A stretch of 64,000 nucleotides of DNA from Candidatus Aenigmatarchaeota archaeon (GCA_038997165.1 JAWBAK010000001.1:338337-402336), one strand, 5' to 3'. Shown: positions 1-64,000, counted from the first letter of the stretch. Numbers and translations are program-made. Notes: a model not told the origin generated them from the sequence alone.

Positions 1-706
1 TACTGATACTTGTATGTGCACACAATATTATACTATTTATGATAATATAAATTTAAATAAAGAAGGTAAATGGAAAGTTATAATTAGTGCTAAAGATGCA
101 TATAAAGAATTTGAAATAGAAGTTAAACCTCAACCTCAATGTAATATAGATTGTACTGTTCCATCTGAAGCATATGTAGGAGATACTGTAAACATAAATT
201 GTAGATGTAGTGGATGTGAAGAAACTTTAGAAATATCTTCTAAATCTCCAGGATGGTTATCATCATTTAATAAAATTAGAGAAGGTAAATGTTCAATATC
301 AGGTACAACTATTTCAGCATCTATAAAATTAGATGTTGGAGGTACTTGGACAATAAAAGCAAAAGCAGGAAATACTGAAAAAACACATAATATAAATGTT
401 AAATTCTTATGTAATATAGAATGTGATCCAATTCCTTCTCAAGCAACAGTAGGTCAAACAATATCTATAAGATGTAAATGTTCAAATTGTAATGAAAAAT
501 ATATTGGATATGTTTTATCTCCAACAAATGAAAGAAAAGATTTGAAATGTGTTTTTAGAAGTGGCTATGGAATGACAACTACTGATACTTGTATGTGCAC
601 ACAATATTATACTATTTATGATAATATAAATTTAAATAAAGAAGGTAAATGGAAAGTTATAATTAGTGCTAAAGATGCATATAAAGAATTTGAAATAGAA
701 GTTAAA
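1..706 (+). repeat. Exact 127-nt direct repeat (1-127 and 580-706), period 579 nt = 193 codons
   Basis: TACTGATACTTGTATG...GAAGTTAAA is identical in both copies; first copy cut by window edge. Confidence 0.95.
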
Positions 707-1519
707 AAGTGCCAGCTCGAATTATTAAGTCTTTCTCCATCAATTATAGATATACCTTCAGATTTATGTGGAAAAACTATTAATATTCTTATGGATATAA
801 CTTATAGATTTTCTGGAGATTGTAAAGGAGAAAAAATTGTTGTTAGGAAGCAAGATGGAAGCACTTTTTGTGAGCTTTCAGTAGGAGAAACTACAAGAGG
901 TAGATGTAGTGGTGATTATAATGTTCCTCTATCTTCAGGTACATATGTGTTTACTGCAACATATAAAGGACTTTCTTCGGTTTCGAATAGTATTAATGTA
1001 AGATGTAGTACACCATCACCTACACCATCACCTACACCAGGAGAAGGTGGTAGTCCTGGAGATCGCCATAAGTTTCTTGCTCCATTTCCAATTTCCATTA
1101 ATTTAAAGAAAGGTTGGAATCTAATTTCTAATCCTACTGATTCAGAAGTTTCAGTTGAAGATTTAAAGAATTTTGGATGTTCAATAAAAGGCAAACTAAT
1201 ATATTATGATTCTGAGACAAAAAAATGGGTACGAACTGATAAAATGCTTCCAGATGATAAAGGATATTGGATTTATTTGAATAACGAATGTTCTATTACT
1301 TTGGTTCCTTCTGAAAAATTAAATGAAAGAAATTTAGTTCTTTCAAAAGGATGGAATCTAGTAAATGGTTTAGATGGAATAACATGTAAAGATTTAGAAA
1401 AATATGGATGTAAAGTTAGAATGAGAAATAATAATTGTTTTATCTCTTATATTAATAATGCATGGAGATATCTTAATAAAACAGAAATAGGAAAAGGATA
1501 TTGGATATATTGCGAATAA
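1..1519 (+). CDS. Cys-rich repetitive surface protein, probably 5'-truncated; Ig-like repeats, Pro/Thr linker, C-terminal GWNL/GYWI domain
   Basis: Frame is open from the window edge; internal repeat; TPSPTPSPTP linker; two KGWNL...KGYWIY units. Confidence 0.7.
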   Translation, partial: TDTCMCTQYYTIYDNINLNKEGKWKVIISAKDAYKEFEIEVKPQPQCNIDCTVPSEAYVGDTVNINCRCSGCEETLEISSKSPGWLSSFNKIREGKCSISGTTISASIKLDVGGTWTIKAKAGNTEKTHNINVKFLCNIECDPIPSQATVGQTISIRCKCSNCNEKYIGYVLSPTNERKDLKCVFRSGYGMTTTDTCMCTQYYTIYDNINLNKEGKWKVIISAKDAYKEFEIEVKKCQLELLSLSPSIIDIPSDLCGKTINILMDITYRFSGDCKGEKIVVRKQDGSTFCELSVGETTRGRCSGDYNVPLSSGTYVFTATYKGLSSVSNSINVRCSTPSPTPSPTPGEGGSPGDRHKFLAPFPISINLKKGWNLISNPTDSEVSVEDLKNFGCSIKGKLIYYDSETKKWVRTDKMLPDDKGYWIYLNNECSITLVPSEKLNERNLVLSKGWNLVNGLDGITCKDLEKYGCKVRMRNNNCFISYINNAWRYLNKTEIGKGYWIYCE

Positions 1520-1554
1520 AAATGAAAAAATATTTAAAGAATGAAAAAAATATT

Positions 1555-2265
1555 ATGAGAAAAAATAGAATATTTAAACAATTTACGGCAATTGAAATTG
1601 TTTTTATGATTTTTATTTTAATTGTTGTAGTTCTTATAGTTGTTAATCTTCTTATGAGAAATGTAGGAACTCAAAAAATAGAACCATATATAGAAAACAT
1701 TCAACAATTAGCAAAAGAAAGTTTTATGAGACAATATTGTGATAATTTATGTTCTGCAATAAAAACTGCAACAAATTCAAGAAGTAGGTTGCAAGCTATG
1801 GTTAGTTGGTGCTTGGCAAAAATTACAGATAGAGGCAAAGATTTTATAGATATAATTGAAGATGGTGTTCCGGGTTTTTTTGTTGTTGCAGGATATCCTT
1901 ATTGCGAAGCTGGTATATATTGTTTTAATTTTTATAGTTGTGAAATGGGAGGATTAACACTAGATATAAAGGAATGTAGAAGAATATTATGTCAATATTA
2001 CTATGAAACTGAAGGAAATACAGCTAAGGCAACTCAAAATATTAAAAATATAATTGATTGGGGAAAATGTAGCGTAGACCAAAATCTTTTAACTGGAAAG
2101 AGATTATTTAGAAATTCTGCGAAATGGTGGTATGATCAATATTTTAATAGAGTAGAGCCAGAAAATTATTGTGAAGTGTTAATAGCTGGTGGTGAGATAG
2201 AGGAAAGTGAAATAGAAGAGGGTGGTGGAGAGGAATCATTACCACCAATTCCTTCAGAAACGTAA
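1555..2265 (+). CDS. Cys-rich membrane-anchored or secreted protein with prepilin-like N-terminus
   Basis: Basic N-terminus then QFTAIE and a hydrophobic helix; start chosen by inspection (1522 also possible). Confidence 0.55.
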   Translation: MRKNRIFKQFTAIEIVFMIFILIVVVLIVVNLLMRNVGTQKIEPYIENIQQLAKESFMRQYCDNLCSAIKTATNSRSRLQAMVSWCLAKITDRGKDFIDIIEDGVPGFFVVAGYPYCEAGIYCFNFYSCEMGGLTLDIKECRRILCQYYYETEGNTAKATQNIKNIIDWGKCSVDQNLLTGKRLFRNSAKWWYDQYFNRVEPENYCEVLIAGGEIEESEIEEGGGEESLPPIPSET

Positions 2266-2539
2266 TAATTTTTCTCAATCCCTTCAGAATAAGATTGAAA
2301 AATTTTGTTGAAATTCAGTTTTATGTAAAAATGTATAATATTTTACTAATATGGTTTATTTTAATGGTAACTTTATCTACTCAATAACAAAAAAGTAGTG
2401 ATTCTTCAATTATTAAATATGCTAGTCTAAATAAAAAATAGAGATATTATTGTTCTTATAATAGCTATTAGCACTTCAGGATAAAAAGTTCATCCTCTTT
2501 TTATGTCTTTTATACTTTCAGAGAATATAACAAAATAAT

Positions 2540-2992
2540 TTATCTTTTACTTCTTTGTTTATGTCTTCTTGATCCTCTAGAACTTGCTCCTTTTCCACTC
2601 GAATGATGTGGTTCGTTCATTCTAAAATCTCTTTTTAGTAGCCAAGGATCAAAATTATAAAACAATTCTTCTATTTTTCTTCCTTTTATTATTTTAATTA
2701 AAGCTTTTGCTAATGCTTGTCTTATTGCATCAGCTTGGCTTACTAAACCACCACCTCTAACATTAATTTTTATTTCATATTTTGGTAAAACATTTTTTAT
2801 ATATTCCTCACTAATTAATAAAACTTCTCTAATTCTCCACCTTAAACTTTCAGTACCCCAATAATTTAATGGAATTGAATTAATTCTAATATTTAAACTA
2901 TTATTTTCTTTCTCTTTTAGTTTAAAAGTTATTCTAGCAATTGCTGTTTTTCTTTTTCCTACAACATGAATAATTTTTGGTAACTTTTGCAT
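2540..2992 (-). CDS. rps9: 30S ribosomal protein S9 (uS9)
   Basis: GKRKTAIAR, VRGGG..QADAIRQALA, C-terminal QRSKR. Confidence 0.95.
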   Translation of the reverse strand: MQKLPKIIHVVGKRKTAIARITFKLKEKENNSLNIRINSIPLNYWGTESLRWRIREVLLISEEYIKNVLPKYEIKINVRGGGLVSQADAIRQALAKALIKIIKGRKIEELFYNFDPWLLKRDFRMNEPHHSSGKGASSRGSRRHKQRSKR

Positions 2993-3045
2993 ACTATACT
3001 TTTAATTAAAAAAATATTTAAATACGTATAAATTTATAATTTATT

Positions 3046-5267
3046 ATGAATAAAAATATAACAACACTTTTTATTTTAATTCTTTTTTTAATTTCATTTT
3101 TATTTATTTCTTTTTCTGAAGAAACTTCAATAATGTTAGAATTAGATTTAAAAAAAGGATGGAATTTAATTTCTATACCCTTTTCTAATTATCTTATCAA
3201 AGAAAATAATTGTAAAATAAAAAATATATATTCTTATAATTCCATTAGAAAAACTTTTTGACGAATTCCAAATATAGAGTTATTAGAAGAAAATTTTGGT
3301 TATTGGATTTATGTATATAATGATTGTAAAATTATAATAGAAGGTAAAATAGAAGTGCAAAAAGAAATAAATTTAAAAAAAGGATGGAATTTAATCTCTT
3401 TTTATACTTCTCTACCATCGGATTTATTAAGAAATTCGTGTGATATCAAATCAATATTCTATTTTGATTCAAATAAAAAATCCTGGATTAAAAATCCAGA
3501 AATTTTAGAAATAGGAAAAGGATATTGGATATTTACTGAAAAAGAATGTAATATATCTTTACTCGAAATTTTGAGAGAGTATAAGACTGAAAACTTTATA
3601 AATTTAACATTAAAAGAAAGAGATTCTATAAGAAACATTTCTCTACCTATTCTACCTATAAAGGAATCGACATCTTTTTTTGTAAATTTATTGTTATTTT
3701 TTTGGAGTGAAGAAGACACAAAGATTTCAAAACTTATTCTTTTTTTGATAGGAGAGATTCAAAATTAAAAGAGGAAGAATTTAGTTTCCTAATAGATCCT
3801 ACAGGAGAAACTATATCTTTGAAAAGGTTATTTAATGCTGGAGAATATGATTTAAATATAAAAATATCTTCTAATAAATCACGGAAAGTTAAAATATATG
3901 CATTTATTTCTATAAATAAAACAATTAAATTTCTTGATTTAGGAATTTTTGAGATAAAAGAATTTAAGGTTTTAAGATTTGAGGTAAATGATGATGGAAA
4001 TATTAATGTTCAAGCAAAAAAAGAAAAATCAAAAGAATTAGAATGGTGTATTGAAGATGGTGATTGTGTAGAAAATTTAAAATGTTTTTATCAAAAGTGT
4101 GTCAATCCTAAAAAATTGATTTGTGATGAAAATGTTGAAGGAAGAATAATATATGAAAGTGGAGAAATAATAGTAGAAGACTTTGAAAAATATTGTTGTG
4201 AAAATAGAAGAGTATGCAAACCCTTTAGTGCTTGTTTGGTTGAAAATGAAAGAAAATGTAGAGAAATAGATAAATGTAAGCATAGTGTTACTCTTAATAT
4301 AGAAGTGAATCCAAGAGAAATAACAATATGTCCTTCGCGTGTTGTTATTAATGGTTCTATAAAAACAGAAAGTTGTAAAGATAATACTCCATTCATTATT
4401 AAAGTGTTATATGATTCCGGATACTTTATTTCTTCAGAAAGAGAACCACCATTTATTGAAGATATAATATGTATTAAAGAAATAAGAATTAAAAATAATA
4501 CAGGAAATTTTTCATGTGAATTTTTTGTAGATAAATTTTCTAAAAATAGGAGATTATTAGTTAGAATTTATTCTAGAGAAGGTGAAGAAGTTTTTCCTAT
4601 TCATTTTTTTGAATTAAATATTTCTTGTAATTGTAATGAGAACGAAAAAATATGTAAGAATAAAGAAATTTTTGTATGTAAAAATGGAAAATGGGAAAAA
4701 GGAGCATTGCCTTCTTGTTTACCTGATGAAGTTTTTGATTTAGATTTATGTAAATGTATAAAATTTGTAGATTTATATGACTTTGAAGTTTATTATGAAT
4801 ATTCTTTACTTCCATGTATTTTTGAGAAAGAAATAATAGGTGAAATAAAAGATAACAGAACAGATAATAGAAGTATTATAATTAAGAGAAGTGGAGAGAT
4901 AATTTTACCATCCTATCTTACTTTAATTATAGAAGTATTTAAGAAGCAAGATTTTATAGGTAAATATATTCCAATTCCAACAGAGGATGTTATAAAAAAA
5001 GAAGTGGAAGTTTACATTATACAAACAAGAAGAAAAGATTTTCCTGGTATATTAAGTCCAACAGAAGCTAGAATAATTTTACCTCCCACTAGAGTATGTC
5101 ATGGTAATGTTGAGATAATAAGTGGAGTGGGTAAATTTAAATGTAAAGTAGATCAAGAACTTATCAAGTTATATTGTAATCCTTACTTAAATCGTTTATA
5201 TTGTTTGTTTGATGTTAGAGTAGGTGAGAAAAGAAAAATAGAAAGTTTTTTAATACCAGTTTGTTAA
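3046..5267 (+). pseudogene. Interrupted Cys-rich secreted protein with GWNL/GYWI domain (in-frame TGA 3259-3261; probable frameshift at T7 3740-3746)
   Basis: ORFs 3046-3261 and 3355-3768 share a frame that continues past the TGA (RIPNIELLEENFGYWIY); frame of ORF 3819-5267 is open from 3711. Confidence 0.7.
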
Positions 5268-5273
5268 ATTACT

Positions 5274-5705
5274 TTACCATCTCTTTTTTGCTCCTAATAA
5301 TAATGATATTTCTTCTAAACTCATATAATTAGCTCTTTTTAAATCTTCAGAACTTTTAATTTTAATATTTAAAATTTTATCTTTATATTCTTCTGGAATT
5401 CCATAAAATATCTTTAAATTTTTAAGAGCAATTTTACCTCTATATTTTTTGTAGGGTAACATTCCTCTAACCATTCTTCTAAATATTTCATCTGGATATT
5501 TTGGATAAAATGGCCCTTTATATGGATCTCCTCTTTCTCTTTTTTTCTTAAATTCTTCAATTATATCTTCTTTATCTCCACTAATTATTGCTTTTTCAAC
5601 ATTTAGTACAATAACTTTATTTCCTTTTAATAATTCTTTAGCAACAAAACTAGCTAATCTTCCAGCAATTTTATCTTTTGCATCTATAACAATTTCTTTC
5701 ATCAT
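5274..5705 (-). CDS. rpl13: 50S ribosomal protein L13 (uL13)
   Basis: IDAKDKIAGRLAS, RRMVRGMLP. Confidence 0.95.
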   Translation of the reverse strand: MMKEIVIDAKDKIAGRLASFVAKELLKGNKVIVLNVEKAIISGDKEDIIEEFKKKRERGDPYKGPFYPKYPDEIFRRMVRGMLPYKKYRGKIALKNLKIFYGIPEEYKDKILNIKIKSSEDLKRANYMSLEEISLLLGAKKRW

Positions 5706-5706
5706 A

Positions 5707-6072
5707 TTATATTATAATTCTAACATTACTTCCTTTTGGATTCTTTTTAACTAATTCTTCAATACTCATATATTCAATATTTTTTTTCTTTAACTTTAAC
5801 TCTGCTAATTTTGAAAATCTCCATGCGGCAATTTTTATATTTTTATTTATTTCTCCAATACTTAAAACTTTTCCAGGAATAAGTGCAATTTCTCCATCTC
5901 TAGTATATTTATTTATTTTATAGAGATTTACCTCAATTTTTTTTCTTCTAGGTTTATTTAATAATTCAGCTACATATTTCCAAATTTTTGCATTATTTTT
6001 TTTGCTGGCTTTTTCTAAAAATATTATTAATTTTCTTAAATATGGATTTGTAGGTCCAGTAGGTCTTACCAT
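5707..6072 (-). CDS. rpl18e: 50S ribosomal protein L18e (eL18)
   Basis: PTNPYLRKLI, IPGKVL, NPKGSNVRII; adjacent to rpl13. Confidence 0.95.
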   Translation of the reverse strand: MVRPTGPTNPYLRKLIIFLEKASKKNNAKIWKYVAELLNKPRRKKIEVNLYKINKYTRDGEIALIPGKVLSIGEINKNIKIAAWRFSKLAELKLKKKNIEYMSIEELVKKNPKGSNVRIII

Positions 6073-6113
6073 AAATATACAAAAAATAAATATTTTACTT
6101 TATAATACATATA

Positions 6114-7064
6114 ATGGAAAATAAAAAAACGATTAAAATGAAAATAAATTTTTGGCAAATAACTACAATAATTCTATTTATTGCTCTTGTACTATCTCTT
6201 TATACAAATTATACTGGTAGATTCTTATTTATAAATTTAAATTATTTGAATCTAGAAGAAATAGGAAAAAAAACTGTTGATTACATTAATAAATATTTTG
6301 TTCAACCAGGAACTTCTGCAAAACTAAAAGAAGTTAAATTTGATAGCTCTTTAAATCTTTATATTGTAATTACTGAATATCAAGGAAATGAAATTCCTGT
6401 TTATGTTAGTAGCAATGGAAAATATATTGTCGGCTTTAATCAAGTTTTTGATATGGATAAACCTTTAAGAATTGAAAGAGAAGAAGCTAAACCTCAAGAA
6501 ATTCCTAAATCTGATAGACCAAAAGTAGAATTATTTATATTTAGCTATTGTCCATATGGAGTACAGGCATTAAAACCTTTTGCAAGTGTTGCAAAATTAA
6601 TGAAAGATTATGCAGATTTTTATGTTAAATTCTTTAGTCATATGCATGGAGAATTTGAAAAACAACAAAATATAATACAAGCATGCATAATTAGAATGTA
6701 TCCAGAAAAATATTGGGATTATGCAATTAAATTTGCTGATGAAGTTTTTAGAAAATGTTATGGAAATAAAGAGTGCGATAAAAATGAAAGCATAAGAATT
6801 ATGAATGAATTAGGAATTGATAGTAATAAGATTTTAAAATGTTTAGAGAGTGAAGGAGAAAAATATTATAATGAAGATATTAAAGATGCTGAAAATTATG
6901 GATTAACAGGTTCTCCTTCTTTTGTAATTAATGGAGTTTATGTAAGAGTTGTAAGAAGTGAGGAAGGAATTAAAGAAGCAGTTTGTCAAGCATTTAATAT
7001 TCAGCCATCTATTTGTCAAGAAAAACTATCTGAAGAAATTACTCAATCATCGGGAAGTTGTTAA
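6114..7064 (+). CDS. Membrane-anchored DsbA/thioredoxin-fold protein
   Basis: N-terminal TM; SYCPYG; GSPSFVING. Confidence 0.7.
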   Translation: MENKKTIKMKINFWQITTIILFIALVLSLYTNYTGRFLFINLNYLNLEEIGKKTVDYINKYFVQPGTSAKLKEVKFDSSLNLYIVITEYQGNEIPVYVSSNGKYIVGFNQVFDMDKPLRIEREEAKPQEIPKSDRPKVELFIFSYCPYGVQALKPFASVAKLMKDYADFYVKFFSHMHGEFEKQQNIIQACIIRMYPEKYWDYAIKFADEVFRKCYGNKECDKNESIRIMNELGIDSNKILKCLESEGEKYYNEDIKDAENYGLTGSPSFVINGVYVRVVRSEEGIKEAVCQAFNIQPSICQEKLSEEITQSSGSC

Positions 7065-7094
7065 TAATTTAAAGAGATAAATTTTTACTTATTT

Positions 7095-8168
7095 ATGAAT
7101 AATAAAAGAATTATTACATTAATTTATTTAATTCTTTCAACAATGATAGGTGCAGGAATCTTAGCATTACCAAATAGTTTATATTCTATAGGACTTATAT
7201 CTTTTTTATTTATTTCTTTATTGATTTTATTGATTATTTATTTCTCTTCTTTAATTCTTTTAAAATCAAGTTTAAAATGTTATAAAACGGGCTTAATAGA
7301 AGTTTTTGAAAGGTATTTAGGAAAGAATGTTGGAAAACTTTCTTTTATAATAATTTTTTTCTCAATCATATTTGTCTGTATAATTTATCTAAACATTATA
7401 AATTTTTCTCTAAAATATTTTGTTCAAGAATCAGAAATTTATACCTTATTTATTTCTTCAATCACAATGTCAGCTTCATTAGGAGGTATTAAATTAGTTG
7501 AAAAATCTAATGAATTTTTATTTACAATAAAGATTTTAATAATTATTTTTTTTCTTTTATTGGCGGTTTGTATTCCAAAGAAGTATAGTTTAAAGTGTTT
7601 TGAATTTAATTTAACAAAAATTTTTAATTCTATTTTAGTATTAGTTTTTTCTTTTTCATTTTATACTATAATCCCTTCTCTTCTATATATTACTAAAAAC
7701 GAAAGAATCTTAAAAACTTCAATAATTTATTCAATATTAATTGGATTTTTTATTTACTTCATTTTTTCTTATATAGTTTCGTTAAGAAGTGGAGATAGAG
7801 AGATTTCAACATTAGGTTATAATGAGTTATTTAATTTTTTAACAATATTTTTGGTTGTTACTCCGTATTTAACTCTTTCTTGGGTTTTGGGTGAAAATAT
7901 CAATGAAAAATTAAAAATTAAAAAAAGAGTCTCAATACTAATTTCGTATAGTTTACCCTATATTCTTTTTATATTTCTTCCAAAATCTTTTTTGATGTAT
8001 ATAGAAATAACCTCTGCATTTTTTATCTTAACGATTTATTTTTTAATAGGACTTATAGGATATAAATATTCACAAAAGCTTAAAGTTAATAGACTATATT
8101 CATTATTTTTAATTATTTTTTCCTGGATTTTAATTCTTTTTAAATTCTTAGATTTAATAATTATATGA
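7095..8168 (+). CDS. Amino acid permease (aromatic amino acid transporter-like)
   Basis: TMIGAGILALP motif; about 11 TM helices. Confidence 0.8.
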   Translation: MNNKRIITLIYLILSTMIGAGILALPNSLYSIGLISFLFISLLILLIIYFSSLILLKSSLKCYKTGLIEVFERYLGKNVGKLSFIIIFFSIIFVCIIYLNIINFSLKYFVQESEIYTLFISSITMSASLGGIKLVEKSNEFLFTIKILIIIFFLLLAVCIPKKYSLKCFEFNLTKIFNSILVLVFSFSFYTIIPSLLYITKNERILKTSIIYSILIGFFIYFIFSYIVSLRSGDREISTLGYNELFNFLTIFLVVTPYLTLSWVLGENINEKLKIKKRVSILISYSLPYILFIFLPKSFLMYIEITSAFFILTIYFLIGLIGYKYSQKLKVNRLYSLFLIIFSWILILFKFLDLIII

Positions 8169-8920
8169 AGTTAAACACAAAACCCCTAAATTTAGAATAT
8201 AGAAATAAAAAATTGTTTTTAGATAAAATTGAAATAAGGCCCACTACAAGGAAGTTAATAGATATGAAAGACGTTTTAATGGACCCTTCTTTTATAAATA
8301 AGAAAAATCAGAACGAAATTCTTTATTTAATGTATAGAGATTTGAAAAGAAAAGAAGACAAAGTCTTATTTAGAAAGTATGAAGTGAGATATGACATAAC
8401 AATAATTTTTTCTAAATATTTAGGAAAAGAATTTAATAAAACTTTTGGGCATTTACATCCTATTGCAGAAAATAATTTAACGTATCCAGAAGTTTATGAA
8501 GTTTTATATGGAAAAGCTTTATTTATATTACAAAAGTATGAAAAAAAGAAAGTTAAAGATGTTTTATTGATTTATGCCAAAAAGGGTGATAAAATTTTAA
8601 TTCCCCCAAACTATGGTCATGTAACTGTAAATATAGGCAAGAGAGATTTAATTTTATCTAACTTGGTTAGTAATAAATTTTCTTCAATTTATGAATTATA
8701 TAAAAATAAAAACGGGGCTGCTATCTATATAATTAGAAATGGAAAAAAAATTCAAATAGTTAAGAATAAAAAATATACTGAAAAGTTTAAAATTAAAATC
8801 ATCAAAAAAATTAAGTTCTTTAAATTTTTTAAGGAAAATTTGTATTCTTCTTTTATTAATTATCCACAATTTTTTAAATTTTTAAATAAACCTTCCTTAA
8901 TTATCAATTTACATTATTAA
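8165..8920 (+). CDS. pgi: Cupin-type glucose-6-phosphate isomerase
   Basis: KTFGHLH, YPEVYEV, IPPNYGH. Confidence 0.85.
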   Translation: MKLNTKPLNLEYRNKKLFLDKIEIRPTTRKLIDMKDVLMDPSFINKKNQNEILYLMYRDLKRKEDKVLFRKYEVRYDITIIFSKYLGKEFNKTFGHLHPIAENNLTYPEVYEVLYGKALFILQKYEKKKVKDVLLIYAKKGDKILIPPNYGHVTVNIGKRDLILSNLVSNKFSSIYELYKNKNGAAIYIIRNGKKIQIVKNKKYTEKFKIKIIKKIKFFKFFKENLYSSFINYPQFFKFLNKPSLIINLHY

Positions 8921-8927
8921 ATTTCTT

Positions 8928-9836
8928 CTATATTATTTCTAATCTTCTTAATTCATTATTTATATAATCCAATTCGTTTCTTAATGTTTGTCTTTCTTGA
9001 TCGCTTAAAGATGGATTTGCTAAGGCTTTTAATATTTGTTCTCTTCTTGTAAGAAGTTGTTGTATATAATCTACGTCTTGACCCCTTACTATTGCTTTTC
9101 CTATCATTCTCATTCTTTCTGTGAATTTCCAAATACTACTTATAGCTCTATAAATAATTCCAAAAAGAAGATAATTAATTGCTAATAGCGCAACTCCAGC
9201 AAAACTATAAGAAAGTAATTCTACAAACATTGATGCTAATAATCCTCTATATGCTATAAGTGCCGAAGCAAAAACAACAACTCTTCTTACATTTTCGTTT
9301 GTTAGAAAATCTATAAATTCATAAAAAAGTGCAATAATAAGTGAAAGGGGTAGTATTAAAGCAAAAATTAGAAAACTTCCTATAGTAGTTATTTCTAGAT
9401 CTTTAGGTGCATATCCTATAATTATACAACTTCCTGTTACAATCAAATTTTTTGAAATTTCGTTTGTTGTGGAAATATTTTTACATTCTTTAATAAGAGG
9501 ATCGGGTTTACCTATAAATCTTGCAGCAAAAAGTATTTCTATACCAAAAATTCCAATAAAAATTAAAAAAACACCAAATATTGCAATATATTTTCCTCCC
9601 CTTCCCCAGTATCGTGCCAAATAGGCACCACCAATTGTAATTACGGTACCTAATAAAATAAAAAGAATTGATGCTCTACCCCAAGACGGAATTTCTTCTT
9701 CAATTCCTCCAAATATTTGAAAAAAATATTTTTCTACTACAAGAGAATAAAAGAAATATACGAGGGGAATTAGAATGATTAAAGCAATTAAAGCAATTAT
9801 CATTATCCACCAGTTTCTTCCTACCATCTGGCTCAT
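8928..9836 (-). CDS. Hypothetical multi-pass membrane protein
   Basis: 302-aa ORF, several TM helices, C-terminal coiled coil. Confidence 0.6.
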   Translation of the reverse strand: MSQMVGRNWWIMIIALIALIILIPLVYFFYSLVVEKYFFQIFGGIEEEIPSWGRASILFILLGTVITIGGAYLARYWGRGGKYIAIFGVFLIFIGIFGIEILFAARFIGKPDPLIKECKNISTTNEISKNLIVTGSCIIIGYAPKDLEITTIGSFLIFALILPLSLIIALFYEFIDFLTNENVRRVVVFASALIAYRGLLASMFVELLSYSFAGVALLAINYLLFGIIYRAISSIWKFTERMRMIGKAIVRGQDVDYIQQLLTRREQILKALANPSLSDQERQTLRNELDYINNELRRLEII

Positions 9837-9861
9837 AACTTAATTATTGTTTATTAAATTT

Positions 9862-10059
9862 TTATCTTATTTCAATAGCTTTTACAGGGCAATTTTCCTT
9901 TGCTTCTTTAGCCTTTTTAATTAATTTTTCATCTTCTGTTTCAGTAATTTTTGGTTTTGAAAATCCTTCTTCATCAAATTCAAAAATTTCTGGTGCTATT
10001 GCAACACAAGCACCACAACCAATACATTTTTCACTTACACTTATTTTTATTTTTACCAT
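9862..10059 (-). CDS. Ferredoxin (single Fe-S cluster)
   Basis: CIGCGAC...CPVKAI. Confidence 0.9.
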   Translation of the reverse strand: MVKIKISVSEKCIGCGACVAIAPEIFEFDEEGFSKPKITETEDEKLIKKAKEAKENCPVKAIEIR

Positions 10060-10101
10060 AAAATTATTTTTAGAAAATATATTTTAAAATTTCATAAAAT
10101 T

Positions 10102-10491
10102 ATGGAAACTATTAGAAAAGCTATAAAAGAATTAAAAGAAGGAGATTTAGTAATAATAGAAAATGCTCCATGTAAGGTTGAAAGCGTTTCTACTTCGGTA
10201 AGTGGAAAACATGGTGCAGCTAAAACGAGAGTAGAAGCTATTGGAATATTTGATGGAAAAAGAAGAAGTATTGTTCAACCAGCTGATGAAAATGTTGAAG
10301 TCCCTATTATAAAAAGAAAAAAAGCACAAGTTTTAGCAATAATAGGAAATAATGCTCAATTAATGGATTTAGAAACTTATGAAACAATAGAATTAGAAAT
10401 TCCAGAAGAAAAAAGAAATAAGTTAAAAGAGGGGGAAGAAACTTGGTATTATGAAATAATGGGAATAAGAACTTTAAAAGAATTAAAGTGA
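10102..10491 (+). CDS. eif5a: Translation factor aIF-5A
   Basis: SGKHGAAK hypusine motif. Confidence 0.95.
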   Translation: METIRKAIKELKEGDLVIIENAPCKVESVSTSVSGKHGAAKTRVEAIGIFDGKRRSIVQPADENVEVPIIKRKKAQVLAIIGNNAQLMDLETYETIELEIPEEKRNKLKEGEETWYYEIMGIRTLKELK

Positions 10492-11327
10492 GATTATCAA
10501 ACTTTAATGGCTATTTTTATCCATTTTTAAAAGAGGAAATCGAAAAATTTATAAAGGAAAATGAAAAAGAAATTAATGAAATAGATGAAGAAATATTATT
10601 AGCTATAGTTCCTCATGCAGGTTGGAATTATAGTGGAAAATGTGCATTACATGTATATAAAAATTTGAGAAAAGTTGAAAATGTTATAATAATTGCTACT
10701 AATCATTCTTCTATAGGTAAAGTTATTTTAAGCTTGGAAGATATTAAAACTCCTTTAGGTTTAATTAGAATAAATAAAGAATTTATTAAGAAAATTCTAA
10801 ATAAAATAGATTTTAGTGAAATAGATGAAAATATTCATGAAAATGAGCATTCGATTGAAGTTCAATTACCTTTTCTTCAATACTATTTAAAAAAATTTAA
10901 ATTAGTTCCTATATTAGTTTCTAATTTAGATAAAGATGAAATAGAATTATTTACAAATTTTTTGATAGAAAATATCGATTTAAAAAATTCTGTAATTATT
11001 TTTAGTGGGGATATGATACATCATGGCAAAATTTATAATTTTGAAATTTTTAAAACTAATAAAAAAGAAAATGTAAAAAATGCAGATATGGAAATTATTA
11101 ACTCTATATTAGAAAAAAATATTGAAAAATTTAGAGAACTCACTAAAAAATATTATACTATTTGCGGCTATTACGTTTTTCAAATTTTTATAGAAATTTC
11201 TAAAAAACTAAATTTAAATAATAAACTTCTTTGCTATTATAATTCTGCAGATATAACTAATGATGAAGATATTATTGTTGGATATTCTTCAATAATAAGC
11301 TATCATCCAAATTTTACAACTTTATAA
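10488..11327 (+). CDS. MEMO1 family protein (AmmeMemoRadiSam protein B)
   Basis: PHAGWNYSG, EHSIEVQLPFLQ, TICG. Confidence 0.9.
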   Translation: MRLSNFNGYFYPFLKEEIEKFIKENEKEINEIDEEILLAIVPHAGWNYSGKCALHVYKNLRKVENVIIIATNHSSIGKVILSLEDIKTPLGLIRINKEFIKKILNKIDFSEIDENIHENEHSIEVQLPFLQYYLKKFKLVPILVSNLDKDEIELFTNFLIENIDLKNSVIIFSGDMIHHGKIYNFEIFKTNKKENVKNADMEIINSILEKNIEKFRELTKKYYTICGYYVFQIFIEISKKLNLNNKLLCYYNSADITNDEDIIVGYSSIISYHPNFTTL

Positions 11328-12397
11328 TCTTTATTTTCAATTTCTTTAATAGCTATAGGATAATCGATTTGAGAAATTTGAGATTTGCCTATTATTGGTA
11401 ATTTATAATTACAATAGACACATCTACTTCTTTTTAAATTAACCTCTTCTACTCTAAATCCATATCTTTTAACTACTATTTTTTTGCAGTGCGGACAATA
11501 AGTATTTTCTAATTTATGACCTAAAACATTTCCTATATAAACAAAATTTATTCCTTCTTCAAATGCTATTTCTGAGTGTTTTTCTAATGTTTCTAAAGGA
11601 GTTGAAGGAAAATCTAGCATTTTATAAGTTGGAAAAAACCTTAAAAAATGAATAATTGATTTTTCTCCCATTAAATCATAAATTTTTTTACAAAGTTTTC
11701 TACAATCTTCTAAATCATCTCCTACTTTTGGAATTATTAAATCTGTAATTTCTAAATGAATTTTTTTCTTAGAAAATTCTTCTAAAGTATTAAATACTGC
11801 TTCGTAAGATGGAATAGATATATAATTTCTTGCAAATTCATTATTTCCATTTCCTTTAAAATCAATTGTTATCGCATCTGCAAATTTTGAGAAAAAGTCA
11901 ATAGATTCATCGCTTAAATATCCATTAGTTATAAAAATTATTTTTATTTTTTCTTTTTTTGCAATTTTTGCAACATCGTAAATAAATTCTGCATATATTG
12001 TTGGCTCATTATAAGTAAAACATATAGAGCTAATATTATATAATTTTCTATATTTTTTTACAATTTCAACTATTTCATCTGGTAAAAATTCAAAACCTTC
12101 TATTTTTCTTCTTTGAGAAATATCATAATTACAACAATATTTACAAGCCCAATTGCAACCAAAAGTTCCAAAACTTAAAGCTATAGAACCAATATAAAAA
12201 TGAAAAAAAGGTTTTTTCTCTATTGGATCTAAATTTGCTGAACAAAATAATCCATAATTTGCTAAGTAAAGTTTATTATCTTTATTAATTCTTACTCCAC
12301 AAAAACCAATTTGATTTGGTAATAATTTACAATATCTAGCACAAGCTGTGCAAATAACTCTATTTTTTTCTATTTTATAAAGAATTGCTTCTTTCAT
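11303..12397 (-). CDS. AmmeMemoRadiSam radical SAM enzyme
   Basis: DPIEKKPFFHF, GCNWACKYC, FTYNEP. Confidence 0.9.
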   Translation of the reverse strand: MKEAILYKIEKNRVICTACARYCKLLPNQIGFCGVRINKDNKLYLANYGLFCSANLDPIEKKPFFHFYIGSIALSFGTFGCNWACKYCCNYDISQRRKIEGFEFLPDEIVEIVKKYRKLYNISSICFTYNEPTIYAEFIYDVAKIAKKEKIKIIFITNGYLSDESIDFFSKFADAITIDFKGNGNNEFARNYISIPSYEAVFNTLEEFSKKKIHLEITDLIIPKVGDDLEDCRKLCKKIYDLMGEKSIIHFLRFFPTYKMLDFPSTPLETLEKHSEIAFEEGINFVYIGNVLGHKLENTYCPHCKKIVVKRYGFRVEEVNLKRSRCVYCNYKLPIIGKSQISQIDYPIAIKEIENKDYKVVKFG

Positions 12398-12423
12398 AAA
12401 TAAATTTTTTACTACAGAAAATT

Positions 12424-12663
12424 ATGACTAAAAAAGAGGTAATAAAAGAGGTTTTTATTCCTAAATGGTTGGCTTGGTTTAATTTGGTTTTGATGATATT
12501 AATTACAGTTTTTATTCTATATATTAATTCTGTTGTTCCAGAAAATGAGAAAATACCAACACTAGGTTTAGTAATGATAATTTTGATTTTTATAATTGTT
12601 ATTGTTATTGTATTTTTATCGGCATATAAAAAATTGCCTATCTATTATTTAAGGGAAAGATAA
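12424..12663 (+). CDS. Small 2-TM hypothetical protein
   Basis: Two hydrophobic helices; heads a co-oriented gene run. Confidence 0.6.
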   Translation: MTKKEVIKEVFIPKWLAWFNLVLMILITVFILYINSVVPENEKIPTLGLVMIILIFIIVIVIVFLSAYKKLPIYYLRER

Positions 12664-12666
12664 TTA

Positions 12667-13185
12667 ATGGAAGTTTTTATTTTAAGATTGTTTCATAGAA
12701 AAAAGAGAGATAAAAGAGTTACAACACATTGTGCATTAGTAGCTAGAGCTTTTTTAGCAAAAAAAATGTTTTATTGTGGTGATGAAGATAAAGAGTTTGA
12801 AAATAAAATAAGAGATGTTAATAATAGATTTGGTGGAAATTTTGAAGTAGAATATATTAAGAATTGGAAAAAATTTTTAAAAGAATTTGATGCAATAAAA
12901 GTTCATTTAACTATGTATGGAATTCCTTTATTAGAAAAATTAGAAGAAATAAAAAAACATAAAAAAATATTAGTAATAATTGGTTCGGAAAAAGTTCCTA
13001 AAGAAGTTTATGAATTAGCGGATTACAATATTTCAATAACAAATCAGCCCCATTCAGAAATAGCTGCTTTAGCAATTTTTTTAGATAAAATTTTTGAAAG
13101 TAAAGAATTTTATACAGAATTTGAAAATGCTAAAATAAAAATAATTCCTAGCGAAAAAGATAAAAAGATTTTAAAGATTAATTAA
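12667..13185 (+). CDS. trm56: tRNA (cytidine56-2'-O)-methyltransferase
   Basis: RDKRVTTHCALVARA, HLTMYG, NQPHSEIAALA. Confidence 0.95.
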   Translation: MEVFILRLFHRKKRDKRVTTHCALVARAFLAKKMFYCGDEDKEFENKIRDVNNRFGGNFEVEYIKNWKKFLKEFDAIKVHLTMYGIPLLEKLEEIKKHKKILVIIGSEKVPKEVYELADYNISITNQPHSEIAALAIFLDKIFESKEFYTEFENAKIKIIPSEKDKKILKIN

Positions 13186-13196
13186 AGTAAATAAAT

Positions 13197-13700
13197 ATGG
13201 CAGTAGGACTTTTTGTTGCAAGGTTTCAACCTTTACATAAAGGGCATGAAAGAGCTATAAAGAAAGCTTTGAAGCTATATGAAAAAGTAATAGTAGTAAT
13301 AGGAAGTGCAAATAAAAGTAGAGAAGAGAAAAATCCATTTACAGCAGAAGAAAGAAAATTAATGTTAGAAGCAGTATTTTCTAAGGAAATTAATGAGGGA
13401 AAAATTGAAGTATTGGCAATAGAAGATAAAGAGAGTGATGAAGAATGGGCAAATGAAATAATAAATAGGGTTAATTTTGATGAAGTTTATACTGCTAGCG
13501 ATTGGGTAGCAAAAGCTTTTGAAGGAAAGAAGAGTGTTAAGAAATTTAAGCCTTTTAAATATGAAACTATTAACGGAACAAATATAAGAAGATTAATAAA
13601 AGAAGGCAATGAAGAATGGAAAAAATATGTAAATAAAAAAGTAGTTGAAATAATTCAAAAAATTGCAGTTAAAGAATTTTTCTCAAAACTTTCTCCTTAA
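13197..13700 (+). CDS. nadM: Nicotinamide-nucleotide adenylyltransferase
   Basis: RFQPLHKGH, NPFTAEER. Confidence 0.85.
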   Translation: MAVGLFVARFQPLHKGHERAIKKALKLYEKVIVVIGSANKSREEKNPFTAEERKLMLEAVFSKEINEGKIEVLAIEDKESDEEWANEIINRVNFDEVYTASDWVAKAFEGKKSVKKFKPFKYETINGTNIRRLIKEGNEEWKKYVNKKVVEIIQKIAVKEFFSKLSP

Positions 13701-13718
13701 TTTTTTTAATTTTTTAAT

Positions 13719-13793
13719 TAGCGGGGGGTGGATTTGAACCACCGACCTCCGGGTTATGAGCCCGGCGGGCACTCCAGGCTGCCCTACCCCGCT
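13719..13793 (-). tRNA. Initiator tRNA-Met (CAT)
   Basis: Cloverleaf; A1:U72 pair; GGG/CCC in the anticodon stem; CAT anticodon. Confidence 0.95.
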
Positions 13794-13848
13794 ATCACTA
13801 TAATTTATTTTATTTTTTGAATGAAATAAATTATTTTCAAAAATATTT

Positions 13849-15267
13849 ATGGAAGAAAGAATAAAAGAAGTAATTAGAGAGGCGTTAAAAATTTCTGTCC
13901 CGTCAAAAGCGGAGTATGAATATATGAATGAAATTAAAGAAAAAGTTTTGCATATTACTCAACAACATGCAAAAATTTATAATGCAGATGTTATGGTTTG
14001 TGGAAGTTTTGCAAAGAATACTTGGTTACCTAAAAAATATGAGATTGATATTTTTATTTTATTTTCTCCTAAATTAGAGAGAGAAAGATTAGAAGAACTT
14101 GGATTAATAATAGGAAAAAGAGTTGCAGAAGAGCTTAATGCTGAATATATTATAGAATATGCAGAACATCCATATGTAAGAATAAAATATAGAGATGTTC
14201 AAATAGATTTAGTTCCTGCATATAAAGTTGAAAAAGCTAGTGAAAAAATAAGTGCTGTTGATAGAACTCCTTTTCATACAAAATATGTTATAGAAAAATT
14301 AAAAAATGTATTGAATGATGAAGTTAGATTGCTAAAAAAATTTATGATTGCTAATGAAATTTATGGAGCCGATGCAAAAACAAATGGATTTAGTGGCTAT
14401 GCTTGTGAACTTTTAATAATTAATTATGGAACTTTTTTAAATACATTAATAGAAGCAGCTAATTGGAAGCCAATAACAATTATTGATATAGAAAATTATT
14501 ATTCTGAAAATGAAAAAGAAATTTTAAAAAAGATTTTTAAAAATCAACCCTTAATAATTATTGATCCTACAGATAAAGATAGAAATGTTGCTGCAGCAGT
14601 TAGTCCATATAATTATTTTAAATTTATTAGTTTAGCAAAGAAATTTTTACAAAATCCTTCAATTTCATTTTTTGAAAAAAAAGAATATAAGATAGTTGAA
14701 GAAGAAGAAATAATAAAATATCAAATTGATAGAAGAACTGAATTAATAATATTAAGATTTATTAGACCAAATATTGTTGACGATATAATTTATCCTCAAA
14801 TGAGAAGATTTGCAAATAGAATTCAAAGTATTTTAGAAAAATATGAGTTTAAAATTTTAAATAAAGATGTTTTTTGTAACGAAAAATTTTGCTATTTAGT
14901 TTTAGAAATGGAAATATCTAAGCTACCAAAAATTGAGAAAAAGAGAGGTCCAATATTTTATGATATTAATAACACAAAAAGATTTTTAGAGAAGTATAAG
15001 AATTACGTAACTTATGTTGAAAACGATAGATGGTATGCAGAAATACCAAGAAAATTCGTTAGAGCTATAGATAAGATTATAGATAGTTTAAGCAAAGATG
15101 AAAAAACTTTAAGAGAAAAAGGCATTCCTAGCTTTGTTGCACAGCAAATTTCTAAAGGTTTTGAAATTACTAATGAAACATCTAAAATATTAACTTTTGT
15201 TAAAGAAGATAATGAATTTGGCAAATTCTTAACTAAATTTTTAAATAAAGAAAAATTAGAGATATGA
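13849..15267 (+). CDS. cca: CCA-adding tRNA nucleotidyltransferase (archaeal class I)
   Basis: GSFAKNTWL, YAEHPY, VDRTPFH, GFSGY; tRNA genes here lack encoded CCA. Confidence 0.95.
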   Translation: MEERIKEVIREALKISVPSKAEYEYMNEIKEKVLHITQQHAKIYNADVMVCGSFAKNTWLPKKYEIDIFILFSPKLERERLEELGLIIGKRVAEELNAEYIIEYAEHPYVRIKYRDVQIDLVPAYKVEKASEKISAVDRTPFHTKYVIEKLKNVLNDEVRLLKKFMIANEIYGADAKTNGFSGYACELLIINYGTFLNTLIEAANWKPITIIDIENYYSENEKEILKKIFKNQPLIIIDPTDKDRNVAAAVSPYNYFKFISLAKKFLQNPSISFFEKKEYKIVEEEEIIKYQIDRRTELIILRFIRPNIVDDIIYPQMRRFANRIQSILEKYEFKILNKDVFCNEKFCYLVLEMEISKLPKIEKKRGPIFYDINNTKRFLEKYKNYVTYVENDRWYAEIPRKFVRAIDKIIDSLSKDEKTLREKGIPSFVAQQISKGFEITNETSKILTFVKEDNEFGKFLTKFLNKEKLEI

Positions 15268-16010
15268 GAGTAATTGCAATTACTAGCGGAAAAGGTGGTG
15301 TTGGAAAAACTTTTTTTTCTGTTAATTTAGCTACAGCATTAACAAAATTAGGCAAAAGCGTAACTTTAATAGATGCTAATTTTACAACTCCAAACACAGC
15401 TTTAATTAGCGGATATTTAACATTTTTTAATACAATTCACGATTTTTTAAGCGAAAGAATTAATGATATTTCTAAAGTAATATATAAAACATCCTATGGT
15501 TTTAAAATAGTTCCAGGAAGTATAGATTTAAATTCTATGATTGATGCAAGAATTGAAAGATTTAATTTATTTTTAGAAAAAATAAAAGATGAATTTATAA
15601 TACTAGATACTGCAGCTGGAATTGGAAGAGAAGCAATTTCTTCTATAATGAATTCGAAAGAAATAATAATTGTTGTTAATCCTGAAATATCTAGTATAAT
15701 AGATGCTAAAAGAGTTATAGAAGTTTGTAATAAGATTGATAAAAAAATTTTAGCATTAGTTGCAAATAAAATTAATAAGAAAGAGGATGTTAAAAAAATT
15801 GAAAAATATTTAAATTTAGAAGTAAACCTAATTTTACCAGAAGATAAAAGAGTTAAAGATTCTATTGAAAAAAGAATTCCATTTATAGAACTTTATCCAT
15901 CTTCCTATATAGCTTCTCAAATTCTAAACTTTGCAAGCTATTTAAGTGGGGAATTATACGAATTTAAACCAAACCTTTTTGAAAGAATTAAATATTCATT
16001 TTACTTATAA
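15264..16010 (+). CDS. MinD/ParA family ATPase
   Basis: SGKGGVGKT; ILDTAAG. Confidence 0.85.
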   Translation: MRVIAITSGKGGVGKTFFSVNLATALTKLGKSVTLIDANFTTPNTALISGYLTFFNTIHDFLSERINDISKVIYKTSYGFKIVPGSIDLNSMIDARIERFNLFLEKIKDEFIILDTAAGIGREAISSIMNSKEIIIVVNPEISSIIDAKRVIEVCNKIDKKILALVANKINKKEDVKKIEKYLNLEVNLILPEDKRVKDSIEKRIPFIELYPSSYIASQILNFASYLSGELYEFKPNLFERIKYSFYL

Positions 16011-16013
16011 TTT

Positions 16014-16550
16014 ATGAATGTTTTTGAAGCAATAGAAAAAAGAAAAAGTATAAGAAAATATAAAAATATAAAAGTTGATTTAAAGTACATAATGGCAATA
16101 TTAGAATATGCAATTTTAGCACCTTCTGCTGGAAATGTACAAGAATGGAGATTTATTATAATTGATGATAATAAAACAAAAGAAAAATTAGCAAAAGCAG
16201 CATATGATCAAGATTTCATTAAAGAAGCACCATATGTAATAGCTGTTTGTGCTGATGAGGAAGAAATTTATAATGCTTATGGAAAGAGAGGAAAAGAAAG
16301 ATATATGTACATGGATTGTTCCTTTGCTGCTGCTAATATACTTTTAGTGGCAGCTGCACTCGATTTAGGAACTTGTGTAGTTGCAGCTTTTGACGATTCA
16401 GAAGTAAGTAAAATTTTAGGTTTACCAGAAAGTATAAAACCGATATTTTTAATACCTATAGGTTATGCGGATGAAGATCCAATAAGACCAGAAAGAAAAT
16501 CTTTAGCTTCATTAGTTTTTTATAATCAATATGGCAAAAAACTTAAATAA
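16014..16550 (+). CDS. Nitroreductase family protein
   Basis: RKSIRKY, APSAGNVQEW. Confidence 0.9.
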   Translation: MNVFEAIEKRKSIRKYKNIKVDLKYIMAILEYAILAPSAGNVQEWRFIIIDDNKTKEKLAKAAYDQDFIKEAPYVIAVCADEEEIYNAYGKRGKERYMYMDCSFAAANILLVAAALDLGTCVVAAFDDSEVSKILGLPESIKPIFLIPIGYADEDPIRPERKSLASLVFYNQYGKKLK

Positions 16551-16571
16551 TTTTAAAAACAATAATTCATA

Positions 16572-17966
16572 ATGAGTAAAAACAAAATTTATTGTAATTT
16601 AACATTTATAAAGTTCTTTTTATTACAAATATTTTTATTTTTTGTCTTTATTCCTACATATTCACAAATTGCTATATCTTCTTTTTCAGATATTTTTATT
16701 AAAAATGTAGAGCTAAATATTCCAACATTTTATAATATAATTGCTGGTCAAAAGGCATCTATACCAATTCAGATAAAGAATTTAGAATCTAAAGAGATTA
16801 AAGTTTTTTTAAACATTTTTCCACCTTATTATGAAGGTATTTCTGCATACTTTGAAAAAAATGAAATAATAGTTAAACCAAATTCTGAAGTAACAACTCA
16901 ATTAATAATTTCTACTCCAATTGATACAAAAGACAAAATAGTGACTTATCAAATTTATGTAAATGTAAATGGAATAGAAAAAATATATAGATTAAATCTT
17001 AATGTTATTGGAATAAAGGGTGAAATAAAAATTGAAAATTTTGGAATAAATAAAATATTGTTTGATCCAGAAGAAGAATTAAAAATTTTTGTAGAATTTA
17101 AAAATACAAAAGATTATTCAACTTCTATAAAAATTAAAACAGAGATACTAAGAGAAAATGAATTAATAGATTTTTATGAGAGACACTTAAATATTTTAAG
17201 ATATTCTTTATCAAATTTTACATTTGAATATAAATTTACTTTTTATCATAAACCTGGAAAATATTTAATTAATATTTATTCTTTTGATGAAAAGGAAAAT
17301 TTAATTTCAAAATTAACGTTTGAAGTAAATCTAAAAGAAATAAGGGACATAAAAAAAGAAGTTATTAAGGAACAATCATTTTGGTTTTATAGAGTAAATT
17401 TATTTATTAAAAATATAGGTAATGTAAAGCAAACATTTACTTTAGAAGAAGAATTTCCATTAATAATAAGACCGTTCGTAGTTTTTGAAAATATAAAGCC
17501 AATAATATTTGATGGTAAAGCTATTTGGAATGTAACTCTAGATCCATTAGAAGAAATTGTTATTTCTTATTCCATTGCTTATTGGATTCCTATTTCTATA
17601 ATTAGTTTATTAATTGCATTAACCTTTTTCTACTTTTTGTTAGGCATTATATTTCCAAAAATATATAAAAGATATGAAAAAAGCGAAGATATTTACAAAA
17701 TTAAAATAATTGTTAAGAATACAACAACTAAAAGAATGAAAAACATAGAAATAACAGATTTTGTTCCTTTGCTATTTACTATTCAAAATTTTGAAACATT
17801 AAAACCTCAAATTAAAAAAACCAAAGAAGGATATAATTTAATTTGGAAAATTAGGGAACTAAGACCAAAAGAAGAAGTAATCATTTCTTATTCTATTAAA
17901 CCTATCATAGAAATTATCGGAGAGTTAAAATTTCCTAAGCCTAAAGTTAAATATGTATTGAGATAA
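16572..17966 (+). CDS. Hypothetical membrane/surface protein with beta-rich domains
   Basis: Signal-like N-terminus, internal TM, Ig-like segments. Confidence 0.6.
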   Translation: MSKNKIYCNLTFIKFFLLQIFLFFVFIPTYSQIAISSFSDIFIKNVELNIPTFYNIIAGQKASIPIQIKNLESKEIKVFLNIFPPYYEGISAYFEKNEIIVKPNSEVTTQLIISTPIDTKDKIVTYQIYVNVNGIEKIYRLNLNVIGIKGEIKIENFGINKILFDPEEELKIFVEFKNTKDYSTSIKIKTEILRENELIDFYERHLNILRYSLSNFTFEYKFTFYHKPGKYLINIYSFDEKENLISKLTFEVNLKEIRDIKKEVIKEQSFWFYRVNLFIKNIGNVKQTFTLEEEFPLIIRPFVVFENIKPIIFDGKAIWNVTLDPLEEIVISYSIAYWIPISIISLLIALTFFYFLLGIIFPKIYKRYEKSEDIYKIKIIVKNTTTKRMKNIEITDFVPLLFTIQNFETLKPQIKKTKEGYNLIWKIRELRPKEEVIISYSIKPIIEIIGELKFPKPKVKYVLR

Positions 17967-17974
17967 TAAATTTT

Positions 17975-19180
17975 ATGCTTGAAAACATATTTTTTGTTTT
18001 AGTAGATGGTTTAAGTGATTTATTAAGGGAAAAAACTCCATTAAGAGAAGCAGCGAAGCCAAATATTTCATCTATTTTATCAAAATCTATAGTTGCAAAA
18101 TTTTGGATATTTAATGAAAAAACTTGGCCAAAAAGTGGATATGCTAGTGTAAGTCAATACGCTAATTTTAGCATCTTAGGTTACGATATAAGAAGATTAT
18201 ATATAAGAAGAGGTGTAGTTGAGGCTATTGGAAGCGATTTAGAATATAAAAACGGATGGCTTGCAATTAGAGTTGATTTTGGTTGTGTTGATAATAATTT
18301 AATTGTTATTGATAGAAGAGTTGGTAGAAATATATATGGTATAGATAAAATTGTTGAAGATTTTAATAAAATTGATTTTAATGTTCCATTTATTTTAAAA
18401 AGAACATATGGTCATAGGGGAGTTTTAATATTAAAAGAAAAGTTAAGTGATGAAATTACAAATAGCGATCCGTTAGAAAATAATAAAAGAGTTAATTTTG
18501 TTTTACCAACATCGAAAAAGAAAAAAGCAAAAGAATCTGCTAAAATTGTTCAAACTTTGTTAGAAAAATTTTATTTTTTTACAAAAAAGCATGAAATAAA
18601 TAAAAAAAGAAAAGAAATGGGATTATTAGAAGTTAACTATTTATTAACGAGAGAAGCAGGTAACAAATTACCAAAAGTACCTAATTTTTTAAAAAAGTAT
18701 AGATTTAGAAATGGAATAGTAATAAGTGAAAATGGTGTTATTAAAGGAAGTTGTAAAATTGCTGGATTTAATTCTTTAACAGTTGAAGAAATGGAGCTAG
18801 AAAATCAGTTTAAATTCATTTTTGAAAAAGCATTAGAATTAAGAAAAAAATATCAAATAATTTATATGCATATTAAAGGTGCAGATGAAGCAGCACACGA
18901 TAAAAATTGTGAAAAGAAAAAAAATATTATCGAAAAAATTGATGAACATATAGGATATTTATTAAATAATGTTAATTTTGAAAATTCTGCATTAATAATT
19001 ACTGGAGATCATATTACTGATTGCATTACAGGAAAACACGAATATGGATTTGTACCAATATTAATATATAGTGAAAAAATAAAAGGAACTAAGGCTAAGA
19101 ATTTTAGCGAAATAGATGCATATAAATCTAAAAAAGAATTTAGGCCAAAAAATTTGTGGAATTTTCTTAAAAAATTATGA
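17975..19180 (+). CDS. apgM: 2,3-BPG-independent phosphoglycerate mutase (archaeal type)
   Basis: LVDGLSD, HIKGADEAAHD, TGDH. Confidence 0.85.
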   Translation: MLENIFFVLVDGLSDLLREKTPLREAAKPNISSILSKSIVAKFWIFNEKTWPKSGYASVSQYANFSILGYDIRRLYIRRGVVEAIGSDLEYKNGWLAIRVDFGCVDNNLIVIDRRVGRNIYGIDKIVEDFNKIDFNVPFILKRTYGHRGVLILKEKLSDEITNSDPLENNKRVNFVLPTSKKKKAKESAKIVQTLLEKFYFFTKKHEINKKRKEMGLLEVNYLLTREAGNKLPKVPNFLKKYRFRNGIVISENGVIKGSCKIAGFNSLTVEEMELENQFKFIFEKALELRKKYQIIYMHIKGADEAAHDKNCEKKKNIIEKIDEHIGYLLNNVNFENSALIITGDHITDCITGKHEYGFVPILIYSEKIKGTKAKNFSEIDAYKSKKEFRPKNLWNFLKKL

Positions 19181-20358
19181 TAGTTAGAGATATAAAAATT
19201 AGAGAAATTTTTTCTCATAATCTAAAGGAAACAATTGAAGTAGAGGTTGAAATTTCTAAAGGAAAAGTAAGAGCTAGTGTTCCTATAGGAACTAGTAGAG
19301 GAATTTATGAAGTTGAATATTTACCAACAAAAGAAGTTATTAAAAATTTTTTGGAAATAAGGGAAAAATTTAGAATGAAGGAATTTAAGAATTTTGAAGA
19401 AGTTGATAATATAATTTTAGAGTATGATAAATCAGAAAAATTAAATAAAATTGGTGGAAATTTAGCTTTGGCAATTTCCTTAGCAATGCTAAAAGCGTTT
19501 GCATTGCACGAAGATTTAGAAGTTTTTGAATATGTAAGTAGCTATTTTAATTTTAAAATAAAAATTCCTAAGCCAGTATGCAATGTAATAGGTGGGGGAA
19601 AACATTTTGGTGGAAGTGATTTTCAGGAATTTTTATTAATTGGAAAGACTTCAAATTTTAAAGAAGAAATAAAAAAAATAATAAATTTATACTTTAAAAT
19701 TGCTGAAAGATTAAAAAAAGAAGATAGATCATTTAATTTTGGAAGAAATTTAGAATCTGCATGGATAACGAATTTATCAACTAAAAGAATTCTAGAAATT
19801 CTTAGAAACTTTTCAAAAGAATATGAACTATATGTAGGAATAGATGTAGCCGCTTCTTCTTTTTATGATGCTTCTAAAAAAATGTATGTATATGAAAAAG
19901 AAGGATTAGAACTAAATAGAATAGAGCAACTAAGCTATTTATATGATTTGATTAAAGAGTATGAAATTTTTTATATTGAAGACCCATTTTATGAAGAAGA
20001 TTTTGTAAGTTTTGCAACATTATTATCTCATTTTCCTCAAAAATTAATTGTTGGAGATGATTTAACAACTACTAATTTAGAAAGATTAAAAAAAGCGAGC
20101 GAATTAAAGTCAATAAATGGAATAATAATTAAACCAAATCAAATAGGCTTAATTACAAAAGTTGCAGAAGTTATAAAATTTGCTAAGAAGAATGATATAA
20201 AAATAATATTTTCTCATAGAAGTGGAGAAACAGAAGATCCAGTAATTTCTCAGCTTGCTGTAGGATTTGGTAGCGAATATATAAAATTAGGAATTGCTGG
20301 AGAGAGAACCATTAAGATAAACGAAATTTTAAGAATAGAAGAAAAAATTTTAGGGTAA
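19177..20358 (+). CDS. eno: Enolase
   Basis: VGDDL, IKPNQIG, SHRSGETED. Confidence 0.95.
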   Translation: MIVRDIKIREIFSHNLKETIEVEVEISKGKVRASVPIGTSRGIYEVEYLPTKEVIKNFLEIREKFRMKEFKNFEEVDNIILEYDKSEKLNKIGGNLALAISLAMLKAFALHEDLEVFEYVSSYFNFKIKIPKPVCNVIGGGKHFGGSDFQEFLLIGKTSNFKEEIKKIINLYFKIAERLKKEDRSFNFGRNLESAWITNLSTKRILEILRNFSKEYELYVGIDVAASSFYDASKKMYVYEKEGLELNRIEQLSYLYDLIKEYEIFYIEDPFYEEDFVSFATLLSHFPQKLIVGDDLTTTNLERLKKASELKSINGIIIKPNQIGLITKVAEVIKFAKKNDIKIIFSHRSGETEDPVISQLAVGFGSEYIKLGIAGERTIKINEILRIEEKILG

Positions 20359-21621
20359 AATAAATAAATTATTTTCATAAGTTGGTACAATTGCTTGTAT
20401 TCCTCTTTCGTTTAATTCTTTTTCAAATTTTTCTAAATTTTCACCATGAACAATAAAAACAATATTTGGATTTACCTTTTCTATAAATTCGAATAATTCA
20501 CTTCTATCTGCATGTGCAGAAAATTCATAAAGTTTATATTTGCTTTTAACTTTTTTATTAAAACCATCCTTTGTAATCAATTTTCCAGTTTCTAATAAAA
20601 TTCTTCCAGTAGTTTTTTCAAGTTGATAACAAGTTAAAAATATTGCATCATTTTCGTTATTATAAATTTTTTTAACATAATATTCGGCTGGACCACCTTC
20701 TAACATTCCAGAACCACAGATAATAATTTTTGGATCTTTTTTCATTATAATTTCTTTTCTTTGTGCTTTTCTTTTAACTTTTTTCGAATTTTTTAAAGCT
20801 TCTAAAAAATATTTTTTTTCATTCAAATAATTTTCAAATTTTTGATATATTTTAGATATTTCTATTACCATACCATCTAAGTAAATATCTACTTCTTTAT
20901 GTATATTATATTTTCCTAAAATTGTCAAAATTTCTTGAGATCTTCCAACAGCTAAAGAAGGAAGTAAAATTGTACCATCTTTATCTAAAACTTCTCTTAT
21001 ATCATTTATAAATTCTTTTTCCAATTTATCTCTTTCTGGTAAATTTTTATACCAATATGTCCCTTCAATTATCAAAATATCTGGATTTTTTTCTGGAAAA
21101 TTGCAACCAAAAGTTAAATTAGTTTTTCTAAGTTTAAAATCACCAGTATATAAAATTCTCTTATTATTTATTTCTAGTTCAATCATAGAAGCTCCTAATA
21201 TATGGCCTGCATCTATAAATTTGAAACTAAAACTTTTCTTTTCAAAAACTTTTTCATAGCTAACATTTCTAAATTTTGAAATAATTTTTGAAATATCGTT
21301 TTCATCGAATGGAAAGTTAATTTTCTTTTTTCTAAGTACTTTAAGGTTATCTCTTAAAAGTATACTTGTAATTTCTTTTGAAGCTCTTAATGCATAAATT
21401 TTTGTTTTATTTTTTGAAAAATAAGTTATATAACCGCTATGATCTAAATGGGAATGAGATAATAAAATGTAATTAACATTTTCAACCTTTAAAGGTGTTT
21501 TTGGTGGATTTTCAAAAACTTTTAGTCCATAATCTAAAAGAATTTTTTCACTATTACTTTCTATTAAAATTCCACTATTTCCGATTTCGTTTAGTGCGCC
21601 TAAAAATTTAATCTTTATCAT
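20350..21621 (-). CDS. MBL-fold beta-CASP ribonuclease
   Basis: SHSHLDH, AGHILG, YTGD, FSAHAD, VHGE. Confidence 0.9.
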   Translation of the reverse strand: MIKIKFLGALNEIGNSGILIESNSEKILLDYGLKVFENPPKTPLKVENVNYILLSHSHLDHSGYITYFSKNKTKIYALRASKEITSILLRDNLKVLRKKKINFPFDENDISKIISKFRNVSYEKVFEKKSFSFKFIDAGHILGASMIELEINNKRILYTGDFKLRKTNLTFGCNFPEKNPDILIIEGTYWYKNLPERDKLEKEFINDIREVLDKDGTILLPSLAVGRSQEILTILGKYNIHKEVDIYLDGMVIEISKIYQKFENYLNEKKYFLEALKNSKKVKRKAQRKEIIMKKDPKIIICGSGMLEGGPAEYYVKKIYNNENDAIFLTCYQLEKTTGRILLETGKLITKDGFNKKVKSKYKLYEFSAHADRSELFEFIEKVNPNIVFIVHGENLEKFEKELNERGIQAIVPTYENNLFILP

Positions 21622-21631
21622 TTAATAATTT

Positions 21632-22195
21632 ATGGTTAAAATAATTAAATATTTAAGTATATTAACTTTGTTATTTTTTTTAATCTCTTTTTCACATACT
21701 TTTACTCCTTATAAATTTTCTATAATATTACCAAAAAATCTAAATACAAAATTAAATGAAGAAGTTCAAATATCTTTAATTGTAAAAAATATTGGAATGA
21801 TTGGCGATCGATATAACATATCTATTATTCCATCTACTCAAGATATATTTATTTCTTCAAATTTTTTTGAATTTTTATTAGAGCCACAAGATTCAAAAGT
21901 AGTGCCAATAAATTTAATTGTTTACTCAACACTAGGTAATAAATTTATTAATGTAACTGTGTGTAGTTTAGGTTTATTAAATCAAATTAGAGTAGAAAAT
22001 AAAGGTAGCTTTATTTGTAATTCTGAAGAATGTGAACTAAAAGAAGGTTATTCTTGTATTACATCTTTAATAAATTTAAGAGTTGCAACCTTTAGTTTAG
22101 GAGAACATATAAATGAATTTATAATATTTCTTCTATTTTTGATAATATTTGTGATTTTGTTAAGTTTTGTGGAATATAGGCGCCAGAAGCTTTAA
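21632..22195 (+). CDS. Hypothetical exported protein with C-terminal TM
   Basis: Signal peptide plus C-terminal anchor. Confidence 0.55.
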   Translation: MVKIIKYLSILTLLFFLISFSHTFTPYKFSIILPKNLNTKLNEEVQISLIVKNIGMIGDRYNISIIPSTQDIFISSNFFEFLLEPQDSKVVPINLIVYSTLGNKFINVTVCSLGLLNQIRVENKGSFICNSEECELKEGYSCITSLINLRVATFSLGEHINEFIIFLLFLIIFVILLSFVEYRRQKL

Positions 22196-23009
22196 AATGA
22201 CCACCACCATTAAAGAATTTCGCTATATTATGAACATCTATATCTTTTATACTTCTAAATTCTAATTTTACTCCTTTAAAGCCTCTATAAATTATTATTA
22301 AAAAATCTATATCTTTTTCCTTTAAATATTCAAAAACTATATATGGTGGTATAGTGTTTTTTGTTTCTAAAACTCCAACATTAAGATTTTTTATCCTAAC
22401 AATTTCAAAATTTTCTTCAATAAATTTTTCAAAATCTTTTTTTATTTTTTCAAATTCTATCATAGAGTTTTTAACATCTTCTTTATTTATAAATTCTTCT
22501 GGACTAAAATTTAAAATTTTTTTTGCAAGAAAACTAAAATATTTATTACACAATTTTCCATACTTTATTTTTAAATGTGCAAAATAATCTCTAATGATTT
22601 TTGCTTCTTCTCTTTTACAATTATTTGTATCTATTTCATTAACTATTTCTATCCAAGGAGAATAGAAATTAAAGTAATTACCAACTAAATTTGAGGCGCT
22701 TTTACTTTTTGAATCTATTATTATTTCAAAATTTTGAAAATTTGGAATTCTTTCATTTATATGATGATCTATCCAAACAACTTTTTTAAATAGAACAGAT
22801 GAAATTTTTGCAATTTCTTCTTTAATACTTAAATCAAAGAAATAAATATTATTGAAATTTTGAATTTTTGAAAGAACTTTAAAGAATGTATATTTAAATG
22901 AAAGATTTGAAGTAAAATATATTTTAGAGTTTTTTTGAAATTTTAGTGCTATTGCAGCACTTATTAATCCATCTAAATCATTATGCGAAATTATTATATT
23001 TTCCTCCAT
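22119..23009 (-). CDS. DHH/DHHA1 phosphoesterase
   Basis: HNDLDG, WIDHH, GGGHFKASG. Confidence 0.9.
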   Translation of the reverse strand: MEENIIISHNDLDGLISAAIALKFQKNSKIYFTSNLSFKYTFFKVLSKIQNFNNIYFFDLSIKEEIAKISSVLFKKVVWIDHHINERIPNFQNFEIIIDSKSKSASNLVGNYFNFYSPWIEIVNEIDTNNCKREEAKIIRDYFAHLKIKYGKLCNKYFSFLAKKILNFSPEEFINKEDVKNSMIEFEKIKKDFEKFIEENFEIVRIKNLNVGVLETKNTIPPYIVFEYLKEKDIDFLIIIYRGFKGVKLEFRSIKDIDVHNIAKFFNGGGHFKASGAYIPQNLTKSQILSKIEEIL

Positions 23010-23776
23010 TAAATAAGTAATAAAGTTTCTATAAAAGCACCTATTAATAGTAAAATAACTCCAACAAAATATAACCTTATAGAATCTATTAGAATATATT
23101 TTGAATTAAATTTTTTCTTTATAAAATAAGAAGAAAGTAGTATTCCAGCTGATGTTCCAAGAAAATATGCAATAAATTCAAAAATACCATGAGGCATAAA
23201 TGTTAAAAATCCAATTAGAATTCCTTGAATTCCATGGGAATGAATCATAATTCCTATTGCAGCTGCTAATATTGTAATATTCCAAACTAATACTATTAAT
23301 ATTCCTCCATATATAAACGAAAGAATAAATGATAATGTTAAAACACCAAAATTATTTAGGAAAATTTTTATAAATCCTTCTCCAAAAATAAAATTTCCTC
23401 TAATTTTTTCAATAGTATTTATTTGCTGCTTAAAAATTTCATTTACTATTTCTTTTGGTAAAAAAAGAAATAAGCTAGTTAAACCAAATAGAATACCAAA
23501 AAATATTATTAAAAAAGATTTTATAGTTTCATAATGTCTTTCAACGAAACTTTCTTTAAATCTATATATGGATTTTTTCATATTCACTAAAATTAATTTT
23601 CTTAATAAAGGCCAAATAGTTATGGAAATAAAAAATGTAACAAATATTCCTACAAATTCTCTAAATATTACGTATGAAATATAAACACTTATAATAGAAA
23701 CAATTGAACAGTATAAAAATGCAATAAAAGGGTTTCTTTTTAATAAATTTTCATTAATTAAAGATTCGAGTACCAT
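23009..23776 (-). CDS. SpoIIM-like membrane protein
   Basis: IFLNN, PHGIFE, AFIE. Confidence 0.85.
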   Translation of the reverse strand: MVLESLINENLLKRNPFIAFLYCSIVSIISVYISYVIFREFVGIFVTFFISITIWPLLRKLILVNMKKSIYRFKESFVERHYETIKSFLIIFFGILFGLTSLFLFLPKEIVNEIFKQQINTIEKIRGNFIFGEGFIKIFLNNFGVLTLSFILSFIYGGILIVLVWNITILAAAIGIMIHSHGIQGILIGFLTFMPHGIFEFIAYFLGTSAGILLSSYFIKKKFNSKYILIDSIRLYFVGVILLLIGAFIETLLLI

Positions 23777-23783
23777 AATATTT

Positions 23784-24203
23784 ATGAAAATAAAAATTAG
23801 TAAGAAAGTACTAGTAATGCTTTCAACAATTTTAATTATATTTCTCTTTCTTTCGTCATATTTACCTAGCTATGTAAATAATTCTTATTCTTCTTTTTTA
23901 TCAGAAGAAAATATAAATTTTTTTGAACCAACGAGAGAGTTAAAAATATATTTGTTACAAAAAGGAAAAACAATTGTTTTGATTTATGGTTATTCTAATA
24001 TTTCAATAAATGAATTAAATAACTTAGTAGAAATTTTTTCAAAAAATGTATATTTCTTTTTAATTAATTCTTCAATAACTCAAGCATTTATAATTTCTCC
24101 GATTTATGAAAAAACAATTTTCAATATTTCGTATTATAATTTGCTAAAAGAACTATGTAGAGCAAGTTTGGAAGCGCCGATAGAATGTATAGAAATAATT
24201 TAA
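23784..24203 (+). CDS. Hypothetical protein with N-terminal TM
   Basis: ORF fills the gap; signal anchor. Confidence 0.5.
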   Translation: MKIKISKKVLVMLSTILIIFLFLSSYLPSYVNNSYSSFLSEENINFFEPTRELKIYLLQKGKTIVLIYGYSNISINELNNLVEIFSKNVYFFLINSSITQAFIISPIYEKTIFNISYYNLLKELCRASLEAPIECIEII

Positions 24204-24775
24204 TTTTTTGCGGTATTGATCTAGCTGGAAGCGAGAAAAGAATTAGTGGTATAGCGTTTTTAGATAAAGATTTAAATGTTAGATGTTATTCTGTTTTTTC
24301 AAATGAAGAAATTATAGAAAAAATAGAAAAATTTAAGCCAATTATTATTTCTATAGATGCTCCGTTATCTTTACCTAAAGGAAGAAAAAGCTTAGAAGAA
24401 AAATCAAATATTCATTTCAGAAAGTGTGATTTAGAATTAAAAAAATTAAAAATAAAGTTTTTTCCACTAACGCTAGGTCCTATGAGAAAATTAACAGAAA
24501 GGGGGATTTTTTTAAAGAAGCTTTTAACTAAAAATGGTTATAAAGTTTTAGAAACATTTCCTGGAGCGTTTTATGATTTAAATAAAATAGATAGAAAAAA
24601 TTTTAGAGAAATTCTTAATTTTTTTAAAAAGATTTTAAATATAAAATCTAAAATAAAAAATCTACATGAGTTAGATGCAATAACTTGTGCTTATATTTCA
24701 TATTTATATTATAATGGCAAAACAAAAGAAATTGGAGAAAAAGAAGAAGGAACGATTATTATACCTAGAATTTAA
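24185..24775 (+). CDS. DUF429 family predicted nuclease (RNase H fold)
   Basis: GIDLAG, IDAPLS, ETFP, DAITCA. Confidence 0.8.
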   Translation: MYRNNLIFCGIDLAGSEKRISGIAFLDKDLNVRCYSVFSNEEIIEKIEKFKPIIISIDAPLSLPKGRKSLEEKSNIHFRKCDLELKKLKIKFFPLTLGPMRKLTERGIFLKKLLTKNGYKVLETFPGAFYDLNKIDRKNFREILNFFKKILNIKSKIKNLHELDAITCAYISYLYYNGKTKEIGEKEEGTIIIPRI

Positions 24776-24986
24776 TTTTTTTAATTTTTTCAAATTCTAT
24801 ATTTTATTTCAAATTCTATATTTTATTAACGATTTAATCTATTTTAAAAGTTTAACTGCTATAGTAATTTTTTTTCAAAATTTAATAAATCCTCTATCAA
24901 TTCTAATTAGATTTTTTGACGGAATAAAAAATTTAAATATTTTAGAAATAAATACTTTTTTAATAATTTTTTTCATTTCTTTCTTT

Positions 24987-25688
24987 TTATCCTTTTTTAA
25001 AATAAGAAAGAATAGTAGAAACATTAGAAAAACCTCTTAAAACATATTTTTCATTTATTACTATTGATGGAACAGAATTTATTTCAAATAATTCATTTAA
25101 AATTTTTATTTCATTTAAATTCCAATCTTTATCAATTATAAAGAAATAAGAATCTATATTATATTCTCTCAGCTTATCTAGTTCTTCTCCTTGATTTATG
25201 CAATCAGCTCCACAAAAAGATGAATAAAAGTATAAAAGCGTTGAAATATTTGTATCGCATTCTTTTTTATATTTGATTGTTAAAAAATATGAAGTTGACA
25301 TCATTTTCATATATTCCGATTTTAATTTCAAATATTCATCAGAGAGTTTACTTTCAAATTCATATTCTTCTACTCGATATGGCAAGCTTTTTGCTATTAC
25401 ATTGAAACTATAATCTCTTACTTTATTAATTATATTTTCTAATAGTTTACATTTTGTTTTTTTGTCTAAAAAATCTAGAAATATAATTTCTTTATAAGAA
25501 TTAATTTCTTCATTTAGACTTTTTGTTTGAAAGTATAGATAATTTATTTTTTCTATTAATTCTTTTGTATAAAAAAATTCGAATATTTTAAATCCCATGT
25601 AAATGCCAATAAAATAGAAAATTAGAGTTAAAATTAGGGTAAAAGAAATTATTCTAATAATATTTCTTTTTTCTCTCTTTATTTGCAT
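24987..25688 (-). CDS. Membrane-anchored protein with C-terminal thioredoxin-like domain
   Basis: YFYSSFCGADCINQG; VPSIVIN. Confidence 0.6.
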   Translation of the reverse strand: MQIKREKRNIIRIISFTLILTLIFYFIGIYMGFKIFEFFYTKELIEKINYLYFQTKSLNEEINSYKEIIFLDFLDKKTKCKLLENIINKVRDYSFNVIAKSLPYRVEEYEFESKLSDEYLKLKSEYMKMMSTSYFLTIKYKKECDTNISTLLYFYSSFCGADCINQGEELDKLREYNIDSYFFIIDKDWNLNEIKILNELFEINSVPSIVINEKYVLRGFSNVSTILSYFKKG

Positions 25689-27160
25689 ATTAATATATAT
25701 AGATTAGCTTTTTCAATTTCTTTAATTATTTCTTTACAATAATTTTTTGCTTCTTCAATATTTATAAACACCTTTTTAATATCTTCGAGCTCGAATCTAA
25801 AAACTTTTTTAAAACCAAATTCAATTGGTGATTTTTCATGCACTACATTATTTTTCCAACGATTTAAAAATAATGTTTCGTTTAATTCTTTTTCATACCA
25901 ATTAGAATCTGGAGAAAAAATTTCATAAATTGTTAGATTTCTACTTTCTACAAAATTTTCATAGTACCAAAAATGTATACTTAGATAATATGGAGTAACT
26001 ATTATTTCTTCGTTTGATAAATATTTTACTATTTCGTTAATTGGAAAATAAATAAAATTTTCATTTAAAAGTAGATTTATTCTATAAATTGTATAGTCAA
26101 TGAAACTAATTGGTAGTAAAATTATAAGAAAAATTTTATTGTATTGAGATAAAATAATTAAAAATGTTATTAAAAGGGCTAGAGAAGAGTATACGAATTG
26201 TCTTGAAAGTACCAAATATCTTGAAGTGATAAATGAAAAAAATATATTAAAAAATAATATTGTTAAAAAAATTGAAAAGTAAATGAATAAGTATTTATCT
26301 CTTCTATTTTTTATTAAATAAATAAAAATAGGTATAAGAAAAAATATTTGAGTTAATATTTTTATAAATATCGAAAAAAAAGAAGAATAATCAGAAGAAA
26401 CAACAGTTTGTTCCTTATATAATTCGATTGGAAAAGTAGAAAGAAAAGTTAAATAATAATCTTTATAATTTTCATAATGTTTTGTTACTTCGCTCCAACC
26501 TTCATATATTTGAAAAAACTTAAATAGAAAAAATAAATAAAATAATAAAACAAAACTAGAAATTGATAAAAATTTAAAACTATTTATAAAAAAATTTTTG
26601 ATTTTTCTTTTTTCAAATTTTAAAAAATAAAAGAATTTTGGAATAATTAAAATAATGTTAAAATAGAAGATTAGTAAGCTTATAGAATCAATAATAATAC
26701 TTTTCTTTAAATCTTTTAAATTTTTCTTTTTTAAATATTTAACAAAGAAGAGGAAGGAAATTGAAGAGAGAAAAAACGAGAGAGAATAAGGTCTTACAAG
26801 TATAGATGAATAAATTAGAGGAGTAAGGCATAGAGAAAAAAGAACTATTATTTCTTCTATGATTCTTAGTTTTCTTATATTATTAATAATTTCTAAAATT
26901 AAAACTATACTAAACGAAATTAAAATAGAATTTATCAATCTAATATATTCAATTCTAAATGTTAAATTAGTTATTGGTTTTATAAAAAAATAGTAAGTTG
27001 GAAGCTGTGATTCCCAAGTTATACAGTTACTAAAGTAAATAGAACAATGTAAACTAACAAGTTCATCTATAAATGGATCTTTTGAAAAGGAGAACAAAAA
27101 AATTATAACAAAACTTATTATCCAATATATTAAGTACCTTTTTGTTTTTTCTTCAAGCAT
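25679..27160 (-). CDS. GT-C type membrane glycosyltransferase
   Basis: FIDE loop, PTYY, RPY; many TM; next to a Dol-P-sugar synthase. Confidence 0.65.
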   Translation of the reverse strand: MLEEKTKRYLIYWIISFVIIFLFSFSKDPFIDELVSLHCSIYFSNCITWESQLPTYYFFIKPITNLTFRIEYIRLINSILISFSIVLILEIINNIRKLRIIEEIIVLFSLCLTPLIYSSILVRPYSLSFFLSSISFLFFVKYLKKKNLKDLKKSIIIDSISLLIFYFNIILIIPKFFYFLKFEKRKIKNFFINSFKFLSISSFVLLFYLFFLFKFFQIYEGWSEVTKHYENYKDYYLTFLSTFPIELYKEQTVVSSDYSSFFSIFIKILTQIFFLIPIFIYLIKNRRDKYLFIYFSIFLTILFFNIFFSFITSRYLVLSRQFVYSSLALLITFLIILSQYNKIFLIILLPISFIDYTIYRINLLLNENFIYFPINEIVKYLSNEEIIVTPYYLSIHFWYYENFVESRNLTIYEIFSPDSNWYEKELNETLFLNRWKNNVVHEKSPIEFGFKKVFRFELEDIKKVFINIEEAKNYCKEIIKEIEKANLYILICK

Positions 27161-27164
27161 TTTA

Positions 27165-28244
27165 TTATATGTATACTTTTTTCATACTTAAAATATAGTT
27201 AAATAGGAATACGACAAAAATTCCAAACAAGTTTGATATTAAATAATAAATTTTAAAGATCTCAGTTAAAGTTATTAGAACTACTAATCCTATAATGATT
27301 CCTATACCTCTTACTAAGTTTGTTTTAATCATCCTTATCAAAAAATTTTTTAATCCTCTTCTTCTTAAATCTGAAAAAACTAAGAATTCACATAGAATAA
27401 AATTCCATAAAATACTTATTTCGAACGAAGCAATAGCAGAAAAAACGTAAAATATATTGAAATATTCTGTTAATAAAAATAAAAAAAATTCATTAATAAA
27501 AATTCCGCTAATTCCTACCAATGAAAATTTTAATAATCTTTTATACTCTTTTGTATCTATTAGCAATACGAAAAACAATTTTATAAAGTTTATTATTTCT
27601 TTAAAATTCATTTTAGACTTTCCATATCTTCTTTTTTCAAATTCAAATGGAACTTCTATAATTTTTAGTTTTTGTTTAGAAAGCAGTTCAAAGAGAAATT
27701 TAAAGCCTATGCATCTTATATTTTTTAAGTTTATCTTTTCTTTATTTAGTATAAAAAAACCAGAAAGAGGATCAGATATATTTTTTAAGTTAGGAAAAAA
27801 CGAAGAAATAAAATAAATTGCCGTTTTTGAAAAAATTTTTCTAATTTTAAATCCATATATTTTACTTTCTCTAAGAAACCTACTAGCTATAGCTATATCA
27901 GCATCATTTTCTATTAATTTATTATATAATATTGGAATAATTTTTGGTGGATGCTGAAAATCTGCATCCATTACGCAAACATATTTATATTTAGCTTTTT
28001 CTATTCCAAATTTTATTGCACTTGCCAATCCTCTTTCTTTTTTTCTAACAAAAACTCTTATTCTATTATCTTTTATTTTTCTTGCTTCTTCATACGTTTT
28101 ATCAGGACTATTGTCATCTACAACAATAATCTCAAAAAAATCAAAATTCTTTTCACATATCTTTATTATTTCTGGAATTATTTTTTTAATATTTTTTCTT
28201 TCATTATAAGTTGGTAATATGATTGAAATACTTTTTTTATTCAT
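27165..28244 (-). CDS. Dolichol-phosphate mannosyltransferase-like GT2 with C-terminal GtrA domain
   Basis: LPTYNE, VDDNSPD, MDADFQHPP. Confidence 0.9.
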   Translation of the reverse strand: MNKKSISIILPTYNERKNIKKIIPEIIKICEKNFDFFEIIVVDDNSPDKTYEEARKIKDNRIRVFVRKKERGLASAIKFGIEKAKYKYVCVMDADFQHPPKIIPILYNKLIENDADIAIASRFLRESKIYGFKIRKIFSKTAIYFISSFFPNLKNISDPLSGFFILNKEKINLKNIRCIGFKFLFELLSKQKLKIIEVPFEFEKRRYGKSKMNFKEIINFIKLFFVLLIDTKEYKRLLKFSLVGISGIFINEFFLFLLTEYFNIFYVFSAIASFEISILWNFILCEFLVFSDLRRRGLKNFLIRMIKTNLVRGIGIIIGLVVLITLTEIFKIYYLISNLFGIFVVFLFNYILSMKKVYI

Positions 28245-28250
28245 AATATT

Positions 28251-29513
28251 ATGGATAAATTTATTTTTTACTATGTCTCTTTACTAATTCATAATATAGC
28301 ATTAATACCAGTGGTATTTTTTTCTTTTTTATTTTACTTAATGCTAATATTTCATTTATTTCTTTCTGATACTAAAGAAAGATGTAAACTTAAAAAAAAT
28401 TTTTATCCATTTATATCTATACATATTCCAGTTTATAATGATTTAATAGCTATTAGATGTATTAAAAAATGTTTAGAATTAGATTATCCAAAAAATAAAT
28501 ATGAAATAATTGTTATAGATGATAGTGATGATGAAAATGTAAAAAAAGCTATTGATAATTTTAAAGATAAAATAAAAATATTAAGAAGAAATACAAGAGA
28601 AGGATTTAAGGCGGGTGCACTAAATTATGCATTAAAATATTCAAAGGGAGATATAATTGTAATTTTTGATAGTGATGAAATTCCACCAAAAAACTTTTTA
28701 AGAGAAATTGTTAAATATTTTAGTGACAAAAAAATTGCCATGGTTCAAGCAAGACTAAATATTTACAATTCTAATCAGAATTTAATTACTAAATTTGCAA
28801 GTTTATTACTAAGTTTTTATTACAATATAATTCTTTCTTTATTTTATAGATACGAAGCATATCATTGTGCGGGTTCTGCTGTTGCAATAAGAAAAGATGT
28901 ATTATTAAAATTGGGTGGTTGGAATCAAAAAAGTGTAACAGAAGATGCCGACTTTAGTTTAAAATTAGTATTAAATGGATATAAAGCAGTTTATGTTAAT
29001 AATTTAAAAGTTAAAGCAGAAGTTCCATTTTCTTTAATTAGTTTTCTTAAACAGCAAGCAAGATGGACTTTTGGTTTGGTTAGAGGATTCATAGAAAATT
29101 GGAAAAAGATAATTTTTTCTGATCTAATCAATATTAAACAGAAAAGCCTAATATTTTTTCAAATGTTTTTAAATTATTTGCTTGGAATTTTTATATTAAT
29201 TTTTACATTTTCAGGATTTTTTGTATTTATTTTTGGTGAGCCAAGAGAAGCTACTTTAGAAGATTTAGTAAAAACTTTTTCTATATTCTTTTTGACTTCA
29301 GGATTCTTATCAAATCTATATTATATAGCTTTGAAAGAAAAAATAAAAGTTAAGTTTGAATTAATTTTTGTTCTTTTAACACTTGGATTTATTTTATTAA
29401 TAAATAATTCAATATATTTTTTGAAGGCTTTTTTTACTGATAAATTTTATTGGCATGTAACGCCAAAATCACTTAGTAAGCCATCTCAGCTTTTTAAAAA
29501 GAATAAAAAATAA
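28251..29513 (+). CDS. Processive GT2 glycosyltransferase
   Basis: FKAGALN, DSD, TED, QQARW. Confidence 0.85.
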   Translation: MDKFIFYYVSLLIHNIALIPVVFFSFLFYLMLIFHLFLSDTKERCKLKKNFYPFISIHIPVYNDLIAIRCIKKCLELDYPKNKYEIIVIDDSDDENVKKAIDNFKDKIKILRRNTREGFKAGALNYALKYSKGDIIVIFDSDEIPPKNFLREIVKYFSDKKIAMVQARLNIYNSNQNLITKFASLLLSFYYNIILSLFYRYEAYHCAGSAVAIRKDVLLKLGGWNQKSVTEDADFSLKLVLNGYKAVYVNNLKVKAEVPFSLISFLKQQARWTFGLVRGFIENWKKIIFSDLINIKQKSLIFFQMFLNYLLGIFILIFTFSGFFVFIFGEPREATLEDLVKTFSIFFLTSGFLSNLYYIALKEKIKVKFELIFVLLTLGFILLINNSIYFLKAFFTDKFYWHVTPKSLSKPSQLFKKNKK

Positions 29514-30719
29514 AGTAAACAACATTATAATATTTTGAAAAAGAAAATATGGAAAAACAAAAAAGGAAATTAGAAAATCTTTTATATCTTTTTCTTTAAA
29601 ATAAATTAAAGAAATTAAAATTAAGATAAATGTTAGAATTCCTGATAAGACTCCTAAAAAAGAGGCAATGTGAAATTGCCAAATTCCAAGTGTAACTTTA
29701 TATAAATAATTAATATTTCCAAAAAACGAGAACCAAAAGAAAAAATACATAAAAATTTCTATTAAATTTTTCTGAAATTGTAGCCAATAAAATATTTGAT
29801 AAATAATTAAAGGAAAAATTATTAAAGAGAAAGGAAACCAAAAAATAGTTAATGGTAAGCTATATAGACCTAAAGAGGAATATTTTGGATTAAAAATTAC
29901 ATTTTTATAATCTTTTATGCATTGAAAGATTAAACTATTCCATCTAATTCTTTGCTTTGCAAAACTCTTTAAATTATTAGGAGCAATTGTATATGCAATG
30001 ATATTTTTATCTATTAATACTTTATAGCCTTTCATTTGAATTCTTATTATAGTATCTATGTCTTCGCTATAACTTTCTTTGAACATTACTTTCTTCAAAA
30101 CATCTTTTCTAAACATAGTAGCGCAACCCCAAATATATAAGGTTCCTAATTTTAGCGAATTTAATCCAAATCTAATTAAATTTTGATAATTGTATTCAAC
30201 ATTTTGAAAATATGTTATTAAGTTATTCTTATTTTTTATTTTTAAGGCAGAGGTTACTACGGCAATTTTCTTATCTAAGTAAAAATTTTCTACCATTTTT
30301 TTAATAGCATTTTTATTTTCAAGAACTGTATCAGCATCGATAATAAGAATAAAATTTCCTTTACTTTTTTTTATTCCATAATTTAATGCAAAATGTTTTC
30401 CTCTGTTTTTTTCAAATCTATATACTTTTGCATATTTTTTTGCTATTTTGCTAGTATTATCTTTTGATCCATCATCTATAACAATTATTTCCAAATTTGG
30501 ATAATTTTGAGATTTTATATTTTTTAAAGTATTTTCTATATTATTTTCTTCGTTATAGGCAGGTATTAATACAGTAACTTTTGGATATTTTTTAATATTT
30601 AATTTTCTTTTTGGAGCTTTATTAAGCAAAGATTTAAGAAATAAAAATAACCAGCTTAAAAGTATTATATCTAAAGCTAATAAAGGAAAAATTGAAATAT
30701 TTAATACAATATCAATCAT
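29469..30719 (-). CDS. Processive GT2 glycosyltransferase
   Basis: PAYNEE, DAD, SED, QRIRW. Confidence 0.85.
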   Translation of the reverse strand: MIDIVLNISIFPLLALDIILLSWLFLFLKSLLNKAPKRKLNIKKYPKVTVLIPAYNEENNIENTLKNIKSQNYPNLEIIVIDDGSKDNTSKIAKKYAKVYRFEKNRGKHFALNYGIKKSKGNFILIIDADTVLENKNAIKKMVENFYLDKKIAVVTSALKIKNKNNLITYFQNVEYNYQNLIRFGLNSLKLGTLYIWGCATMFRKDVLKKVMFKESYSEDIDTIIRIQMKGYKVLIDKNIIAYTIAPNNLKSFAKQRIRWNSLIFQCIKDYKNVIFNPKYSSLGLYSLPLTIFWFPFSLIIFPLIIYQIFYWLQFQKNLIEIFMYFFFWFSFFGNINYLYKVTLGIWQFHIASFLGVLSGILTFILILISLIYFKEKDIKDFLISFFVFPYFLFQNIIMLFTLFFILFKKLRWLTK

Positions 30720-30761
30720 AATGGAAAATTAATTGATCAAAATTTATTAAATTATGTAGAT

Positions 30762-30833
30762 GGCCCGGTTAGTGTAGTGGCAGCACAGGGGCCTGTGGAG
30801 CCCCTAGGCCGGGTTCGAATCCCGGGCCGGGCC
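30762..30833 (+). tRNA. tRNA-His (GTG) with encoded G-1
   Basis: Cloverleaf; GGGGC-CT-GTG-GA-GCCCC; G-1 opposite C73. Confidence 0.95.
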
Positions 30834-30864
30834 TTAATAGAATAAAATTCATTTTAAATTGTAA

Positions 30865-31651
<787 letters not shown>

Positions 31652-31678
31652 ACATATATTAGGAAATTATATAAATTT

Positions 31679-31999
31679 ATGCTATTTAAAAAATCTTTTG
31701 TTTTGATAATTTTTCTAATTCTTTTTTTATCTATTTCTTTTTCCTTTGAGGAAAAAATAAATAATATAATTTCCTTTCCTATGAAAATTGGAGAATTTCT
31801 ATATAAAAATTTTGGTTTAGAAAATTTGGTTGGAAAATATTTAAAGACTTTAAGCGAACCAACTAAAACAATAGTAGTTATAATTTTTCTGATTATTTTA
31901 ATTTTTATTTTTATATTTTTTATAAAAAATTTAATTTTATCAATAATTGCTTTTTTAATTTTTTGTTTAATAATTTATTTATTATTTCAATTTTTTTAA
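31679..31999 (+). CDS. Hypothetical membrane protein
   Basis: Hydrophobic ORF; start moved to the ATG after rpl23. Confidence 0.5.
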   Translation: MLFKKSFVLIIFLILFLSISFSFEEKINNIISFPMKIGEFLYKNFGLENLVGKYLKTLSEPTKTIVVIIFLIILIFIFIFFIKNLILSIIAFLIFCLIIYLLFQFF

Positions 32000-32000
32000 T

Positions 32001-32522
32001 ATGGTAAAAAAATTTTATTATATTCTTCATCCAAGACCTGTATATATTATAGGTTCTGGAAGTGTTAAAAATAATGAAATAAATTTTATGGCAGCATCTT
32101 GGGTAATGCCAGTAGCAGAGGATGTACCTTCAATATGTTTAGCATGTGATAAAGAGCATAAAACTTTTGAATTAATTGAAAAATATAAACAATTTTCTGT
32201 TAATGTTGTGGAGGATATAAATTTAATTTGGAAAGTTGGAAGTATAAGTGGGAAAAAAATAGATAAAGTAAGAGAATTTGGACTAAAAGTAATTAGTGGA
32301 AAAGTTTTAGATGTTCCTATTTTAGAAAATAATTTAGCTTTTTTAGAAACTAAAGTTATAAATTTTATAGATATAGGTGAGGTTAGATTATATATATCAG
32401 AAGTAAAGAATTTTGGAGGAAACTTAGAAGAATATGGAATAAAAGAATATTGGAAAATTCCATTACATAGAGGCGGAAAAGTTTTTGTAAACATTTCAAA
32501 AGGATTAAAGTTTATTAAATAG
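32001..32522 (+). CDS. Flavin reductase family protein
   Basis: HPRPV, NFMAASW, GSISG. Confidence 0.85.
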   Translation: MVKKFYYILHPRPVYIIGSGSVKNNEINFMAASWVMPVAEDVPSICLACDKEHKTFELIEKYKQFSVNVVEDINLIWKVGSISGKKIDKVREFGLKVISGKVLDVPILENNLAFLETKVINFIDIGEVRLYISEVKNFGGNLEEYGIKEYWKIPLHRGGKVFVNISKGLKFIK

Positions 32523-32535
32523 TTAAAAATATTAT

Positions 32536-33153
32536 ATGACAAAAACATTTAAAATCAAAATTAAATTATCTTATATAATAGCAATTCTAATAGTTTCTTT
32601 AATTTTTATTATTATCTTTTTTAATTCTTTTAGATTTAGTGAAAATGAAATTAAATTAAAAGATTTAATAGACAGTAATGATATAATAATTGGAAACACT
32701 TCTTCTAATATAATTTTAATTGAATATAGTAGTTTTGATTGTTCAGCATGTAGATTTTTTCATTTAAATTATTTTGATAATATAGAAGATGCAATAAAAA
32801 ATAATAAAATAGCATATGTTTTAAGATTAATACCTCTAAAAAGAAATGAATTAAGTATAAATCTTATTAAAATTGCTTATTGTTCTATGAAATTAAAAAA
32901 CTCTTTAGATGTTATTAAGTATATTTTCAAAAATTATGTAGATATAAATTCTGTTGAAGATATTTATAAAGTTTTTAATGAAGATATTTCTGAATTAAAA
33001 ACTTGCGTAAATAGTATAGAAGCTGAAAATTATGTAAAGAGTTGTTATAAAAAATTTATTGAAAATAAAATTGAAGGTACACCAACCTTTGTTTTAATTA
33101 AAGATGGTGAAATTAAAAAAATTGTTGGTGCTCAACCAATAAATTTAAATTAA
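32536..33153 (+). CDS. DsbA family oxidoreductase
   Basis: EYSSFDCSAC, GTPTF. Confidence 0.8.
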   Translation: MTKTFKIKIKLSYIIAILIVSLIFIIIFFNSFRFSENEIKLKDLIDSNDIIIGNTSSNIILIEYSSFDCSACRFFHLNYFDNIEDAIKNNKIAYVLRLIPLKRNELSINLIKIAYCSMKLKNSLDVIKYIFKNYVDINSVEDIYKVFNEDISELKTCVNSIEAENYVKSCYKKFIENKIEGTPTFVLIKDGEIKKIVGAQPINLN

Positions 33154-34734
33154 GAGGCTAATATTTATTTCAGCTATAATTGTTGGCATAAAAATTTCAA
33201 AGTCTGTTAAAATTTCTGGATGTATTTCTCCTAAAAATCCAACAATTTTATTATTTGAAATTATATATGCTTGCCTTCCTTCAATAAAAAATTCTAAATT
33301 ACTTTCTTTTAATTCAAAATTAATTTTCAAATTTCTAAATAATTCTTCTAGAACTGAAATCATTTCTGATAAATTTGCTTTATCGTAACATAATGCTATT
33401 GCTAAACTTCTATATTCTTCTAAATCCCTAACTATATAACCAATTTCAAAAATATTTTGTGGATATTCTTTTGATGTATTTTTTGATAAGAATAATAATA
33501 AACTTGGAAATAAATAATTTCTTAAAACGCTATATTCTTCGCTTACAGGATTTAATAATTTTGTTGGTTTATCTTTTATTTTAGCTTTTTCCAAAGTTTT
33601 TTGATTTATTAATGTTGGATTGATAACTTCTAGAAATTTCATTCCAATAAGAATTTCTCTTATTTTATTTTCAAACTCTTCTCTTTCATGAATTTTTCCG
33701 ATAGTTATGGTTCTGGGTTCTTTTAATTCAAAATTATTATAACCATAAGCAATTGCAATATCTTCAATTACATCTCTTTTATGTAATATATCAACTCTAT
33801 AATAAGGAATTATAACATCAATATCTTCTTCATTTAAAGTTATTACTTCATATCCCATTTTTTCTAATAGTCTTTTTATTTCTTCTACTTTCAGTTCTAA
33901 TCCTAAGATTTTGTTAACTTCACTTCTTTTTATTCTAATTATTTCATTATCTATTTCTGGGAATTCTTTTTCGTTAAGATAAACTTTTTGTGGTATTCCA
34001 AAAAAAGAAAAGAAATAAATTAAAATTTTAGTTACAATATCAACACTTCTTTTATCAGTTCCAGTAATATCAACGAAAATATTTTTAGTATTAACTGTTA
34101 ATTTTGTTTTTTCAGAATTTAAAATAGGGGGAAAAGAAATAATAGATTCTTCATCATAAATTGCTGGATATGGCTCATAAATTAAATTTCTATATTCTTT
34201 TCCCTTATCTGTTATTTCCAAAATTTCTTTTAATGTCATTTCATTTTCATAGGTTAGCGGAATCATTTTTTCATTTGGCAAAGCCTCTCTATAGAAAATT
34301 TTTCCCTTTATTTTATCTAGATCATGAATTCCTATTGCAACTAATTTTCTATTTCTTCCGACATATTTATGTAAAATTTCTTGAAATTCAATAATTTTTC
34401 TGAGAAGAGATTCATTCATAGATACATTTTTAACTACAAAACATGAAAAAAACTCTCTACATCTAACTTTATTACTATAATAAACTTTTACATTAGAATT
34501 TTCCATTTCAATTTTTTTAATACTTCCGCCAAAAACAAAATCTTTAATACCTTTTAAAAATCCTTCTTCAAAAAATAAATCTATTCTATCAGAAGTTATT
34601 GTAATTTTAATTTTATTATCGCTAATTTCTTCTACTTCTGGCTTAAAATTTTCTATAATTTCTATTATTTTTTCGTTATTATCAATTTCCAATTCTTTTT
34701 TTATTTTTTGTAGATCAAATTCAAGTGTTGGCAT
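33145..34734 (-). CDS. pheT: Phenylalanine-tRNA ligase beta subunit
   Basis: AIGIHDLD, RVDILHKRDVIEDIAIAYGY. Confidence 0.95.
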   Translation of the reverse strand: MPTLEFDLQKIKKELEIDNNEKIIEIIENFKPEVEEISDNKIKITITSDRIDLFFEEGFLKGIKDFVFGGSIKKIEMENSNVKVYYSNKVRCREFFSCFVVKNVSMNESLLRKIIEFQEILHKYVGRNRKLVAIGIHDLDKIKGKIFYREALPNEKMIPLTYENEMTLKEILEITDKGKEYRNLIYEPYPAIYDEESIISFPPILNSEKTKLTVNTKNIFVDITGTDKRSVDIVTKILIYFFSFFGIPQKVYLNEKEFPEIDNEIIRIKRSEVNKILGLELKVEEIKRLLEKMGYEVITLNEEDIDVIIPYYRVDILHKRDVIEDIAIAYGYNNFELKEPRTITIGKIHEREEFENKIREILIGMKFLEVINPTLINQKTLEKAKIKDKPTKLLNPVSEEYSVLRNYLFPSLLLFLSKNTSKEYPQNIFEIGYIVRDLEEYRSLAIALCYDKANLSEMISVLEELFRNLKINFELKESNLEFFIEGRQAYIISNNKIVGFLGEIHPEILTDFEIFMPTIIAEINISLLI

Positions 34735-34735
34735 A

Positions 34736-36190
34736 TTACATATTTCTTAAAATATCAATATTTTGAGACATTATGTCTCTTATATCATTTATTCCTGTTT
34801 TTAGCATAACTAGTCTACCTATTCCAATTCCCCAAGCTAATACTGGCAAATCAATATTAAATGGTTTTGTAACTTCTTCTCTAAATATTCCTGCACCACC
34901 AACTTCGATATATTTATTTCCAATTTTTACGAAAACTTCAACACTAGGTTCTGTAAAAGGAAAATAAGCAGGTTTAAACTTAACTTCTTCGCTTCCAAAA
35001 ATTTTAACTAATTCTTTTAAAATATAGAGTAGATTACTGAAGTTTAAATCTTTATCAACTATAATCCCTTCTAATTGATCGAATTCAACAAAATGTTTTG
35101 CATCAATAGTATCTGGTCTAAATACTCTATCAATTGCAAACATTTTTAATGGAATTTTTACTTCTTTTTTACTTATTTTATATAAAACTCTAGCACTTAT
35201 TGCTGTATTATGACTTCTTAATATGTATTTCTTAGCTAATTTTTCATCGAAATATTCCCAACTCTTAGAAAATTTCCCAAGATGAGATTCTTTAACATTT
35301 TCAAAAATTTCTTTATCTATTTCAGCTTCTTTGTCTGTATCAATATAATAAATGTCATGAATATCTCTAGCTACATGTCTACTTGGCATAAATAGTGCGT
35401 CGCAATTCCAAAAGTTACATTCTATAATTTTTCCTTTAAATTCTTGAAATCCTAATGAAATTAAAAATTTTCTTACTTCATTCAAAATTCTATTATAGAA
35501 ATGAATTTTTCCAGGATAAATTCTACCAGCGCTAACTAGTTCATATTTTTTAAATTTTTTGTTTTTCCATAATCCTTTCTTTAGAATTTCTGAAGTCAAA
35601 ACAGTAATTTCTTCTTCAACTTCAAATTCTTGATTTTTTGCGAACTCTGTTAATTTTATAAATCTTTTTTTAATAATCTTTTCTTCAACAATTTTCCTTT
35701 TTATAAATTCTGCTAAAATTTCTTTTTCCCCTTCTTTAATGTCTTCTTCATTCTTTTCAAATTTTAATTCTTCTAGAAATATTTCTTTTGGCATTTTTTT
35801 GTTTAAATATTCTATGGCATTTTCACTTAGTTGTATTTCCCCTCTTATAATAGAAATTAATTTATCATTTTTTAGCCAAATAATTCCTATTTCAGCGTTT
35901 TTATATTTTGTACTAAGTTCGCCTGCATTAGTAATACCTTTTGAAATTAATTCTAAAACTTTTCTTTCTGGTAGCCCCTCTTCTAAATATTTTTTTCCTT
36001 CTTGAGATAGAGAAAAAACCTTTTTTTCTTCAATTTCTATTTCAATTAAGTTTTTTAATTTTAAATTTTGTAATAATCTTTCAACTAAATCTTTATTTAA
36101 TTTACATTTCTCTACTAAATCTTCAAAACTAATTTTTTCATTTTCTTTTAATACATTAATTATTTCATATTCTTCTTTTGAAATCCTCAT
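34736..36190 (-). CDS. pheS: Phenylalanine-tRNA ligase alpha subunit
   Basis: EFDQLEG, YFPFTEPS, GGAGIFR. Confidence 0.95.
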   Translation of the reverse strand: MRISKEEYEIINVLKENEKISFEDLVEKCKLNKDLVERLLQNLKLKNLIEIEIEEKKVFSLSQEGKKYLEEGLPERKVLELISKGITNAGELSTKYKNAEIGIIWLKNDKLISIIRGEIQLSENAIEYLNKKMPKEIFLEELKFEKNEEDIKEGEKEILAEFIKRKIVEEKIIKKRFIKLTEFAKNQEFEVEEEITVLTSEILKKGLWKNKKFKKYELVSAGRIYPGKIHFYNRILNEVRKFLISLGFQEFKGKIIECNFWNCDALFMPSRHVARDIHDIYYIDTDKEAEIDKEIFENVKESHLGKFSKSWEYFDEKLAKKYILRSHNTAISARVLYKISKKEVKIPLKMFAIDRVFRPDTIDAKHFVEFDQLEGIIVDKDLNFSNLLYILKELVKIFGSEEVKFKPAYFPFTEPSVEVFVKIGNKYIEVGGAGIFREEVTKPFNIDLPVLAWGIGIGRLVMLKTGINDIRDIMSQNIDILRNM

Positions 36191-36229
36191 AAAAATTCTA
36201 AATTATAGACATAATTTTATTAATTTATT

Positions 36230-36303
36230 GGGGCCGTAGTCTAGCCTGGTAGCGACGCCGGCTTGGGGTGCCGGTAGCCCGAGTTCAAATCTCGGCGGCC
36301 CCA
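36230..36303 (+). tRNA. tRNA-Pro (GGG)
   Basis: CCGGC-TT-GGG-GT-GCCGG anticodon arm; full cloverleaf. Confidence 0.95.
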
Positions 36304-36352
36304 AGTATTATACTAAATGATTTTTCAAAAAGTCTTAGATTAATATTATTAT

Positions 36353-36501
36353 GCCGGGGTCGCCTAGTGGACATGGCGGCGGACTTGAGTGATAGATTGG
36401 CGTGAAACTGATAAGAGATATAAAAAATGATGTGGGTGTCGAAATAAGAAAGAAATCCGCTGGGCTCTAAGCCCGCGTGGGTTCGAATCCCACCCCCGGC
36501 G
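36353..36501 (+). tRNA. tRNA-Ser (TGA) with 65-nt intron at 37/38 (36390-36454)
   Basis: GCGGA-CT-TGA-G|intron|A-TCCGC; long variable arm; G73. Confidence 0.92.
36389..36454 (+). ncRNA. Intron-encoded box C/D-like sRNA
   Basis: GTGATAG-12nt-CTGA-15nt-ATGATGT-12nt-AAGA. Confidence 0.6.
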
Positions 36502-36531
36502 AAATTCTTTGAATTTTTTAAAATTATTTTT

Positions 36532-36602
36532 TGGGCCCGCTGGGAGTTGAACCCAGCTCTCTGCCGCGTGAAGGCAGCGTCCTACCGCTAGACTACGGGC
36601 CC
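36532..36602 (-). tRNA. tRNA-Val (CAC)
   Basis: CTGCC-TT-CAC-GC-GGCAG; cloverleaf. Confidence 0.95.
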
Positions 36603-36607
36603 AAAAA

Positions 36608-37021
36608 TTATTTTCTTATTTTTCTCCAATGAATGCTTGTATGAAGAAGTATTCTATCTTCAAAAAAATCAAAAATAAGATGAATTAAAAATGCTAAAAA
36701 AAGAAGAGATAAAAATAAATTTAGGAACATAATTATTGGCACTAATATTAAAAGAATTGTAATAAAATAAATATTATGAAATATTAAAAATCCTCTTCTT
36801 TCTCTATCACTTTTTATATTAAAAATTAAAAATTCTTTAAGTGACGTAAATTTAATATATTTTAAATAAATAAAATGATCTATATCAGGTAAAAAAGCTC
36901 CTATAAAAATAGCAACAATTCTTTCTATTAAAGATAATTCTTGAATGTATAGAAAAGAGAGAATAAAAAGTATTGTTGGAATTATAAAATGTAGTACTGT
37001 ATGCAATTTCCAACTTTCCAT
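36608..37021 (-). CDS. Membrane-bound metal-dependent hydrolase (YdjM-like)
   Basis: LPDIDH, FHN, HLIFD. Confidence 0.7.
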   Translation of the reverse strand: MESWKLHTVLHFIIPTILFILSFLYIQELSLIERIVAIFIGAFLPDIDHFIYLKYIKFTSLKEFLIFNIKSDRERRGFLIFHNIYFITILLILVPIIMFLNLFLSLLFLAFLIHLIFDFFEDRILLHTSIHWRKIRK

Positions 37022-37024
37022 AAG

Positions 37025-37585
37025 TTAAAAAAAGAAAAATAAAAATAATAAAGAAATTATTAAAAAAATAATAGAAGATATGATAAAAAAAGATAGATAT
37101 AGCGGCGAATAAAAAAATAAGATAGAACCAAAAGAGTTTTTATAAGGAAATAAAAAAGAAAGAATTAATATAGAAGGTAAAAATGTAAGTAAAAAGCTCT
37201 TAATTACTATTCCAAAAATTGCAAATATAAAAAGTGTTAATATAAAAATAAAGGATACCTTTCCAATTTCTTTTGAAGTAATTTTGTTTTCAAAAATTTT
37301 TCTTGCTTTTGAATAATAATATATTTCTTCTAAAGATAATATTGGAAAAAAAGGAATTTTAAAAATTATAAATACTATAGAAATTAACATACCAAAAATA
37401 TTTAGTTTAAAGATTGGTTTTATATAGATTTTTTCCGAATATAAAAAAGATGTTATAAAAGGAAAAAACAGAACTAAAAATGATGTTATTAATGAAATAA
37501 AATAATTGAAAGAAAAAATATAGGCTATTGAAATTCCACAAAATAAAGATGCAATAATTATTGTTAAAAAATTTTGAATAAACAT
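37025..37585 (-). CDS. Hypothetical membrane protein
   Basis: Multi-TM ORF in a co-oriented run. Confidence 0.5.
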   Translation of the reverse strand: MFIQNFLTIIIASLFCGISIAYIFSFNYFISLITSFLVLFFPFITSFLYSEKIYIKPIFKLNIFGMLISIVFIIFKIPFFPILSLEEIYYYSKARKIFENKITSKEIGKVSFIFILTLFIFAIFGIVIKSFLLTFLPSILILSFLFPYKNSFGSILFFYSPLYLSFFIISSIIFLIISLLFLFFFF

Positions 37586-38373
37586 TAAGAAAAGAAATAT
37601 TTTAGTGCATCCTCTATATTATAAACTTCTATAACTTTTATTCCAATTTCCTTTGAAATATCTATTTCTTTTGTTTCAAAAGTTATTCTACAAAATTCAA
37701 AATTTCCGATTCTAGTACAATCTCTTTTTGGAATAAGTTCAAATTCTATTGATTGACCTTTTGGAACTAAACATATTTTTGCACCATAATTTTTTGCTGC
37801 TAAGCACTTTTCTTTTATAGCTCCAACTCTTCCTATATTTCCATTTTCATCTATAGTACCTGTAATTACAACATCTTTTTTAAATTCTTTTTGAGTTAGT
37901 GCAGCTATAGTTGCAATAGTAATTGCTGAACCAGCAGATGGGCCACCAATTATTGAAGCATTAGCTTCTATAGTATAAATAATATCTAAATTCGATGTGT
38001 TAATTTTTGTAATTTTTTCAGCCAAATTTTTTGCTATTCTTATTGAGTTTTGTGTATCGATCCAAAACAATAAATTTTCAATATTTACTAAAATTTTTCC
38101 ACTACCATTTTTAACCTCAACAATTAATTTTGTTATAACTCCATTTCCATTTTCATCAACAGCTAATAATGGGAACTCTACTTTTGAATAATTAGAAAAA
38201 TATTGAGAAACAAAATCAATTTTAGATGGTAAATTATTTGTGCTTTCAAGTTTAATTTTTTTGAAAATAATTTGAAGGTTATAATATATTGAAAAAACGC
38301 TTAAAATTATTACTAAGAATGAGAGTAACAAAATAATATTATTGTTATTTTTATTCTTCTTTTTTCCTCTCAT
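37585..38373 (-). CDS. Membrane-anchored S16 (Lon proteolytic domain) serine protease
   Basis: GPSAG, ITGTI...VGAIKEK. Confidence 0.85.
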   Translation of the reverse strand: MRGKKKNKNNNNIILLLSFLVIILSVFSIYYNLQIIFKKIKLESTNNLPSKIDFVSQYFSNYSKVEFPLLAVDENGNGVITKLIVEVKNGSGKILVNIENLLFWIDTQNSIRIAKNLAEKITKINTSNLDIIYTIEANASIIGGPSAGSAITIATIAALTQKEFKKDVVITGTIDENGNIGRVGAIKEKCLAAKNYGAKICLVPKGQSIEFELIPKRDCTRIGNFEFCRITFETKEIDISKEIGIKVIEVYNIEDALKYFFS

Positions 38374-38406
38374 ATAAGATAATTAGCGGAAGAATTTAAA
38401 ATAATT

Positions 38407-38689
38407 GGTGGGGGCACGCTTAGGGTCGATAGATTAACCCACTACGATTTACCCAACCCTCGGCTAATAAGCATATCCGTGAACGCAGATATTATAGCTT
38501 ATGGCTGCTTCCTTTCGGACCTCACCAGGTTCGCTATAATATCTGCCCCACGGATATGCTTATTTCATAGCCTAAGGTTGGATCGTAGTGAGTTAATCTA
38601 CCTTCCCTAAGCTACGGCGGCCGTTATGGACCGTTTGCCCTGGCATTTTGCCAGAGGGGAGGCCCAGCCCCCCGCCGGAGGCCCCCACC
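38407..38689 (-). ncRNA. ffs: Signal recognition particle RNA
   Basis: Helix-8 motif AGGUCC-GAAA-GGAAGCAGC; 9-bp terminal helix; Alu-like 5' domain; long helix 5. Confidence 0.9.
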
Positions 38690-38720
38690 TAATTATTTTA
38701 TAGTTTTATTAAATAATAAA

Positions 38721-38735
38721 CGAAAGCTTTAAATA
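38721..38735 (+). promoter_or_regulatory. Putative BRE-TATA promoter
   Basis: CGAAAGC-TTTAAATA about 30 nt upstream of ATG 38766. Confidence 0.5.
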
Positions 38736-38765
38736 ATTTATTTATAGAAATAAATAGTAAGTAAT

Positions 38766-38894
38766 ATGAACTACTTACTTTTTGAAGAAGAGGAGGAAGA
38801 GGAAGAAGAAGAAGACTTTGAAGAAGAAGAAGAGTGGGAAGAAGAAGAGCTGGAAGAAGACTTTGAAGAAGAAGAAGAGTGGGAAGAAGAGTAA
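38766..38894 (+). CDS. 42-aa poly-glutamate microprotein
   Basis: MNYLLF-E10-DF-E5-W-E4-LEEDF-E5-WEEE*; mixed GAA/GAG codons; missing from the ORF track. Confidence 0.65.
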   Translation: MNYLLFEEEEEEEEEEDFEEEEEWEEEELEEDFEEEEEWEEE

Positions 38895-38898
38895 TAGA

Positions 38899-39726
38899 CT
38901 AAAAAACTTTAAAATCTATCCTTACTTTATATATTTTTGGTGCATAAGGCAAAACTTTTATTTTTTCAAGGATTTCATAATTAAAGTTAAATAGTTTAGT
39001 AGCTTCTTCAATATCATTTAACGCTTTTTCAAATAAATTATCTTCTTTACCCCAATTATAGTAATGAATAATTGTATTTTCTTTAGCAAATTCTAATGCT
39101 TTAATTAAAAAATTTTCTGTAGAAATTGGTAATGTAACTAAAATTCTGTCAAATTTTTCTTTTAAATTTAAATATCTTACATCGCAAATTATATTAAATA
39201 ATTTATTTTCCACCTTATTTATTTTTTTATTTTCTTCTGCATATTTTATTGCGTATTTATTAATTTCTATACAATAAACTTTTACATTTTTTATTTTTTT
39301 AAAAATTGCAAATGCAAACGGAGCAATACCACTAAATAAATATAGTATCTTTTCGTTTTCTTTAACTTTTGATGCTATTCTTTGTCTTTCAGTTGATTCT
39401 CTCGGAGAAAAATAAACTTTTGTTGGATCTAATTTTAGAAAATAACCATATTCTTTATGAATTACTTCAGTATTTTTATCTCCGATTATTTCAAATTCAT
39501 ATAATCTTAGATTACCTTTTCTTGGCGTTTTTTTAAATAATACAGATTTAACATTCTTATTCAATTCCATTATAGCTTTTGCTATTTCGTTTTTATATCT
39601 ATCATATATTTCATTCCAATCTATAATAGCAACAGCTTTTTCTTTATTACCAATTATATCAAAACTTCTAGGTATTTTATCTAAAATTTCTTTAGGAATT
39701 TTATCCTTTAATTTCTCTTTTAACAT
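38899..39726 (-). CDS. Trm5/Taw2-family tRNA methyltransferase
   Basis: SFDIIG, HKEYG, VYFSPR...ERQRI. Confidence 0.85.
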   Translation of the reverse strand: MLKEKLKDKIPKEILDKIPRSFDIIGNKEKAVAIIDWNEIYDRYKNEIAKAIMELNKNVKSVLFKKTPRKGNLRLYEFEIIGDKNTEVIHKEYGYFLKLDPTKVYFSPRESTERQRIASKVKENEKILYLFSGIAPFAFAIFKKIKNVKVYCIEINKYAIKYAEENKKINKVENKLFNIICDVRYLNLKEKFDRILVTLPISTENFLIKALEFAKENTIIHYYNWGKEDNLFEKALNDIEEATKLFNFNYEILEKIKVLPYAPKIYKVRIDFKVF

Positions 39727-39730
39727 AATT

Positions 39731-40384
39731 ATGAATATGATAGTTGCACTAAATTTCAAAGCTTTTAAAGAATTGATTGGATATAATTCTATAAGAGTTA
39801 TTAGAAAAATTGATAAAAAATTTAAAAATATAAGTATAATTGCTATAATAAATCCAGCCGATATATCTTTAGTTTCTAGATTTAAAAGAAAAAATTTAAA
39901 AATTTATGTATCTTTAAATAGATATTGCGAAACTTATGGTTCCTTTACAGGTTGTATTCCTTTGGATTATATAAAAGAAATAGGTATTGATGGCGTTCTG
40001 TTAAATCATTATGAAAATAGAATAGACTTAAAAACTATTAAACAATTTATCGAGTACTGTAAAAAAGTTAATTTAGAAACAATGGTTTGTGCAAAAAACT
40101 TAAAAGAAGCTAAAAAAATAGATAAATTAAATCCAAATAGTATAGCATATGAAGTACCAGAATTAATAGGTAGTGGAAAAGCAATTTCAAAATATAAAGC
40201 AGAAAGTTTAAAAAAATTTGTTAAAATTGTTAAAAATATTCCTATATGTGGTGCTGGAATTTCTGAAGCTATTGATGTAAAAATTGCTAAAGAATTAGGA
40301 GTTAAAGGTGTATTAATTGCTAGTGCTTTTGCTAAAGCTAAAAATAAATTAGAATTTCTTAACCAAATAGACAAAATTTTATGA
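39731..40384 (+). CDS. tpiA: Triosephosphate isomerase (archaeal type)
   Basis: LNFK, LLNHYENR, EVPELIGSG, CGAGIS. Confidence 0.9.
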   Translation: MNMIVALNFKAFKELIGYNSIRVIRKIDKKFKNISIIAIINPADISLVSRFKRKNLKIYVSLNRYCETYGSFTGCIPLDYIKEIGIDGVLLNHYENRIDLKTIKQFIEYCKKVNLETMVCAKNLKEAKKIDKLNPNSIAYEVPELIGSGKAISKYKAESLKKFVKIVKNIPICGAGISEAIDVKIAKELGVKGVLIASAFAKAKNKLEFLNQIDKIL

Positions 40385-41310
40385 GAGCACTAGTTGTTGG
40401 AAGTTCTTTAATAGATATAGTTTGTAGATTTGAAGATAAAATCATAACGAAGAAAAATAATTTAATATTAAACTTGGGATCAAAATATAATTTAGATTTA
40501 ATAGAATTTTCTGTAGGAGGTTCTGCTTTAAATATTGCTTGTGATCTAGCTAATTTGAATAACGAAGTTAGTTTAATCTCTAGAATTGGAAAAGATATCT
40601 ATGGAAACTATATATTAGAAACTTTGAAAAAATATAAGGTAAATCCTCTAATTAAAATCGATAAAGAATCTACTGGTTTTTCAGTAATTTTGTTGAAAAA
40701 TGGAGAAAAAATTGTTCTATCTAGCAAAGGAGCTTCTGAAAATTTAGAAGAAAATGATATAAATGAGGAAACGATAAAGAAAAATGATATAATAATCGCA
40801 ACTAGTTGTGGAAAAAATTCTAAAAAAATTTATAAAAAAATTTTTAAATTATCAAAAAAATATAATAAATTTTTTGTTTTTAATCCAAGCATTTCAATAA
40901 TAAGGAAAGAAAGAAATTTATTAGAGATATTTAGTGATGGCGAAATAATTATTTTAAATGAAGAAGAAGCTAAAGAACTGACTAAAAAAAGAAATATTAA
41001 TAAAGCTGCTAAAAAATTACTAAAACATTTTAGAAGAGTAATAATTACATTAGGAAAAAGAGGTTCGATTTATTTTGATTATAATAATAAAATTTATCAA
41101 AAAGCATATAAAGTAAGAGTTGTTAGCACAATAGGGGCAGGTGATAGTTTTACTGCAGGTTTTGTTCATTATTATTTTAAAACAAGAAATATAATTGATT
41201 CTTTAAAATTTGCAGCTGCATATGCAGCAATTAACGTTTCTAATTTTGGAAGTATAGTTGAGGCAAAAGAATTTGAAGTTTTAGATTTTATTAAAAAATT
41301 CAAAATTTAA
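40381..41310 (+). CDS. PfkB family carbohydrate kinase
   Basis: GGSALN, LNEEEA, TIGAGDSF. Confidence 0.9.
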   Translation: MRALVVGSSLIDIVCRFEDKIITKKNNLILNLGSKYNLDLIEFSVGGSALNIACDLANLNNEVSLISRIGKDIYGNYILETLKKYKVNPLIKIDKESTGFSVILLKNGEKIVLSSKGASENLEENDINEETIKKNDIIIATSCGKNSKKIYKKIFKLSKKYNKFFVFNPSISIIRKERNLLEIFSDGEIIILNEEEAKELTKKRNINKAAKKLLKHFRRVIITLGKRGSIYFDYNNKIYQKAYKVRVVSTIGAGDSFTAGFVHYYFKTRNIIDSLKFAAAYAAINVSNFGSIVEAKEFEVLDFIKKFKI

Positions 41311-41313
41311 ATC

Positions 41314-41574
41314 TTAGATGGTAAAAAACTTTTTAAATTCTTCTTGTATTTCAATTTTTTTAAAATGGAGACACGCATCAATATATGCCCAAGAAATCGT
41401 TATTGCTTCGAAAGAGTTTAAATAATCTTCCTTTTCAAAAAAATATTTTGCATCATAAAAATAACTTTTTGCTAACTCTATTAATTCATTATCTTCTAAT
41501 ATTTTTAAATTCTTCATAACTTCTTCAATAATTTTTATTTGCTTTTCTGCTAATTCTTTTAGTTTTTCCTTCAT
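41314..41574 (-). CDS. DUF357 family protein
   Basis: AKSYFYDAKYF...WAYIDA. Confidence 0.8.
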   Translation of the reverse strand: MKEKLKELAEKQIKIIEEVMKNLKILEDNELIELAKSYFYDAKYFFEKEDYLNSFEAITISWAYIDACLHFKKIEIQEEFKKFFTI

Positions 41575-42342
41575 TTAAATGTTTAAATTTAAAAGCTTTA
41601 TTATATTTTCATCTATTGTTTTTTCCACAGTTTCTAAACTAATATTCTTTAATTTTGAGATATATTCTAAACAAATTTTTACATTCGTAGGTTCATTTAT
41701 TTCTTTTCCAATTCCACACCAAGGAGAATCAGTTTCTGTAACTAAAAACTCTAGAGGAATTTCTTTAGCTACATTCTGTATTGCAGGATTTTTATATATT
41801 TGATTGTTTATACTTATAAAGTAATTTTCCTTTATGGTTTCTTTTGCAATTTTGATTTTTCCATCAAAAAAATGAAAAACAGCACTTTTAACATCTTCAT
41901 TAACAATAATTTTGAAAACATCCTCAATTGCTAATCTTGCATGCAATATTATAGGTTTTTTAATATCTTTAGAAATTTCAATAAATCTTTTAAAAACTTC
42001 TATAGATTTTTTAATTTTTTCACTTTCTTTTATCCAATAATAATCTAATCCAATTTCTCCAATTGCAACTATTTTATCTCTATTTTGATAAATAAATTCT
42101 AGATATTCATCTATCTCCCTTTCTGTATAGTTAATTGCTTCAATAGGGTGCAAACCTAAAGAACTAAATACAAAATTCTTATATTTTTCTGATAGTTGAA
42201 TAGAATGTTTTGCATCTTCAAAATTAGTTGCAGAATCTATAATAGCTTTTAAGTGTTTTTTATATTCTTCAATTTTATTAACTAATGGGTTATAATTTTT
42301 ATTAAATGTTTTAGTACTTAAATGACAATGTATATCTATCAT
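41575..42342 (-). CDS. tatD: TatD family hydrolase
   Basis: DIHCH, GLHP, GEIGLD, ETDSP. Confidence 0.92.
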   Translation of the reverse strand: MIDIHCHLSTKTFNKNYNPLVNKIEEYKKHLKAIIDSATNFEDAKHSIQLSEKYKNFVFSSLGLHPIEAINYTEREIDEYLEFIYQNRDKIVAIGEIGLDYYWIKESEKIKKSIEVFKRFIEISKDIKKPIILHARLAIEDVFKIIVNEDVKSAVFHFFDGKIKIAKETIKENYFISINNQIYKNPAIQNVAKEIPLEFLVTETDSPWCGIGKEINEPTNVKICLEYISKLKNISLETVEKTIDENIIKLLNLNI

Positions 42343-43397
42343 AAATTTTTATTTGAATGCTTTAAATAGTTTAAAAGCTTATCTATTTTTAGTTGAAATT
42401 CCTCGTATTCACTATTGTAATATTCTATGTTCATACTCATATCTAAATCAAAGATATATAAATTACTTACTACTCTAACATTTTTTATTCCATTATTTTT
42501 TAAAATTTCTCTGATATTTTTTGCATGAGCCGCACCTACAATAACTAATATTCTATATTTTCCAAACTCTCTTTTAAGCTCTTCAACAGATTTCATAATT
42601 TCGTAAGCCATTTCTCTTTCTCTCAGATTATTTATATATCTTATAAGTTCTATATTATTTTCATTATATGCCTTATTAAGTTCTTCTCTCAGATGTTCAT
42701 TATTGTCTATAATCTTTTCTTCAGACCCAACTTTGAGAATTGCTTCTTTTATATAAAAATCTCTTATTGTAAGTCTATAAATTATTCTCGAAGGTATAAG
42801 AAGCTCTAAATATTTATATAGATCAGAAAGATATGTTAAATATTTTTCTATATCAGTATCTAATTTTTCATAGATAAAAGAGTTTATTGATTCTTCTACA
42901 AACTTACGTAAATTATAAAATTCTTTGCCATTTAAATCAAACAAATTAGTATCGATATTAATTTCATACTTTTTTCTTTTATTTTTTATTGAATATCTTT
43001 TCAAAATTTCTGATATAATATTTTCTAATTTTTGTCTTTCTTCTTCTGAAATTCTATCACTAATAGTTTCTAGATAATATTTAATAGTTCCTATTTCTTT
43101 CATGTTTTCTATAAATTCCTTCTTAAAATCTTCTATACTACCTTCAACTTCTCTTAAATCTTCCGATTTCAAAATATAACCTTCCGATAAAACTTTATAA
43201 GGTTTGAGTCTTTTTATTAACCAACTTATTATTTTTGCATCTAATTCTGATAAGTGATTCTCGCCATATATTACGATTAGATCTCTATTAATTTTTTTAT
43301 CAATTACAGATGAAACTATTTCTTTGATAGAGCTAATAGCAAACGGTACTTCAAATAGAATATTCAAAATCTTTTTTATTTCGTTTCTTACGTTCAT
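42339..43397 (-). CDS. Hypothetical protein, TraB/ChaN-like hydrolase fold
   Basis: YGENH, RE..MA, IVGAAH. Confidence 0.5.
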   Translation of the reverse strand: MNVRNEIKKILNILFEVPFAISSIKEIVSSVIDKKINRDLIVIYGENHLSELDAKIISWLIKRLKPYKVLSEGYILKSEDLREVEGSIEDFKKEFIENMKEIGTIKYYLETISDRISEEERQKLENIISEILKRYSIKNKRKKYEINIDTNLFDLNGKEFYNLRKFVEESINSFIYEKLDTDIEKYLTYLSDLYKYLELLIPSRIIYRLTIRDFYIKEAILKVGSEEKIIDNNEHLREELNKAYNENNIELIRYINNLREREMAYEIMKSVEELKREFGKYRILVIVGAAHAKNIREILKNNGIKNVRVVSNLYIFDLDMSMNIEYYNSEYEEFQLKIDKLLNYLKHSNKNL

Positions 43398-43486
43398 AAA
43401 TGATTACAAATACATCCTCTATTATGCTTTTTAATGATTAGCGTTATTATTTAGAACTAAAATTAAAAATATTATATATGAAGATT

Positions 43487-43586
43487 GCCGGGGTGGCGGA
43501 GCGGTTTCACGCGGCGGGCTGCAGGGTTTTGCGATTTATGAGCGATAGAAACCCGCAGATCCCGGGTTCAAATCCCGGCCCCGGCT
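43487..43586 (+). tRNA. tRNA-Cys (GCA) with 26-nt intron (43525-43550)
   Basis: GCGGG-CT-GCA-G|intron|A-CCCGC; U73. Confidence 0.92.
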
Positions 43587-43791
43587 TTTTCCCTATTTAG
43601 ATATTAAATTTTAAATACATACATTTTGTCGTGGATCTCCTAAGATCTATTTATTCCTAACTTTTTAAATTTGAATTTAGGTGTTTAGGTGTTTCAATTA
43701 GAATAAACAAAAGTTAAAAAATTGTAGACCCTTTATTATAGATTTTTTCATACGTTTGCAGCTTATAAACTTGTTCAAATGATTAAATTTT

Positions 43792-44007
43792 ATGAAGAAA
43801 ATACGTAGCAACGAAGATATAAAAGAAATAGGAATAGCATTAATAATAGCAGTTATGGTTGTGGCTATAATAGGAATAATGTTTACTAGGGATTATCTTA
43901 AATTAGGAATATGTATCTTAGGTCTAATAATAGTAGCATATATAGTCTATAAAATGGTATCTAAAACTAAAATCTATAGTAGAAAAAGTAAGAAAATAAC
44001 TTTATAA
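43792..44007 (+). CDS. Small 2-TM hypothetical protein
   Basis: Two hydrophobic helices. Confidence 0.5.
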   Translation: MKKIRSNEDIKEIGIALIIAVMVVAIIGIMFTRDYLKLGICILGLIIVAYIVYKMVSKTKIYSRKSKKITL

Positions 44008-44058
44008 TTTTTAACTGAGAAAATTTAATCAAATTTAAAAATCTCTTTTAATTTTATT

Positions 44059-45375
44059 ATGAGTAATAGCGAATTTTTAGTTCCTTTAAAAGGTTTAAGA
44101 GATTTTCCGCCAGAAATTGAAATTCTTAGAAGAAAAGTTTTTTCAAAAATAGAAAAAATTTTTCAAATATATGGATTCGATCCTATAGAAACTCCAATAG
44201 TTGAAAAATGGGAAGTTTTAAAAGGTAAATATGGAGATGAAGCTGAAAATAGATTAATTTGGAGATTTAAATTACCTTATAGCGAAAAAGAATTTGGATT
44301 AAGATATGATTTAACTGTTCCTTTAGCTAGATTTTATGCAAGATTTAGACCAAAATTACCATTTAAGAGATATCAAATAGGTAGAGTTTTTAGATATGAA
44401 GAACCGCAAAAAGGAAGATATAGAGAATTTTGGCAGTGTGATTTTGATATTTTAGGTTCAAAAAGTTTTTTAGCTGATGTAGAAATTTTAAATGTAGTTA
44501 TTGATGTATTTAAAAAATTTAATTTTAAAGATTATTTAATTAAAATTAACGATAGAAATTTATTAACCCTTATTTTTGAGAAAAAAATTGGAATCGAAAA
44601 AGAAAAAATAATTAAGGTCTATAGAATTATTGATAAATTGGATAAAATAGGAATAGAAAATGTTATAAAAGAATTAGAAAAAGAGTTGAATAAGGAGCAA
44701 TTAAATGAAATCAAGAAAATTATTAGTATTTCACAATTAAGAAACGAAGAAATATTTGTTGAATTAGAAAAACTTAATTTAAAAGAAATAGATGTTTATT
44801 TAGAGAATCTAAAAAATATAATAGATTTTGTAAAAGATAAAAACAGAATTAAGATAGATTTATGTTTAGTTAGAGGTTTAGATTATTATACTTCAACAAT
44901 ATTCGAAGCTGTAGTTGAAAAACCAAAAATTGGAAGTTTAGCTGGTGGTGGTAGATATGATAATTTGATTTCTAAGTTTATAAATCAAGATATTCCAGCT
45001 GTTGGAGGAAGTATAGGAATAGAAAGATTAATTGATGCTTGCTTAGAACTAGGAATTTTAAAAGTAGAAGAAAAAACTTATTCTGAAGTTGGTGTAATTT
45101 ATTTAGAAAATGTAGATTTAAAAAAAGTACTAGAAGTTGTAAATAAATTGAGAGAAAACGAAATTAATACTTATTTTCATTTTGAAGGTTTTAGGAATGT
45201 TTTGGAAGGAATAAAAGAATTAGAAAGAAGAGGAATAAAATATGCGTTAATAATAGGGGAAAAAGAAATTAATGAAAATGTTTTTACTTTACAAAATATT
45301 AGAACAAAAGAAAGAAAAAATTTAAGTTTGGAAGAAGTAATAAATTATCTAAAGCATCTAAAGCAAAAAGTTTAA
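44059..45375 (+). CDS. hisS: Histidine-tRNA ligase
   Basis: LRYDLT, GRYREF, RGLDYY, GGGRYD. Confidence 0.97.
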   Translation: MSNSEFLVPLKGLRDFPPEIEILRRKVFSKIEKIFQIYGFDPIETPIVEKWEVLKGKYGDEAENRLIWRFKLPYSEKEFGLRYDLTVPLARFYARFRPKLPFKRYQIGRVFRYEEPQKGRYREFWQCDFDILGSKSFLADVEILNVVIDVFKKFNFKDYLIKINDRNLLTLIFEKKIGIEKEKIIKVYRIIDKLDKIGIENVIKELEKELNKEQLNEIKKIISISQLRNEEIFVELEKLNLKEIDVYLENLKNIIDFVKDKNRIKIDLCLVRGLDYYTSTIFEAVVEKPKIGSLAGGGRYDNLISKFINQDIPAVGGSIGIERLIDACLELGILKVEEKTYSEVGVIYLENVDLKKVLEVVNKLRENEINTYFHFEGFRNVLEGIKELERRGIKYALIIGEKEINENVFTLQNIRTKERKNLSLEEVINYLKHLKQKV

Positions 45376-46374
45376 TTAATTATATCCTGTTATAACTATT
45401 TCTTTTATATTTGGTGGAATTATTATTTTTGGATTTCTAATCGCAAATCTAATCATAATTAATCTCTTTTTGGGTCCTGGAACACTTCCTTCAATTAAAA
45501 TATAATCACTTCTTACTAAACCATAATGAGAGAAACCACCTTTTGGATTAATTTCTTGTCCATTAGAGGAAATTTTTAAAATTCTTTTATTTAATTCTGT
45601 TCTTCTTTGAAATCCAAGTTGACCCTGCATAGGTACTCTACCTGGTAAAACTCTACCTACACCTTGAGCTCCTAAAGATCCAACATGTCTAATTCTTTGT
45701 GTTGCTTTTCTTCTTTGCTCTTTTACACCAAATCTTTTTACAGGCCCAGCAGTACCTTTACCTTTAGTTACTGCTATTACATCTACCAATTGACCTTCTT
45801 TAAATATTTCGCTAACCTTTATCTCTTTTCCTAAAACATTAAAAGCATAATTTACAGCATCTTCAACTTTTCCTCCAATTTCTATTTCAAAAACTTCTGG
45901 TTTTTTCTTTTTTATTCCAGCTAACCACGGTTGTGTAGCTACTACTATTCTAACCTTTTTTATTTTAGATTTGTCTAATTTTTCAAATTCTTTAATAGCT
46001 TCATCATAGTTGCTTTTAAAGTTAGTTATTTTTCTTTTCAAATATTTCGGAATGTTTTCATCTTTTGCGTAAATGTCCAAAATACTTCTATATCCTTTTG
46101 TTGTTAATTCGTAAAATCTTATCCCTATAACCTTTAATGGTGGAACTTCTATTACTGTAGCTGGAACAAAATATTCTTCTTCTATTTCCTTTTTTAGAAC
46201 TTTTCTTTTTCTTATTTCTATAACATGAACCATACCAGCTTTATAGCCAGCAAACGCCAAAGGTATAGCTTTATCATAATTAGGATAAGATTTTATAGTT
46301 GGATAGATCCTTTTAGCTCTTTTTCTAGGCCAAAATGCTCTACTTCCTGCTAGTGGTTTTGAATCTTTTACCAT
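45376..46374 (-). CDS. rpl3: 50S ribosomal protein L3 (uL3)
   Basis: FAGYKAGM, TKGKG..GPVKRFG, GSVPGPKKR. Confidence 0.97.
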   Translation of the reverse strand: MVKDSKPLAGSRAFWPRKRAKRIYPTIKSYPNYDKAIPLAFAGYKAGMVHVIEIRKRKVLKKEIEEEYFVPATVIEVPPLKVIGIRFYELTTKGYRSILDIYAKDENIPKYLKRKITNFKSNYDEAIKEFEKLDKSKIKKVRIVVATQPWLAGIKKKKPEVFEIEIGGKVEDAVNYAFNVLGKEIKVSEIFKEGQLVDVIAVTKGKGTAGPVKRFGVKEQRRKATQRIRHVGSLGAQGVGRVLPGRVPMQGQLGFQRRTELNKRILKISSNGQEINPKGGFSHYGLVRSDYILIEGSVPGPKKRLIMIRFAIRNPKIIIPPNIKEIVITGYN

Positions 46375-46438
46375 AAATTATAAGAACTAAAAATTATTTA
46401 GCTTTTTATTTCTTAAATATAATGAAGCATTAATAACA

Positions 46439-46488
46439 TCTGATAAATAGTTTTTCTTCATCATCTCTGTTGACCGTCGTTTCTTCAT
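46439..46488 (-). ncRNA. Box C/D sRNA
   Basis: ATGAAGA-AACGACGGTCAA-CAGA-GATG-ATGAAGA-AAAACTATTTAT-CAGA (12-nt guides). Confidence 0.7.
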
Positions 46489-46496
46489 TCATAAAT

Positions 46497-47069
46497 TTAA
46501 TCTAAGATAGAAGAAATTATAAGATCTAATTTCTTATAGAATTCTTCTAGAGAAGAATTGTTTTCAACTATAAAATCTGCTATTTCTTCTAATTTATCTA
46601 GACCTAATATCTCTTTATCTCTTTTATCCCTTTCTAAAAACTCTTCAAAACTTAGATTAAAATTTTTATCTTGTATTTTTCTTCTTTCATATCTTATTTT
46701 TGCGGGCGCAAAAATAAAAATTAAATAAAAATTTTTGTTAAACTCATTTTTGAATGCTTTAATTTCACTTAAGCTTCTTATTCCATCAACAATAATTTTG
46801 TTAGTTTTAATATCTTTTATTTTTTCAATAATTTTTAGTGCAAATATTTCTTCTTTTCCATATCTTTCTCTTATAATTTTTCCAACTTCACTCAATTTTC
46901 TTTTTTTCTCTTCTAAACTTAAATCTTCTTGAATTAAGTTTAATTTAATTGCTTCTTCTTCAATAATTTTGGAAAATTCAAAAATTTCAAAATTGTACTT
47001 TTCTTTTAAATATTTTGCAGCTTCACTTTTGCCGCTTGCTGCATATCCAGACAAACCTATTATTAGCAT
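46497..47069 (-). CDS. UPF0200/dephospho-CoA kinase-like P-loop kinase
   Basis: GYAASGKS, VDGIR. Confidence 0.75.
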   Translation of the reverse strand: MLIIGLSGYAASGKSEAAKYLKEKYNFEIFEFSKIIEEEAIKLNLIQEDLSLEEKKRKLSEVGKIIRERYGKEEIFALKIIEKIKDIKTNKIIVDGIRSLSEIKAFKNEFNKNFYLIFIFAPAKIRYERRKIQDKNFNLSFEEFLERDKRDKEILGLDKLEEIADFIVENNSSLEEFYKKLDLIISSILD

Positions 47070-47091
47070 AAATATTATTAAAGAATAAATT

Positions 47092-47784
47092 ATGAGACTA
47101 ATAATATTTGGACCTCCAGGAAGCGGAAAAGGAACATATTCATCGATTCTAAAAGAAAAGCTAGGAATTGAGAAAATATCTACTGGAGATATCTTTAGAG
47201 CTGAGGTAAAAAAACAAAGTGAACTAGGGAAAAAAGTTGAAAACTATTTAAAGCAAGGATTATTAGTACCTGATGAAATAGTTATAGAAATAGTTAAAAA
47301 GATTATAGATGAAAAAAAAGATAATTTTATTTTAGATGGTTTTCCAAGAACTGTTAATCAGGCAGAATGGTTAATAAATTATATAAAAATAGATGCAATA
47401 ATAAAAATTAATGTACATGATGAAATTTTGATTGAAAAAATTAGTGGAAGAAGAGTTTGTAGTAATCCTAACTGCGATGGAAATTATAATGTTGTTGATA
47501 TAGATAAGGTAATTGATGGAATTCATTATAAATTACCTTCTATTTTACCAAAAAATGATATGATTTGTGATAAATGTGGCTCTAAATTAATTCAAAGAGA
47601 TGATGATAAACCAGAAATTATAAGAGAAAGACTCAAAATTTATTATCAGCAAACAAAACCAGTAGAGGAATATTTACGTAAAAAAGAAATATTTTTTATT
47701 GAAGTTTGGATGAATAAAGAGCCAAAATTTGTTGTTGAAGAAATAATAAATAAATTAAATAGTGCATACTTCAAAACATTCTAA
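47092..47784 (+). CDS. adk: Adenylate kinase (bacterial-type with Cys lid)
   Basis: GPPGSGKGT, STGDIFR, LDGFPRT, QRDDD. Confidence 0.92.
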   Translation: MRLIIFGPPGSGKGTYSSILKEKLGIEKISTGDIFRAEVKKQSELGKKVENYLKQGLLVPDEIVIEIVKKIIDEKKDNFILDGFPRTVNQAEWLINYIKIDAIIKINVHDEILIEKISGRRVCSNPNCDGNYNVVDIDKVIDGIHYKLPSILPKNDMICDKCGSKLIQRDDDKPEIIRERLKIYYQQTKPVEEYLRKKEIFFIEVWMNKEPKFVVEEIINKLNSAYFKTF

Positions 47785-48597
47785 AAGTAATTCTTTTATA
47801 TTTTTTATTACAACTTTCTTGTTTTCTTCTGGTATTGACCTTATACATTCTTCTATAGTAGCTTTATTATAGGAGCAACAATAATTTTCATATGCTATTG
47901 GATAGATGCCTTCATCTATTTTTAATCCTAATGGCTTAAATACATATTTCTCCCAATAATTATAAAATTCTTCGAGATTATATAATCTTATTCTATTTTT
48001 TACTCTAAGATGATTATAGTGTTCTCTAGGATAATGTTTTTTAATTTCTTCGAACTCATTTCTAACTATTTTATAACTTTCAAATCCATCTTCATATTTT
48101 TTAATTACAATCCCCTCTATAACATTTTCAGTTTTACTTATTTTTATTTTATTTTCTTTTTTAATAAGTTTTATCAAATTTGGATTGATAGTATTTTTAA
48201 AAGCAGAATCTCTATTTAAAGATTCATCTATTATTTTTTTAGTTAGTGGACCTGCATAAAAAGTAGGTACAATAATCAGCCCCAAACATAAACACATTTT
48301 CGAAGTAACTTCTGGGGGAAGATAAATAAGTTTTCCATCCTCTAATATTGCTCCTTCAATAACAATTCTATTTGCTGGAGCTTCATACATTATTACATGT
48401 AAATCTTTTATATTTACTAGTTCACCAAAGAGACATAGATATAACTTTTTTTCAATTTTTATACATGATTCTATAAAACTATCTGATAGTTTGCCATCAA
48501 TTTTTTCTTGAATATAAATTTTTTTTATATTTTTTTCAAGTTCTTTTAATTCGTTAATTTCTTTCGGTTTTTTATAAGAGATTTTTATTATTGACAT
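47755..48597 (-). CDS. ATP-dependent RNA ligase-like nucleotidyltransferase
   Basis: QEKIDG (motif I), LFGE, EGIVIK, YKIV. Confidence 0.7.
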   Translation of the reverse strand: MSIIKISYKKPKEINELKELEKNIKKIYIQEKIDGKLSDSFIESCIKIEKKLYLCLFGELVNIKDLHVIMYEAPANRIVIEGAILEDGKLIYLPPEVTSKMCLCLGLIIVPTFYAGPLTKKIIDESLNRDSAFKNTINPNLIKLIKKENKIKISKTENVIEGIVIKKYEDGFESYKIVRNEFEEIKKHYPREHYNHLRVKNRIRLYNLEEFYNYWEKYVFKPLGLKIDEGIYPIAYENYCCSYNKATIEECIRSIPEENKKVVIKNIKELLLECFEVCTI

Positions 48598-49376
48598 AAT
48601 CTAGATGTTTTTCTTTTTCTTTTATTTTTATTTTTATTAATGGATTTGGATATATATCCATAACTTAAAATTTTCAGAATTTCATTTATATAATCATCTA
48701 GTTTTTTTTCGTTATTTGGTAATTTTTCCATTTTTTCTGAAAATCTATTAAGACCTTCTTGATCTAAAATATAAATCTTATTTCTTACATGTTCGTTAAA
48801 TATAGTAGAAAAGTTTTTTATTATTCTTTCATCATTTGTTAGAAATATATATATTCCTCTTCCATTTTTTTCCTGAGAGTAAATTAATATCGTTTTAATG
48901 TAATCAGTATCATCTTTATCAACACTTTGAGAAAGAATTTCTGAAAGGTTTCTATATTTTCTATCAAAAATTTCCTGGTATTTTTTTTCATATTTCTCTC
49001 TAATTATATTTATAGGAATTCCATCAATTTTTATTACATATTCTTTTTGTTCAAGGTATTTGGCCTTTCTTCTTTGAAGATATTTATGAAAATTTTCTAT
49101 TTTTTTACTGTCTAAATATTTCCTATATTCTTTTTCTTTTATTTTTTTTAGTGCACCTTCCAAAGCTGATTCAAAAGAAATAAATTTAACTGGTATTTTA
49201 TACATACTTTTTTCTAGAATATTACAAAAATTTTTCAAACTTTTAAAACTTTCAATATATGATCTCTGAGAATTATTTAAAAACTTTTCTTCTAAATTTT
49301 TCTTTTGAAAATTTTCTACTAATTTATCAACTAATATACATTCATCAAGAAATACATATATCGTTTTTTGCTTCAT
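48588..49376 (-). CDS. PIN-like domain protein
   Basis: VFLDECIL...DDTD...FLTND acidic pattern. Confidence 0.45.
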   Translation of the reverse strand: MKQKTIYVFLDECILVDKLVENFQKKNLEEKFLNNSQRSYIESFKSLKNFCNILEKSMYKIPVKFISFESALEGALKKIKEKEYRKYLDSKKIENFHKYLQRRKAKYLEQKEYVIKIDGIPINIIREKYEKKYQEIFDRKYRNLSEILSQSVDKDDTDYIKTILIYSQEKNGRGIYIFLTNDERIIKNFSTIFNEHVRNKIYILDQEGLNRFSEKMEKLPNNEKKLDDYINEILKILSYGYISKSINKNKNKRKRKTSRLCQ

Positions 49377-49483
49377 AAAAATAACAATAAATTGAAAAAT
49401 ATATTTATATTAAACTTAACCATTAATATTTAAAATTATAATAAACTATTTATTATTATATTTATTGTTTCAGAAAAATTTTT

Positions 49484-50452
49484 ATGATTTCTGAGTTTTT
49501 AAATATAATAAACAAATTAAAAGAAAGAAATATTAAAAAAATTTTTGTTCAAATTTCAGAAGGTTTAAAAATTAAAATAGAAGAAATACAAAAAATTTTT
49601 GAAGAAAATAATATAGAAGTTATTTTTAGTTTAGAACCTACTTATGGAGCTTGTGATGTAAGGGATGAAGAAGCAAAAAGATTAGGTTGTGAAGCATTAA
49701 TTCATATTGGTCATTCTAATTTTGGAGTTAGGTCTTCTATACCAGTTTTTTATATTCATTATATTTTTGATGCTGAAGAAGAAAAAATTGAAAAATTATT
49801 AGAAAAATATGAAAATATGTTTATTTACAATTCATATGCAATAGTTTCAAGCTTGCAATATATTAACTATGTTAAATATGTAAAAAATTTTTTAGAAACA
49901 AAAAATAAGAAAGTTTATACTAAAAAAGTTTTAGAGTATGAAGCTCAAATATTAGGTTGTAATGTAAATGCTGCTAAAATAGACGAGGCAGAAGCAATAA
50001 TAGTTATTTCTGAAGGATTTTTTTATCCTTTAGGCTTATTGCTAGAAATTGAAAACAAACCAATAATATATATTGATCTTGAAAAACAAGAGGTTAGAGA
50101 CATTAGTTTTTTAAGAGAAAAGTTTCGAAAGATAGTAGCGTGGAACTTAGTAAGATTTAAAGAGGCTAAAAAAATTGGATTGTTAGTTAGTTGGAAGAAA
50201 GGTCAAACATTTTATGATGTTTTTAAGATAAAAAAAGAAATTGAAAAAATTGGAAAAAAAGTATATATTTTTGCTTTTGATGAGATCGTACCTGAAAAAT
50301 TAGAAGGTATAAATGTAGATTTTTTAATAAATTTAGCATGTCCAAGAATTTTTCCAGATGATATAGAAAGATATAAAATTCCTTTGCTAAATTATTCAAT
50401 CCTACTAAAAAGTTTTTATGAAGAAAAAAGAGTTAGAAATAATTCTATCTAA
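49484..50452 (+). CDS. dph2: Diphthamide biosynthesis enzyme Dph2
   Basis: YGACD, HIGHS, QILGC, ACPRI. Confidence 0.92.
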   Translation: MISEFLNIINKLKERNIKKIFVQISEGLKIKIEEIQKIFEENNIEVIFSLEPTYGACDVRDEEAKRLGCEALIHIGHSNFGVRSSIPVFYIHYIFDAEEEKIEKLLEKYENMFIYNSYAIVSSLQYINYVKYVKNFLETKNKKVYTKKVLEYEAQILGCNVNAAKIDEAEAIIVISEGFFYPLGLLLEIENKPIIYIDLEKQEVRDISFLREKFRKIVAWNLVRFKEAKKIGLLVSWKKGQTFYDVFKIKKEIEKIGKKVYIFAFDEIVPEKLEGINVDFLINLACPRIFPDDIERYKIPLLNYSILLKSFYEEKRVRNNSI

Positions 50453-51056
50453 TTTAAAAGGTTTTGAAAAACCAAAGATAGAACTAGAACAATATGAAAC
50501 TCCTAGCAATTTAATAAGCGAAATAGTTAATGAACTAAATTTAATGAATTTAATTGAAAATAAAAAAATTTTGGAGATTGCTTGTGGAACTGCTAAATTT
50601 TCAATAGCATTATCTTTTTTTAATCCAAAATTAATTTTTGCTTTCGATATAGATAAAGATGCTATAAAAATTGCTAAAGAAAATTATGAAAAAATAAAAA
50701 ATGAATACGAAAATTATAATATTTCAAAGATATTTTTTTGCATAGGCAATATAAAACAAATTAAATTCAAAGAGTATTTTGATTTATCGATAATGAATCC
50801 TCCATTTGGAATTCAGGGAAAAATTAAAGATTTGGAATTTTTAGAATTTGCTTTTAATTATTCAAATTTTGTTGTTTCAATAAATCCGAATGGTAAAAAC
50901 ATAGAATTTTTTATAAAATTTTCAAAAAAATATAATTTTGAGCTAATAAAATATAAGAAATTTTTATTTCCTATTAAGAGAATTTTTTGGTTTCATAAGA
51001 AAAAAGAAAAAATGATAGAAACTTTAGTTTTGTTTTTTAGAAAATTATTTTCTTGA
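50418..51056 (+). CDS. METTL5-like N6-adenine methyltransferase
   Basis: LEQYETP, NPPFG. Confidence 0.85.
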   Translation: MKKKELEIILSNLKGFEKPKIELEQYETPSNLISEIVNELNLMNLIENKKILEIACGTAKFSIALSFFNPKLIFAFDIDKDAIKIAKENYEKIKNEYENYNISKIFFCIGNIKQIKFKEYFDLSIMNPPFGIQGKIKDLEFLEFAFNYSNFVVSINPNGKNIEFFIKFSKKYNFELIKYKKFLFPIKRIFWFHKKKEKMIETLVLFFRKLFS

Positions 51057-51587
51057 TACGAACTTATTGTTTTTTATATAAAATCTCAAATTTTCTTCTA
51101 AATCTCTTTTTACACCAATTCTTTTTGAGCTCTCTATTTCAAATTTTTCTTCTTTACTCTTTGCTATATATAATAAGCCCTTTTTATAAACTTTTATTCC
51201 ATTTAAACTTTTATCAATTTTTAATGCTTTCGTTAATTTTCCAGGACCATTAGTTTCAAAATTAATGTTTTTTATTGGTTCAATCGCTCTTATTAATACA
51301 GCACCTGCTTTATTTTTTTGATGCGCAACAATATTTAATAGCCAATTGGAATGAACCATATAAATTAGAGTTATTCCTACATCTCCATATAAGGAATTTA
51401 CAACATATTTTGGAAATCCCAAATAAGCTCTAGATGCAGGATCTTCTTTTCCATAGTATGCTTCAACTTCAACAATCTTCCCAATTAATTTTTTATTATT
51501 AAATTCCCTAATTAAATACTTTCCTAATAAATTTTTTGCAATCTCTTTAGTATCTTTTTTATAAAAGCTTTTTTTCAAAATTTTCAT
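51045..51587 (-). CDS. mpg: DNA-3-methyladenine glycosylase (AAG/MPG)
   Basis: IVEVEAY, AVLIRAIEP, NGPGKLTKAL. Confidence 0.92.
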   Translation of the reverse strand: MKILKKSFYKKDTKEIAKNLLGKYLIREFNNKKLIGKIVEVEAYYGKEDPASRAYLGFPKYVVNSLYGDVGITLIYMVHSNWLLNIVAHQKNKAGAVLIRAIEPIKNINFETNGPGKLTKALKIDKSLNGIKVYKKGLLYIAKSKEEKFEIESSKRIGVKRDLEENLRFYIKNNKFVSRK

Positions 51588-51594
51588 TTAAAGT

Positions 51595-52116
51595 TTAACA
51601 ATATTTTTCTCCGCTCGATACTAATAAGCTATTCCTTATATAAATTGGAGCATCCAATCTTAATGCTAGTGCAATTCCATCACTAGGTCTAATATCAATT
51701 TCTCTTATTTTATTTCCTTGAGAAATAAAAGCTCTTGCAATATAGGAATTATTTCTAATTTCTTCAATTCTTACATCAATAAGCTTTATATTAAATTCTT
51801 TAAAAATATCAGAAGTTACATCATGCGTATTTGGTCTCCATTCTCTTCTTTTTTGTAATGCATTACTAATTGATCTTATTTGGGCATCTTCTATATAACC
51901 AATTAATCTATAACATCCCGAATATAAAATTAATGCACCATTTTCTGGAATTACATCAATTTTTTCAACTCTAGAATATTCTTCTGTTGAAAGTTGTGGA
52001 AAAATTTTTATTAATTCAGAAATATCTTGTAAAATTTCTTTTTGATAAAGAGATAAAATTAATGATAAGATAGAAATAAATAATGCAATTATAACAGCGA
52101 TTAATACTTTTTCCAT
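51595..52116 (-). CDS. Bifunctional nuclease (DUF151) with N-terminal TM
   Basis: RPNTHD, DIRPSDGIALA. Confidence 0.85.
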   Translation of the reverse strand: MEKVLIAVIIALFISILSLILSLYQKEILQDISELIKIFPQLSTEEYSRVEKIDVIPENGALILYSGCYRLIGYIEDAQIRSISNALQKRREWRPNTHDVTSDIFKEFNIKLIDVRIEEIRNNSYIARAFISQGNKIREIDIRPSDGIALALRLDAPIYIRNSLLVSSGEKYC

Positions 52117-52127
52117 AAGAATTAATT

Positions 52128-53213
52128 TTAAAAATACTTTAAATATTCAATTAATCTTCTTTTTTCTTTCTTTATATCTAAATAATTTTCGAAAATTTCA
52201 TTTTTAATTATATCAAAACATTCTTGTAAAACTTCTAAAAATTCTCTACCTTCTCTTATTGTGACAAATCTATTCTTATAATCACTAAAGATTAAATGAA
52301 CAGTATAAATATCTCTATGTTTTTCTATATGTAATTTCAAAAATCCTCGATTAAATATTTTTCTTATTTTTTTAATAAAATTCTTTATATAGAAGTCAAC
52401 GTAATCAGAATAATATTTCTTTATATTCTCTTTTCCAATAATTATTACATTTATTTTTTCTTTTCTCTCTTTTATTAAAACTTTTAATAAATCTTTTTTA
52501 GTTATTATTCCTTGTAAATTTTCATTAACAACACAAGAAATTTTATAATAAAACATTTTTTTAATTATATTAGAAATTTTTTCATCACTAGAATATGTTA
52601 TAACATTTTTAGTTGCAATTGATATTATAGGATTTTCAAAGATTTTAAATTTTTTTCCTATTAGTTCTCCTAATGTTGTCTTTTCTTTAAATTCCTTTAG
52701 AATAAAATCTGTTATATCTTTAGATGAAACTATTCCAGCAAGTTTTTTATTTTCTATTAATGGAATATGAGAAATATTATATTTTGCCATATATTTTATC
52801 GCTTTATAAATTGGTTCTTTCGATTGTAAAATAATTATATTTTTTGTTTCAATCTCTTCTGCTTTAACATTTCCAAATTTTTCTTTTATTATTTCTAAAA
52901 GCGAATCGATCTTAATAATTCCTTTAACTTTATTTTCTTTGTCTAATAATGCAGCTAAATAACAATCATTTTCTATCATTCTTTTAGCAATTTCAATTTC
53001 ATTAATTTCATAAACTTTACAATCTCTCTTTTTAACTTTTTTCAATTTTTCTTTTAAATTTTTTTCAGTAATTAAATCTCTTAGTCTTACTATTCCTTTA
53101 TATTTATTTTCTTCATCTGTAACTACTATTTCTCTTAGATCTAGATCTTTAATCAATTTTAAAGCTTCTCCTATTGTCTTATTTTCATCTATTGTAATTG
53201 CTTCTGAAATCAT
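52128..53213 (-). CDS. CBS-domain protein with putative C-terminal HPF/RaiA-like domain
   Basis: Four CBS-like repeats plus a ~110-aa C-terminal alpha/beta extension. Confidence 0.75.
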   Translation of the reverse strand: MISEAITIDENKTIGEALKLIKDLDLREIVVTDEENKYKGIVRLRDLITEKNLKEKLKKVKKRDCKVYEINEIEIAKRMIENDCYLAALLDKENKVKGIIKIDSLLEIIKEKFGNVKAEEIETKNIIILQSKEPIYKAIKYMAKYNISHIPLIENKKLAGIVSSKDITDFILKEFKEKTTLGELIGKKFKIFENPIISIATKNVITYSSDEKISNIIKKMFYYKISCVVNENLQGIITKKDLLKVLIKERKEKINVIIIGKENIKKYYSDYVDFYIKNFIKKIRKIFNRGFLKLHIEKHRDIYTVHLIFSDYKNRFVTIREGREFLEVLQECFDIIKNEIFENYLDIKKEKRRLIEYLKYF

Positions 53214-53335
53214 CTTGCCCTTACTCTTATAATTTTTGAAGGTCTAATTTTTTCAAAAATTCTACCACCACAATTTAAACAAACTAATCTATCTAATTTA
53301 TCATAAACTCTTTTGCAATTAATACATCTGTACAT
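53210..53335 (-). CDS. rpoP: RNA polymerase subunit P (Rpo12), 41 aa
   Basis: MYRCINCKR...CLNCGGRIFEKIRP; downstream of rpl37ae; missing from the ORF track. Confidence 0.88.
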   Translation of the reverse strand: MYRCINCKRVYDKLDRLVCLNCGGRIFEKIRPSKIIRVRAR

Positions 53336-53336
53336 A

Positions 53337-53561
53337 TTATTTAATTTTTACTCCAGGAGGTAAATATGCTGAAGATGCTACTTTTTTATTACATTTTTTG
53401 CAATACCATATACCTGTTGAAATTCTTTTTAACTTTTTAAAACCACAACTTGGACATTTATGGAATTTTCTTTGAATAATTTCTATTTCATCGATTTTTT
53501 CTCTTAATTTCATTCCATATCTTGCACCAAATCTTCCACTAGGTCCAACTTTTCTTACCAT
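53337..53561 (-). CDS. rpl37ae: 50S ribosomal protein L37Ae (eL43)
   Basis: GRFGARYG, CPSC, GIWYCKKC. Confidence 0.95.
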   Translation of the reverse strand: MVRKVGPSGRFGARYGMKLREKIDEIEIIQRKFHKCPSCGFKKLKRISTGIWYCKKCNKKVASSAYLPPGVKIK

Positions 53562-53747
53562 AGAGAATATATATTTTAATAAAAATTAATATATTTTTGA
53601 GTTATCATTTTGAGTTGTTTGTAGAAGAACTACGTCATCATTTTTATTTAAATCAATTACTTAAAAATGTTAGAACTCCTAATTTTAACTTTAAAAAATT
53701 TCAAAATTCTATTTTTAGTGTTGAATTGCTAGCGATTTATAAATTGA

Positions 53748-53874
53748 TGCGGGGGGTGGGATTTGAACCCACGACGGCTCTACGCCATCGGGTTTCTTAT
53801 CATTTATTCAAAGCTTAAGATTTTATATCTTTATCTTAAGCCCGACGCCCTTGGCCAGGCTAGGCGACCCCCGC
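53748..53874 (-). tRNA. tRNA-Leu (TAA) with 41-nt intron (53794-53834)
   Basis: TCGGG-CT-TAA-G|intron|A-CCCGA; long variable arm; CUUA/UAAG splice helix. Confidence 0.92.
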
Positions 53875-53917
53875 TTATAATTTAAATTACATCAAATTAA
53901 TTTAAATTAATTTAATT

Positions 53918-55327
53918 TTAAGCTTGATCTTGAATATACTTTTCTCCTCTTTTTAATTTTTCAAAAGCTTTTGTTATTTCTTTTCCTAAATATAAGGCAT
54001 GATCATATAAACTAAAAAAACTTCCGCCTTTTAAGGAATTGTATATTTCCCAAAAATCTTTACTTTCGATTTTAAAATCTATTAAAGAATTATCTGGGGT
54101 TCTATGTTCTAAAACTATTTTATCATTCTCTTGATAAATTAAAAATAAACCTTTTGGATCTTCTACAAATTCTTTCATTTTAAATGAATATTTGTTCAAT
54201 ATTTCTCTTACTAAATTCCAATCATGTTTATAAATATGTGCACTTGTAGAAATTGTTGTTATTGTTCCAATTTCAAAATTTGATTTAGTTTCTTTATTTA
54301 TTTCATTAACGATATATTCTGCTAATTTTATTTGTGCTACAATATTTACTGGCCACGCTTTAACCATATCATTACTTCTAATCCAAACAGTATGATTATA
54401 ATAATTTTCTGTTATTATTCCTTGAATACCTATTATGCATGGTGGATTTGAAGAATTTTGATCTATTAAATGATCCCAAGAAATAATTAAAGCTCTTCTT
54501 GAATAAGGAGCTTTAGATAATTTATCAATTAAATATTTAACTTGATTTTTTCCAAATCTATGTTCAAAAATTCTTTCTCCATATGTATATTCTACACTTT
54601 CTAATTTTTTTGGATATAGAACTTCATTAATGTGCCTTTCAAAATCTTCTCTTTTCAAAAATTCAAAAAATTCTTCTTCAATTTTATATTCTTTACCATA
54701 TAGACCTATAGTAATCATTAAATTTAAAAATTCTTTTTGTGGTTCTTCGTATTCTGAAAATTTTATACTTCCAAATTTCATTATTAAATCTAAAATTTTT
54801 ATCCATGCTCTAAAAATACTTGTATCATATATAAAGCTACCGCTTAATGGAATTGGCCAAGAAGTTAATTCTACTTTTTCTTCAACTATTATATCAATTT
54901 TTTCTCTAACTTTTTTTGCATTTATTTTAAAATTTTTTTCTATTTCTTCTTCGAGTTTTTTAATATTATTTCTTTTAAATTCTTCTCTTAAATCAATAAT
55001 TTTAACTGTATTTAAAATATTTTCAATTTTATTTATTGGAAAAACTATTTTATAATCTTTAAAATTTTTGTTTTTAAAAACATCGATTAAAGCTTTTCCA
55101 CTCAAAGATAAATCAGCACCGTAAATTATTAAAGTATCTATTTTTGGAAATTGTGCTAATGTTTCTAAAATAAAATTAATTCCGTAAGTTGTATAAGTAG
55201 TTCCAATAATTCCAATTTTACTTCTTATTTTCTCTTGTAGTTGATTTAAAATTATTTCTTTTTTTGACCATAGAGTTGATATAGCAATATTACTATTTTC
55301 ATTTAAGATTATTATATCTTTTTTCAT
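53918..55327 (-). CDS. Thymidylate synthase-like protein with MtrA-like N-terminal and DUF4346-like C-terminal domains
   Basis: YTYGER, SRRA, PPC, RSND, SAHIY; C-terminal DPKG...HALYLGKE. Confidence 0.75.
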   Translation of the reverse strand: MKKDIIILNENSNIAISTLWSKKEIILNQLQEKIRSKIGIIGTTYTTYGINFILETLAQFPKIDTLIIYGADLSLSGKALIDVFKNKNFKDYKIVFPINKIENILNTVKIIDLREEFKRNNIKKLEEEIEKNFKINAKKVREKIDIIVEEKVELTSWPIPLSGSFIYDTSIFRAWIKILDLIMKFGSIKFSEYEEPQKEFLNLMITIGLYGKEYKIEEEFFEFLKREDFERHINEVLYPKKLESVEYTYGERIFEHRFGKNQVKYLIDKLSKAPYSRRALIISWDHLIDQNSSNPPCIIGIQGIITENYYNHTVWIRSNDMVKAWPVNIVAQIKLAEYIVNEINKETKSNFEIGTITTISTSAHIYKHDWNLVREILNKYSFKMKEFVEDPKGLFLIYQENDKIVLEHRTPDNSLIDFKIESKDFWEIYNSLKGGSFFSLYDHALYLGKEITKAFEKLKRGEKYIQDQA

Positions 55328-55363
55328 ATGTTTTTATTTGTTTGAATTAATAAATAGTTATAA

Positions 55364-56515
55364 ATGATTGAAATTGCATTAGTCGGAAAGCCAAACTCTG
55401 GAAAATCTACATTTTTTAAAGCAGCAACTCTAATGGATGTTAAAATTTCAAATATTCCTTTTACAACATTAAAACCAAACAAAGGAATTGCTTACGTATC
55501 AACTCAATGTGTTTGTAAAGAATTTAACGTTAAGTGTAATCCACAAGATGGATTTTGCATAGATGGATTAAGATTTGTTCCAATAGTTCTTTGGGATGTT
55601 CCAGGATTAATTCCAGAAGCTCATAAAGGAAAAGGTTTAGGAATAGAATTTTTATCAGCTATAAATCATGTAGATGGAATTGTTTATATAATTGATATAA
55701 GTGGTAAAACTGATTTAGAAGGAAAAGAGATAGAATTTTTAAATCCAATAGAAGAAGTAAAATTTCTTATAAATGAATTGGTTCAATGGTATAAACAAAA
55801 TATACAAAAACACATTCCTAAATTTTTTAAAGATAAAAAAGAATTAATAGATGTTTTATCTCAAAAACTTAGTGGATTAAAAATTAAAAGGGAACATTTA
55901 GAAAAACATATTGATAAAATAGATGATTTAAATAATTTTTCTAAAGCGCTTTTGTTTGAAAGTAAAAAAATGATTATTGCTGCAAATAAAATTGATGAAA
56001 AAAATTCTGAAAAAAATTTAAAAGAATTAAAAGAATTTTTAGAGAAAGAAAATATTAATATAAAAGTTGTTGAATGTAGTGCATTAAGTGAATTAATTTT
56101 AAGGACTTTAGATCAAAAAGGAATAATAAAATACAATTTTAAAGATTTTGAAATTTTAAAGAAAAATGAATTAAGTAATGAACAAATAAACGCATTAGAA
56201 AAAATTAGAGAATTGTTAAAAAAATATAATGGAAGTTTTATATTGAATGTTTTAAATACTTTAGTTTTTGATGTTATGCAATATAAAGTTGTTTTTCCTG
56301 TTGAAAATGAAAATAAATTAAGCGATAAAAAGGGAAATATTTTACCAAATGCAATTTTATTAGAAAAGGATGCAAAAACAATAGATTTAGCAGAAAAAAT
56401 TCATTCTGAAATAGCTAAAAATTTCTTATATGCAATAGAGGTTAAAAGTAGAAAAAGATTAGGTAAAGATTATATTTTAAATCATAGAGATATAATAAAA
56501 ATATATCATGCATAG
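55364..56515 (+). CDS. ychF: YchF/OBG family P-loop NTPase
   Basis: GKPNSGKST, PFTT, DVPGL, ANKID, TGS domain. Confidence 0.88.
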   Translation: MIEIALVGKPNSGKSTFFKAATLMDVKISNIPFTTLKPNKGIAYVSTQCVCKEFNVKCNPQDGFCIDGLRFVPIVLWDVPGLIPEAHKGKGLGIEFLSAINHVDGIVYIIDISGKTDLEGKEIEFLNPIEEVKFLINELVQWYKQNIQKHIPKFFKDKKELIDVLSQKLSGLKIKREHLEKHIDKIDDLNNFSKALLFESKKMIIAANKIDEKNSEKNLKELKEFLEKENINIKVVECSALSELILRTLDQKGIIKYNFKDFEILKKNELSNEQINALEKIRELLKKYNGSFILNVLNTLVFDVMQYKVVFPVENENKLSDKKGNILPNAILLEKDAKTIDLAEKIHSEIAKNFLYAIEVKSRKRLGKDYILNHRDIIKIYHA

Positions 56516-56564
56516 TCAGAAGTACTCCTTTTCATCATTATTCAGATGCGGCGGCATTCTTCAT
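56516..56564 (-). ncRNA. Box C/D sRNA
   Basis: ATGAAGA-ATGCCGCCGCAT-CTGA-ATA-ATGATGA-AAAGGAGTACTT-CTGA. Confidence 0.88.
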
Positions 56565-56598
56565 AAAGTAATTTAAATAATTTTTATAAATTTTTTAA

Positions 56599-57879
56599 TC
56601 AAATTAAATGTGTTGGAAGCTTTTTTATAAGTCCGTTATCATATAATAATTTTAAATATTTACCTTCAAGAAGTTCGTTCAACACATCTTTTTGCTCTTT
56701 TCCTTCTTTTACTTCTCTTTTAATATAATCTAAAGTAAGCTTTAAAGATCTAAGAATATCTGTACTATTTATTTTTTCTTTTTCACAGAGACTTAAAAGA
56801 TCTTCATTTAAAAGTCTTTCTATTTCTTTACTTGTTAGATCACCTCCCAAAAAATGTATTTTAATTATTTTTTGAAATATTAGATCTATACTTATTGCAC
56901 TTTTAGAAAATAATAAACTATTAACAATATATTCAGTCAAGTTTTTAATCAATTTTGTTTTTGGTTTTATTCTACCGGAAATTACTAAGGGAGAAAAGGC
57001 TGCTAAAGTTAGTAAATCTTTTTCTTCTTTTGATAAAGAGTTTTCTCCATAAGCAAGTACAATTGGTTCAGCATGAAAACATAAGGGTCCTTTCATTATT
57101 TGTTCTCCATCTTTTATTATAATAAATCCTTTTATTTCATTACAAAAAAGAAAGCAAGAATATTTATCTTTTTTATCTTCTTTATAAATGGAAATTGAAA
57201 CTGAAGGATAATAATAATGAAGGTATTTTTTCATTTCCTCTTTATGTTTTAGTACGTCATCCAATATAAGATAGCTATTTTGAGAAAGTAGATATTCTAT
57301 TTTTTCCTTCAAAATAGAATAATGAAACCACAAAACAAAATTTTTAATATTAGAAATACCATATATTTGAGCGATTTGAATTAGAAATTGTGGAAAAAGA
57401 GATAAAAAAAATATATTTTGAGAAATAAGTTCACCTATTTCTTTTATTTTTTCTTCTCCTATTTTTTCTTCTAATTCTAATCTTTTTGCTTCGAGATATT
57501 CTCTCATTTTTTTTTAATTTTTCTCTACTTTTCTCATCAATTTCTATTATGTTTTCCCTTATTTTATTTCTTATTGAAGATGTTAGCTCTTCCAATTCTT
57601 CTTGAATAGGTTTGCAAACTCTCATAAAAATTTCATAAGATACTAATGCGCTTGCAAAATCACTAGTATCACATTTGGACGAAATAATAATTTCATTTGT
57701 TGGTACATAATAAAAACTACTGGGGGGGGGGGGAATTTTGCCAATATAATATTAAGATTTATCCTTTCCCAATCAATATTTAATGAAAGATTTTCTTTTA
57801 TTCTATAAAGTTCTTTTTCAAATCGATTTATAATTTCTTTGGAATTTTGAAAGTTATTGTATTCATTATGTTTATTCAT
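56599..57879 (-). pseudogene. Hypothetical ~426-aa gene split into three ORFs by frameshifts at C12 (57722-57733) and A9 (57507-57515)
   Basis: C13 plus A8 joins ORFs 57879, 57625 and 57507 into one open frame. Confidence 0.7.
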
Positions 57880-57942
57880 AATTTGTATAAGGATAGATTA
57901 TTAAAATAAGTATTAGAAGTATCAAAGAACTATTTTTATTAT

Positions 57943-58082
57943 GCCGGGGTCGCCTAGCGGAAATGGCGCCGGCCTCGAGTTAAATGATAAGCTCTGGGGT
58001 AGCTGAAAGATAATGATGATTTTGTTATAAGAGAAAGCCGGTGGGCTCTAAGCCCGCGTGGGTTCAAATCCCACCCCCGGCG
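57943..58082 (+). tRNA. tRNA-Ser (CGA) with 56-nt intron (57980-58035)
   Basis: CCGGC-CT-CGA-G|intron|A-GCCGG; long variable arm. Confidence 0.92.
57984..58032 (+). ncRNA. Intron-encoded box C/D sRNA
   Basis: ATGATAA-GCTCTGGGGTAG-CTGA-AAGATA-ATGATGA-TTTTGTTAT-AAGA. Confidence 0.75.
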
Positions 58083-58198
58083 AAATTTTATTTTAGATTA
58101 ATATTAGAAAAATTATTTAATTCATTTGATTTAAATGTTTAAAATTTAGTTTTAATTTTCTTTAAAAATAATCGATTTAAAAGAAATCAAAAAATGTT

Positions 58199-59176
58199 TT
58201 AAAGTTTCTCTATAATATTATCTTTAACTCTAAAAACTTTTCCTAAGAATTTTTCTATAGTATAAATATTTGTGAGCGTATGATTTGTAATTTCTTCAAC
58301 TTTTACTATAGACTTTTCTTCACATAATGCCAAATAAATTAAAATTTGATCTGCCATATACTTATCTAAGCACGCATTAGAATTTTCAGCATTTTTTAAA
58401 TTGTTAATAGCAATCTTTGAATTTTCTAAACTATCGCTTCCTAAAACGCAATTTTCATAATAAGATGCAATAGTAACAGAAAAACCTTTACTTAATGTTT
58501 TTTCATTTCTTACATATAGTTCAACTTCTTTTAATTCGTTTTTTATGATTTCAGTTTCTTCCCTTATTCTTTTTTCATTTTCAAATGCAGATATTCTTGC
58601 TACATACTTTATAAAATTCTTTCTTTCAATCATTTCTACACCATTTAATTTTTTTATTGGGTAAATTTCTATTTCAACTATTCCTCCACCTTTTGGATAA
58701 AACCCATGTCTTACTATATTAATTTCTGGTTTTTCTATGCCTAAAAATTTTAAGTTTTCGAATTTAACTAAATCTATATAATCTATTGTTGGTGCATGTA
58801 ATACACATGTACCACCAATTATTCTTAGTTTAACTTTTTTATTTGATAAAAAAGCTATTATTGGATATATAGTTTGCAAAAATAGAGAAATGCTACCAGC
58901 AGTTCCAATATTAATTTCTTCAAAATTTGGAATATTTTCTTCTTTCGGAATAAATTCGACTTCAGTACTTCCAATAAATAATCCTTTAACTTCCGCATTT
59001 AATAATTTAGCTGCAAATTTTGCTCCAGCCAAGTGCTGAGCTTTCAATCCTGGTTGTGGTCTATTTTTTCTAATATTATAAATTCTAAAAGGTTTTTTAA
59101 GAATGCAAGATAAAGCTATTGAAGTTCTTAAAATTTGACCACCACCTTCTAAATAGCTACCATCGATTTCGATCAT
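58199..59176 (-). CDS. rtcA: RNA 3'-terminal phosphate cyclase
   Basis: DGSYLEGGGQILR, GFYPKGGG, TNHTLTN. Confidence 0.95.
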   Translation of the reverse strand: MIEIDGSYLEGGGQILRTSIALSCILKKPFRIYNIRKNRPQPGLKAQHLAGAKFAAKLLNAEVKGLFIGSTEVEFIPKEENIPNFEEINIGTAGSISLFLQTIYPIIAFLSNKKVKLRIIGGTCVLHAPTIDYIDLVKFENLKFLGIEKPEINIVRHGFYPKGGGIVEIEIYPIKKLNGVEMIERKNFIKYVARISAFENEKRIREETEIIKNELKEVELYVRNEKTLSKGFSVTIASYYENCVLGSDSLENSKIAINNLKNAENSNACLDKYMADQILIYLALCEEKSIVKVEEITNHTLTNIYTIEKFLGKVFRVKDNIIEKL

Positions 59177-59201
59177 AAAATAATTTTGATTTTTTAAAAA
59201 A

Positions 59202-59272
59202 TGGGTCCGCCCGGAGTCGAACCGGGATCTCCGCCTCGTAAGGGCGGCGTCCTACCGCTAGACTACGGACCC
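59202..59272 (-). tRNA. tRNA-Val (TAC)
   Basis: CCGCC-CT-TAC-GA-GGCGG; cloverleaf. Confidence 0.95.
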
Positions 59273-59322
59273 ATAAATTTATAAAAAAGATTAAAGTTAA
59301 ATTCATCTTTATACAATATTGT

Positions 59323-59421
59323 TGGGGCCGCTGGGATTTGAACCCAGGTTAACGGGTTTCCTCATTTTATCGGTGCTCCATTTCTGGAGCCCGCCGTCCT
59401 ACCTGGCTAGACTACGGCCCC
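59323..59421 (-). tRNA. tRNA-Trp (CCA) with 26-nt intron (59358-59383)
   Basis: GCGGG-CT-CCA-G|intron|A-CCCGT. Confidence 0.92.
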
Positions 59422-59460
59422 AATAATAAAAAATTTTTATATTTTTCGATATTAATTTAT

Positions 59461-59859
59461 ATGGCAGAATTTAGATTAAGAGGATATACATTAGAAGAAT
59501 TGGAAAAGATGAGTATAGAAGATCTTGCAAAAAAAGTATTTGATTCTAGAACTAGAAGAAAAATTCTAAAAAGAGGATTTACTGAACAAGAAAAAAAGTT
59601 TTTGGAAAAAATTAAAGAAATAAAACAAAAGAATCCAAATAAATTTATAAAAACACATTTAAGACAAATGGTAATTTTACCTATAATGGTTGGATTAACA
59701 ATTGGAGTTCATAACGGAAAAGAATTTGTGCCAGTGAAGATTAAACCAGAAATGATAGGCAGAAGATTGGGCGAGTTTTCAATTCCTATAAAAGAGGTAA
59801 AACATGGTGGTCCAGGAATTGGAGCTACTAGAGGAACTAAATTCTTATCTGTTAAATGA
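59461..59859 (+). CDS. rps19: 30S ribosomal protein S19 (uS19)
   Basis: [22 protein letters not shown]. Confidence 0.95.
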
Positions 59860-60209
59860 TTGCTTCAGCATATATTAAAAATCTTAGAATTTCTACTAAG
59901 CATGCAACATACATATCTAAAATTATTAGAGGCAAAAATGCGTTAAAAGCAAAAAAATTTTTAGAATTAGTTGCTAAGCAAAAATTAACTTTAGATGGTA
60001 AAAAGTATTATTTAAAGGCTACTAAAGCTATACTTAAAGCTTTAGAAAGCGCATTAGCTAATGCAAAGCAAAAAGGTTTAGATGAAAATAAATTAAAAAT
60101 AAAAATAATAGAAGCTCATAAAGGTTTTAAATTGAGAACTCCAAAAAGATGGAAATTTAGAGGTAGAGAAAAGAAAAATACACATATTAAAATTGTCTTA
60201 TCATATTGA
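59856..60209 (+). CDS. rpl22: 50S ribosomal protein L22 (uL22), short form
   Basis: [24 protein letters not shown]; operon position. Confidence 0.9.
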
Positions 60210-60210
60210 T

Positions 60211-60798
60211 ATGGGAGCAACAGAGAAAAAAATAATAGCTCAAAAAATTATTGAAGTTGAATTAGAAGATTATTTAAAAAGCATATTTGAAAGAGCTGAA
60301 TATAGCAATTTAAAAGTAGAGAAAACCCCAATATTAACTAGAATAATAGTTTTTGTAGGAAAACCTGCTATAGCAATTGCTAAATTAAGGAAAAGAGAAG
60401 AGGAAATAAAAGAGATACTTATAAAAAAATATAATATTTTAAATCCACAAATTGTAATTCAAGAAGTTCAAAATCCATATTTAGATGCAAGAATAGTTGC
60501 ATATAGAATAAAAAGAGCTATAGAAAGGGGTATAAATTTTAAAAAAGCAGCTTTATTTTATATAGAGAAGTGTATGGAAAGTGGTGCTACTGGAATAGAA
60601 GTTAGAATCTCTGGAAAATTATTAGGTAAAGAAAGAAGTGCAGCTTACAAATTTAGTAAAGGATATATTTTACATACAGGATTTTTAAAGGAAGTTTATG
60701 TTGATGAAGCACTACAACAAGCAATAATACCTGTTGGTATTGTAGGAATAAGAGTTCGAATATTAAAATATTTACCACAAATAATTTCTGCAAAATAA
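60211..60798 (+). CDS. rps3: 30S ribosomal protein S3 (uS3)
   Basis: NPYLDARIVA, GIEVRISGKL, GIVGIRVRI. Confidence 0.92.
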   Translation: MGATEKKIIAQKIIEVELEDYLKSIFERAEYSNLKVEKTPILTRIIVFVGKPAIAIAKLRKREEEIKEILIKKYNILNPQIVIQEVQNPYLDARIVAYRIKRAIERGINFKKAALFYIEKCMESGATGIEVRISGKLLGKERSAAYKFSKGYILHTGFLKEVYVDEALQQAIIPVGIVGIRVRILKYLPQIISAK

Positions 60799-61007
60799 TG
60801 GCAATTTTAAAAATTAAAGATATAAGAAATATGAAAACTGAAGAATTATTAGAAAAATTAAAAAATTATAAGGAAGAACTTAGAAAATTAAAGATGCAGA
60901 CAGAAATGAAAAGGCCTATAAAAAATACAAGTAGAATAAGAGAACTAAGAAAAACTATTGCAAGAATTCTTACAGTTTTGAAAGAAAGAAATATAAAAAT
61001 TAAATGA
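60798..61007 (+). CDS. rpl29: 50S ribosomal protein L29 (uL29)
   Basis: IRELRKTIARILT. Confidence 0.95.
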   Translation: MAILKIKDIRNMKTEELLEKLKNYKEELRKLKMQTEMKRPIKNTSRIRELRKTIARILTVLKERNIKIK

Positions 61008-61300
61008 GTGAAATTTGTCAAATTTGTGGTTTACCAAAGGATTTATGTATTTGCGAGAGGAAAATAGAGGAAAAAATTATTATTAGAACAGAAAAAAGGA
61101 GTTATGGAAAAGTTGTTACTTTAATTAATGGTATTCAAAGAGATAATAAAGAATTAAAAGAAATAGCAAGTAAGCTAAAAAGTAAGTTGGGTTGTGGGGG
61201 AACTATAAAAAATGGAATTATAGAATTACAAGGCGATCATAGGAGAAGAATTAAAGAGCTACTTATTGAATTAGGATTTAAAAATATTGAAATTTATTAA
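61004..61300 (+). CDS. Translation initiation factor aIF1 (SUI1)
   Basis: CGLPKDLC, LGCGGT, ELQGDH. Confidence 0.95.
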   Translation: MSEICQICGLPKDLCICERKIEEKIIIRTEKRSYGKVVTLINGIQRDNKELKEIASKLKSKLGCGGTIKNGIIELQGDHRRRIKELLIELGFKNIEIY

Positions 61301-62418
61301 CTAATGGCTTCAAAACAAATATTTTTTGATTTTGCATATTCATATGCTTTTTTAATTTCTTCATAATTTAGTTTTCTGGCAATTTCATCAAATTTTTCTG
61401 GAAATTTTAAAACTAAATATTCTGGATGATATTGATCCATAATGTTTACTAAAACATTTGGTATATTTTTTGAAATCCAATCCAAAACTTTATAGGTGCA
61501 ACATTCTAAATGATTTGGTAAGACTAAATGTCTAACAATTATATTTTCTCCAAAATCGTAAATTATCTTATGATTTCTTGAGACAATTTCAAAGTAATTC
61601 TTTATTTTACTATATTTATATGCACATTTATTATTTCCATATTTAAAATCTGGTAACCAAATATCAATAACATCTAATAATAACTCTAGACTTTCTTTTG
61701 TCATATACATATTCGAATTCCAAAGCAACGCAATGTTTTCATTAAAATATTTTAAGCTTTCTAAGATTGTATGTAAATTTTGATCAGGATTACCACCTAC
61801 AAAATTTATATTTATTGCTCCTTTATCATATAATTCTTTTTCTATTTCTGCAAGTTGTAAAGAATTTATTTCAAATCCATTTTTTGGATTTTGACTTATG
61901 TCCCAATTTTGACAATATACACATTTAAAACTACAGCCAGTAAAGAAAATTGTACCAGATGGAATTAGTGGAGCTTCTTCTCCATAATGTAAAAAAGCAG
62001 ATGCAACTCTAGCAATATTATCTAATCCACATTTTCCTTTTTTTCCTTCTAATCTTTTTGCTAAGCATAAATTTTCGCAAAATTTACAAGGAGATAGCAT
62101 TTTATAAGCTAATTCTATTTTAACATCCAAAAAATTGTTTTTATTATTATTATTTTTATCTATTTCCTTAATTTCGATATTTTTACCATTTTTTATTTTT
62201 TCAAATTTATCTAAAAATTCATTTCTTAATTCAGAATGAATTTTCCAAAGTTCTTTCTCTTCCAATTCTTTTAAATTTAAATTTTCTTTTAATTTTATGC
62301 TCTTTACAATTAAATATTTTGCTTTAACTTCATTTTTTAAAACTTTATAATACCAATTAAGTCTTTCTTTAACTTCTTTATTTTTCCAAATGTTTATTGC
62401 ATCTAATCTAAAAATCAT
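61297..62418 (-). CDS. PflX-like radical SAM protein
   Basis: HYGEEAPLIPSGTIFFTGCSFKCVYCQN, VRHLVLP; start trimmed to ATG 62418. Confidence 0.85.
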   Translation of the reverse strand: MIFRLDAINIWKNKEVKERLNWYYKVLKNEVKAKYLIVKSIKLKENLNLKELEEKELWKIHSELRNEFLDKFEKIKNGKNIEIKEIDKNNNNKNNFLDVKIELAYKMLSPCKFCENLCLAKRLEGKKGKCGLDNIARVASAFLHYGEEAPLIPSGTIFFTGCSFKCVYCQNWDISQNPKNGFEINSLQLAEIEKELYDKGAININFVGGNPDQNLHTILESLKYFNENIALLWNSNMYMTKESLELLLDVIDIWLPDFKYGNNKCAYKYSKIKNYFEIVSRNHKIIYDFGENIIVRHLVLPNHLECCTYKVLDWISKNIPNVLVNIMDQYHPEYLVLKFPEKFDEIARKLNYEEIKKAYEYAKSKNICFEAIS

Positions 62419-62434
62419 AAAATTTAATATTTTT

Positions 62435-63565
62435 ATGAAATTTAGAGAAATTCCAAAAGAATTGATTAAAAATGTATATAAATGGAAAATTCTAATAGAA
62501 AATAAAAAAGATTTTGTTGGAAGTTCTCCTCCAAGCATTTTTATTTCTTCAGTTAATTATCCAAATGTTAATTTGGGTGTTTTGTCTTTACCTATAATAG
62601 ATGAAAGAAGTTATTATTTAGATTTTCCAGAATTATGGTATAAAGATAAATTAAGTTTTGAAAAGATAATTGAATTAAGAGCAAGTTTAATATATTCTTT
62701 TAAAAATGTTAATATAAAAAAACAATTTAGTTTATCAGAAAAAATTCAAGAATTGGCATTAGCAAAAAATGTTGTAGATTTGGAAGTTAATTTAAAAAAT
62801 TATCCTAAATTTAAATTTTTGTTTAATAAATATTTTGCTCCTATTGGAAATCCTGCAAAAATAGAAAATTTAAAAATTCAAAGCAATATAAAAATTGAAA
62901 ATTTTGTTGAAAAAATTGTTAATGATGAAATTAAAGCTTCTGAGGCAACATTTTTATTATATAAAAAAGGATTGGAAATATCTAGAATTCAAAAAATTTT
63001 TTCTGCTGGATTATTGGGTATCGAAAAGAAATTTGTTCCAACTAGATGGAGCATTACAGCTATAGATAGTATTATTAGCGAGAAATTAATCAAAAAAATT
63101 AGAGATTATAAAATCTTAGATAAATTTCAAATTTTTTATAATGAATATTTAGGAAACAAATTTTGGATTGTTCTATTACCATATGTTTTTGGTTTTGAAA
63201 TGATAGAGTTTATTGGAAATAAATTTTATCAAGATTATGAAATATTTTTTGAGAGAAAAAAATATGCAGAAAGTGTTGCAGGTGGTTACTATGCAGCTCG
63301 ATTAGCATGTTGCGAATATTTAGAAAGAATAAAAAGGCAAGCTGCTATAATTGTTTTTAGAAAAATAGAAGAGTTTTATACAATTCCTTTAGGTGTATGG
63401 AAAGTTAGAGAATGTATAAGAGATGCTCTTAACAAAAAACCTATTGAGTTAAATTCTTTAGAAGAATTGTTAAAATATTTAAGCAATACAAATTTAAATA
63501 TAGAGTTAAGTAAGATTTTAAGAATTTATACTAAACAAAAAAGAGTAATTTATTTTAATATTTAA
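62435..63565 (+). CDS. nreA: Nre family DNA repair protein with C-terminal PIP-like motif
   Basis: GSSPPSIF, VPTRWSITA, GGYYAARL, GVWKVRE; C-terminal QKRVIYF. Confidence 0.88.
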   Translation: MKFREIPKELIKNVYKWKILIENKKDFVGSSPPSIFISSVNYPNVNLGVLSLPIIDERSYYLDFPELWYKDKLSFEKIIELRASLIYSFKNVNIKKQFSLSEKIQELALAKNVVDLEVNLKNYPKFKFLFNKYFAPIGNPAKIENLKIQSNIKIENFVEKIVNDEIKASEATFLLYKKGLEISRIQKIFSAGLLGIEKKFVPTRWSITAIDSIISEKLIKKIRDYKILDKFQIFYNEYLGNKFWIVLLPYVFGFEMIEFIGNKFYQDYEIFFERKKYAESVAGGYYAARLACCEYLERIKRQAAIIVFRKIEEFYTIPLGVWKVRECIRDALNKKPIELNSLEELLKYLSNTNLNIELSKILRIYTKQKRVIYFNI

Positions 63566-63665
63566 AAATATTTTAAAGGCAAATTACAAAACAATTAAAT
63601 GCATACCATTATGGAAATGGTTGCTAGAAATTTAAAAGTTATTTTTTTCTGAAATTTTAATAAAC

Positions 63666-63710
63666 TTCCCTATATATAGGGAAATATTTATTTAAATCTT
63701 TCCCTATATA
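63666..63710. promoter_or_regulatory. Palindromic operator-like site plus a second half-site
   Basis: Perfect palindrome TTCCCTATATATAGGGAA (63666-63683); TTCCCTATATA repeated at 63700-63710. Confidence 0.6.
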
Positions 63711-63713
63711 TTT

Positions 63714-64000
63714 ATGGTAGGGGACTTAAAAAGATATTTTCTAAACAAAAAGGAAGAAATAAAAAATTTGAAAGTTGAAAAAAGGTTAATACCTCATTCT
63801 TTTTCTATAGAGTTTATTTCTTGTATAATAGGTCCTAGAAGAGCTGGAAAAACTTATTTTTTATATGACTTAATTCTCAATAAATTACATTTGAAGGATT
63901 CCGATTATCTTTTTGTGAATTTTGAGGATTATGAAATCAAAGGAAGAAATAGAAAAGAAATTTTTAATATCATTCATTATCACAACGAAATATATGGAAA
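63714..64000 (+). CDS. AAA_14 family ATP-binding protein (3' truncated)
   Basis: MVGDLKRYF...GPRRAGKT...FVNFED; open to window end. Confidence 0.8.
   Translation, partial: MVGDLKRYFLNKKEEIKNLKVEKRLIPHSFSIEFISCIIGPRRAGKTYFLYDLILNKLHLKDSDYLFVNFEDYEIKGRNRKEIFNIIHYHNEIYG

Follow-up and report, generated by a model that had tools for sequence, protein, structure and literature searches.

A short tRNA-Trp intron of an Aenigmatarchaeota archaeon as a candidate one-motif box C/D guide for its own wobble base

The 26-nt intron of a tRNA-Trp gene in a Candidatus Aenigmatarchaeota genome is probably a natural one-motif box C/D guide, or "halfmer", for 2'-O-methylation of nucleotide 34 (Nm34), which would act in cis on its own pre-tRNA before splicing. 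The gene lies near one end of a 64,000-nt stretch of DNA (GCA_038997165.1, JAWBAK010000001.1:338337-402336), referred to here as the window. The original prediction was that the intron is a reduced guide with a single K-loop. This reading is supported by the conserved spacing of guide and box in relatives, by covariation between D' position 1 and C' position 6 (D'1:C'6) and by the presence of the enzyme genes. The device is restricted neither to this genome nor to tRNA-Trp. It is found across the whole sampled phylum and, in this genome, in seven tRNAs. When it is compared with the canonical box C/D family two defining features are missing, namely the two sets of boxes and the 10-bp duplex, and the other features tested are alike. 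From these sequence comparisons we infer that the proteins bind the intron, that methylation takes place, that it occurs in cis and that it comes before splicing.

The gene occupies window positions 59323-59421 on the minus strand, as do all the tRNA-Trp features given below. It matches the Rfam tRNA model with 56.3 bits and a 30-nt insertion in the anticodon loop. ARAGORN calls it tRNA-Trp(cca) with one 26-nt intron, at the canonical 37/38 position, when introns are allowed (option -i), and misses the gene when they are not. The minus strand reads GCGGG (nucleotides 27-31) and CUCCAG (32-37), then the intron AAA-UGGAGC-A-CCGA-UAAA-AUGAGGA-A, then A38 and CCCGU (39-43). This reading places the exon/intron junctions so that the intron spans exactly 59358-59383. 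The location had been predicted correctly, and the proposed division of the intron into segments agrees to the base. The 5' exon (nucleotides 1-37) is at 59384-59421, the 5' splice site is between 59384 and 59383, and the 3' exon (nucleotides 38-73) is at 59323-59357.

The guide UGGAGC (59375-59380) is the exact reverse complement of G31-A36 (GCUCCA, 59385-59390). As originally proposed, this pairing closes a GAAA tetraloop, which consists of G37 and the first three intron bases (59381-59384). A lone base, N1 (59374; A here and U in most relatives), separates the guide from the D'-like box CCGA (59370-59373), which makes the guide N7-N2 upstream of D'. With the A beside CCGA counted as 1, N5 is the G at 59378. 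It faces C34 (59387), the predicted methylation site, as expected from the claim that the fifth base upstream of the box would do so. Next come the loop of the K-loop, UAAA (59366-59369), and the C'-like box AUGAGGA (59359-59365). G3 and A4 of the C' box would make tandem sheared pairs with G3 and A4 of the D' box, and G5-C2 and G6-C1 (C':D') would be Watson-Crick pairs in the window copy. In this copy both boxes are off consensus and N1:C'7 is A.A. How readily would 26 letters of this composition produce such an arrangement? When they are shuffled 200,000 times, the 6-mer complement arises in 603 cases, the complement plus NNGA at the right spacing in 51 and the whole layout, in which a UGA follows at a distance of 2-9 nt, in 3.

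The intron contains one D-type box, one C-type box and one guide within 26 nt. Inspection by eye of the Trp introns of the window gene and its relatives revealed no terminal C or D box. The window intron has no second guide for U39, and nucleotide 39 of this tRNA is a C. The guide:target duplex is 6 bp in the window gene and 5-6 bp in relatives, where a canonical guide would have a 12-nt spacer and a duplex of about 10 bp. A permissive-threshold Rfam search of 59280-59460 returned the tRNA model and weak chance matches, with no snoRNA or sRNA family among them. Two further candidate elements were considered and rejected. One is a second K-turn built from C35-A36-G37-A (a "CAGA" box), which was dismissed because intron base 1 is not conserved. 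The other is a CUGA that follows the anticodon stem in some relatives and could be a D box within the 3' exon; it is absent from the window gene.

What might such a device do? In the unspliced transcript UGGAGC would pair with anticodon-loop nucleotides 31-36. Directly 3' of this duplex CCGA and AUGAGGA would fold as a K-loop, with tandem sheared G.A pairs and two Watson-Crick pairs, which would recruit L7Ae and then Nop5-fibrillarin. Fibrillarin would 2'-O-methylate the wobble base C34 according to the five-nucleotide rule. The guide hairpin would then open, allowing C32-C35 to pair with GAGG near the 3' end of the intron, and the resulting bulge-helix-bulge would be cut by the splicing endonuclease. 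Methylation would thus come earlier than splicing.

The order of events is suggested by the two folds. Guide pairing and the splicing helix both need nucleotides 32-35 and are therefore mutually exclusive, which is why methylation is placed ahead of splicing. Over the anticodon arm and intron together, the guide hairpin has a predicted energy of -11.0 kcal/mol, or -13.1 kcal/mol with the two Watson-Crick pairs of the K-loop stem, and the bulge-helix-bulge fold -2.9 kcal/mol. The hairpin is also present in the minimum-energy fold of the whole pre-tRNA. Archaeal bulge-helix-bulge introns have their splice sites in two 3-nt bulges on either side of a 4-bp helix. Such a fold can be drawn here, with C32-G, U33.G, C34xA and C35-G in the central helix, bulges A36-G37-A and A-A-A38, and an outer helix reduced to a single A-U. 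The intron strand of the central helix is GAGG (59360-59363), which belongs to the C' box as well. Part of the C' conservation could therefore stem from splicing alone in short introns, where the two overlap. In the longer introns of relatives the C' box (AUGAU...) lies apart from the splicing strand (GAAG-AA/A or GGUG-AU/A, with the slash at the splice site), which indicates two separate functions that have been compressed together in the 26-nt intron. DPANN splicing endonucleases with relaxed specificity have been described (PMC5829648). A further observation concerns the base opposite nucleotide 34 in the splicing helix. In the Trp, Leu(CAA) and Met introns it is an A, giving a conserved C.A mismatch, and in the U34 tRNAs it is likewise an A, which pairs with U34.

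The relatives were sampled in several ways. The 99-nt gene gave full-length matches in a BLAST comparison with 60 relatives. Thirty loci were returned; in 26 of them ARAGORN identified a tRNA-Trp whose intron is 22-41 nt long, and the other four are T-arm matches. A covariance model (R1) was then built from the cloverleaf only, with the intron unstructured. The alignment behind it misaligns the C' box of long introns and served the cloverleaf model only. R1 was searched against 118 genomes of the order and a 151-genome sample of the phylum, and the best matches were fetched for part of both samples. The sampling spans 29 family codes, 19 of which are represented among the recovered tRNA-Trp genes. 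In 15 further genomes the fetched match was another tRNA and is therefore uninformative on Trp.

A strict parser read 82 genomes, of which 81 fit the pattern ".GGA.. + 1 nt + ..GA". In the exception, G003, the guide is one base shorter and its distance to CUGA is unchanged. A tolerant parser read 116 genomes, 89 of them within the order and 27 outside it, and returned guide, D' box and UGA in 106 and guide plus D' box only in 5. The remaining five were flagged as lacking the motif. Four of these have mis-set 3' stems and the motif is present by eye (G035, G060, G037 and G101), and in the fifth, G201, the parser had picked a second gene with a CCA anticodon and the other Trp copy has the motif. 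That second gene (L174) is tRNA-like, with a 37-nt intron that contains neither guide nor boxes; the normal Trp copy is L153. Addition of G033 and G049, which were parsed only by the strict version, brings the total to 118 genomes, of which 91 belong to the same order and 27 to others. The guide, one nucleotide and NNGA are present in 118/118 tRNA-Trp genes, and a downstream UGA box lies in the same intron in 113 of them. Loss of the guide-to-box spacing in relatives had been named at the outset as the finding that would count against a guide, and the spacing is kept throughout. Because the parser demands both GA and UGA, their invariance is not independent evidence, and the evidence lies instead in how often parsing succeeds. 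Since the relatives share ancestry, these counts are not independent samples either.

Box pairing was compared in 71 distinct K-loop introns of the order. Their guides are UGGAGC (50 introns), UGGAGA (16), UGGAGG (3) and UGGAAC (2), and the D' boxes of relatives include CUGA, UUGA, AUGA, UCGA and others. The 98%-identical relative L007 has CUGA where the window has CCGA. The D'1:C'6 pair is Watson-Crick in 64 of the 71 introns and uses three types to be so (C-G in 24, U-A in 35 and A-U in 5), with G.U in six more and one mismatch. None of 20,000 shuffles reached 64 Watson-Crick pairs, and sliding the partners by one position gives far worse results. At D'2:C'5 the most frequent combination is U.U (32), which is the canonical-box type, followed by U-A (21), U.G (7), C-G (5) and G-C (1), with 5 mismatches. 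The window boxes CCGA and AUGAGGA are the C-G, C-G variant of this scheme. Elsewhere the introns vary freely in length and sequence, with 2-15 nt ahead of the guide and 0-8 nt in the loop of the K-loop. On the strength of the D'1:C'6 covariation and of the likeness to the C/D sRNAs of the same genome, CCGA-UAAA-AUGAGGA qualifies as a predicted K-loop of C-type and D-type boxes.

Two further observations are independent of the parser. In other orders the short loop between D' and C' is swapped for a G+C hairpin (GAUGCC-UUCG-GCAUC, GCCGC-GCAA-GCGGC or CCAGG...CCUGG), and the K-loop thereby becomes a classical K-turn with a canonical stem. The other observation is that the C' box can move to another intron. 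In five genes the canonical Trp intron does not extend beyond the D box: L090 (G043), L116 (G075), L165 (G090), L104 (G114) and L115 (G021). All five carry xUGAxxx in a second intron upstream of the anticodon stem, in the form AUGAUUA, AUGAUAC, AUGAUAA, AUGAAGA or AUGAGAA. In at least four of them the bases 3-4 nt before GA complement those after the D box (CUUC/GAAG, UAUCA/UGAUA, UCU/AGA and UUCC/GGAA). With stem I, bulge and tandem G.A, the predicted K-turn is complete in four of the five genes and is put together from two introns. A UGA in the upstream intron is present in 5/5 genes without a C' box vs 0/6 two-intron genes that keep the K-loop. ARAGORN misses or mislabels the two-intron Trp genes of relatives.

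A separate feature is seen in 16 of the 71 Trp introns (families f5 and f2; for example L093, L078 and L083). Here the loop is UUCCAAG, UUUCCAG or CUCCAGG, a copy of the anticodon loop. Such a copy could pair with the guide, perhaps acting as a decoy that leaves the anticodon available to the splicing fold.

The same device is present in other tRNAs of the genome. Among its 15 intron-bearing tRNAs, seven carry it, with the guides UGGAGC (Trp), UUGAGC (Leu-CAA), UUAAGC (Leu-UAA), CAAAGC (Gln-UUG), AUGAGC (Met-CAU), GAAAGG (Glu-UUC) and AAAAGC (Lys-UUU). The match was judged by exact-complement tests, and each guide is the exact complement of nucleotides 31-36 of its own tRNA, always with N5 opposite nucleotide 34. 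The common plan is the guide, one base, UUGA, CUGA or CCGA, 3-5 nt and AUGAnnn or GUGAnnn. For the seven introns the full layout arises in 3 to 62 of 200,000 shuffles each. The spacing that puts nucleotide 34 at N5 is the same in 118/118 Trp genes and in 7/7 device-bearing tRNAs of the genome. The device is absent from the other eight intron-bearing tRNAs, which are Cys, Tyr, Asp, Thr(UGU), Ile(UAU), two Ser with long introns and one doubtful call.

One of the seven, tRNA-Leu(UAA), is also in the window (53748-53874, minus strand). Its intron is 41 nt (53794-53834), and within it are the guide UUAAGC (53813-53818), the D' box UUGA (53808-53811) and the C' box AUGAUAA (53797-53803), all on the minus strand, with U34 at 53838 opposite N5. 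The remaining five (Leu-CAA, Gln-UUG, Met-CAU, Glu-UUC and Lys-UUU) are elsewhere in the genome (G000), at C1:136196-136313, C1:245970-246075, C1:422074-422176, C1:475885-475987 and C1:549078-549185. The Leu(CAA) pattern was also searched for in the phylum sample. It is present in 54 of the 151 genomes (6/7 in family f1, 26/31 in f2 and 0/10 in f5), with 61 matches vs 11 for the pattern read backwards. Of 30 such loci that were fetched, six are unrelated. The other 24 are tRNA-Leu genes that show the layout, the UGA box being absent in one.

Does the genome encode the proteins that such a guide would use? Fibrillarin and Nop5, in adjacent genes, and L7Ae are all encoded, with Pfam matches over the cut-off, in an assembly of 651,930 bases in four contigs with a G+C content of about 24.5%. 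There is also a second and weaker L7Ae-family match (50.5 bits; G000 C1:486636-486890, plus strand) with one in-frame TGA. Fibrillarin is present in 151/151 sampled genomes and, because every sampled genome has it, is useless as a negative control. Canonical guides are present too. A strict four-box search returned three C/D sRNAs, all with 12-nt spacers; the reversed genome gave none. One is in the window (56516-56564, minus strand; ATGAAGA-12-CTGA-ATA-ATGATGA-12-CTGA) and the others are at G000 C1:263694 (plus strand) and C2:18029 (minus strand). Their K-loops, CTGA-AAA-ATGATGA, CTGA-ATA-ATGATGA and TTGA-TTTA-ATGATAA, have the form and size of that in the Trp intron. Three sequencing runs each contain at least half of the sampled words around the locus. 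All three are labelled hot springs metagenome, and no RNA run is among those that contain the locus.

Other explanations for these observations have to be weighed. One is that the K-loop binds L7Ae only, and that the hairpin masks the anticodon as a folding or quality-control device which holds a non-splicing fold, with no methylation. The large difference in stability between the guide hairpin and the splicing fold would suit such a role, as would the overlap of the short-intron K-loop with a strand of the splicing helix. The length of the duplex also counts against a guide and for this alternative; at 5-6 bp vs the 10 bp of active canonical RNPs it is shorter than any known to support methylation. 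However, mere L7Ae binding leaves unexplained why the distance between guide and D' box is fixed at one base, with nucleotide 34 at N5, in 118/118 Trp genes and in seven tRNAs. It also leaves unexplained why the targets match known Nm34 sites. We consider it unlikely. Another is that the likeness to boxes is a chance product of an A+U-rich intron and that the conserved parts serve splice-site recognition only. A loose scan of the genome (6-mer with U in third place, its complement, NNGA and UGA) does give 143 matches vs 111 for a non-complementary control, showing how common the loose pattern is at 24.5% G+C. The scan is uninformative because the genome is A+T-rich, and shuffles of single introns were used instead. 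Moreover, the 3' end RGAA/A is common to introns without a guide. Yet those shuffles rarely yield the layout, D'1:C'6 uses three Watson-Crick pair types, the C' box relocates to another intron and a hairpin takes the place of the loop in other orders. In addition, a canonical bulge-helix-bulge pairs the anticodon with the 3' end of the intron and not with a 5' segment. Chance is hardly a credible explanation.

A different question is whether the guide acts on its own transcript. Perhaps the excised and possibly circularised intron, or another pre-tRNA, methylates a different tRNA-Trp molecule. There is a precedent, in that reviews report action in trans for the long Haloferax volcanii intron, and a guide that has been excised would no longer compete with the splicing fold. 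However, a duplex of six base pairs between two molecules is weak, and would be weaker still if the habitat is hot, as the metagenome labels hint. Within one molecule the hairpin is the ground state. The split form of the K-turn, too, exists only in the unspliced precursor. Action in trans therefore seems quite improbable, and a guide that acts in cis before splicing is the reading preferred here.

How does this proposed cis guide relate to known systems? Archaeal tRNA-Trp introns, with a median length of 65 nt, are described in reviews as harbouring a nested box C/D RNA for Cm34 and Um39 in Haloferax and other Euryarchaeota (PMC4090602, PMC11408192). A Methanobrevibacter tRNA-Trp fetched for comparison has a 75-nt intron with UGAAGAA-12-CUGA-11-GUGAUGA-UCAAUUGGAGUA-CUGA (C-12-D'-11-C'-12-D), in which C34 is at N5 of the D guide with a possible 10-bp duplex. 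Both sources bear out the original statement that euryarchaeal Trp introns are long, four-box guides for these two sites. The window intron resembles them (Pyrococcus sR50, Haloferax volcanii) in its 37/38 position, the segment antisense to the anticodon loop, a D-type box, C34 at N5, the predicted use of L7Ae, Nop5 and fibrillarin, and guide pairing that competes with the splicing fold. The difference is one of reduction. The euryarchaeal intron has four boxes and two guides, whereas here there are one K-loop and one guide of 5-6 bp in 26 nt, with neither a terminal C/D box nor the U39 guide.

A second point of comparison is the engineered halfmer. With archaeal proteins in vitro, halfmer C/D RNAs that have the C'/D' motif alone direct methylation to a specific site; human halfmers whose spacers are short are inactive in vitro; and whether halfmers exist in cells has been posed as a question (Yang et al., 2020, PMC7229835). 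In one study a single-motif RNP is active but unspecific, and the pseudo-symmetry of natural guides is called "absolutely conserved" (PMC1635284). Another paper describes the active canonical RNP as having a 10-bp duplex and natural guides as defined by two sets of boxes (Wang et al., 2022, PMC9670817). The Trp intron shares with engineered halfmers (PMC7229835, PMC9670817) a single C/D or C'/D' motif and one open-ended guide. However, the engineered halfmers were made in the laboratory with spacers of about 12 nt, act on separate substrates and are site-specific with Sulfolobus proteins in vitro, whereas the intron device is natural and joined to its substrate, and its duplex is much shorter. 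Canonical archaeal C/D sRNAs, including the three in this genome, have the same type and size of K-loop (CTGA or TTGA, 3-4 nt, ATGATGA or ATGATAA) and follow the same N5 rule. Unlike the intron device they act in trans and are built of two motifs with two 12-nt spacers.

The targets are familiar from other archaea. Trans-acting Pyrococcus sRNAs are listed in a review as targeting the wobble position of Trp, Met, Leu(CAA) and Leu(UAA) tRNAs (PMC7994747), and sR47 targets tRNA-Leu(CAA) (PMC5558902). These four are among the seven device targets. The Pyrococcus sRNAs are free-standing, four-box RNAs, whereas here the guide is inside the intron of its target, and Gln(UUG), Lys(UUU) and Glu(UUC) are targets in addition. 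Derivatives of Cm34 and Um34 are documented in archaeal tRNAs (PMC7668247). A precedent among DPANN archaea is Nanoarchaeum equitans, in which a C/D-like RNA resides in the 66-nt intron of tRNA-Met, its other three introns being "considerably shorter" (Randau, 2012, PMC3491384). This too is a non-Trp tRNA intron with C/D elements; the published account presents the N. equitans RNA as a stable sRNA that has a C box and a D box. In the full-text literature that was covered, which includes few subscription journals, no guide with a single motif was found to be described for short tRNA introns or for DPANN archaea.

Box C/D guides are defined by two sets of boxes, and natural ones are described as always bipartite, against which stands a conserved natural family of candidate guides with one motif, fused to their substrates. 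A wider proposal has a somewhat better than even chance of being right. It holds that short introns persist as natural halfmer guides, with at least seven cis devices per genome writing Nm34, K-turns made from two introns in some lineages and a checkpoint ahead of splicing. If this is true, Aenigmatarchaeota, and perhaps DPANN archaea more widely, keep short tRNA introns as halfmer guides, and the tRNAs that receive Nm34 are those for Met and Trp together with the readers of two-codon NNR boxes. The checkpoint would arise because the guide hairpin competes with the splicing fold. The introns would also give the first natural answer to the question about halfmer C/D RNAs in cells, and would mean that an intramolecular duplex of 5-6 bp suffices for fibrillarin.

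Several consequences would follow from such a device. It would provide a concrete selective reason for retaining tRNA introns in very small genomes, and a case in which wobble modification is linked to splicing by built-in design. The two-intron genes would show that a single protein-binding RNA motif can be put together naturally from two introns. The system is minimal and should be easy to reconstitute from an RNA of about 100 nt and three proteins, as a test of the base pairs and architecture that fibrillarin needs. Finally, there is a warning for annotation, since ARAGORN misnames several device-bearing tRNAs. It gives "Stop tta" for Gln(UUG) and Lys(UUU) and "Ser cga" for Met(CAU); Thr(UGU) and Ile(UAU), which are without the device, both become "Ser tga".

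Some other RNAs of the genome deserve a brief mention. Three tRNAs have long introns, Ser(UGA) with 65 nt, Ser(CGA) with 56 nt and Tyr with 70 nt, that contain several UGAU/CUGA-type boxes with spacers of about 12 nt. The loci are at window positions 36353-36501 and 57943-58082, both on the plus strand, and at G000 C2:11128-11269. The three introns are possibly fuller C/D RNAs, whose guides have no match in the anticodon loop. The window also contains an archaeal SRP RNA, at 38408-38688 on the minus strand (Rfam, 115.5 bits).
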